DNA from: Candidatus Saccharimonadota bacterium
GTDB lineage: Bacteria > Patescibacteriota > Gracilibacteria > BD1-5 > UBA6164
Direction of reading: 5' to 3'
DNA: 32,000 nt
Assembly: GCA_004563595.2 (NCBI GenBank)
Contig: CP042461.1
Coordinates: 690,001 to 722,000, forward strand
Part shown: piece by piece, positions 1-32,000 of the stretch
How positions within the stretch are numbered: the first letter of the stretch is position 1
Layout of the letters: every line of letters begins with the position of its first letter
Translations under genes and position numbers: made by a program
Notes under the pieces: model-generated
What the model was told of the DNA's origin: nothing
Seen by the model: the letters and a program-made list of their open reading frames with translations, nothing else
The model's database searches: none

Positions 1-1
1 A

Positions 2-214
2 AAAATCAACAATCTTGAAAATAATGAAAAATTTAAGGCATTAAGAAATGAATTAAAATTAAAAGTTATTGAAAAAACTATAGTAAAAGTAAGAATTTTA
101 AGCTCAAATTTAGAAAATGACACTGATAAGTCAGATATTATTATTAAAAAGTTAGAAATATATAACTTGCTTCTTACTGAACTAGAAGCATTTAAAGAAA
201 GGTTAACACAATAA
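2..214 (+). CDS. 3' end of a hypothetical Lys/Glu/Leu-rich (coiled-coil-like) protein; 5' end lies outside the window
   Basis: The frame is open from the window edge to TAA 212-214 (...LEIYNLLLTELEAFKERLTQ*). It is followed directly by a hairpin terminator. It has no Gly codons, so it is uninformative about the code. Confidence 0.5.
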   Translation, partial: KINNLENNEKFKALRNELKLKVIEKTIVKVRILSSNLENDTDKSDIIIKKLEIYNLLLTELEAFKERLTQ

Positions 215-249
215 AAAAACTCTGAATATACCATCTCAGAGTTTTTTTA
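213..249. terminator. Bidirectional intrinsic terminator between convergent genes
   Basis: Stem ACTCTGA (219-225) pairs with TCAGAGT (236-242) across a 10-nt loop. An A-run lies upstream and a T-run downstream, so it reads as stem plus T-tract on both strands. Confidence 0.75.
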
Positions 250-250
250 T

Positions 251-1624
251 TTAATTTATTTTCCAGTTAAAGTATTTTTCAAGTCATAATCTTTCGTCAT
301 CAAATTTGAATAACTTTCAATCTCTCTTGAGCATTTTCAATACTTCATCTACAATTTTTTCAGAGACATTCTCTCAGTATAGACTTTTTCAAATCATTTT
401 TTTATTTCAAATTGCTCATTTAACAATATCTACTATAAGATTTGAGTTTATAGGTGGTGCAATGACGTTATTTCAAGCTAGAATTGTCTCAGTTCTATCA
501 GAACCAAATCTAACAGTAACACATGGTACTCATACTATATTTGCTTCTTCTTGCATACTCCCACTGTCGGTTACAACAGCTCAAGCTTGAGATATCATAT
601 CAATCACTTCTGCATGATGAGCTAATGCTGGACCATAAGCAAAATTCTCAGCATACTTCTCTTTGAGTGAATCAATATCTTCTCTGAGTCAGTACTTATC
701 AATTGCAAATTCCGAAGCATATAACCCTAAAAAACATACATAAACTCAATCTTCAATTAATTTTTTTATCGCATTGTATATTACAAGAAATCTTTCTTTC
801 TTTTCTGTATTCTCTCTTCTATGGATAGTAATGAATAAGAAGTCTTTTCACTTCATATTTGGGTATTTTTCAAATGCTTTTGAATCTTTTACTTTCAATT
901 TTGAAATCTCAATAGCATCAGCAACTGTATTCCCTACTACTTTTATATGATCAATAGGGAATCATTCATCAATCAAAGTCTTTTTATATAAGTCTACTGG
1001 TGCTGCAAACAATCATGTAGATCATTCAATTCATCTCGTATCAAACTGTTCAGGATATGGCTCTATACTCCCCCTTTCATATATATTAAAATCTTGTAAT
1101 TTTTTGTAATATGAGTCCCAATTAAATTTTCAAGATTCATAATCATTAAAAAGCTTTTCATAAAAAATTTTTGTTGGAGTAAATGTCCTAATTCATGCTT
1201 CTACATGTACCACTGCAAACTTATTCAAAAAAGCAGCTTTATCGGCTGTTGTCGCTGTCATAGTATCACCATGAACATATGGAACAGGAATTTTTTTATA
1301 ATTCTCAGCTAAATCTATAAGAATATCTCATAACCTCTCTATTACTAGAGAGAATTTTTTATGAATTTTTCAATATATATTTAAATTCATATCAACATCC
1401 ATTCAAAATTCTGTTAAGACTCATTTGCTTAAGTTGTAATCATAGTGTTGTCCTGTATGAATAAGAATTACTAACTCTCCCCTCTTTTTTAACTCTTGAT
1501 AAAGTGGTGCTTGTTTAATAATATCAGGTTTTGTTGCTATCATTATAATATGGGCATATTTTTTTTCTGATTTTTCAATATCTTGCCAAAAATTTTCTCT
1601 AACGAATACTTTATTATCTTCCAT
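251..1624 (-). CDS. wecB: UDP-N-acetylglucosamine 2-epimerase (WecB/MnaA family), 457 aa
   Basis: I checked every in-frame triplet from 1624 down to 251. There is no TAA or TAG, and the many TGA read as Gly. Motifs are IMIATKPDIIKQAPLYQELKK, HTGQHYDYNLS, VHGDT, HVEAG(TGA)IRT, PEQFDTR and VVTDSGSMQEEA. Track ORF 1421..1624 is only its N-terminus. Confidence 0.9.
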
Positions 1625-1691
1625 ATCAGTAATTATAAATTAATTTGAAATATTTTAACTGAAAAAGAAAATATGTAAAAAATAAAAATAA

Positions 1692-2564
1692 TTAAGTTTT
1701 AAATATCATTCAAACAATTATACAAATAGATACTAAAAGAGTCACTATAATATCTCTATTACCAGGTTTATCTCATAAAATAAAGAATCAAAAAAGATAA
1801 ACAAATCATAGATATAGCAGGCTGAGTAAACTCGTAGCAACTAATCATAATCATGTGTACAATGTAAAAATTAGGATAATACTTGTGAGGCCTATTATGT
1901 TTGTAAGAACAAGAAGTTTAGAATATTTTTTTGTTAATAATTTGAATTGATGAAACTCTGATTTAGTTACTAGTAGTAGTCATGCAAATATAAGAATTAC
2001 AATAGTTTCAACAAAGTATAGCGTTGCAGGATTTAGTTTTGTAAGTAAGTGGAGTATAAAAAAAACTTGTACAGATTTTATAACAGATGAGAGTAATACC
2101 ATAGCTGAGTATTTATTTATCTTAAAGCGTTTGAAATCAACTGAAGTCCCAATTACAATAAATGAAGCAATAAGTGCCATTACAAATGTAACAATATTTA
2201 CTCTTTCTGATGCTATAAATGCAAATCAAAAAATGATTGGAAATATTTGAAATAACATAGCGAACGGTTGTAATACTGATACTTTTTCATTAGCATATGC
2301 TGTACGTCTGAGGTAATAGGTATAATAAAGAGCGCACGCGGAAAGAAGAAATAAACACCATTCGATTATTGATAAACTTTGAGTTGTGAAATTAAAATTA
2401 AATATTCCAAATATAAATAAGATTCACAAAATAAGCAGGGCAACTCCCCTACTAAAAAATGTTTGTAAATTATTTCATACAACTTTATTCTCAAGTACAA
2501 GTTTAGAAAGTGTCATTCACAGAGCTCCAAATAGTGCTTGAACTATTCATAATAAGATTCACAT
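1692..2564 (-). CDS. EamA/DMT-family-like polytopic membrane transporter, 290 aa
   Basis: ATG at 2564 runs to TAA 1692-1694 with TGA=Gly. It has about 10 hydrophobic segments in two similar halves and an EamA-like C-terminal FFILGDKP motif. Track ORF 1980..2180 is an internal piece. Confidence 0.65.
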
Positions 2565-2568
2565 AGTG

Positions 2569-3183
2569 TTATTTTAAAGCATTTTTTAGAAAAATAATTA
2601 TTTTTTCTAAAAAACTTATTTTTGGCTTCGGATATTTTTTATCTTCGATCTCTACCAAACTATCCTTTATATCGATGGTGTTTTCTTGAACTGTGACAAG
2701 ATTTTTATCCAGTACTGTCAAAAAACCCGAAAATAAATTGATTCATCAAGCTGTATCAGGATTAATTTGTTGTGATAATAGAGTCAAAGCTGTATCTAGT
2801 TTTGTTATAGTTTTGGTTCTAAAAATATCATCATGTAGTGCTGTATGATAATCATCTTTGGTAATCCTTAAATCAGATGGAAGGTACTTATCGACATCTT
2901 TAAGCTCCTCCATTTGATCAATTTTATCAAAGATATCTTTGATAGTATCTTCGTCTAAATCTTCTCATGCAATAATTTGTTCGACATGTTCTTGAGATAA
3001 TATTCATTTATCTACTAATTCATGTAAGCTGTGAAGTTGATCTTCAGTATCAATTTCAGTTTTAATATATTCTTTTGTTTTCTGTTGATCAATTATTTTT
3101 TTTTGTTGTTCTTTTAACTCTTTTTCGTCTATTTTTTTCTTTTTCTTTTCTTGCTCATTGTAAGCTCCAGTTTCAATTCACAT
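2569..3183 (-). CDS. Hypothetical acidic/Lys-rich protein, 204 aa
   Basis: ATG at 3183 runs to TAA 2569-2571 with 5 in-frame TGA. It ends 4 nt before the next gene start, so it is probably co-transcribed. No family was recognised. Confidence 0.55.
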
Positions 3184-3223
3184 AAGTTAGGAAGAATTAA
3201 TATATATTGTGAGTGAGTATACA

Positions 3224-4060
3224 CTATTTAAAGTAAAATCAAAGTCATATTAAACTTGTAATAATAAAAGTAAGCATCAGGTCTTTTTTACTAGGTTTAT
3301 CATTTAATATGATAAATGATAACAATAATGTAATTCATATTCATATAAATGAAAGTAAAATAGTAATTGAAAGTCAAAGATTTTTTATTACCATAAGACT
3401 CAAGAACCATGACACCCATCACATTCATCATAACTCTCTATTAAAATAGAATTGTTTTGGAATGGATCCTACTGTTTGTAATTGTCATGTCAGGAATGTG
3501 ATAGTGAGTAATAATACCAGTCAAGTTACAAAATAAAGTATAAAATGTAACATTTCTGAGTATCAAAATAAGAGCCATCATGTTAATATGACACAACATG
3601 CTAGCAGAGATTCAGATAAAACCACTAAAGCCATGTTTCTAGGTAATTTTAATGTTTTATAGTCGATAGAAAAAAGAATCATAACCACTATTGCAATAAG
3701 AGTTATAACAAGTGAAGTAAATGATACATCAGAAAAAATAAAGTATCAGATTATTATAACAATAATTTTGCTTATATTTTTATATGGTAGCAGAAGAGAT
3801 AGTTTCTCTTCTTTGTAAATTTTTTGATTTAGTTGTGAAATAATTGTATGTAATATTATGATCAAAAAGGTTCAGAAAAATATTGTTAAGTCTATTTGTC
3901 AAAAATCAATTCATACACATAAAAAATATAAAACAAGTACTCATCATATTGGGTAACCTAATAAATCATGGAGTTTCGTTCAGACTCAAAAACGCAATGA
4001 TTTTTTCCAAAAAATCATTGCAAATGATTCCATTATTGTAGAAAAGATTGCTGTAAACAT
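3224..4060 (-). CDS. EamA/DMT-family-like polytopic membrane transporter, 278 aa (alternative in-frame ATG at 4102)
   Basis: ATG at 4060 runs to TAG 3224-3226 with many TGA=Gly. It has hydrophobic repeats and an EamA-like C-terminal motif (FIILNDKPS...SLIGLGFYF). The start was chosen by analogy with the paralogue at 1692-2564. Confidence 0.6.
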
Positions 4061-4206
4061 GTATTGATTAATATAATTATATATCAATAAGAATTTTAAC
4101 ATATTTTTTTATATAAGACAAGGTAGAAATATAAAAAAATTAGTATTCGCTAATAATTAGGTTATAATAAAGGTCGTTTAAAATTTTACTTACTAATTTA
4201 TAAACT

Positions 4207-5163
4207 ATGATACGTTATATTGTTCCATTATTATTACTTGTTGTACCTGTACTTTGATTATTAATGGGTGAAGGGGTTTGAATAATCCCAGCTATAATAT
4301 TTGATGTAATTTTGATTGCTTTTTCAATTAGAATTGTATCTCCAAACACGGTAAGAACTGTAGAGTTTTTAGGTAAATTTAATAGAATTTTAAGACCTGG
4401 TTTTCATTTCATTATTCCATTTTTAGAGTGGACAAAAAACCAAGTTCTTTACAGAAGAAACTTCCCAGTTGAAGTAGAAGGGATTACACAAGATAATGTT
4501 ACTGCATATATAGGCTTGAATGTTATCTACTACGTAGACGATGATAATAACAACACGAAAGAGTGAAATATATTTAAATCTATCTATAATATAGATGATC
4601 CAAAAACGATGATGAGAGCTACTATTGATGAACAGTTAAGAGCTATGATGGTTTCATTTACTCATAAAAATATTTTTGCAAAAAGAGAAGAAATTGGAGA
4701 AGCTATTGAAGCAAGGTTAAGAGAAAAATTATCTACGTTTGGTTATACTCTTGATTCTATCCAAGTAAGAGATGTTAAGCTTGAAAATACAGTAATGGCT
4801 GCGATGAATAAGATTATAGAAACAGAAAAATTCAAAGAAGCTGCATTAAATGAAGCAGAAGCTAAAAAAATAATGCAAATAAAAGAAGCTGAGGCAGAAA
4901 AAGAATCTAAAATACTCCTTTGAGAAGGTATGGCAGGTCAAAGAATGAAAATTGCAGAATGATTCAAAGAGTCAGTTGATTTAATCAAAATGACTGATAA
5001 TAGCTTAAATGCAGAAAAAGTATTACAATTCTTACTAGATTCATCTAGAATTGAAACACTTGGAAGTATCTGAGCACAAGATAATTCTAAACTTATCTAT
5101 CTGAATGAAGACTTAGAATGAAGAGCAAGTAAGTTGGTTGCAGGGAGTGATATAATGAAGTAA
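4207..5163 (+). CDS. SPFH/band-7 (stomatin/prohibitin-like) membrane protein, 318 aa
   Basis: ATG 4207 runs to TAA 5161-5163. It joins track ORFs 4312..4566 and 4609..4923 through TGA=Gly codons. It has an N-terminal TM segment, then an SPFH core (VRTVEFLGKFNRILRPGFHFIIPF...GYTLDSIQVRDVKL) and an Ala/Glu/Lys-rich coiled coil. Confidence 0.85.
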
Positions 5164-5166
5164 ATA

Positions 5167-5194
5167 TTGACTTATATATATAAACATATATAAT
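5167..5194 (+). promoter_or_regulatory. Sigma-70-type promoter of a recoded (native) gene
   Basis: TTGACT (5167-5172), a 16-nt spacer, then TATAAT (5189-5194), lying 33 nt upstream of ATG 5227. No GGAG-type SD lies before the start. Confidence 0.6.
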
Positions 5195-5226
5195 CCTACT
5201 CCAATTTTTAATTAAAAATATATAGA

Positions 5227-5562
5227 ATGACTGTAGATAAGAGTGAGCTTAATATTGTTAATAAGCAATGAGATAACACACTGAGTAACAAAGTAAGTAC
5301 TACTTCTGCTGAAATGAAAGATAAGATAAGTTTTATACTGGAATTAGTAAAAAATATGAAACCAGTTAAGATTATATCATCTTGAAGGTTATATAATCTT
5401 AACTTAAGTTGAAATATGTATCAATTAGAAGTTCAAAAATCAATTTGAGATATATTAGAAACGAGTGAATTTTTTTCTATATTTCAAATTGATAAAGATA
5501 AAGCTGAAAGAGTTTTCATAGATAAATCAAAAAATGAATTATGTATATTATATAAAGACTAA
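5227..5562 (+). CDS. Hypothetical protein, 111 aa
   Basis: ATG 5227 runs to TAA 5560-5562 with 4 in-frame TGA. It has its own consensus promoter. No family was recognised. Confidence 0.55.
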
Positions 5563-5591
5563 GATTTTTGTATAATAGAATTATATATGAT

Positions 5592-5625
5592 AAAATAGTA
5601 TTATATTAACGTATAATACTATTTT
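5592..5625 (+). terminator. AT-rich hairpin (terminator-like) just upstream of the kinase start
   Basis: A 14-bp stem, AAAATAGTATTATA (5592-5605) pairing with TATAATACTATTTT (5612-5625), with a 6-nt loop. It ends in TTTT and lies 4 nt before GTG 5630. Confidence 0.5.
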
Positions 5626-5629
5626 TATT

Positions 5630-7090
5630 GTGAATAATAGCATAAGTAAAACTCCTATCATTCCTCGAGCTAATAATTGAGATACTTTAGATATATCTGA
5701 TACAACAAATAATGTTATAGATTTAACATCAAGAATATTATGAGAAAATCATAATATGCATGATCAATTGATATCAGATATAGAAAATGATCCAAGATTT
5801 AAATCATACGTGCTAGATTTTATTGATACTCATCAACCACTCACAGGATGACAAGAATGAGAAATATATAAAATTATGTATTGAGAGAATAATTATATCG
5901 TTGCAAAAAAAAGATATGATAATGATTCAGAAAGAGAGTATAGATTACAAAAAGATGCTTATCAAATATCATTGGACTCATTATCATGAGTAAAGGTTCC
6001 TAAACCTATGCAAGAATTCCATGATTCTGACAATTGATATTTAATTATGGAATTTATTGAATGAAAAACATTCTATACAATGGTATGGCAAGAGATAGTA
6101 AACTCTCATTTAATATCAATTGCAAAAAAATATATTATTGATAAATATGCATCAGATAATCAATTATTTGATGCGCATATGAATGAGTTAGATATGTTTA
6201 TCTCACACTATTGAGATGGTTCAAAAAGCAAAATTGAGTTTAAAGATGATTTTGAAAGTATTAATTGAATGAGAGTAATTTGTGATATATTATACGAACT
6301 ATGATATTTAAAATGAACTTTTAATAAAGCTGAAGTAAATCCGAATAACCCAAGCGAAAAGAATTATGTGATAGAAACGTGATTACTTGAAAGATTTATG
6401 TCTGAGATTTCTTTATTCAAAAATGAAGACTATAAAAATAACATAAAAAATTTAAGGATATTTTTAGATGACTTGCATGAGTCAGGATTATATCATAGAG
6501 ATATATGAAAAAATTTTAGAAATATAATTTTTTGACCAAAATGAGTATACTTAATTGATTTTTGAAGATCAATAACCTGTAAACAGCCGGATAGCAACTA
6601 TGATTATGACGGTTGAAAATATGCAAATGATTATGATATAGTATGGAATATACAAAAAACAAAAGTAAAAAATTTGGATGAAGAAAATAATGAAATAAAC
6701 CTCATAAATGAGGATCTAATAATTGAAAACTGAAATAAGCTCTGACTTAATATTAATAAATGACTCATAAGTAAATATAGTATGAATGCTAAAAATATAG
6801 ATTTATCTAAAATATTGAATGACTTTATAAATAAAAAAGATAAAGCTTATAATTGGTTTATTTATAACACAGGTTCAAATGAAGAATCGAAATCAAGCTC
6901 AAATCAGTGGGATATAAATTCAACAAATATTGGAAAGGTAAAGTTATTTATTTTAATAAGCCTATTATCTAATGATAGACTTAATATATTAGAGTCTAAT
7001 ATAAAACAATACATAGAATTACCCAAAAGAACCAGGAAGTATAAGTATTCAAAATTATTCAATGATTATATTGATGTAATAAAAGACTAA
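5630..7090 (+). CDS. Eukaryotic-like protein-kinase-fold protein (ePK / Kdo-RIO-like) with an unknown C-terminal region, 486 aa
   Basis: GTG 5630 runs to TAA 7088-7090. I checked every in-frame codion triplet by hand up to track ORF 6782..7090 and found no TAA or TAG. Motifs are the Gly-rich TGGQEGEIYKI, IVAKK (5897-5911), LYHRDIG(TGA)KNFRNI (6488-6526) and LIDFG(TGA) (6551-6565). Confidence 0.7.
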
Positions 7091-7106
7091 TATTAATTAG
7101 TCTTTT
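7081..7106 (+). terminator. Hairpin terminator overlapping the kinase stop codon
   Basis: AAAAGACTAA (7081-7090) pairs with TTAGTCTTTT (7097-7106) across a 6-nt loop. Confidence 0.55.
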
Positions 7107-7124
7107 ATTGCAAGATAAACTAAA

Positions 7125-7153
7125 TTGACATACTTAAATAAATATATATTATA
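7125..7153 (+). promoter_or_regulatory. Sigma-70-type promoter of a recoded (native) gene
   Basis: TTGACA (7125-7130), a 16-17-nt spacer, then TATTAT/ATTATA (7147-7153). No SD lies before ATG 7183. Confidence 0.5.
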
Positions 7154-7182
7154 CTCTAACCTATACTATAATTTATCAAAAT

Positions 7183-7818
7183 ATGTCTACCAATTCCGAT
7201 AATTTCTTGGATTGATTGAGAAATGATGCTCTTGCAAAACTAGAAAATGAGTTATCAAAAATTTTAAATGAGCAACATAGCACAAAAGAAAGAGTACATG
7301 AAATCTTAACAAATGGAAACTTAATAAAAAGGTGCGTTGAAACAAATGTGTTTTTTGAGATTAAATATCAGCAAAAATCAAATACTTTAAAGCTTAACTG
7401 ATTAACGATAGAGATAATTCTTAATGATATTGAGGAAAAAGAACAATTTTCAAAATTAAAAGAGAATTTATGAATCACAAAAGACATTATAAGAGATTAT
7501 CTTTTTTCATTGATAAGTGCACAAATATCAAATTCTGAATTTGAATATACAGAGAAAGATCTGGAAAATATCGATGTGTACACTTTTTTACAATTTATTA
7601 GCAAATTAAAAGATGCTGAAATTTTAAACTTTTTTATTAATAGTTTTGTATTAAAACAAATGCTTATATATTCTACATTTCCTTATAATCCTATTCAATT
7701 ACAAGTTTTAAGTGATTATTGCAAATCAGAAAAGTGTAACCAATCTATACTTAAATCTATGTATGCACATTTTCCTCTTATACAGCAAATAATTGACCGT
7801 GATCACTTACTAGCATAA
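7183..7818 (+). CDS. Hypothetical protein, 211 aa
   Basis: ATG 7183 runs to TAA 7816-7818. It joins track ORFs 7216..7401 and 7510..7818 via TGA=Gly. No family was recognised. Confidence 0.6.
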
Positions 7819-7821
7819 AAT

Positions 7822-7853
7822 AAAAAACCAGAGTAATTCTACTCTGGTTTTTT
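7822..7853. terminator. Bidirectional intrinsic terminator between convergent genes
   Basis: An A-run, then CCAGAGTA (7828-7835) pairing with TACTCTGG (7840-7847) across a 4-nt loop, then a T-run 7848-7853. The FemAB stop codon (7839-7841) lies inside the hairpin. Confidence 0.8.
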
Positions 7854-8888
7854 ATAATAATATCATCTTTTCTTTCTTCTAAAAGTCTCAATTGCCCAAT
7901 TAAACCAATATCATGAACTAATAACTAAATCTTGTGCATGGAGCAGTGAATAATCATATCAAGCAAATTTTCTTTTGAACTTTGAGACTCAAGCGATTGG
8001 ATGATTTGGGTTACCATCTGGAGAAACTCACCAAAAGTTATAAAGAGTACATCCATCTTGTTTTGCTTTCAATATAGCCTCCCATTGACATAAATAATTT
8101 GGAGAAAATTTATTACTTCTAATATCAGATGCCGCAACATAATATACACAAGTATTTCAAAACTTAATAGTCATCATTATAGATTCAATATATCATTCAT
8201 ATGATGCAGATATAGTAGAAATATCTTCTTTTGAAAAAACCTTATAGAGATTTTTGATATATTTCTTTGAAAATGCTGTATATTTATGCTTTCCGTTATC
8301 TCTCACAGCATGAGTTTGATGATAATTGATCAATGTATCAATATGATCCTTCTTATTGTCTATACGGATAACAACACCCTCCTTTTTTGCTCTATTAATA
8401 TAATATCTATCCTTTTTTGCTATATTACTTAAAAGTTCATCTTCAGAGGCCTCTAAGCTTAATAAGTGAGTATCCTCAGCATGAATATGCATTGGAGCAT
8501 CTATAAATCAAAGATTTTTATATTTTGATTTATTTTTCTCAGTATTACTTTGAACTCAGTTTAAACGTATAAAGCTACAGTTTTCTGATTCTGCAAGACG
8601 AACAAGGTGTTCTTGAATATCGTCTAAAACTTTAAAGTAATTTCACTGAATAAGTGGTCCATGAGGAGTAAAAAAGTAGGTTCATCTTTTTGCAACTACT
8701 TTTATGAGCTGAATCACTCAAATAAGTTCTTTTTTGTTATATATTCAGAGTCTAAATATATAATTCCCTTCTAAAATCTGAAACTCTCACCATTCCCATG
8801 AATCGACAAAACTATAGAATTCAAAACCTCAATTTATAATAAAATCATTCCATTTATTTTTTGAATCAATTATTTTTAACTTATACAT
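7839..8888 (-). CDS. FemAB-family peptidoglycan interpeptide-bridge aminoacyltransferase-like protein, 349 aa
   Basis: ATG 8888 runs to TAG 7839-7841 with TGA=Gly. It has FemAB-like features: an N-terminal W..F(.)..SWEWGEF stretch, the central block of track ORF 8193..8492 (LLSNIAKKDRYYINRAKKEGV), and a C-terminal YNFWGVSP...GVSKFKRKFAG. Confidence 0.8.
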
Positions 8889-8902
8889 CTTTTATTCATT
8901 CA

Positions 8903-10231
8903 TTAAATATAATACTTTTTTATAGTTTTCACTATTCTTTTTGCATCATTCAGACTTATTTCTGCATGGTTTGGGAGAGTAAATACTTTTTTACTTATTT
9001 TTTCAGCATTTAAACATGATCAAGCTCTATATCAAGCAGCTTGGATATTCGTTCCATTTGGAATTATAGCTCAGCCGTTCCAATAATCTCAAAGTAAAAT
9101 CTTATTTTTTTTACAGTATTTTTGAAGTCATACTGCGTCTACAACTATAATAACACATCCATAATGATTATTCAAAGATTTTTTTCAAGTTTTTATAAAT
9201 CTAATTTCTTTTATATCTGAGATTTTTTTTTGATAATATTCTGCCAGAAAAATCCTATGCTGATTATACTTATCTAATAGATCTAATTCTTTTCATCAAA
9301 GATATGCTAAAGCATTTGGCAGTTTATAGTGAAGTTGAGTAAAATTACAGTTTTTTTCTTCTGGGGTTAATATTTTTGTAATCAATTTCAGTTTACTCGA
9401 AAGAAAAATCAATATTTTTCCTATCCATAGAATATCATAGAGCTTGTATGCCATATATCATAGTATATTATAATTCAAATTTCTTAAAATTGTAATAATT
9501 GATACGTGTGTTAATTGAGTTTCAATTTTATCAGATATCTTAAAATATTCTTTATTATTTATAATAAGATACCCCCCTGTAACAGAAGAAATAACTTTAT
9601 CTCTCCCTGTTGAGAAAATACTAAAATCTCAGAAACTTCATACCTTTTTACCGTCAATTTCAGATCAAAGGGCATGGGCACAATCTTCTATTAATAGTAG
9701 ATCATTTTTAACACAAAGTTTTTTTACAACATGAATATCGATAGGGTTTCAAAATGTATGTTGTACCATTATAGCTTTTGTCTTTTTTGTAATCTTATTT
9801 TCAAGTGATTCTAAATCAAAATTTAGAGTTTTTATATCTATATCCGCATAAATAGGAATTGCTCCAGATTGAATAATAGCATTTGGAACAGATACACAGG
9901 TATAAGCCTGAATAATTATCTCGTCATCTTTTTTAATATTTAGTCACTGCAAAAGATTATATATAGCAGACCTCGCATTATAAAAAGAAATGACTTTAGA
10001 TTCTTTAAGACCTAAAATATCTCATAATTTTTTTTCAGTATTATAAATATATTTTCAATCTTTTAAATGGAACCAAAATAGAGAATTCCATAAGATCTTT
10101 AATGTATTTAAAAATATTTGAGAATTAATAGTAGTAAAAAAATGTGCTATAAGTGTTTTTCTGAACATGTGTATTATTTAGATATATATTTTGCTGACCT
10201 TCTTCATTCAAATAACATAACTGACTTTTCA
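8903..10231 (-). CDS. DegT/DnrJ/EryC1/StrS-family PLP-dependent sugar aminotransferase-like protein, 442 aa (start uncertain)
   Basis: TAA lies at 8903-8905. The conserved core is YTCVSVPNAIIQSGAIPIYADID, LLLIEDCAHALG(TGA)S, FSTGRDKVISSVTGG (Lys candidate for PLP) and LPNHAEISL. The only in-frame ATG is at 10231, which overlaps the murF 3' end by 58 nt. Confidence 0.75.
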
Positions 10232-11748
10232 TTTATATTCTTAAGATTCTTTAATATTTTTTCTTCTGAATATCCTCAGTCAATAAGTCCATTAATAAAG
10301 TCTTTTTTATAGTTTACTCATACATAATAAATTCATGCAAGGCTATGTGTTTGAGCAATTCTCTTTCAAATACTATTATGAATATATGCTGATTCTTTTC
10401 AAAGCTCTAAGATATCATCTAAAATAAGTATTGTATCTCATTCAAAGCTGCTGAGAACATTTAATCAGGAAAAAAGCGAGTCTTCAGAAAGATTGTACGA
10501 ATCATCAATATATATAGATCAATTCTTATTATGAGTTATATCAAGTGTTGATTTTGGAGACTTTATATTCAAAAGATATTTTTTCATATTTTCTATTGAA
10601 ATTCATAAATCTATACAACAAGCAATTACCCCTGAAAGGTTTGTAATATTATGAATTCATACTAGATTGGTTTCGAAAGTATACTTTTCTCATTTATAAT
10701 GAAAATCAAAAGAGCTCACTGCTTTCACGATATTTATATTTGAAGCATGTGCGTCTGTGTGCTTATAAAATCAATAAGAAACTACAGATAAATTCTCATC
10801 AAATTTTATATTTCTAATGTCCTGATTATCGTAATTTACATATAAAATTCCCTTATTTTCACTCACTTTATTAGCAATTTCACATTTTGCTTGAATAGTA
10901 TTCTTAATTCATCAGAATAATCATAAATGCTGTGTTCAGATCGCTGTAAGAAATCAATATTTATGATTTACTATATCTCAAAGAGTTTCAATCTCCCCTA
11001 TTCTATATGCTCACATTTCAGCTACAAAATAATCATTATCTTCTGATAGTTCATTTAAAATAATAGACGATACTCATAGCTCAGTATTTATATTTTCAGG
11101 CGTTTTTAATAGGTTTCATTCATTTTCTAATATACTGCATAAAAACTCTTTCACACTTGATTTTCCATAGCTTCCTGTGATTCAAATTTTTATGGTATGA
11201 TCATTGTTTTTTGATTTATTTGATGCTCTATTTATTAATTTATTTTTTTTGTATGATACAACTGGATGTAACACAAAAATAATCGCAAATATTATTCATA
11301 CTGGGATTAAAAATAATATAAATAAATATGAGTAGAAGAATTTGAATAATTCATTGTTAAGAATAAAAGCAAAATCGAAACTTATACCTACCAATAGTAC
11401 AAAAGCTATAGTAAGTAATCTTCCTGTTTTTTTAGGGAGAGTCAGTTTTTTTCTAAATATTTTTCATAATACAAATATATTCCAAAGTACTAAGAAGTAG
11501 AAAACAAGATTGTATAAAATATATTCAAATACTGGGTTGAAATATAAAATAATAGTCATGAGAAAGAATGGTACTTCTAATAGAAACCAGAAATTAAATA
11601 CAGCATTTTTTCCTTGAGGAGTATGTAAATATTCATTGAATCTATCCCATCTATATTCTTTTAATTGAATCACATAAAGCCAAAAAGAGTACTTATATAC
11701 CAGTGGAAGGATTGCTAATATGAGGAGTATTATATAACTTGATATCAT
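10174..11748 (-). CDS. murF: MurF-type Mur ligase (UDP-MurNAc-tripeptide--D-Ala-D-Ala ligase-like) with an N-terminal polytopic membrane region, 524 aa
   Basis: ATG 11748 runs to TAA 10174-10176. Track ORF 11464..11748 is the hydrophobic N-terminus. The P-loop IG(TGA)ITGSYGKSS lies at about aa 189-197. Later motifs are AEMG(TGA)A, IDDSYN and a C-terminal VMLFEG(TGA)RRSAKY. Confidence 0.8.
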
Positions 11749-11751
11749 TGT

Positions 11752-12534
11752 TTAAATATTCTTTAAAAATGTAGAAATAAGGAGCTTTGGATTCTGTAAA
11801 TGTATTCCATGTTTTTCATCAGGAATAGTAACTATCTTTGAGTGTGGTATTAATTTTCTCATGAACAATCAATCTGAGAGTGGAGTGTATGTGTCTTTTT
11901 CTCCCCAAAGAAGAAGTGTATTAATTTGTATCTGAGCTATATCTTTTGTGAGATCAGAGGATATCATATTTAAATATGTTTGTTTGAGGTAAGGATTCCT
12001 TTCTGCTTTTAAATAGTCTTGTGATCAGATGAATCTGTAAAATAAGTTTCTGAGTGATTTTAGAATTCTGCCCCCTCATTCTTTGGGTATTCCCTTTTTA
12101 ATTAGTTTTGTAATGCTATTAAATATTTTCCTCTTTACACTTCTTTTATTATCATTTCTTATTCAAGCAGAATTATTTAAAACAAGTCTTGTGATGTCTA
12201 ATTTTCATCTGTTTGCTATTTTAATCGATATTGCTCATCAATTACTATGTCACCAGAGTATAAGTTCATCAATTTTTAATTCTTTGATAAAATTTTCTAT
12301 CAGGAGAGCATAGTCATCAAGTGTAAATACTGATTTAATTTCTGTTTTTCAGAATCATGGAAGGTCAGGAATAATTACTTTGAAGTTATTATTTGATAAT
12401 AGCTCTCCTAACTGCATCCAACTATCACTCTCTCATCACCACCCATGAAGAATTACAATAGCTTGATCATGTTCAGGTCAATACTCTTTGTAGTTTATAT
12501 TATATGTTCAGATTTTGATTTGTTTTTCTTGCAT
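11752..12534 (-). CDS. Alpha/beta-fold hydrolase, 260 aa
   Basis: ATG 12534 runs to TAA 11752-11754, 3 nt before the murF start. Motifs are HGWGG (oxyanion region), the nucleophile elbow G-H-S-N-G-G at 12232-12255 with three Gly as TGA, and a C-terminal EKHGIHLQ (His). Confidence 0.8.
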
Positions 12535-12639
12535 GTATTGAAACGAAAATATGGAGTAATAAATTAGTTCTTATTTTAGTGATTTTTATTATTAAGCAAA
12601 AGAATTTATATAAGTGATTAAAAATAAAAATTAGGTCAC

Positions 12640-13080
12640 TTATAGAGTATCTGAGTACGAACTTAAAACCATAAAAAAACCAATTACCTGTTTAGGCAAT
12701 TGGTTATTAATAATTTCTTTAATCACTCAATTTATACTAGTGAAAGTTATTCCTCCACACATCAGTAAAATTGGAATTGTGACAGAAGTAAATCCAAGAA
12801 TCTTATTCAAGATTATTTTTGTATCATACTTTTTGATGGAAGTATTAGTTTCATCACATTTTTTATTAACATATGACAACTCTCCTTGACTCATGTATTG
12901 AGCCTCAGTGTAAACACTTCTTGTGTTGGTTAAAACCTTACAATGTTTTTCTTTATCTATTCCTAAAGACCTACCTCGAGTAATAAAGAAGATTACTATA
13001 AAAAGGATCAATCCGACAAATAAGAATAACCCTATAACTGACACAATTACAAAGATTGTCACTATAAAATCAATAAACAT
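12640..13080 (-). CDS. Small two-TM membrane protein of the TGA-free cassette class. It is 117 aa if TGA 12727-12729 is a stop, or 146 aa if read as Gly to TAA 12640-12642.
   Basis: ATG 13080 is preceded by AAGGAG (13087-13092). There are 8 Gly, all GGN. It has hydrophobic N- and C-terminal segments. The standard-code ORF is 12727..13080. Table-25 read-through runs across its own terminator. Confidence 0.6.
12672..12705 (-). terminator. Intrinsic terminator of the small cassette gene
   Basis: On the minus strand, AACCAATT (12705-12698) pairs with AATTGGTT (12685-12678), with inner GG/CC pairs, followed by a T7 tract. It starts 21 nt after TGA 12727-12729. Confidence 0.75.
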
Positions 13081-13135
13081 ACCTTTCTCCTTTTTTTTAG
13101 TACATTATTTATACTCGAAAAGTACATGAAGTCAA
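13081..13135 (-). promoter_or_regulatory. Promoter plus Shine-Dalgarno of the small cassette gene
   Basis: On the minus strand: TTGACT (13135-13130), a 16-nt spacer, TATAAA (13113-13108), then AAGGAG (13092-13087) 6 nt from the ATG. Confidence 0.65.
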
Positions 13136-13319
13136 AAAAACTTAATAAAACCTAGCACTAAATGTTACTTTTAGAAGAAAAAGAACTAAAAAATAGTTAC
13201 TCTTATTAATAATGGACCAAGAGAAAGACTAAGCTATTTGACTCCTAATAAAATTTGTAATAACAAATCTAAAAATTGAATTTAACTTTAAATTCTAGAT
13301 ATATATTTATTGTAAGCAC

Positions 13320-13346
13320 ATAAAACCCCCTGTATTACCAGGGGGC
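13320..13346 (-). terminator. Intrinsic terminator of the 539-aa lipoprotein gene
   Basis: On the minus strand, CCCCCTG pairs with CAGGGGG (13326-13345) across a 6-nt loop, followed by TTTTAT. The stem is unusually GC-rich for this window. Confidence 0.8.
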
Positions 13347-13367
13347 TATATTATTCTCCTTTTTTAG

Positions 13368-14987
13368 TTAACAATCTATTAAATCCCCTAATAAATCACT
13401 TAATAAATCATCATCATCTTCATTTACATAAGCAGCATAAGCTACAGAAAATAAAAATCCACGAGTTGTTAAACTATCATAGTTTGTGAAATTTTCTACA
13501 ATACCTCGTTCTACAGCAAAATCTACAACTTGTTTTTGCCATGTGTCATCTATAGTTGAATTAAAACTATAGCCCAAATCAACAGCACTTAGAATAGCTG
13601 CTAAGGTTTCAGCTTTTGTAATATAACCTTCAGGATGAAAGTTAGTATTAGAAGTACTAATTTTACCCGCATCTGCTAGAGCTTCAATATATTTACAAGC
13701 CCATGTGTTTGGGGTTATAGCAGAAACGTCAGCAAAAATGTTATCACATATAGTTTTTGGATCTAAGTCAGCAACGAGTGTTGCAATCTTCGCAAACTCC
13801 TGTCTAAAAATATAATCATCTAAGTGATATTCCTCAATAGTTGTTAAGTTTGCAATAAATTCCAATTCCACCAAGCCATTTACCGCATCAATTTCCATGT
13901 TACTTGGTTCATAATCTGGATCCTTTACCTGTAAAATCAAATTTAGATCATCAGTATATCCTGAAGAAACCAAAGTTAAGAGATTATCTGTTACAGAATT
14001 CTCAATTTTAATATCAAATTCCTGATTTCCACTTAGATCCCAATAGCATCTGCTAAAAGAAGCATCATCAGTAGAATACTCGACTTCATTAATAGTGATT
14101 TGATGTAAATCAACATCATTTCCTATTACAAAGTTAAGACATACAGTATAGCCCTCGTCATTTGTAAAGTTAAAAGTATCTAAGATTACAAATGCTTCAT
14201 TCTCAGCAGGTAAAACACTAAATAATTCTGGTGTTTCCCAGTCAGAAATATTAAACCAATTTTTCCCATTTATAAATCGTGGGACAAAATCATGTGGAAT
14301 TTTACGACAAACTTGATGTTCGTCATCTAAGAAACATAAGCTCTGTATAGATTTAGTAGTTGATAAATATATCGAATTCAGACGTAAATTGCCTGACTCA
14401 TATACATATAAATCATCTCCTTCATGTACATAAACGTATGGATTATCCGAATAATTACTTATATATTTTTCAACCACTTTGGTTGGGATAAAATCAAGGT
14501 TTAATTCAGATAAATACAAATCTGAATAAACCGAACTATTAGGTACAGATATTGGCCTGGGAAGTCGAACAAAAGAATCAGAACTAACGTCAAACTCTTG
14601 AGCTACTCCATAGGCACGACTATATCCATCTCTATAAAGATTTTGAGTTACCTCATAGTTTCCTGCAGGAAGCTGAAAAATAATTTCATCTTCATACTTT
14701 CCTTCTATAAGAGCTCTTTTTTCTTCATAATAACTATGATCATCAGTGTTTCTCACTACTGCAATCAGAAGTGAAGCTGATTTCATAATATCTAATATAG
14801 ACAGATCACCTTTCGCTAATGCATCTTCAGAATTATATGAAAATTTAACTTCATACCTTTCTGCGGTACTAGCTGGCTCTTCTTCCATTGACCTCGGTTC
14901 AGGCTCAGGATCAGTACCTCCATCTGATCCACAAGCAGAAATAAAGAAAATGGTACAAAGAATAAAATAAGATAATATCTTACTCAT
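13368..14987 (-). CDS. Surface lipoprotein with C-terminal SLH-like repeats and an acidic tail, 539 aa (TGA-free cassette class)
   Basis: This is an intact standard-code ORF ending in TAA. Its signal peptide has the lipobox FISAC. There are 22 Gly, all GGN. The C-terminus resembles an SLH consensus (FADV....W..YIEALADAGKI....FHPEGYITKAETLAAIL, plus flanking partial repeats). The SD GGGAG lies at 14994-14998. Confidence 0.85.
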   Translation of the reverse strand: MSKILSYFILCTIFFISACGSDGGTDPEPEPRSMEEEPASTAERYEVKFSYNSEDALAKGDLSILDIMKSASLLIAVVRNTDDHSYYEEKRALIEGKYEDEIIFQLPAGNYEVTQNLYRDGYSRAYGVAQEFDVSSDSFVRLPRPISVPNSSVYSDLYLSELNLDFIPTKVVEKYISNYSDNPYVYVHEGDDLYVYESGNLRLNSIYLSTTKSIQSLCFLDDEHQVCRKIPHDFVPRFINGKNWFNISDWETPELFSVLPAENEAFVILDTFNFTNDEGYTVCLNFVIGNDVDLHQITINEVEYSTDDASFSRCYWDLSGNQEFDIKIENSVTDNLLTLVSSGYTDDLNLILQVKDPDYEPSNMEIDAVNGLVELEFIANLTTIEEYHLDDYIFRQEFAKIATLVADLDPKTICDNIFADVSAITPNTWACKYIEALADAGKISTSNTNFHPEGYITKAETLAAILSAVDLGYSFNSTIDDTWQKQVVDFAVERGIVENFTNYDSLTTRGFLFSVAYAAYVNEDDDDLLSDLLGDLIDC

Positions 14988-15089
14988 GATAGCTCCCTGG
15001 GTCGTAACCCTCTATTGATAAATTTTATTTTGATTTTTAAGCCAAAAAAATGACTAGCATGATAATAATCATTATATATATAATGTCAA
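14988..15089 (-). promoter_or_regulatory. Promoter, roughly 70-nt leader and SD of the 539-aa lipoprotein gene
   Basis: On the minus strand: TTGACA (15089-15084), a 16-nt spacer, TATTAT (15067-15062), and GGGAG 5 nt from the ATG. The -35 lies about 20 nt after the pcrA stop. Confidence 0.6.
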
Positions 15090-15109
15090 CTGCATTTCGG
15101 ATGAGCTTA

Positions 15110-17347
15110 CAGCTTCCTAACCGGAGCAATTCTAATATTCATCTTTTTAATTCCATTACTTGAAAATGCTATTTCAGCAAGCTCTCAAGTCAGGCTTGTA
15201 ATGATTCAGTTTCAAAATTTTGGATGTGCTACTTTATCTCACATAGAAAAAATTGAAACGTCGTTATTTGCAAGAGGTTTTACAACTTTTTTTGCTGTAC
15301 TGGCTCATCAAAAACTAAATCAATCCGAAGTTCATCAAAGTGATGATACGGATGAGAATATTGAGGTTCAACCAAGACTTTTTTCTGTTATAGCATAGTT
15401 TTCTATAAGTTGAGTATCTATTTCTTTCATAAACCTTGATTCTGGATTTCTTACATAATCTCAAAAATGAAATCTTTCTTTTGCTCTACTGATATAGAGT
15501 TCTTCTCTGGCTCTGGTCATTCCCACATACATGAGTCTTCTTTCTTCTTCCAATGCATTAACATCTCATACACTTCTAAAACTTGGAAATATCCCATCCT
15601 CAAGTCATGTTAAAAATACTCTTGTTTGTTCAAGTCATTTCGAAGTATGGATTGTCATAAGGGTGACATAGTCTTCCCTTTCATCTTTTGTATCCATATC
15701 TGTAATAAGTGCTACTTCTTCTAAAAATTGTGCGAGTGATTCTCTTGGATCCATTCAATTATATTGTGAGGCTACGGTTATTAATTCTTCTATATTTTCT
15801 TTTTTTGATTGCGCTTCATCTGTAGATAATCCATCAGTAATATATTCTTCATATTGAACAGCTTTAACAAGGTGTGAGATTAATTCTGAAACTACTATTT
15901 TATTTGATTGTTCTCTCAGTGTATTATATATTTCTCAGAATACTTTGATCGAGAGTCTTGCTGCTGGTCTGAGTTCTTCTACTTCATCTATATTCTCTAT
16001 GATTTGTAGGTACGGGAGTTCAAAATTTAATTTATAATTATCAAGTATTTCTATACTCTTTGCTCCTATTTTTCTTGTAGGGACATTAATTATTCTCTTC
16101 ATACTCACTGCATCATTAGAGTTATGAATCACTCTTAAATATCCAAGTAAGTCTTTGATTTCTTTTCTATCGTAAAACTTTTGACCTCAAATAACTCTAT
16201 ATGGTATATTTTTTATCATTAGAGCTTCTTCAAGTTGTCTTGATTGTGCATTTGTACGGTAGAGGAGGAGATTATCCGCATATTGTCATCCATCTTCAGT
16301 TCAATCTCTTATTATTCAAGCTATTATACTTGCTTCAGTTTTATCATCTGGTGCTTCAATATAGTTAATTTTATCTCATGTATTATTATCAGTCCAAAGT
16401 TCTTTTTTGATTCATGAGTTATTATTTTTAATAACTGAATTTGCTCCTGAAATAATGGTTTTAGTAGACCTATAATTTTGTTCTAATTTTATAATAAGTG
16501 CATCCGTATAATCTTTTCTGAAATTGATTATATTTCTCATATCAGCTCATCTCCACGAATAGATTGATTGAGAATCATCTCAAACGACAGCTAAATTTCT
16601 ATATTTTGCTGCTAATAGTTTTACTATTTCATACTGTGGAGCATTGGTATCTTGATACTCATCTACCATGAGATATTTATATCTTTCTTGATAAATGTCT
16701 AAAATTTTTGGAATTCTGAGCAATCAAAGCGTTTTTACCAATATATCATCAAAATCAAGGGCATTGTTTTGCCTGAGGTTTTCTTCATATTTTAAGTATG
16801 TTTTAAATACAACTTCTTTTATTGAACTATCAATTTCTGCTTCGTAGGCTTTTGCTGAAATCAGTGCATTTTTGGCATTTGATATATAAAATGCTATCTG
16901 TCTTGCTGGGTATTCTTTTTCATTTAAATGAAGTTCATTTTTAATAATTCATTTTAATACTGATAATTTATCAGATTCATCATAGATAACAAAGTCTTTC
17001 TTTAGTCAAATAGCTAATTCTTCGCTATCAAAATTGTTTAAGACTTCTTTGAGTATAAATATTCAAATCGAGTGAAAGGTTCCAATAAGTGGAAAGTTTC
17101 ATCTTGAATAAATACTTCTAGGAGTTTCAACTCAGAGAGTTTTTGCTACTCTTTCTCTCATCTCACTCGCAGCTTTATTTGTAAAGGTAACCATCATAAC
17201 ACTTGGTGGTACTATCCCCTTTTCTTTGATCATATAATTTACCCTTTGAGAGAGTGTTGCTGTTTTTCAACTTCATGCTCATGCTATAATAAGCAGTGGT
17301 CACTCTATTTTATTTTTTGCCTCTTCTTGTTTTGGATTTAATTGCAA
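15110..17347 (-). CDS. pcrA: ATP-dependent DNA helicase PcrA/UvrD, 745 aa
   Basis: A probable TTG start at 17347 (no in-frame ATG; begins [10 protein letters not shown]) runs to TAA 15110-15112. Motifs are Walker A AGAGSGKT at 17261-17284 (all three Gly are TGA), [40 protein letters not shown] (track ORF 15935..16132), TIHTSKG(TGA)[10 protein letters not shown] and a C-terminal [11 protein letters not shown] tail. Confidence 0.92.
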
Positions 17348-17433
17348 ATTATATGTATTAGTTCATAAATATTGCTATGATTTTATGGATTAATAATGAA
17401 ATGTAAAAGAGAATTTGGAGAAAAGAAAAAAGC

Positions 17434-17463
17434 TCTCATCCCTGAGAGCTTTTAAGGTTTATT
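17434..17463. terminator. Intrinsic terminator of the 477-aa lipoprotein gene (possibly bidirectional)
   Basis: AGCTCTCA (17440-17447) pairs with TGAGAGCT (17452-17459) across a 4-nt loop. On the minus strand it is followed by TTTTTTCTTTT. Confidence 0.8.
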
Positions 17464-17467
17464 ATGG

Positions 17468-18901
17468 TTATTTATCCAAGGGTAAATCAGCAGCGATATG
17501 CGAAGATAAACCAAATGAATTATCCACATTTAATACATCATATTTAATCCCATCTGAATATAATGCAAGATTCACGGTATCATCTACCAAAGGGTTAGTA
17601 GGTCTAATGCCAAAGGTTTCAAAGTCAGCTGATTGTAATGTACTATTTAGGCTCGTTACATCAAAATTTAAAACTCCAACGATAGGCCAATTTTCCAGTA
17701 TATTACTAGTATCAAAAGCATTGAATAATTCATATTTTCCATCGTAACTTGAGCCAGTTGTATTGAAAAGCAAAGTTGAAATTTGAACTTCTACACTTGC
17801 ATTCGAGCTTGATGATGTATTATTCCCTACATTTAATGATATATTAATTTCAGCTGTATCACTAGAATCCAATGTTGCGTTTGCCCATACATTTATTGTT
17901 GCTGGAACAACAGAAAAAGCTTTTGAGCTTATTATATTGTTCAGTTCGATATCTGCAATAGGTTCTCTTGAAACTGCCCCAATAATTCCAGTAAAAGCCA
18001 TTCCTGTTACTTTTGCATTTCTAAGAGTATGGCCAATCTTTTGATAACCAATAGTTTCTGTATTAAGCCCTATTGTTAGGTTATTAATTCCTTCAGGTAT
18101 TGTCAAAAAATTAAATGTAATAGTATTGGGACCAATATTGGAAAAATCAGTTATAGCAATAGGTGTATCTCCTAAATAGAGTGTAGCGCTTGAGATAGAA
18201 GCCCTTAAGTCAAGATTTTCCCCCTCAAAGGTATAAATTAATCCTGAACTAAGAATATCTTCATTAACAATCTCTATATTATTAGAAAATACTTTTCCTG
18301 AAGTTCCAGCAAGAATATTTTTTATATTTTTATTGACAGGACTATGAATATCTTCAGTGAGACTTGCAACTCCACTATCGGTTATAGTAACAATTCTAGA
18401 AGAAAATATTTCCTTATCAAGGATACCATCCTTATTTTTATCACCGGAATAGTATATTACTTCACCTTTTTCATTTAATGCAGATACTGAAACAAGTGAA
18501 GTTTCAACTGGATTAAACCCAGATTCAGGATCAGTATTCATAAACGACACATGTACAAGATAATCGGTTCCAGTTTTAGTAATATTTTCAAATGTAGCGA
18601 TACCATTTTGTAAAGATATACCTAAAACACTTCCAAGTAAATTATCGGGAGACCTAGAACCTCTATATAGCCTTACTTCATTGATTTGGTTACCTGTAGC
18701 ATCTTCTGATTCAGTATAAATATGCACTTGTACGGCATTTACTAAAGATGCTTCATCTACTTTAAATCCCAAAGTAAGAATATTATCAGCTCCTCGAGGT
18801 ACAGATTTATCATCTAATTGAGTAAGAGTGAGACTCGTACCACCACAGGCTCCTAGACTAAACATACATATTGTAATGAAAATCCCTTTTAGTAAGGTCA
18901 T
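17468..18901 (-). CDS. Surface lipoprotein, Ser/Thr/Asn-rich, probably beta-rich adhesin-like, 477 aa (TGA-free cassette class)
   Basis: This is an intact standard-code ORF ending in TAA. Its signal peptide has the lipobox FSLGAC. There are 37 Gly, all GGN. It has a DKNKDGILD calcium-loop-like motif. The SD AAGGAG lies at 18910-18915, 8 nt from the ATG. Confidence 0.85.
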   Translation of the reverse strand: MTLLKGIFITICMFSLGACGGTSLTLTQLDDKSVPRGADNILTLGFKVDEASLVNAVQVHIYTESEDATGNQINEVRLYRGSRSPDNLLGSVLGISLQNGIATFENITKTGTDYLVHVSFMNTDPESGFNPVETSLVSVSALNEKGEVIYYSGDKNKDGILDKEIFSSRIVTITDSGVASLTEDIHSPVNKNIKNILAGTSGKVFSNNIEIVNEDILSSGLIYTFEGENLDLRASISSATLYLGDTPIAITDFSNIGPNTITFNFLTIPEGINNLTIGLNTETIGYQKIGHTLRNAKVTGMAFTGIIGAVSREPIADIELNNIISSKAFSVVPATINVWANATLDSSDTAEINISLNVGNNTSSSSNASVEVQISTLLFNTTGSSYDGKYELFNAFDTSNILENWPIVGVLNFDVTSLNSTLQSADFETFGIRPTNPLVDDTVNLALYSDGIKYDVLNVDNSFGLSSHIAADLPLDK

Positions 18902-19019
18902 TTTCAGATCTCCTTATTATTTTTAAAGTTGAAACTATCACTAGTTTTGATGATAATCTATATTTAACCCCAATCAAAATGATTGTGGATGTATTATATA
19001 TAAAATAGTACATAGTCAA
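18902..19019 (-). promoter_or_regulatory. Promoter, roughly 90-nt leader and SD of the 477-aa lipoprotein gene
   Basis: On the minus strand: TTGACT (19019-19014), then TATAAT (18998-18993, 15-nt spacer) or TAATAC (17-nt spacer). A small bulged hairpin lies at about 18968-18988. AAGGAG precedes the ATG. Confidence 0.55.
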
Positions 19020-19104
19020 TATAATATTATTTTACTTTAAAAAATTGAAAAAAATAGTTTTATAAGTAAAATCCGGCCAAATATATTTATAAATAATTTT
19101 GGCT

Positions 19105-20553
19105 ATGAAAAAGTGAGACATAATAGAAAATATCCTTGTTGAAAAACTCGTATTTTGAGGGAAAGGGTTTGCAAGACTTAAGAGTGAAAATGAAGACATA
19201 GATGGAAGAGTTTTGATGATCACTTGAGGACCAGTTCCTGGTGCTGTTGTAAACTTGAGATTACTCAAAAAGAGAAAAACTTACTTTGAAACTCAAATCG
19301 TAGAAACTATTAAAAAATCTCCTATTGAAATAGATCATCCTACAAATAAATATGGTATGTCAGGTGGGTGGAAATGGATCAATATCCCTTATGAAGAACA
19401 ACTCAAAATCAAAGAAGGACAAGTACAAGAAGCATTACATAATCTAAAGAAGAGGCAAGAAGACATAACTTTTCTTCCTATTGAGGCTTCCCCAACCATT
19501 GATGGTTACAGAAATAAAGTAGAGTTTTCATATGGGAAATATTTATCAAATAAATATGATATAGAACAGCACTTTAATGTATGATTCCATAAACAAGGTG
19601 AGTTTTCAAAAATAGAAGATATGGAATGATGTCCTCTTATAGATGAAATCCAAAATGAAGTATACAGAGATGTAAAAGAATTTACTAAAACTCTTGGTCT
19701 TCCAGTTTACGACCAAATGAGACAAGAATGATTTTTTAGGCATATACTGATCAGAAAAACTCATTTTTGTAATGAAATGATGCTTTTACTTAGTTTTAAT
19801 CCTGAATATTTTGAAAAGAATACAAAATTAAACAAAAATGAAAAGTTAGGTCTTATTAAAGACTTTCTTATCTGACTTACAGAAAAATATAGTTTTATTA
19901 CTTCAATATACTTCTCTCATAATCCAAATAAAGCAGATGTCTGTATATGAGATTTGGAACTCATTTACGGTGAAACAACTATCAAAGAAGAATTACTTGG
20001 TCTTAGTTTCAATATTTCCCCTACAAGTTTTTTCCAAACAAACAGTACTGGAGCAGAAAAACTCTATTCAATGGTTTTAGATTTTGCGCATAAAGAAAAT
20101 TTAAAAGATTTTACAGTTCTAGACCTATATGGTTGAACATGAACTATCTGAATGATTTTTGCAAAACACTGAGCAAAGTATGTACACTCTGTTGAACTCG
20201 TAGCTTCAGCATCAAAAGACTGAGAAAAAAATGCACAATTTAATGGAATTACTAATATGACTTTTGTAAATAAAAAAGTTGAAAACTTCCTATGAAAATA
20301 TCTAGCAGATTGAAATACAGCTGATTTACTAATTATAGATCCTCCAAGAGCTTGAATGCATCCGGATGCACTTCCAAATATAATAAATTTTGGGACAAAA
20401 CAAATAATCTATGTAAGTTGTAATCCATCTACTCTGGCAAGGGATCTAGAGTATATTCTCGATAATAGTGATTATAAAATTGAAAAAATTCAAGCAATGG
20501 ATATGTTTCCCCATACAAATCATATAGAAACAATCGTCAGTCTTATAAAATAA
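19105..20553 (+). CDS. rlmD: TRAM-domain 23S rRNA (uracil-5-)-methyltransferase, RlmD/RumA/TrmA family, 482 aa
   Basis: ATG 19105 runs to TAA 20551-20553. It links track ORFs 19255.., 19954.. and 20356.. via TGA=Gly. It has an N-terminal TRAM-like region (G..GFARL....GRVLMITG(TGA)GPVPGAVVNLRLLKKRK), FFQTN, the SAM motif VLDLYG(TGA)G(TGA)TG(TGA)TIG, IIDPPRAG(TGA), and YVSCNPSTLARD. Confidence 0.85.
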
Positions 20554-20633
20554 GATTATTAAGATTATATTAAGGTTATTTAAACATATATACTCTATAA
20601 TTTTGATATTATTTATCTTGTAATAATCATATT

Positions 20634-21050
20634 ATGGGAACTGAGAATGTATTATCAATAGAAGCTAAAACTGAGAATACAGATTTTTTTTCAAATCTCG
20701 AAAAAATGCCAGAAGAGTTCTTCTATGATTTTTCTATAGCTTTGTGAATAGACAAAGGTGAAGAATTAGATAAATCTCTTGTAACATATTTTATTAAAGA
20801 ACTCCTATACAATAGACATAGTCCATCAAAAACATATGAACATTTCTGAGTGAGCTTATCAGATTTTAGACAAGCATATGTATATACAGTATGAATGTAT
20901 CATGAAAGAAATCATTGAGAAGAAATTTATGAACTTAGTTCAACCTTTCAATTATCCATTTTAAATCTTATGAATGAAATAATTACAATCGAAGATAATG
21001 GTAGTACAAAACTGACTCGTCAAAAAATCAACTCAATAATGAACAATTAA
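20634..21050 (+). CDS. Hypothetical protein, 138 aa
   Basis: ATG 20634 runs to TAA 21048-21050. Every codon was checked by hand. It has 4 in-frame TGA. No family was recognised. Confidence 0.55.
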
Positions 21051-21072
21051 ATATATTTTCAATAGTAATACA

Positions 21073-21114
21073 AATAGCAAAATTATATTCATAATTTAAT
21101 ATAATTTTGCTATT
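21073..21114 (+). terminator. Long AT-rich hairpin (terminator-like)
   Basis: A 16-bp stem, AATAGCAAAATTATAT (21073-21088) pairing with ATATAATTTTGCTATT (21099-21114). The T-run follows only after an AAAAAATAG spacer. Confidence 0.45.
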
Positions 21115-21212
21115 AAAAAATAGTTTTTTTGACTTTTTTTAAAATATTAAGGTCCTGTTAATGTCTCATCAGTATACTGATATAATATATTATAATACTG
21201 ATGAGATTAAAT

Positions 21213-21668
21213 ATGGGTCTAAACCTTCAAAATCGAGAACTTAATATTGGACAAAATATTATTAATGACATGCCTGATATATTTTTTGAAAAACTATCGG
21301 TGCAATTATGAGTCAGTATGGTATTTTTAAAAAATAAATTATTAAAATATTTTTGTAATGAAAATCCATCAATTGAATCCTGAAATTGTATTTCAAAAAA
21401 TTTAGAATGCTCATTAGTGGAATTCAAAAATCTGTATGAGTCTGTATTAGATACATCTGTATATCTTGTAAATAATAGTGAATCTGCATATAGTAATAAT
21501 CATGCAGGCCCTAGAATAAAAGACCATATGAATATACTGAGTAAACACTCAGCAGCACAAATATATATATTAGAGCTATTAGAGAATAAAATAAAAAAAG
21601 AAGATATAGAAGCAACTGTAGAAAAAGTACATGAAACATTATCTTGAGACAAAGAATTATCAAATTAA
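21213..21668 (+). CDS. Hypothetical protein, 151 aa (alternative in-frame ATG at 21201)
   Basis: ATG 21213 runs to TAA 21666-21668. Codons were checked by hand up to track ORF 21417..21647. It uses TGA=Gly. The antisense track ORF 21227..21427 is judged to be a shadow. Confidence 0.5.
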
Positions 21669-21737
21669 TTTTTTGTATTATGGGAGATAATATGATAATA
21701 TATTCTTAAGTGCATATATTATTTTTAATTATAAGCT

Positions 21738-22835
21738 ATGACATCAAAAGAAATCCTTGATCATATACTAGAATATTCAGCTCTACAATGACATTCAGAT
21801 ATTCACTTCAATACATGACTACAGCCAAAAGCTAGAGATAAAAATTGAGAGATAGTTAATCTTGATAGTATAGAAATAATGGATAATAAAAAAGAACTCC
21901 CCATCTTTACAAAAGATATAATTGGGGGTATTATTGAATGTATGGTATGAAAGTCATGACTCAATAAATTTCAAGAAAATATGGAACTCGATAGCTCATA
22001 TACTATTGCATGATGAAGTAGATATAGAGTGAATTGTTATATGGATACGAAATGATATTCAATTGCTCTCAGGCTTATTCCCTCAGAAATACCAACAATG
22101 GAAAGCTTAGAACTTTCTGATACCGTAAAGGGAATGTGTGAAAAATCAAAATGACTCATATTGGTTACATGACCAACTTGAAGTTGAAAATCAACAAATC
22201 TAGCCGCAATGATAGATTATATCAATAAAAAATATAAAAAGCATATCATTACAATTGAAGACCCTGTAGAATTTGCTTTTGATAATCAAAATTCACTTAT
22301 CAATCAAAGAGAAATTTCAAACCATACAAAAGGCTTTCCAGAAGCAATTAGAGCTGCTCTGAGAGAAGATCCAGATGTAATAATGGTTTGAGAAATGAGA
22401 GATCCTGAAACAATAAAAGCAGCTATTACTTTAGCAGAAACTGGCCATTTAGTTCTCTCTACTCTTCATACAAATGATAGTGTTCAAACTATTGATAGAA
22501 TTGTAGATGTATTCCCGAGTGATCAACAAGCTCAAATTAGAATGCAACTTGCAATGAGTTTAGTCTGAGTACTTTCTCAAAGGCTCATTACAAAAGCTGA
22601 TAAAAATGGTAAAATTGCAGCCAGGGAAATTCTCATGTCCACAGATGCAGTAAGAAACCTAATAATCACTTGAAAAACGCATCAACTGTACTCTGTATTA
22701 GAAGTTTGAGCAAATTCTGGAATGATTCTTATGGATAAATATCTTCTAGAGCTCTATAGTAAATGACTTATTACAAAAGAAAGCCTACTATCGTATGCAA
22801 GAGATAAAGATAGTATTGAAATGATGATTAATTAA
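21738..22835 (+). CDS. pilT: Type IV pilus retraction ATPase PilT, 365 aa
   Basis: ATG 21738 runs to TAA 22833-22835. Motifs are Walker A TGPTGSGKST at 22167-22196 (three Gly as TGA), [20 protein letters not shown](TGA 22389-22391)-[16 protein letters not shown] and DRIVDVFP. Confidence 0.93.
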
Positions 22836-22845
22836 TATAAAAAAT

Positions 22846-23682
22846 ATGTTGGATATAAATTTTTTAAAAAACTCGAAGTTTTTCAATCAAAGAACACTCA
22901 AAAAAAATGAAGTGTTATTTGATGAAGGCGATATAGATAATAATATCTATATTTTATTAGCATGAGAGTTATCAGTAGAAAAATATACTACAAGAAAAAA
23001 AACAGAAACAAAAGTATTAGGTCACCTTATAAAAAATGATATTTTTTGAGAATGAGCACTAAATTCTAACCAAACAAAAGGGTTAAAATTAATTGCAAAA
23101 AGAGAAACACATCTTTTATATATAAATGCTCAGGAATGACTTGAGGAATTTTCAAAATCTCAACCAAAAGAATGATTAGATTTATTAAAATATATAATAT
23201 ATATATCAAATAAGAGACTCCTTGAGGCAAACTTACTTATTACTGCTAATTACCAAATAAGTCATGATATTCTTTCTCTTAACCAAATAAACAACAAATC
23301 AATTTTTGAATTAATCGATAGAATAAAAGATATAATTAATGTAGATTACATACTTTTTCTTGAAAAAAATACCGTAATGGAAAATTACCTTATAATGAAA
23401 TATGATTCAAGAAAACAGTGAAAGATGCAAAGTGAAATCATTGAAATCACTGATAACAAACTTGAATTATTAGAATTAAAATTAACAGATACTAATTATT
23501 ATATTCAAGAACTTGCAATTTGAGAAGATGGACTCTGATATCTTGTCTATTTTAGAAAAAAGAAAGACTTTGATGAGAATGATAAAAAAATATTAACATC
23601 CATATCTAGTTGAATCTCATGAGTAATAAAAGAAAAGAAACTTATAGAAGAAGAAAGAGATAAAAATTTTATGGAAAAATAA
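22846..23682 (+). CDS. Cyclic-nucleotide-binding-like domain protein with an uncharacterised (possibly GAF-like) C-terminal half, 278 aa
   Basis: ATG 22846 lies 10 nt after the pilT stop, and the gene runs to TAA 23680-23682. The N-terminal pattern LFDEGD....YILLAG(TGA)ELSV......IFG(TGA)EG(TGA)AL resembles a cNMP-binding beta-barrel. The phosphate-binding RxA motif is not evident. Confidence 0.55.
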
Positions 23683-23706
23683 AAGAACTATATAAATAGT
23701 TCTTTT
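23681..23706. terminator. Bidirectional hairpin terminator between convergent genes
   Basis: AAAAGAACTAT (23681-23691) pairs with ATAGTTCTTTT (23696-23706) across a 4-nt loop. The priA stop (23705-23707) overlaps the stem. Confidence 0.7.
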
Positions 23707-24661
23707 ATTTTTCGCCATATCTCTCCAATAAGGATACTAGTTTGTATTTCCCTTTTAGGGCTTGATACATATTCTTTATGCTTGGTGTTCAGCTTGCAAG
23801 CAAAAGCTTTGCTCATGTGAGGTCAGATATTTTATTTGCAACTTCAATAGCATTATATCTAGGAGAAGAATCTGATACATAACTATTATCATGTTCTTCA
23901 TCAATAATAATAAGGTCTAGGTTTTTATATGGATAAAATAATGCAGAACGTGTTCATATAATTATTTTAGCATTCCCATTGTATATATCAATCCAGTATT
24001 TCGTTTTTGTAGCATCTGTAACTGTTGAATTTATAATCAATACTTGGTCTCAAAATACTTTTGAGATTTTCTCAGATATTTGATTCGTTAAAATTATTTC
24101 AGGAATCAAAAGTAATGCTTGAGCTCATCAATCAATGGTCTCTTTTATTAATTTAATATATATTTCTGTTTTTCAACTTCCAGTAAGTCAATATAGTAAA
24201 ACCTTCTTATTACTGACTGTCTTTACTTCAGTAAAAGCTTTATTTTGGGGTTCAGATAAAACTAAATTGTGGTTATATGTATAACTGTAATTGTTTCATG
24301 GCTTATTAATCTCTATTTTATCTTTTATAATTTTTTCTCTAAGATTTCTTGGGAAAAAGATAGACAGACTATTATGTATTGGTGTAAAATAATACTTTGC
24401 TATCCAAAGAATAAGCTCTTTATGATATTTTTGAAAGAATATATCTGAATTTTTAATAGATATAAGTGATTTAATTTTTGAGGTTTCAATATCTCATAAT
24501 TCTACTTCTGTATTCAGGACTACTGCAACCTCTATCTGACTCTTTAATGGTATTTCTACTATATTTCAAACAACAAGATGATTTGATAAAAAATCTGGTA
24601 CAAAATATATGAGTCAGATTTCATCGAATGTTTTTGAAAATGGAGATACGATACAGTACAT
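23705..24661 (-). CDS. priA: Primosomal protein N' (PriA), N-terminal half only, 318 aa
   Basis: ATG 24661 runs to TAA 23705-23707. It has a 3'-DNA-binding-like N-terminus ([15 protein letters not shown]), Walker A LYG(TGA)LTGSG(TGA)[14 protein letters not shown] and LLLASG(TGA)TPS. It then stops about 25 aa later, so the second RecA-like domain and the Zn-binding region are absent. Confidence 0.8.
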
Positions 24662-24677
24662 AATAAATAATTAGGTT

Positions 24678-26114
24678 TTAGCTTATATTAATTTCCGGGT
24701 TTTGGACTCACATGTCAGATAACGTTTTAGTCATAAGTGCTATATTATCAGTGCTCCCTATTTGTGAATAAGCAATTTTCGTTTTTGTAGTAATCTTTAG
24801 TGTACTGAGCTCTAATCATAAATCTGATCCTCTCAAAGCCATAGTTAACCCTCCTTTCGCTCATCCAGCTTTTAAAGTATCAATAAATCATTTACTATCA
24901 AACGAAGAAGTATTTCCAGGGTTTGTAGTATCCGTTTTTATAGCAGTTGACTCAGGAGTTGGAGTTCAGAAAACATCATCTATATCACTATGAGAAAGCT
25001 CATCTTTTTGTTCTAATTTTTGTACTGGTTGCGTTTCTGATTTTTTAACTATATTTATATTTTGTTTTTTAGTATTTTGTTCTTGTTTTACTGGGGTATC
25101 AATACCTGAAAATCAAGTGATAATTTTGAGAATACCAATTAAAAATGTAGTATTCTCATCGAGTGAATATTTAGTTTTTACATATGTATCATCAAGCGTA
25201 TCAAGAATTTTTATGTACTCTGAAATATTATTTCATGTTTTTAATTCAATTATTGATTTATCTTTAATATAAAAAATAAGTTCTTTAAAAAAGAGTTTCA
25301 CATTTTTCCCATTTTGAATAAGTTCATCGAGGTCATCAGTGATACTAGAATCATTATTCAGTAATTTCTTTAAAAATATATCTAGTATTTCATCTCCTAC
25401 TATTCAAAGCTTCGAAATAATAACATCATACTCTATAATTTTATCTTCAACAAGTTGTTCAAATAATGAGATAGCGTCCCTCAGTCATCATCAGCTATTT
25501 TTAACTATATAATCATATGATTTATCATCTACAGTGATATCTTCTTGTTTTGCAATATATGATAACCTATTTTTTACATCAAGGTCATTAATTCGTTTAA
25601 AATCATATCTTTGGCATCTTGATATGATAGTATCAGGGACTTTATGAGTTTCTGTAGTTGCAAGTATAAACTTAACATGTTCTGGTGGTTCTTCTAAGAT
25701 TTTTAGTAAAGCGTTAAATGCTCACTTACTAAGCATATGTACTTCATCAATAATATAGATTTTATATTTCGTTCTTGTTGGTCTAAATTGAGCTTTTTCA
25801 ATAATCTCTCTAATATTATCTACTCAAGTGTGACTTGCTGCATCTATTTCTATAATATCAATGAGTTTTTCCTCTTGAAAGTCTTTACAAATACCACATT
25901 CTAAACAGGGATTTCATTCCTTGATATTTTCACAATTGACTGTTTTTGCCAGAATTCTAGCAGTGGTAGTCTTCCCTGTTCCTCTTGGTCCACACAATAA
26001 ATATGCCCCTACTGTTTTATCATCAGCAATTGCTTTTTTTAATGTTTTATTAATGAAATCTTGTCCTACAAGATTATCAAAATCAGATGGACGATATTTT
26101 AAATATAAGCTCAC
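24678..26114 (-). CDS. dnaX: DNA polymerase III subunit gamma/tau, 478 aa
   Basis: GTG 26114 runs to TAA 24678-24680. Motifs are YRPSDFDNLVGQ, GPRGTGKTT (track ORF 25914..26114), then via TGA=Gly CLECGICKDF, IEIDAASHTG(TGA)VD, IIDEVHMLS, FNALLKILEEPP and ISRCQRYDF. Confidence 0.92.
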
Positions 26115-26193
26115 TTTTTCTCAAACAATTTATGAAATAATTTATGGAATTATTATATAGAAAAACTTCATAATATAAAATCAAAATATATAT

Positions 26194-26280
26194 TTGACTA
26201 TAAGTACTTAATACGTATAGTTTACAGTACTTTAGTATTTATTTCTTAACCCTCAAATGTAACTTTTTTGGAGAAAAAAG
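26194..26280 (+). promoter_or_regulatory. Promoter, leader and SD of the coiled-coil cassette gene
   Basis: TTGACT (26194-26199), a 16-nt spacer, TATAGT (26216-26221), and GGAG (26270-26273) 7 nt before ATG 26281. Confidence 0.6.
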
Positions 26281-27096
26281 ATGGAATTCTCAACTGAAAC
26301 AGCACCATATGTATGGTATGCTATGCAAATAGCTTTAGTATTTTCAATTATTACTATTATAGCAATAGCTATCAAGAATATAAAATTAAAAAAAACAAGT
26401 GAAAAGTTTAATCAGGATCTTGAACTAGCTCTTAACAATTATCAAGACCTAAGTCTTGATCCTGACGATCATAAAACTTCTGAGTTTGACTCAATAAGTG
26501 AACTAATAGAAACACTACTAGGCTTACGAATACAAAAACAAAAATTAGAAGAGAAAAATGAAAAGCTTGAAAAATCAAGTAATAACTTAGAAGAGCAAAG
26601 GGATACTGCTAACAAAAAAGTAGGTCAACTCCTTGAAAAAATAACAAAAACATTTAGTGAAATCTGTCCTGAACATTCTAAGGTAGCAAACATTAATAAT
26701 ATTGCAGCTCTTATAGCGGAAGGATATGAAGCACAAAAATTTAAATATGAGTCGTCAATTGAAGAAATAAAAGAACAACTGAGCAGAGTTAATGAAGAAT
26801 TAACTACAAAAAATAATGAAGTACTCAGGTTGGATGAAAAATATATGGATCAATTAGTTAGCTATAAAAGTGCTCTTATACTAGTAATAGCACTAAAAAA
26901 TACACTTATTAAAGAATCATATCTAGAACTTCTTGAAAAAAGAATAAGCCATTTAATAAGCACGGCTAGCGTTAAAAACGAGGGATCAATAAATATAATT
27001 ATAGAGTCCATAAAGCTATATATAGCTGATGAAAATGAAAAAGATCAACTCATCCAAATTCCAGTAAAAGAAATACAAAAACAATCAGTTGCATAA
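26281..27096 (+). CDS. N-terminally membrane-anchored coiled-coil protein, 271 aa (TGA-free cassette class)
   Basis: This is an intact standard-code ORF ending in TAA. It has one N-terminal TM helix (VWYAMQIALVFSIITIIAIAI) followed by long heptad-like Glu/Lys/Leu-rich sequence. There are 4 Gly, all GGN. It has its own promoter, SD and terminator. Confidence 0.8.
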   Translation: MEFSTETAPYVWYAMQIALVFSIITIIAIAIKNIKLKKTSEKFNQDLELALNNYQDLSLDPDDHKTSEFDSISELIETLLGLRIQKQKLEEKNEKLEKSSNNLEEQRDTANKKVGQLLEKITKTFSEICPEHSKVANINNIAALIAEGYEAQKFKYESSIEEIKEQLSRVNEELTTKNNEVLRLDEKYMDQLVSYKSALILVIALKNTLIKESYLELLEKRISHLISTASVKNEGSINIIIESIKLYIADENEKDQLIQIPVKEIQKQSVA

Positions 27097-27121
27097 AAGG
27101 AGGCTTCTGATTAATACAACT

Positions 27122-27155
27122 AAAAAAAGCGATACTCACGAGTATCGCTTTTTTC
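27122..27155. terminator. Bidirectional intrinsic terminator between convergent genes
   Basis: An A-run, then AGCGATAC (27128-27135) pairing with GTATCGCT (27142-27149), then a T-run 27150-27154. The murE stop (27155-27157) abuts it. Confidence 0.8.
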
Positions 27156-28468
27156 TATTTTAAAATTTTATTATCATCTATTCATTTAAGAATTTCATTT
27201 ACCACTGCTTTATCATGCCATTCAACTGGTCACTTATTTGTAATTAACATATGCTCATCTCACTTTCAAGCAATAAGTACAATATCATTCTCTTCAGCCA
27301 TAAGTAAAGCTGTTGTAATTGCTTCTTTTCTATTAGTAATGATCCAAAAGTCTTCTGATTCTTTTCTCTCAATTCAAGGAAGAACATCTTTTATTATATC
27401 CTCTGTTTTTTCAGTATAATCATCATCCTGAGTTAATATCACAATATCTGATAATCTTGATACAATTTCTCACATTATTGGTCTTTTTGTCTTATCTCTA
27501 TCTCAAGTAGCTCAAAAAACAGTGATAATCCTTTTGCGACCATTGATATCAGAGAGAGTTTCTAAAACTTTTTCCAATGCATCAGGGGTATGAGCATAAT
27601 CAATAAATACTTTAAAGTTTTCCTTATTGTTCAATACTTCATCTAACCTTCAAGGAACTCATGTAATATTTTTGATCATTTTAGGGATCATATCCGATTC
27701 AATTCAAAAAGATATGAATACTCCCACAGCAGCAAGAATATTAGAAATATTAAAGCTTCCTATAAAGTGAGTATCAATATGAATATTTGGTCAAGCAACT
27801 TCAATATCAAAGCTCATACCATTAATATCATTCACAACATTGATTGCTTTCAGATTTGATTTATCTCCATTTCAATAAACAAACATAGAATCATAGGTCT
27901 CAGCTAAAAATAATTCTTTATAATCACTCTCTGAGTTTATAACTGCTGTCTTTTTTATTCATGGTTTTCTCTTATAACCAATAAGATGTTTAAATATTTG
28001 TAGCTTTGTATTCACATAATCTTTCATTGTCTTATGTAAATCAAGATGATCTTGAGTAATATTTGTTAAAACTGAAACGTCATAATCAATTCCCCGAACT
28101 CTATGCATTTTTATACCATGAGATGCTGTTTCAATGACAGCAATTTCACATCATTCATTTTTTGCAAGCTTGAGTAATCTTTGAAGTTCAAAAGCATCCG
28201 GAGATGTCATTTTTGTATTATTTGTATATTCACTATCATTTATAATGATATTAACCGTTGAAAACATAAATACTTTTTTTCATGCGTCTCTGAGTCACTT
28301 TGCAATAATATTAGAAGTTGTTGTCTTCCCATTTGTTCAGGTAACTCAAATTATTATCATTTTTTTTGATGGAAAACCATAGTATATATTTGCTATGATA
28401 GCTCTTGATTTGTGGTAGAGTAATCTAAATGGATTATCAAGTGAGATGAGTTGTTTCAACATTTTCAT
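27155..28468 (-). CDS. murE: MurE-type Mur ligase (UDP-MurNAc-L-Ala-D-Glu--diamino acid ligase-like) lacking the canonical N-terminal domain, 437 aa
   Basis: ATG 28468 runs to TAG 27155-27157. Motifs are the P-loop G(TGA)VTG(TGA)TNGKTTT at 28319-28348 (aa 41-51), VIETASHG, LTNITQDHLD.H, DYAHTPDALEKVL, FG(TGA)ATG(TGA)DRDKTKRP and IAG(TGA)KG(TGA)DEH. My hand count gives 19 TGA and 10 GGN Gly codons. Confidence 0.82.
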
Positions 28469-28553
28469 TTTTTGAATTTTTGTGTAATAAGATACATAAA
28501 ATGTAACGAAATAAGATAGAAAGTCAACTTAGGAAAAATCTCAGATATTTATC

Positions 28554-30578
28554 TTATTTTTTATAATAAAAATCTTTTTTGAGTCAATGAGATTCAATGA
28601 GACTATTATTCATCTCAAGCTCCATATCATATGACTGTAATCAAGGTTGTTTATAAAACTTAAAATCATAATTCTTACATTCAGAGTTCTCTAAGCTATA
28701 TTTAAGTCAGTATTGTGTTGTTTCTAGTCTTCTTGTTTTTATGAAGAATTCAGCAATTTTATAGTTATCATACTGAACAATTTTTAATCATTTTTTAGGA
28801 GTAATAATGGCATTTTCGGGGAGCAATACTCTCATAAATTGATGATTTTCTCACTTTCATTGGATGTTTAAAATATGATCTCTATTTTTTATATTATATG
28901 AATCAAATAATATATTGAGTTCCGCTTCATTATCTTTTGTGAAATGATGAGATGAAAAAATATCGATACTTGTATCAATGGAACAATCATTATGTAAAGT
29001 TACTATTTTTTTAAATTTTCTTTTCATATACCTATCAGATTTATTTCCTGATAGAGAGGTGAAAACTGGATATGAGAAATCTAGAGTTTTATTAAAGTTT
29101 AATTTTCAATTTAAATTAAGCTTCCAGAGCATGTTATTTTCTTCTGGAATAAATGAATATATCATAATTTCCCTGTTCTTTAGATGAGTCAAGAGTACTT
29201 TTACATAGCTTACATAATCTTTTTTTTCTTTTAGTTTCTCAATAAATACATTTGAAAAATCAAAAAGTATTTGTTTCGGTGTTCCCAATGATCATACTTT
29301 GAAAGTTTTCGCTTCTACTAAAGTAGAGATCAGTAGTGAAAAATTTTCAGAACTTATTTCTTCGTCAATCCCTTTTATTTGTAATGGCCCTAATAGTGCC
29401 AACAACTCAATGATGGTATTTTGATTAATATAAATTATCCCATCAACATTGATATTTATCTTATCAAGAAAAAATTTAATATCATTCGAAGAATCTTCAA
29501 CCAGAGGTGCATAATTTGCATCCCTTAATCAAAATGTTCATGTGATTTTATTCAATCATTTAGGAGCTTGGATTTTTTTTGTGTATACCTTATTAATATT
29601 CCATTCATATGCATAGATATCAGACTTTTCTATACTTTTAATATTTCATCTATACACAGTTACAAGTCATAAACTTCACATAAAACCTCAGGTAGGTCTA
29701 ATCTCATCGTTATTTTGAAAAACGATGAGATATTTTTTTTCTCTATCGTGTCAAAATAGGTTTACAAAAGTATCAAAATTTCAATTAATATATTTCAGAT
29801 AACTCTGTAGAGTTTTAATTTTTGATATATTTGATTCAAGCCTGCTTTCTAGCTCTCAGTTTCATAAACCCCCTATTTTGTTATAATATCATAACGAATT
29901 TATCAAAAGCTTTTCAAAGCGAATAAGATCTTCTTTATTATTATAAATAAGGTTTGATACGTATACGTTTTCTATTCATTTTGTATTTATAAATGTATAC
30001 AATTCAGAATAAAATTGAATGAGTGAATCTCATAGCTTTGTAATCTCTTTTCATCATTTAACAATATTATAACCATTTGTTATATTTTCATTCTGAATGA
30101 TCAGAAGAGGTTTTAGAAGTATATCTGCCAGAATAAAATCAAATCTAGCATTGTTAAAAGCTTTTTTTACTTCTTCCAAATTCATTGATTCCTCTTTGAT
30201 AGCTTGGAGTTTATTATATCATGAATAAATAAATCATTGAACTATAAATTTAAATGAAATAATAAATATAAATATTCAAATAAAGACCCCTATCCATAAG
30301 CGGGAAGATTTTATATTTAGAAAATGAGTATTATCATTATTTTCTTGTATATTAATATCTTTATTAAATTTAGATTTTGTAAATCAATCAAAATTTTGTG
30401 TATTATTTTTATGTATTTGAACATATTTTGATTGAGATAAATTAATTTCTTTTTTATTCAGAGTTATATCATTTGTAGAGTTTCATTTCAATTGATTCAC
30501 TGTAATATCTGTGATATCATCTTCTCGCCTCATATCAATGTCTTTTTCTAAATTTGTCTCTATGTCATTTATTTTCAT
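28554..30578 (-). CDS. DUF4012-domain membrane-anchored protein, 674 aa
   Basis: ATG 30578 runs to TAA 28554-28556 with many TGA=Gly. It has one TM segment (LWIGVFIGIFIFIISF). The signature YLIVFQNNDEIRPTG(TGA)G(ggt)FMG(TGA)S is characteristic of DUF4012. Track ORF 29106..29288 is an internal piece. Confidence 0.72.
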
Positions 30579-30636
30579 TCGTAAAAACGCTAAGAATATT
30601 TAGCTTTATAGTAAAGAAAAAAGGTATTTTCACAAA

Positions 30637-30665
30637 TAAAAAAAACTGGTATTTTCCAGTTTTTC
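30637..30665 (-). terminator. Intrinsic terminator downstream of dnaA
   Basis: AACTGG (30644-30649) pairs with CCAGTT (30656-30661) across a 6-nt loop. On the minus strand it is followed by a T8 tract. Confidence 0.7.
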
Positions 30666-30679
30666 TTATTTGTAATATA

Positions 30680-32000
30680 TTATAATCAAATACTATCTCT
30701 AATTCTATTTACTTCTTGAAGTAACACTTGATCTTTTTTGATTATCTTCTGAAGTTTATTACATGAGTAAAGAACAGATGCATGATTTCTTCCAGAAAAG
30801 ATATTTCAAATTCTTTCATAAGTATAATTCATTTTTGTTTTTAACAAATACATAGTGATTTGTCTTGGTATCATAAATTCTTTTCTTCTATTTCCTCAAA
30901 GAATTCATTCTCTTTCAATTCAAAAATGATTACTTACTGCATCAATGATATCTTCATAACTTTTTATAGTTGTTCTTTCTTTTGATTTTCAACTTCCGAG
31001 TAAGTCAGTTGTAAAACTTAGTTTTTTAAGTTGAGCAGAAATCCTTAGGAGAGTTGGTCCATTTCAAGTAAGTTCATATTCAGCGATCATTTGATTTAAT
31101 ACTCACTCTAATTCCCTTACATTTTCAACAACATTTGCTGCAATAAACTCCGCTACATCTTGAGGGATCATAAATTCTCTTTCCCTTGCTTTTTCTTGTA
31201 AGATAGCAAGTCTCGTTTCAAAATCTGGTTTTCAAATATCAACAGTAATTCCCCACTCAAATCTACTTCTGAGTCTTGGTTCTAGTTCTGTAAGCTCTTT
31301 TGGTGCCCTATCTCAACTAATAATAATTTGTTTATTTGAATCGTAGAGAAGATTGAAAATATTATATAATTCATTTTGTGTTTGTTCCTTTTTTGCTAAG
31401 AATTGTACATCATCAATAATAAGTACATCTATTTCTCTATACTTTAGTCTTAACCTTTCTATACTTCTTTTTTTAACAGATGTTACATATTCAGTAATAA
31501 ACTTATCTGCTGTAGTATACATCACATTTTTATCTTTGAATTTTTTCATAACTGCATTTCAGGCAGCTTGTAATAAATGTGTTTTTCCAAGTCATACGTC
31601 TCCATAAATGTAGAGTGGATTATATGAATGTCATGGATTTTTACAGACAGCTTCTGCTGCAGAAAATGCAAGTTGATTATCACCTCAAACAATAAAATTG
31701 TTCAAACTATATCTATCATTAATACATTTAGCAGTTTTTCATGAAATGTTCATTATATCATTTCATGAAATTTTTTTAGCTTTTTTAGCTTTTGCATTTG
31801 TTTTATAAAAACTTGCACAATCAACTACATTTGTACTTGATGGGTTGTCAATATTTTGATCTACTTTGAATTCAATTCTTTCAACTGTAGGAATTTCTTT
31901 TTTTGTATTCTGTAAAATTTGGTCGTAAAATTTTGCTTCAAGATTATCTTTCATAAATGCTGATACAACTCAAAAAGTTACTTTTGTGTCTGTAGCATCC
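30680..32000 (-). CDS. dnaA: Chromosomal replication initiator DnaA (N-terminus beyond the window edge)
   Basis: The frame is open from the window edge to TAA 30680-30682 with TGA=Gly. Track ORF 31313..31549 holds the AAA+ core ([27 protein letters not shown]). The Walker A region GG(TGA)LGKTHLLQA lies near 31560-31600. The C-terminal DNA-binding domain ends ...[14 protein letters not shown]. Confidence 0.9.

Follow-up and report, generated by a model that had tools for sequence, protein, structure and literature searches.

What keeps a handful of genes completely free of TGA in a genome that reads this codon as glycine? The window, that is, the whole stretch of 32,000 nucleotides analysed here, belongs to Candidatus Gracilibacteria bacterium 28_42_T64, in which UGA encodes Gly (table 25); direct evidence comes from the invariant Walker-A glycines of PcrA, PilT, MurE, PriA, and DnaA, which are encoded by TGA. 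With TGA read as sense, 27 genes were counted in the window. The initial annotation had pointed out four TGA-free ORFs among TGA-rich neighbours, and our recount agreed: in-frame TGA was absent from the four, which carry 71 GGN codons (8 in the gene of a small two-TM protein, 22 and 37 in those of a 539-aa and a 477-aa lipoprotein, and 4 in that of a 271-aa coiled-coil protein), while in the remaining 23 genes TGA represents 37-100% of the Gly codons (19 TGA and 10 GGN in murE). Against the window background, the binomial probability of this absence was 1.5e-16 for the 477-aa gene and 1e-9 for the 539-aa gene, and these two were the most extreme outliers among the 776 genes of a wider survey of 82 recoded loci (the window and 81 others). 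In the +2 frame of the cassettes, as we call the four transcription units, TGA was present at 20-33 per kb versus none in-frame. The exclusion acts at the decoding level, in-frame only, and differs from the graded codon optimisation of ribosomal and S-layer-type genes.

The four cassettes share one layout, formed by a sigma-70-type promoter, a leader of 25-90 nt with a strong Shine-Dalgarno (SD) site, the TGA-free ORF, and an intrinsic terminator, and they are flanked by TGA-rich core genes without SD. The 539-aa lipoprotein gene (13368..14987, minus strand), with lipobox ISAC and stop TAA, encodes a C-terminal SLH domain detected above the Pfam gathering cut-off (E = 2.7e-6). It is preceded on the same strand by the promoter TTGACA-N16-TATTAT (15062..15089), which matched 11 of 12 consensus positions and was the best in a scan of 11-29 kb, and by the SD GGGAG at 14993..14997 (one position lower than first annotated, 14994-14998), 5 nt ahead of the ATG at 14987; it ends in the GC-rich terminator CCCCCTG...CAGGGGG with a U-run (13326..13345, minus strand, -19 kcal/mol). 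The 477-aa lipoprotein gene (17468..18901, minus strand; lipobox LGAC), whose product is predicted to be all-beta, has on that strand the promoter TTGACT-N15-TATAAT (18993..19019), a leader of about 90 nt, the SD AAGGAG (18910..18915) 8 nt ahead of the ATG at 18901, and the bidirectional terminator AAAAGCTCTCAGGGATGAGAGCTTTT (-14.9 kcal/mol), which we place at 17428..17453 instead of 17440-17459. The coiled-coil gene (26281..27096, plus strand), whose product has an N-terminal TM anchor, has on the plus strand the promoter TTGACT-N16-TATAGT (26194..26221), the SD core GGAG (26270..26273) 7 nt ahead of the ATG at 26281, and a bidirectional terminator with a stem of 14-15 bp (27122..27155, -16.3 kcal/mol, z = -6.7) that also serves the convergent murE gene.

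A GGAG-type SD was found upstream of 4/4 cassette ORFs and 0/23 other window genes (Fisher P = 7e-5), as first noted, and accordingly all four SD-led genes and none of the 23 others were TGA-free. SD-led genes, which might have turned out to be common genome-wide, were rare: in the 81 other recoded loci a strict SD precedes 1.7% of starts, less than the 4.2% that chance gives within genes. There, SD-led genes contained 14 TGA versus 45 expected, while the observed/expected ratio without SD was 1.01 (association of SD with TGA-poverty, combined Fisher P = 4e-9). The proposal of one hairpin terminator per cassette was likewise sustained by folding energies and U-runs; the four hairpins, at -15 to -19 kcal/mol and z = -3 to -6.7, were the strongest terminator-like sites between 11 and 29 kb, and no such combination of folding and U-run was found in control intergenic regions. 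The promoters are present as claimed but not unique to the cassettes, since the native genes at 5227 and 7183 and murE also have canonical -35/-10 elements.

The small two-TM gene (12727..13080, minus strand) deserves separate attention. Its promoter, as read from the sequence, is TTGACT-N16-TATAAA (13108..13135, minus strand), and its SD AAGGAG (13087..13092, minus strand) lies 6 nt ahead of the ATG at 13080. Taking the TGA at 12727-12729 as stop, the product has 117 aa. The initial annotation ended the ORF there, but this TGA is no stop in the host, and in table 25 the ORF continues to the TAA at 12640-12642, giving 146 aa (annotated A9Q91_03345) and crossing the terminator (12678..12705, minus strand; 12-bp stem, -15 kcal/mol, U-run) that begins 22 nt past the TGA. 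Its non-Gly GC3 was 0.28 versus 0.19 in neighbours (z = +4.2). An unbiased scan of 534 terminators for a TGA-free ORF followed by TGA and a hairpin returned four genes only, all SD-led: this one and its counterparts in loci L108, L138, and L147. All four have raised GC3 (z = +3.5 to +8.4), and the TGA directly before the terminator occurs in three independent families. Between L108 and L138, a 1-nt indel in the hairpin loop shifts the frame of the "extension" in a stretch of DNA that hardly differs otherwise. In the youngest-looking members of the class, GC3 is still foreign, and the terminator is directly preceded by a TGA at the site of a standard-code stop.

Considering that time alone could be at issue, the comparison with orthologues is informative. 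The sole homologue of the 477-aa lipoprotein was a syntenic orthologue with 44% identity in an independent metagenome contig (L001), which answers the call for a synteny check in related recoded DNA; the contig has the same junction of gene, terminator of identical sequence, and pcrA promoter. A sister orthologue with in-frame TGA would have spoken against a conserved class, and this one is TGA-free (0/26 Gly), so that TGA occupies 0/63 Gly codons of the pair. At conserved Gly positions the two use different GGN codons in 11 of 18 cases, and 47% of four-fold sites differ (saturation is about 66%), which corresponds to about 0.8 substitutions per four-fold site. Less diverged native orthologues have mixed TGA/GGN at 29% of conserved Gly sites; compared with this turnover, the absence of TGA from the pair has P < 1e-6. 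Two further orthologous pairs, L143/L144 and L108/L138, have kept SD, TGA exclusion, and terminator alike. Between L143 and L144, synonymous codons of the cassette differ in 52% of cases, next to four neighbouring genes of which three are 96-100% identical in nucleotides and the fourth 79%, and the 477-aa gene is a mosaic (synonymous difference falls from 0.5-0.65 in the 5' part to 0.2-0.35 in the 3' part) beside a flank 91% identical to L001. Between L108 and L138, divergence of the cassette is in line with that of the neighbouring genes, which implies that the exclusion persists under vertical inheritance in a table-25 cell. Evolution and recombination are much faster in the cassettes than in the flanks, and purifying selection has maintained the TGA exclusion over deep divergence. 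The distinct gene class that was proposed does recur in other table-25 genomes; outside the window it is small, with about 12 genes in 9 families.

One possible reading, the main rival and less probable than the one favoured below, is that the cassettes are native envelope genes with very strong expression and with the classical promoter, SD, and terminator architecture of a major surface-protein gene. UGA read by tRNA-Gly(UCA) would then be slower or more error-prone than GGN, so that the genes of highest output, or of densest ribosome loading through the SD, purge TGA; UGA mistranslation, though rare, has been detected by proteomics (PMC4032931). TGA avoidance does track expression: the ribosomal gene L21 has a pooled TGA share of 0.257 versus 0.594 in other genes (observed/expected 0.47; 18 of 60 copies TGA-free), both S15 and L21 are TGA-free in L002, and an S-layer-like gene in L082 has TGA at 4/74 Gly codons. 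To this extent the initial suggestion of native high expression stands, and it also agrees with the upkeep of the exclusion in situ and the absence of donor homologues. Cassette codon usage is the host's own for 16/18 amino acids, and in three of the four cassettes only Gly and Arg codons depart from native usage. In GC3, only the small gene differs from its neighbours, and the additional G+C of the cassettes lies in the first two codon positions; the three large cassettes are modestly shifted toward L21 in NNT, which suggests fairly high expression. However, L21 and the S-layer-like gene have no SD, and benchmark genes of high expression still have 5-38% TGA against 0/71. The codon usage of L21 and the S-layer-like gene is enriched in GGT, with AGA at 94-100%, frequent NNT, and a low GC3, whereas in the cassettes GGA equals or exceeds GGT, AGA does not pass 55%, and GC3 is native. 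AGA is depleted instead; the frequent CGN noted in the 539-aa gene was counted at 7/15 Arg codons, next to 5 AGA and 3 AGG. Neither pilin genes nor lipobox genes without SD are depleted in TGA, and the genes whose only TGA precedes the terminator, with their non-coding "extension" and foreign GC3, are left unexplained. High expression alone does not explain the cassettes.

Recent direct horizontal import from an AT-rich bacterium with the standard code and SD use (e.g., a Firmicutes-like host or prey), too young to have acquired TGA, is improbable. The SD, -35/-10 promoter, and terminator grammar foreign to an SD-poor genome would suit it, as would the SLH domain and CGN codons, and in the window the idea fits the small two-TM gene alone, whose three counterparts elsewhere likewise have raised GC3 and a TGA at the stop position. 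For the 477-aa lipoprotein it is largely refuted: native genes swap GGN and TGA quickly at less divergence than that from its TGA-free orthologue, so "no time yet" is excluded for this gene. Host-like codon usage is also against it, and a search of 5.8 billion proteins and of other collections, including 1.8 billion cluster representatives, found no homologue of the four proteins in standard-code organisms. Relatives of the SLH region appeared in the protein search only in other recoded genomes, the small two-TM protein is a strict ORFan in protein searches, and the 271-aa protein an ORFan among the cluster representatives. A still less probable proposal is that UGA is decoded conditionally, going unread as Gly in SD-led mRNAs or in states poor in tRNA-Gly(UCA) and ending translation by some release or rescue route in RF2-less cells, so cassettes must avoid it internally and can use it as stop. 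This would fit the absolute exclusion and its maintenance in situ, the exclusive link with SD, and the TGA before terminators in three families; but prfB is absent from the host and other BD1-5 genomes (PMC6851277), no known mechanism couples initiation mode to decoding, sense TGAs show no avoidance of the TGA-GT context of the putative stops (7.2% versus 5.8% for any codon), and import explains the foreign GC3 of the TGA-stop genes more simply. Chance, mis-assembly, or a standard-code contaminant stitched into the contig is hardly credible, given the closed and manually curated genome (PMC6851277), the shared host codon usage, the pcrA junction reproduced in L001, the extreme statistics, and the recurrence of the class in independent assemblies.

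We therefore favour, tentatively and at a little below even confidence, the reading that the cassettes are accessory envelope units which evolve fast, recombine, and are maintained in a code-neutral state. Code neutrality, also among the initial proposals, is the best match to a categorical, in-frame-only exclusion, with no evidence of expression in another cytoplasm. The four genes would belong to a rare, recurrent accessory envelope class of table-25 Gracilibacteria with standard-code grammar, which may arise from, and keep swapping alleles with, a flexible pool of code-neutral genes; this pool would take in other lineages and perhaps also TGA-free mobile elements, which are known to target Gracilibacteria. 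Phages predicted to infect these bacteria are TGA-free and code-11-compatible, with other stop codons as a backup to their TGA stops (PMC10746230), and they offer a precedent. For the cassette class, no prior description was found in the literature searched, in line with the original impression of novelty. The external pool is postulated and unobserved, because viral, phage, plasmid, and standard-code collections gave no cassette homologue: seven scans of viral contigs had no match, PHROGs had none, and GenBank phages and plasmids had none barring a generic 30% SLH-domain match in a Paenibacillus plasmid record. Integrase, transposase, and flanking repeats are absent at the cassettes, as had been stated. 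A pool-level explanation alone leaves the in-cell persistence of the exclusion (L108/L138) unaccounted for. Under the favoured reading, the small two-TM gene would be a recent import and the other three long-resident, and resident copies would be readable with UGA as Gly or as stop. The products, two lipoproteins (one with an SLH domain for wall binding), a two-TM peptide, and a coiled coil, may be variable components of the cell surface involved in interactions with host, prey, or phage.

At 27.7% G+C, the window contains almost no long ORFs under table 11, and when TGA is taken as sense its 32 kb hold 27 genes and are 94% coding. The source genome, 28_42_T64 (Candidatus Gracilibacteria bacterium), which encodes proteins identical to the 477-aa and 539-aa products described below, is closed and curated and 1.34 Mb long; its code is table 25, and prfB is absent (Sieber et al. 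2019, PMC6851277). TGA encodes the invariant Walker-A glycines of PcrA, PilT, MurE, PriA, and DnaA, which gives a direct view of TGA as Gly; in PcrA the codons are GCA TGA GCA TGA AGT TGA AAA ACA. The core neighbours are wecB-like, SPFH, protein kinase, femAB-like, DegT-like, murF, and alpha/beta hydrolase genes, then pcrA, rlmD, and pilT, and finally genes for a cNMP-binding protein, a priA fragment, dnaX, murE, a DUF4012 protein, and dnaA. Neither integrase nor transposase was found among the 27 genes, and the Rfam and tRNA searches of the window returned no structured RNA leader and no RNA or tRNA gene. Just upstream of pilT lie genes for two small acidic proteins, 20634-21050 and 21201-21668 (+), loosely alike in look and with no Pfam match, and pilT itself (21738-22835, +) overlaps by 41 nt the next gene (22795-23682, +), which encodes a cNMP-binding domain.

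Four cassettes stand among these genes, encoding a small protein with two transmembrane segments (2-TM; 12727-13080, -), a 539-aa SLH lipoprotein (13368-14987, -), a 477-aa lipoprotein (17468-18901, -), and a 271-aa coiled-coil protein (26281-27096, +). The initial annotation had described them as the long ORFs of the standard code, TGA-free, exclusively led by a Shine-Dalgarno (SD) sequence and equipped with their own terminators, and the recount agreed with it apart from small corrections, the important one being that the TGA at the end of the first ORF is read as Gly by the host. In the order given, they hold 8+22+37+4 GGN codons and no in-frame TGA; in the other 23 genes of the window, TGA makes up 37-100% of the Gly codons. 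A GGAG-type SD was located 5-8 nt upstream of the start in 4/4 cassettes and in 0/23 of the other genes. The top four terminator-like hairpins of a scan from 11 to 29 kb flank the cassettes (-15 to -19 kcal/mol, z = -3 to -6.7) and run into U-tracts, while control intergenic regions differ; a stable GC-containing hairpin and then a U-tract was thus seen downstream of all four ORFs. Every cassette also has a -35 box TTGAC(A/T) suitably spaced from a -10 box; the unit is monocistronic, with its own promoter, a leader of 25-90 nt, the SD, and a strong terminator. Three of the four give the same ORF under tables 11 and 25, and the small 2-TM gene differs only by a read-through tail of 29 codons.

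The notion that the SD merely follows from having a leader was rejected, given that the native genes at 5227 and 7183 and murE have -35/-10 boxes and a leader of about 25 nt with no SD; their promoters, of the form TTGACW-N16-TANNNT, are located at 5167-5194 (+), 7125-7152 (+), and 28500-28527 (-). Other genes (251-1624, 5630-7090, 21201-21668, and pcrA, at 17347) have a TATAAT-like box only 3-12 nt upstream of the start codon, a proximity which suggests leaderless or near-leaderless mRNAs. AGGAG or AGGAGG also occurs right after the TAA and ahead of the terminator, with no start following, in the SLH lipoprotein gene (13356-13360, -) and in the coiled-coil gene (27098-27103, +); these motifs could be a 3' UTR element or the leftover of a gene that lay further downstream in the operon of a donor.

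Within the window, synonymous usage was the same in cassettes and neighbours for 16 of 18 amino acids, the exceptions being Gly (P = 2e-25) and Arg (P = 1e-6). AGA is low among the Arg codons of the cassettes (13/32 versus 195/257 in neighbours; 1/6 in the orthologue of the 477-aa gene described below, L001 153-1631), and 6 of the 10 CGA codons of the window fall in them. The +2 frame of the cassettes contains 20-33 TGA trinucleotides per kb. Exclusion is therefore restricted to the reading frame, which indicates that the constraint is on decoding and not on an RNA motif; the idea that TGA is shunned as, for example, a nuclease site was rejected because out-of-frame TGA is plentiful.

The 539-aa protein carries one SLH domain (PF00395, residues 418-461, E = 2.7e-6, 27.7 bits against a Pfam cut-off of 20.8), which is also present in its homologues P0004 and P0006. 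The module that binds wall polymers usually consists of three tandem SLH repeats. Pfam detects a single one here, and the helical region of residues 375-538 could leave room for degenerate copies, the structure model being unreliable (pLDDT 35). Both lipoproteins have AlphaFold2 pLDDT values of 34-35, owing to their single-sequence alignments, and the 477-aa protein is predicted as all-beta. The lipobox [LVI][ASTVI][GAS]C follows an N-terminal signal peptide in both (…FFISAC|GSD in the 539-aa protein, …FSLGAC|GGT in the 477-aa protein), and the L001 orthologue has …ISTGC|GGS. The remaining products are the 2-TM peptide and a TM-anchored coiled coil. Among 5.8 billion proteins, the 477-aa protein had one homologue, its syntenic orthologue on L001, and the SLH protein had only partial matches, to its SLH region, in other recoded genomes. 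The small 2-TM protein matched nothing but itself in the protein search, and the coiled-coil protein had no significant match among 1.8 billion cluster representatives. Searches against Pfam, NCBIfam, PADLOC, PHROGs, and PDB sequences yielded nothing beyond the one SLH domain and weak coiled-coil noise.

In place of a whole-genome table, we used a sample anchored on ribosomal protein L21 of L002, a locus from a relative. We fetched 80 metagenomic loci, all clearly recoded, which together with the window and L002 add up to 82 loci, 776 genes, and 675 kb. A scan of GTDB anchored on PcrA returned mostly standard-code bacteria, L002 and L003 (also from a relative) being the useful loci. In 443 testable genes, the TGA fraction relative to the locus background was unimodal around 1.0-1.2. 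Apart from this peak, 14 TGA-free genes formed a spike of their own, and no gene had a ratio between 0 and 0.1; the two lipoproteins of the window were the most extreme outliers. A strict SD precedes 1.7% of the starts outside the window versus 4.2% of random intragenic windows, and about 27% of the genes in this wider sample show such a TATAAT-like box, 3-12 nt upstream of the start. The SD-led genes outside the window contained 14 TGA where 45 were expected, and in genes with no SD the ratio was 1.01; the association between SD and TGA gave Fisher P values of 5e-5 outside the window, 7e-5 inside, and 4e-9 combined. The SD-led genes outside the window encode small ORFan lipoproteins or membrane proteins, lie between TGA-rich genes, and in several cases have their own terminators. 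No account of a chromosomal class of SD-led, TGA-free genes was found in the literature searched.

The relatives' loci offered some further observations. Beside pcrA in L002 (9998-12181) there are two non-homologous TGA-free small ORFs, 9139-9537 and 9541-9861 (-), preceded by AAAGGGA and AAAGGAA, which hints that pcrA flanks may be a favoured site for such cassettes. The L002 "ORF" at 8721-9041, after a terminator and with a GC3 of 0.46, may be an RNA gene and not coding. L003, from Gracilibacteria D-17_MAG_45 (32.5% G+C), has a small TGA share of Gly codons, with 5 TGA versus 41 GGN in pcrA; the extent of TGA use thus varies greatly from one table-25 lineage to another, following G+C content.

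The sole homologue of the 477-aa lipoprotein was located on L001, an independent JGI contig. The terminator sequence is the same as in the window and the downstream flank with the pcrA promoter is 91% identical, by which L001 represents the orthologous slot in a relative. An artefact, with the junction of gene, terminator, and pcrA promoter recurring in this way, seems to us extremely improbable. The two proteins are 44% identical, 11 of the 18 conserved Gly positions use different GGN codons, and 47% of four-fold sites differ, versus about 66% at saturation. When the orthologue was checked for in-frame TGA, as the initial annotation had proposed, it proved to be TGA-free in the same slot, and no TGA occurs among the 37+26 Gly codons of the pair. 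The calibration was based on 12 native orthologue pairs from L108 and L138, two recoded loci which are less diverged: 29% of their conserved Gly sites were TGA/GGN mixed and the probability of TGA given GGN in the other genome was 0.54, leading to P < 1e-6 for the lipoprotein pair. SD, TGA exclusion, and terminator were kept in two further cassette pairs, L143/L144 and L108/L138. The exclusion of TGA is upheld by selection and not by shortage of time.

The codon bias of highly expressed genes includes the shunning of reassigned or ambiguous codons, as with CUG in Candida. The recoded genomes behave alike in this respect: their L21 genes use 132 TGA and 381 GGN (0.257 versus 0.594 in other genes), 18 of 60 L21 copies have no TGA, and both S15 and L21 are TGA-free in L002. 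Leaving aside the antisense shadow ORF of L21, 2 of 22 recurrent families (L21 and a VTC-domain family) fell below 0.5 observed/expected TGA. An SLH/S-layer-like gene of 1132 aa in the recoded locus L082 (1449-4847) has 4 TGA in 74 Gly codons and an extreme signature of translational selection (GGT 59/74 of Gly, AGA 19/19 of Arg, NNT fraction 0.77, GC3 0.06); the table-11 gene calls of the public metagenome cut it into three proteins. L21 is likewise raised in GGT, AGA, and NNT, with a mean GC3 z of -1.6, and neither gene has an SD. Considering that pooled codon comparison across genomes is confounded by genome G+C, per-locus tests were used instead. The cassettes of the window and the L001 orthologue have GGA at least equal to GGT, appreciable GGG and GGC, AGA at no more than 55% of Arg with CGA and CGT enriched, only a modest shift in NNT, and native GC3 save for the small 2-TM gene. 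They do not carry the codon signature of the lineage's ribosomal-protein genes, the benchmark being L21 of other recoded genomes. Unlike ordinary expression-linked bias, then, the cassettes exclude TGA absolutely and carry an SD, while lacking the pattern of high GGT, AGA, and NNT with low GC3; a general codon adaptation weaker than that of L21 together with absolute exclusion points to a categorical and not a graded constraint. The link between high expression and TGA avoidance is real, yet it is not the whole explanation. The proposal that all SLH, lipobox, or pilin genes shun TGA was rejected, as no depletion of TGA was seen in other SLH genes, in SD-less lipobox genes, or in pilin genes. 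Proteomics has detected mistranslation of UGA as a rare event (Hanke et al. 2014, PMC4032931).

Some SD-led genes keep one TGA, late in the ORF and with an intrinsic terminator directly after it. In the small 2-TM gene (-) this TGA is at 12727-12729, the hairpin at 12678-12705, and the next in-frame TAA at 12640; in the L108/L138 gene the TGA is codon 69 in both genomes, and in a gene of another recoded locus, L147, it is codon 73 and is followed by a hairpin of -19.6 kcal/mol. Between L108 and L138, a 1-nt indel in the hairpin loop alters the frame of the supposed extension in DNA that is otherwise nearly identical there; the extension is therefore not under coding constraint. An unbiased scan covered 534 terminator-like sites, 67 of them inside table-25 ORFs. 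In TGA-rich loci, the arrangement of an ORF free of TGA but with several GGN, a TGA after it, and a hairpin next was found in exactly these four genes, all SD-led, and in no SD-less gene at the 534 sites. The GC3 of these four is strongly raised over that of their own genomes (z = +3.5 to +8.4; +4.2 for the small 2-TM gene), whereas the other cassettes are native in this regard (z = -1.3 to +0.7; -0.5 to -1.3 for the other three of the window). This layout and the split in GC3 divide the class into two subclasses: judged from sequence features, a foreign-looking one, with TGA as putative standard-code stop, includes the small 2-TM gene, and a resident one includes the two lipoprotein genes and the coiled-coil gene.

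All four putative TGA stops (window 12719-12731, -; L108 17210-17222; L138 15420-15432; L147 13329-13340) are followed by GT, as TGAGTG in three and TGAGTC in one. The sequence TTGAGTGAT is common to the small gene of the window and L108 at this point, and the former has standard-code stops in three frames within 11 nt (TGAGTGATTAA). TGAGT as a special stop context was rejected; GT follows sense TGAs at the normal frequency (7.2%), so that it is probably not a dedicated signal. The small 2-TM gene was deposited as A9Q91_03345 (table-25 ORF 12640-13080, -) with 146 aa, and its last 29 residues, which cross the terminator hairpin, are probably not part of the functional protein. If transcription ends at the hairpin, its mRNA would have no in-frame stop in a host devoid of RF2.

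With regard to exchange, nucleotide identity is 96-100% for three of the four neighbours of the L143/L144 cassette and 79% for the fourth, whereas the cassette differs in 52% of its synonymous codons and in 34% of its residues, from which it follows that a divergent allele was recombined in. The 477-aa gene is a mosaic with respect to L001: the 5' two-thirds and everything upstream are near saturation (synonymous difference 0.5-0.65), and the 3' third differs by 0.2-0.35 and adjoins the 91% identical flank. The divergence of the L108/L138 cassette keeps pace with that of its neighbours, so that TGA exclusion also persists under vertical descent.

Composition is atypical in the small 2-TM gene, and the other three cassettes match host codon usage for the 16 of 18 amino acids already mentioned. 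Homologues of the cassette proteins were absent from any standard-code organism among the 5.8 billion proteins and 1.8 billion cluster representatives. The IMG/VR viral contigs and PHROGs held no homologue of any of them, and tblastn against GenBank phages and plasmids gave only a generic 30% SLH-domain match in a Paenibacillus plasmid record; a phage or plasmid origin was discarded on these searches.

Among the closest known systems are phages. Of those predicted to infect Gracilibacteria, many are free of TGA and compatible with code 11, their TGA stops being backed by further stops, whereas prophages integrated in such hosts are rich in TGA (Liu et al. 2023, mBio, PMC10746230). Like the compatible phages of Gracilibacteria and Absconditabacteria, the cassettes lack in-frame TGA in a host for which UGA means Gly, TGA can be a stop with a later in-frame stop behind it, and the genes are readable in both codes. 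Unlike them, the cassettes are single chromosomal units among core genes near dnaA (murF, pcrA, rlmD, dnaX, and murE as neighbours), have no phage hallmark genes or homology to phage collections, and place the backup stop 22-40 codons downstream, past the terminator. Phage morons and ORFan accessory cassettes are single ORFans between unrelated genes, with their own promoter and terminator. The present cassettes share all of these traits, but lie outside any prophage and with no mobility genes in the window. SD-poor bacterial genomes, such as those of Bacteroidetes, keep a few SD-led genes, and in our 82 loci the SD is similarly depleted with a handful of exceptions. In Gracilibacteria bS21 is often absent, and loss of the anti-SD motif has been reported only for some Parcubacteria (PMC9297842). 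What differs from other SD-poor genomes is that SD use is here tied to exclusion of the reassigned codon and that the SD-led genes are ORFan envelope genes, not ribosomal or regulatory ones. The finding is a variant on codon bias, on gene transfer across a code boundary, and on code-neutral phage genes.

Table-25 genomes, then, contain a class of ORFan envelope genes, rare but reproducible, which are SD-led and self-terminated and from which selection excludes in-frame TGA; the class lacks the codon signature that marks native genes of high expression, its alleles recombine faster than their flanks, and its youngest-looking members keep foreign composition and TGA at the stop position. Our preferred reading, held tentatively and at a little under even chances, is that the cassettes would derive from, and go on exchanging with, a code-neutral flexible gene pool and that their products would be variable surface components, the origin and the role being the part that we infer. 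Purely native expression tuning is the alternative with most in its favour, and we still consider it unlikely. Genes for S-layers and major lipoproteins have a strong promoter, a long stabilising leader, a strong SD, and an efficient terminator, and the cassettes resemble them in being monocistronic with promoter, leader, SD, and terminator, in their envelope products, and in the SLH domain of one of them. On the other hand, the cassettes show one detectable SLH repeat and no membership in an S-layer family, and this architecture leaves their TGA-stop members and foreign GC3 unaccounted for. Of the three readings in the initial annotation (recent standard-code import, a native very highly expressed set, and code-neutral genes), elements of the first and the last were retained, and the second was kept as a contributing factor.

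Recent direct import from standard-code bacteria is improbable for the cassettes overall, with host-like codon usage in three of them and no standard-code homologue for any, but likely for the small 2-TM gene alone, with its foreign GC3 and terminal TGA. Conditional or context-dependent decoding of UGA is very improbable. In the ciliate Condylostoma, stop codons depend on context, through eRF1 and proximity to poly(A). The likeness is that UGA is sense in most genes and yet stands at the apparent end of some, near the 3' end of the mRNA; that system, however, is eukaryotic, import explains the UGA-ended genes more simply, and we know of no release factor that reads UGA in these bacteria. A long shot is that UGA has two meanings in one lineage, being Gly in the SD-less genes while the SD-led surface genes, UGA-free or UGA-ended, would be translated where UGA is not Gly. 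Conceivable conditions are the loss of tRNA-Gly(UCA) under attack by a TGA-free phage, a context-dependent UGA stop, or expression inside a host or prey cell whose cytoplasm follows the standard code. If this were true, the cassettes would be a code-independent set of emergency or interaction genes.

Recoded genomes are usually taken as uniformly recoded, and their changed code is regarded as a barrier to gene exchange. In the present case, a small and reproducible chromosomal set disregards the dialect of its host: the SD is used where it is otherwise avoided, the reassigned codon is excluded under selection, and some cassettes still carry UGA at the place of a standard stop in cells with no RF2. 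Should this hold genome-wide, it would warn annotators that the table-25 call of A9Q91_03345 and similar genes probably adds a spurious C-terminal tail, and it would allow the cost of decoding a reassigned stop codon to be put to the test. The finding is of clear interest for genetic-code evolution and CPR biology; under the same condition, it would also give a simple sequence signature for flexible surface or interaction genes of uncultured Gracilibacteria and Absconditabacteria and a direct way to study the passage of genes over a genetic-code boundary and their later fate.

Follow-up and report, generated by a model that had tools for sequence, protein, structure and literature searches.

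When a bacterium reads UGA as glycine, a TGA that lies exactly where the stop codon of a gene would be expected raises the question of whether it is an ordinary sense codon or the relic of a former gene end. Such a TGA follows a 117-codon open reading frame (ORF) in the stretch of 32,000 nucleotides of BD1-5 DNA that was analyzed here (the window). The original prediction regarded this ORF as part of a cassette and as the clearest standard-code footprint in the window, or else as evidence for context-dependent UGA termination. We therefore asked what the TGA represents, how the gene acquired it and what its presence would mean for the transcript.

The genetic code of the host

Use of code 25 is confirmed by the window itself, in which ORFs of at least 100 codons amount to 7.3 kb under table 11 versus 42 kb when TGA is read as sense. 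TGA accounts for 338 of the 504 glycine codons (67%) in 21 ordinary genes of the window, TAA is the stop codon in 21 of 25 window genes, and no tRNA genes are present within the 32,000 nucleotides. As for termination, RF1 does not read UGA. The genome paper on Ca. Gracilibacteria bacterium 28_42_T64, the source of the window, which describes code 25 and the lack of prfB, detected no prfB across BD1-5 genomes, the host of the window included, and makes no mention of tmRNA or SmpB (PMC6851277). Additionally, a database that treats UGA as a stop yielded 0 unique peptides in a proteomics study of a different BD1-5 bacterium (PMC4032931).

The open reading frame

Features of the locus are collected in Table 1. 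The ORF can be read directly on the minus strand as had been described, from an ATG at 13080-13078 to a 3' end that encodes ...ITFTSIN, with AAT at 12732-12730 as the last codon before the TGA. The promoter-like element upstream gave the top score in our own scan of 13330-13075; a separate promoter scan skipped it, since it accepts only -10 hexamers whose sixth base is T. The predicted protein is hydrophobic at residues 2-33 and at about 89-115, with an intervening loop that contains two Cys residues. All 8 glycine codons of the ORF body are GGN and none is TGA, which at the host rate has a chance of 0.329^8 = 1.4e-4. Codon use is otherwise host-like with the exception of Gly and Arg, and the ORF has a GC content of 0.286 and a GC3 of 0.258 versus a host GC3 of 0.14-0.23. 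Neighbors that belong to Gracilibacterial families have these traits in common with the ORF, as well as the SD-led start that sets it apart from the bulk of genes.

Table 1. Coordinates of features at the locus (window positions)
Feature	Position	Strand	Basis or remark
Upstream SLH-domain lipoprotein gene, 539 aa, 22 GGN / 0 TGA	13368..14987	-	context
Promoter-like TTGACT-16-TATAAA, 5' of the ORF	13108..13135	-	consensus match only, 10/12
Shine-Dalgarno AAGGAG, 6 nt 5' of the ATG of the ORF	13087..13092	-	sequence
ORF body, 117 codons, predicted membrane protein	12730..13080	-	read from sequence
Disputed TGA, sole in-frame TGA of the ORF; Gly under code 25	12727..12729	-	sequence
Table-25 extension past the TGA, 28 sense codons, VIKEIINNQLPKQVIGFFMVLSSYSDTL	12643..12726	-	spans hairpin and U-run
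Intrinsic-terminator hairpin AACCAAUUGCCU-AAAC-AGGUAAUUGGUU, 12 pairs (4 G-C), -15.0 kcal/mol	12678..12705	-	terminator scan
Seven-T run; first two in stem pairs, five beyond the stem	12673..12679	-	sequence
First in-frame TAA, 35 nt past the hairpin	12640..12642	-	sequence
Downstream co-directional alpha/beta-hydrolase gene, 14 TGA	11752..12534	-	context

Homologs of the ORF protein were not recovered beyond the sequence itself. A word-indexed search of 5.8e9 proteins gave self-hits only, as did a full HMMER search over 1.84e9 representatives, and the cluster mate P0006 is the table-4 translation of identical DNA, in which the TGA appears as W. By exact look-up, P0006, the 117-aa form and a 548-aa protein from the same window occurred on no further contigs, a codon-degenerate DNA pattern of the ORF had no match in metagenome contigs, and no relatives were found in viral contigs, phages or plasmids. 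The only match in Pfam was to PF10112 and fell below threshold (E = 0.007, 16.8 bits; cutoff 29.8), while PHROGs gave nothing above threshold.

The terminator and the extension

A gap of exactly 21 nt (12726-12706) separates the TGA from a stem with a 4-nt loop and the 3' flank TTTTTATGGT. The terminator that had been predicted at this position stands up well, with its 12 pairs lying in a 111-nt segment that folds with a z of -4.24 and better than all shuffles (0 of 200 fold as well). Its description as a stem followed by T7 is correct as to the seven T residues, but the first two of these lie in the stem so that five U follow it. The hairpin energy compares with -14.9 to -20.3 kcal/mol for four clear terminators of the window. 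From standard terminator behavior, the transcript would be expected to end at about 12675-12671. The hairpin is located right after a co-directional stop only if the TGA is that stop, as the TAA of code 25 sits 35 nt beyond it. We also considered a selenocysteine UGA with a SECIS element and rejected it, as no Rfam family reached its gathering score in the window and the hairpin has a U-run of the terminator type; a permissive RNA-family scan of 12450-13400 returned only chance-level matches to unrelated families.

Beyond the TGA the frame is open, as proposed, through the hairpin and T-tract for 29 codons counting the TGA (GVIKEIINNQLPKQVIGFFMVLSSYSDTL) up to the TAA at 12640-12642. This read-through form of 146 aa is the one annotated by NCBI (QFR39246.1), with the junction ...TSIN-G-VIKEIINNQLPK... 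and the C-terminus ...SSYSDTL. The expectation that termination at the U-run would leave the transcript without a stop codon also holds, given that the only in-frame TAA or TAG occurs downstream of the hairpin. An open frame of this length is within chance because 21% of 373 genes from low-GC code 25 loci have at least 28 codons between their true stop and the next in-frame TAA or TAG. The extension peptide derives from the hairpin and T-run themselves (NQLPKQVIG-FF).

Gene ends in the window and in other code 25 loci

In all 10 terminator-linked genes of the window, the hairpin either overlaps a TAA or TAG or follows it by 0-27 nt. A stringent scan of 85 code 25 loci (about 0.5 Mb) located 17 terminators at 0-44 nt after a stop, 17 that overlap a stop and 5 within ORFs. 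Among the 544 ORFs of these loci, the hairpin at 12705-12678 is the only strong terminator to fall within the final 100 nt of a frame. Similarly, it is the only one of 35 terminator-linked gene ends to be preceded by a TGA in the stop slot, with the remaining 34 having TAA or TAG. The other terminator-like hairpins inside ORFs number four in about 0.45 Mb of coding sequence, and the window holds a 13-bp example at 4022-3993. By position alone, chance would place approximately 0.6 terminators this close (100 nt or less) to the end of an ORF among 544 genes. Consequently, the case for a relic stop rests jointly on the position of the TGA, the quality of the hairpin and the fact that this TGA is the only one of the gene. 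We also checked about 70 rplU genes for a TAA-to-TGA stop-loss and found none.

TGA avoidance and Shine-Dalgarno use

A gene body free of TGA might be taken to back the claim that the locus is a standard-code footprint, and this criterion did not survive comparison with native genes. In 61 code 25 loci rplU contains 121 TGA codons versus 300 expected (z = -18, or -12.8 once Gly positions biased by the search pattern are dropped). S-layer genes on other code 25 contigs are also depleted, with TGA at 4 of 74 Gly codons in one and at 0 of 58 in another. Thus, a TGA-free body is no marker of a standard-code gene in code 25 DNA, as depletion of TGA also extends to native rplU and S-layer-type genes. 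The ribosomal gene rpmA could not serve as a second control, as it is not beside rplU in the loci used and a motif search for it was negative. In a limited sample of the literature we found no published account of UGA avoidance in code 25 organisms.

Within the window, a Shine-Dalgarno sequence (SD) precedes the four TGA-free genes and is otherwise seen at one doubtful internal site, and it is absent from 19 of 20 TGA-rich genes. Across code 25 loci the presence of an SD tracks TGA-poverty with an odds ratio of 47 (p = 4.5e-9). A small set of SD-led, TGA-free genes is distinct from the SD-less, TGA-rich bulk.

Neighboring genes

The upstream SLH-domain lipoprotein gene has its own terminator at 13345-13326. 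Downstream, the hydrolase gene heads a hydrolase-murF-aminotransferase-femAB-like run that ends at a terminator at 7855-7820. Promoter candidates between the ORF and the hydrolase ATG at 12534 are weak and match at 8/12 at best, with TTTGCT-16-TAAAAT at 12600-12573 being a plausible promoter for the hydrolase operon.

The notion of a cassette as a contiguous foreign block is contradicted by pcrA, a gene with 35 TGA codons that separates two TGA-free lipoprotein genes. Judged by their sequence relationships, the supposed cassette neighbors are members of Gracilibacterial families. For example, the 548-aa protein has an SLH module with matches only among proteins on code 25 contigs, and a 482-aa TGA-free lipoprotein, a distant relative of a Gracilibacterial S-layer protein, has a syntenic ortholog whose gene is likewise TGA-free despite saturating divergence. 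Synteny was assessed with PcrA-anchored loci of GTDB genomes, a set that does not contain the source genome. In the closest relative (L006, 60% identity) the gene order beside pcrA is rearranged and the TGA-free genes show no relationship to those in the window. No syntenic coverage of the spacer that holds the ORF was obtained, owing to this rearrangement and to the length of only 1.7 kb of a second locus (L166), which stems from a close relative (contig Ga0187366_1314155 of JGI metagenome 3300017598). Neither meaningful direct or inverted repeats that might represent insertion scars nor mobile-element genes flank the ORF.

A probable relic stop and its expected consequences

With moderate confidence, we favor the interpretation that the TGA marks the original stop position of the gene and that the hairpin and U-run 21 nt on are the gene's own terminator. 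The TGA occupies the slot where terminator-linked genes of the window carry TAA or TAG, and it is the lone TGA of a gene whose body departs sharply from the glycine codon use of the host. The hairpin has the stability of clear window terminators and folds far better than its shuffles, and the extension is made of this hairpin and its T-run, with a length (21% null) that gives no sign of selection holding the frame open. UGA is sense in this host and prfB is missing according to the genome paper. Against this interpretation, the former protein end is not directly visible in a gene without homologs, and terminator-like hairpins do occur inside ORFs, albeit at a low rate. In addition, a G-to-A change back to TAA would be easy in an AT-biased genome and has not happened, which is unexpected if a non-stop message is costly, and the rplU genes have not undergone any comparable loss. 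Overall, the locus is most likely a single-gene oddity, and it proves neither that the gene is foreign nor that TGA has a second meaning.

Under the relic-stop interpretation, the original unit would have been a tidy one-gene package of promoter, Shine-Dalgarno sequence, 117-codon ORF, stop slot and terminator. Ribosomes of the present host would not stop at the TGA, because UGA is glycine and no RF2 is reported, and would presumably insert glycine and enter the terminator region. The outcome would then be set by the efficiency of termination at the U-run. An mRNA ending there would contain no stop codon, and ribosomes on it would reach the 3' end with about 136 residues made, stall and require rescue. 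Transcripts that escape termination would give rise to the annotated 146-aa protein and continue toward the hydrolase-murF genes, and escape would be favored by translation that now passes through the hairpin. A non-stop mRNA from this ORF is thus possible, and we put it no higher because translating ribosomes may suppress the terminator. As in stop-loss or reassignment extensions known from codes 4 and 25, a codon at the stop position would be decoded with translation proceeding to the next recognized stop. Unlike those cases, the extension crosses the gene's own terminator, so that the next stop may lie off the transcript, and no homolog shows the ancestral end.

Two routes could have led to a relic stop, and they are about equally likely and not separable from one another. 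One possibility, which we advance tentatively, is that a native TGA-avoiding gene, probably strongly expressed, lost its stop when TAA became TGA by an A-to-G change at 12728. Avoidance of TGA is a trait of native code 25 genes, as seen with rplU and the S-layer and lipoprotein genes, and the ORF has an SD, a near-consensus promoter and a strong terminator in common with its native TGA-free neighbors. With TAA being the prevalent stop, a single change suffices, and we estimate that one case in 35 terminator-linked ends is a plausible rate if the change is nearly neutral. This route is opposed by the AT mutation bias of the genome, against which an A-to-G change runs, and by the absence of stop-loss from rplU, a gene that is admittedly under strong constraint; furthermore, high expression of the ORF is suggested by sequence signals only. 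The standard-code footprint claim is weakened because such a native transition explains the locus equally well.

The other possibility, somewhat doubtful taken by itself, is a recent import from a standard-code organism that brought along a TGA stop, SD, promoter and terminator. It is supported by a TGA-free ORF body, by an orphan gene that carries its own promoter and terminator, and by an SD that nearly all TGA-rich genes of the window lack and that is associated with TGA-poverty across code 25 loci. In low-GC standard-code bacteria an estimated 10-20% or so of genes end in TGA, and one TGA-ended gene among roughly 10 SD-led TGA-free genes is, by our estimate, about what import would predict. 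However, no standard-code, phage or plasmid homolog exists among the sequences searched, and native rplU and S-layer genes avoid TGA in the same manner. As the evidence on the 548-aa and 482-aa proteins indicates, the remaining genes of the window that combine an SD with a lack of TGA were not imported. With Gly and Arg set aside, the ORF uses codons much as the host does and has a GC3 close to that of the host, and the flanks are devoid of meaningful repeats and of mobile-element genes.

Alternative interpretations

The most serious alternative, which we nevertheless regard as unlikely, is that the gene is an ordinary 146-aa table-25 gene in which the TGA is simply glycine and the hairpin is coincidental or leaky and mostly suppressed by ribosomes. 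This is the form that NCBI annotates, the frame is indeed open as far as the TAA, and terminator-like hairpins within ORFs are known, including the one at 4022-3993. Intrinsic terminators late in a translated region are repressed by ribosomes in E. coli, and transcripts that read through to the TAA are therefore plausible (Li et al., PMC4824070). What speaks against an ordinary gene is that its C-terminal tail has a length within chance and is composed of hairpin and T-run, that the sole TGA of a TGA-avoiding gene would have fallen into the narrow stop slot, and that 0 other strong terminators occur in the last 100 nt of the 544 ORFs.

It is improbable that the ORF is non-functional, meaning a frame that is decaying or arose spuriously within an 800-bp spacer and whose ending is of no consequence. 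An orphan without homologs invites this explanation, as do its hydrophobic stretches, which are T-rich and could arise in an AT-rich spacer. However, with TAA and TAG at approximately 6.7% of codons we estimate that only about 0.03 frames with 117 codons or more would be expected in such a spacer, and the ORF possesses a correctly spaced canonical AAGGAG despite the rarity of SDs in this genome, as well as a 10/12 promoter and a well-placed terminator.

A further alternative, very unlikely in our estimation, is that the arrangement constitutes a regulatory device in which the UGA acts as an attenuator or non-stop switch. In one version, antitermination would depend on ribosomes and tRNA-Gly(UCA), with prompt decoding of the UGA allowing the ribosome to melt the terminator, complete the 146-aa protein and permit transcription into the hydrolase-murF cell-wall genes, while a lag in decoding would lead to termination, a non-stop mRNA and rescue. 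The geometry is suitable in that the ORF passes through the terminator under code 25. Judged by footprint size, a ribosome paused at the UGA would leave the stem free and a few codons later would cover it. Moreover, a co-directional operon begins 137 nt downstream and the intervening promoter candidates match at 8/12 only. Attenuation at pyrBI and rph-pyrE exemplifies such ribosome-mediated control of intrinsic terminators. Going by the position effects measured in E. coli (Li et al., PMC4824070), a stop 21 nt before a hairpin should leave the terminator functional, and ribosomes that translate into the hairpin should repress it. Unlike pyrBI and rph-pyrE, this ORF is no short leader. A two-helix membrane protein of 117-146 aa with a strong SD would be an atypical leader peptide, no alternative antiterminator structure is present, and TTTGCT-16-TAAAAT could serve as promoter for the operon.

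The second version of a device would be an arfA-like non-stop gene with a product level that is governed by the ribosome-rescue capacity of the cell. There is a precedent in E. coli arfA, whose hairpin toward the 3' end of the reading frame yields a non-stop mRNA by design, through RNase III cleavage or premature termination, and places the product under tmRNA control (PMC3989581). Our ORF resembles arfA in the hairpin within its 3' part, in a predicted transcript end ahead of the stop and in a hydrophobic tail of the full-length form. It differs in that the product is a membrane protein of twice the size with no similarity to ArfA, which requires RF2 as a partner that this host is reported to lack, and in that the arrangement may be accidental.

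Finally, UGA can be sense internally and a stop near the 3' end in the ciliate Condylostoma and the trypanosomatid Blastocrithidia, by a mechanism that needs a UGA-reading release factor and eukaryotic mRNA 3'-end proteins. The UGA studied here bears a superficial likeness to these, as it is near the transcript end in the stop position and sense elsewhere, and differs in the reported lack of RF2 and in a pattern that was seen once and not genome-wide. Context-dependent termination is extremely unlikely in this bacterium, as it would draw on the geometry of a single locus and is opposed by the reported absence of prfB from BD1-5 together with the inability of RF1 to read UGA, by a pattern unique among 35 terminator-linked gene ends, and by BD1-5 proteomics without peptides specific to UGA as stop (PMC4032931).

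Implications

If the TGA is a relic stop, then this locus provides a concrete case of the fate of a gene end in a bacterium that uses UGA as sense and is devoid of RF2. A stop that was lost or imported would be unreadable in such a host, with the next usable stop possibly located beyond the end of the transcript, which would bear on how easily lineages of this type take up foreign genes and how much they depend on ribosome rescue. The weight of this example is modest, given that it involves one orphan gene that is known here from its sequence alone. Avoidance of TGA and the existence of a separate SD-led gene set additionally suggest that decoding of UGA as glycine is still costly or slow. They also serve as a warning for annotation, in that "TGA-free" is not to be equated with "foreign". 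TGA avoidance, although a by-product of this analysis, may outweigh the single locus in its value for annotation and for our understanding of code 25.

The reassigned TGA and the open reading frame

The window comes from Candidatus Gracilibacteria bacterium 28_42_T64 (a contig of 1,343,103 bp), a closed 1.34-Mb genome whose genes were predicted by code 25 and which, like every other BD1-5 genome, is reported to lack prfB (PMC6851277). Recoding of TGA is visible in the window sequence itself, with ORFs of at least 100 codons covering 42 kb when TGA is read as sense versus 7.3 kb under table 11, and with TGA making up 338 of the 504 glycine codons (67%) in 21 ordinary genes. The ORF under study is recorded as hypothetical protein A9Q91_03345 (QFR39246.1) with an annotated length of 146 aa. 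Re-reading of the sequence confirmed every coordinate of the original prediction, which had an ORF ending in TGA just before its own terminator, and the anomaly is real and was properly described. The fold of the hairpin region is much more stable than that of shuffled sequence (z = -4.24), and the hairpin alone reaches -15.0 kcal/mol, with four clear terminators of the window spanning -14.9 to -20.3.

Features of the ORF locus, TGA-free genes and hairpins in the window
Feature	Position	Strand	Remarks
Start ATG	13080	minus	AAGGAG before it
ORF body	12730-13080	minus	117 codons, ending ...ITFTSIN
Disputed TGA	12729-12727	minus	21-nt spacer to hairpin
12-pair hairpin	12705-12678	minus
Seven-T run	12679-12673	minus	its first two T lie in the final stem pairs
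TAA ending the frame past TGA	12642-12640	minus	35 nt past hairpin; frame reads GVIKEIINNQLPKQVIGFFMVLSSYSDTL
SLH lipoprotein gene	13368-14987	minus	539 aa, 22 GGN, 0 TGA; directly upstream of ORF
Lipoprotein gene	17468-18901	minus	477 aa, 37 GGN, 0 TGA; beyond pcrA
Membrane coiled-coil protein gene	26281-27096	plus	271 aa, 4 GGN, 0 TGA
Perfect A-run/T-run palindrome terminators (several)	7820-7855, 17428-17453, 23683-23704, 27122-27155		serve genes on both strands
13-pair hairpin, then TTTTT	3993-4022	minus	5' part of EamA-type transporter ORF 3224-4108

The ORF is probably a gene. It sits in an 800-bp spacer where a chance open frame of such length is improbable, it is led by a canonical Shine-Dalgarno (SD) sequence and a promoter-like TTGACT-16-TATAAA (10/12 matches, the best in its upstream region), and its product has two long hydrophobic segments. 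It is also a complete orphan, as searches of 5.8 billion proteins and a full HMMER search over 1.84 billion representatives returned only itself. Its cluster mate is identical DNA translated under table 4, no relatives were found among viral contigs, phages or plasmids, and Pfam and PHROGs gave no above-threshold match.

Position of the TGA relative to gene ends

In all 10 terminator-linked genes of the window the hairpin overlaps TAA/TAG or starts 0-27 nt past it. Our own stringent terminator scan of 85 code-25 loci found 17 terminators at 0-44 nt past a stop, 17 overlapping a stop and 5 inside ORFs, and the hairpin studied here is the sole scanned terminator in the last 100 nt of any ORF, with an in-frame TGA 21 nt upstream. 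The 29-codon tail is the translated hairpin and T-run and nothing more, and does not speak for coding, as the frame stays open just as far beyond the true stop in 21% of genes. Terminator-like hairpins do occur within ORFs at a low rate, and their density predicts about 0.6 such coincidences close to an ORF end in 544 genes. The case for a former stop therefore needs the combined weight of position, hairpin quality and the occurrence of just one TGA in a gene that otherwise avoids it. The geometry points moderately to a former stop, and we lean slightly towards reading this TGA as a relic stop codon before the gene's own terminator in a host that reads UGA as sense.

Gene ends are very compact in this genome, and the A-run/T-run palindromes often overlap the stop codon itself, as at the femAB-like gene (TAG 7839-7841) and murE (TAG 27155-27157). 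The hairpin within the EamA-type transporter ORF has no upstream co-directional gene to terminate, and may have arisen by chance or act as a 5' regulatory element.

TGA avoidance in native genes

As an independent control we used 80 metagenome loci around rplU, encoding ribosomal protein L21 (L086-L165). L21 genes at 61 loci contain 121 TGA codons against 300 expected from their neighbours (z = -18), or 74 against 168 (z = -12.8) when glycine positions open to search-pattern bias are removed. S-layer-type genes on two code-25 contigs use TGA for 4/74 (L001) and 0/58 (L167) glycine codons, and the lipoprotein genes of the window for 0/22 and 0/37. Some native code-25 genes, presumably strongly expressed ones, therefore maintain an avoidance of TGA.

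The body of the ORF has 8 GGN and no TGA (probability 1.4e-4 at the host rate), and three further genes in the window lack TGA as well. We rejected the idea that these genes form one block, because pcrA with 35 TGA separates the two lipoprotein genes. The other three do not appear to be imports. For the SLH-like module in the 539-aa protein, matches are confined to proteins on code-25 contigs; they include an S-layer gene (70 GGN, 4 in-frame TGA) whose neighbours use TGA for 14/19 glycine codons, and a CAP-domain protein with TGA at 32/41. A syntenic orthologue of the 477-aa lipoprotein lies on JGI metagenome contig L166 (window 17428-18901(-) versus L166 1-1722) and has 26 GGN and no TGA, an identical terminator hairpin and downstream intergenic DNA that is ~90% identical as read from the alignment. 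The C-terminal third of this orthologue shares 76% DNA identity and the N-terminal two thirds just 25-40% protein identity, and the lipoprotein beside pcrA appears to be a mosaic surface protein that diversifies rapidly. A distant homologue lies within an S-layer-type locus of a 23%-GC code-25 genome, where two adjacent TGA-free ORFs (58 GGN, 0 TGA) have TGA-rich neighbours.

Additional observations concern related loci and arginine codons. An S-layer-type gene of L167, 8655-12157(+), is seemingly split by an in-frame TAG (9426-9428) with coding-like sequence beyond, which could be a frameshift, assembly error, pseudogene or two-gene boundary. L006, the closest relative that PcrA comparison found (60% identity), has directly beside pcrA three small TGA-free ORFs led by an SD, and also a TGA-free 425-aa ORF (8718-9906(-), 15245-16519(+)); these show no similarity to the TGA-free genes of the window and nothing significant in Pfam/PHROG, one having weak PHROG matches of unknown function. 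In the two TGA-free lipoprotein genes CGA and CGT are far commoner than in host genes (CGA 4/24 versus 4/254 arginine codons; AGA 42% versus 76%). Since a reassignment to Trp is reported for CGA and CGG in Absconditabacteria, and for CGG in some Gracilibacteria (PMC8629427), what CGA means in 28_42_T64 may merit a check.

Among the 24 complete genes of the window, those with an SD are exactly the four TGA-free genes, and ordinary genes nearly lack one. Over 268 non-L21 genes from 85 code-25 loci, the presence of an SD is strongly associated with TGA-poverty (odds ratio 47, p = 4.5e-9). A distinct class of SD-led, TGA-free genes thus exists, mostly envelope proteins and orphans. We infer that it marks special expression rather than foreignness, because L21 and two S-layer genes are TGA-poor yet have no SD, and class members with homologues are Gracilibacterial.

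Origin of the TGA

The original prediction saw a gene written for the standard code. The main argument for this, the TGA-free body, fails because native genes in code-25 bacteria also avoid TGA, but acquisition, from a donor using the standard code, of a gene with a TGA stop is as good an origin as the alternative. The link between SD and TGA-poverty leaves some room for it. There are neither flanking repeats nor mobile-element genes to mark an insertion, and no donor homologue was found in protein databases, viral contigs, phages or plasmids. The other origin is stop-loss in a native gene by a single TAA-to-TGA transition, which would produce the same sequence; TAA is the stop in 21/25 window genes. 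No such loss was seen among ~70 rplU genes.

Predicted consequences for expression

Since UGA is read as glycine and RF2 is reported missing, ribosomes should run past the TGA. Should RNA polymerase stop at the U-run, the transcript would carry no stop codon, and ribosomes would then stall after ~136 residues and need rescue. A non-stop mRNA is a reasonable hypothesis. ArfA-type rescue is ruled out, as it is described as requiring RF2 (PMC4245945) and prfB is reported absent; the genome paper makes no mention of tmRNA or ArfB (PMC6851277). The non-stop outcome is not assured, because in E. coli the ribosome represses intrinsic terminators that lie late in a translated region (PMC4824070) and the terminator may likewise leak under code 25. 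Leakage would yield the 146-aa product, and transcription would run on towards the hydrolase-murF genes, which lie 137 nt downstream and form an operon whose own promoter candidates are only weak. A designed switch, which could resemble arfA (PMC3989581) or pyrBI-type attenuation, is conceivable but improbable. Context-dependent UGA termination, also raised originally, would fit the geometry of this locus alone and is highly improbable given the reported absence of prfB, TAA/TAG at 34/35 terminator-linked gene ends and no peptides specific to a UGA-as-stop database in proteomics of another BD1-5 bacterium.

Avoidance of UGA in native genes suggests that its decoding is still costly, and a limited literature search on code-25 organisms found no mention of such avoidance. 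The locus by itself is of modest interest; the broader avoidance of UGA and the class of SD-led genes without TGA merit genome-wide study.
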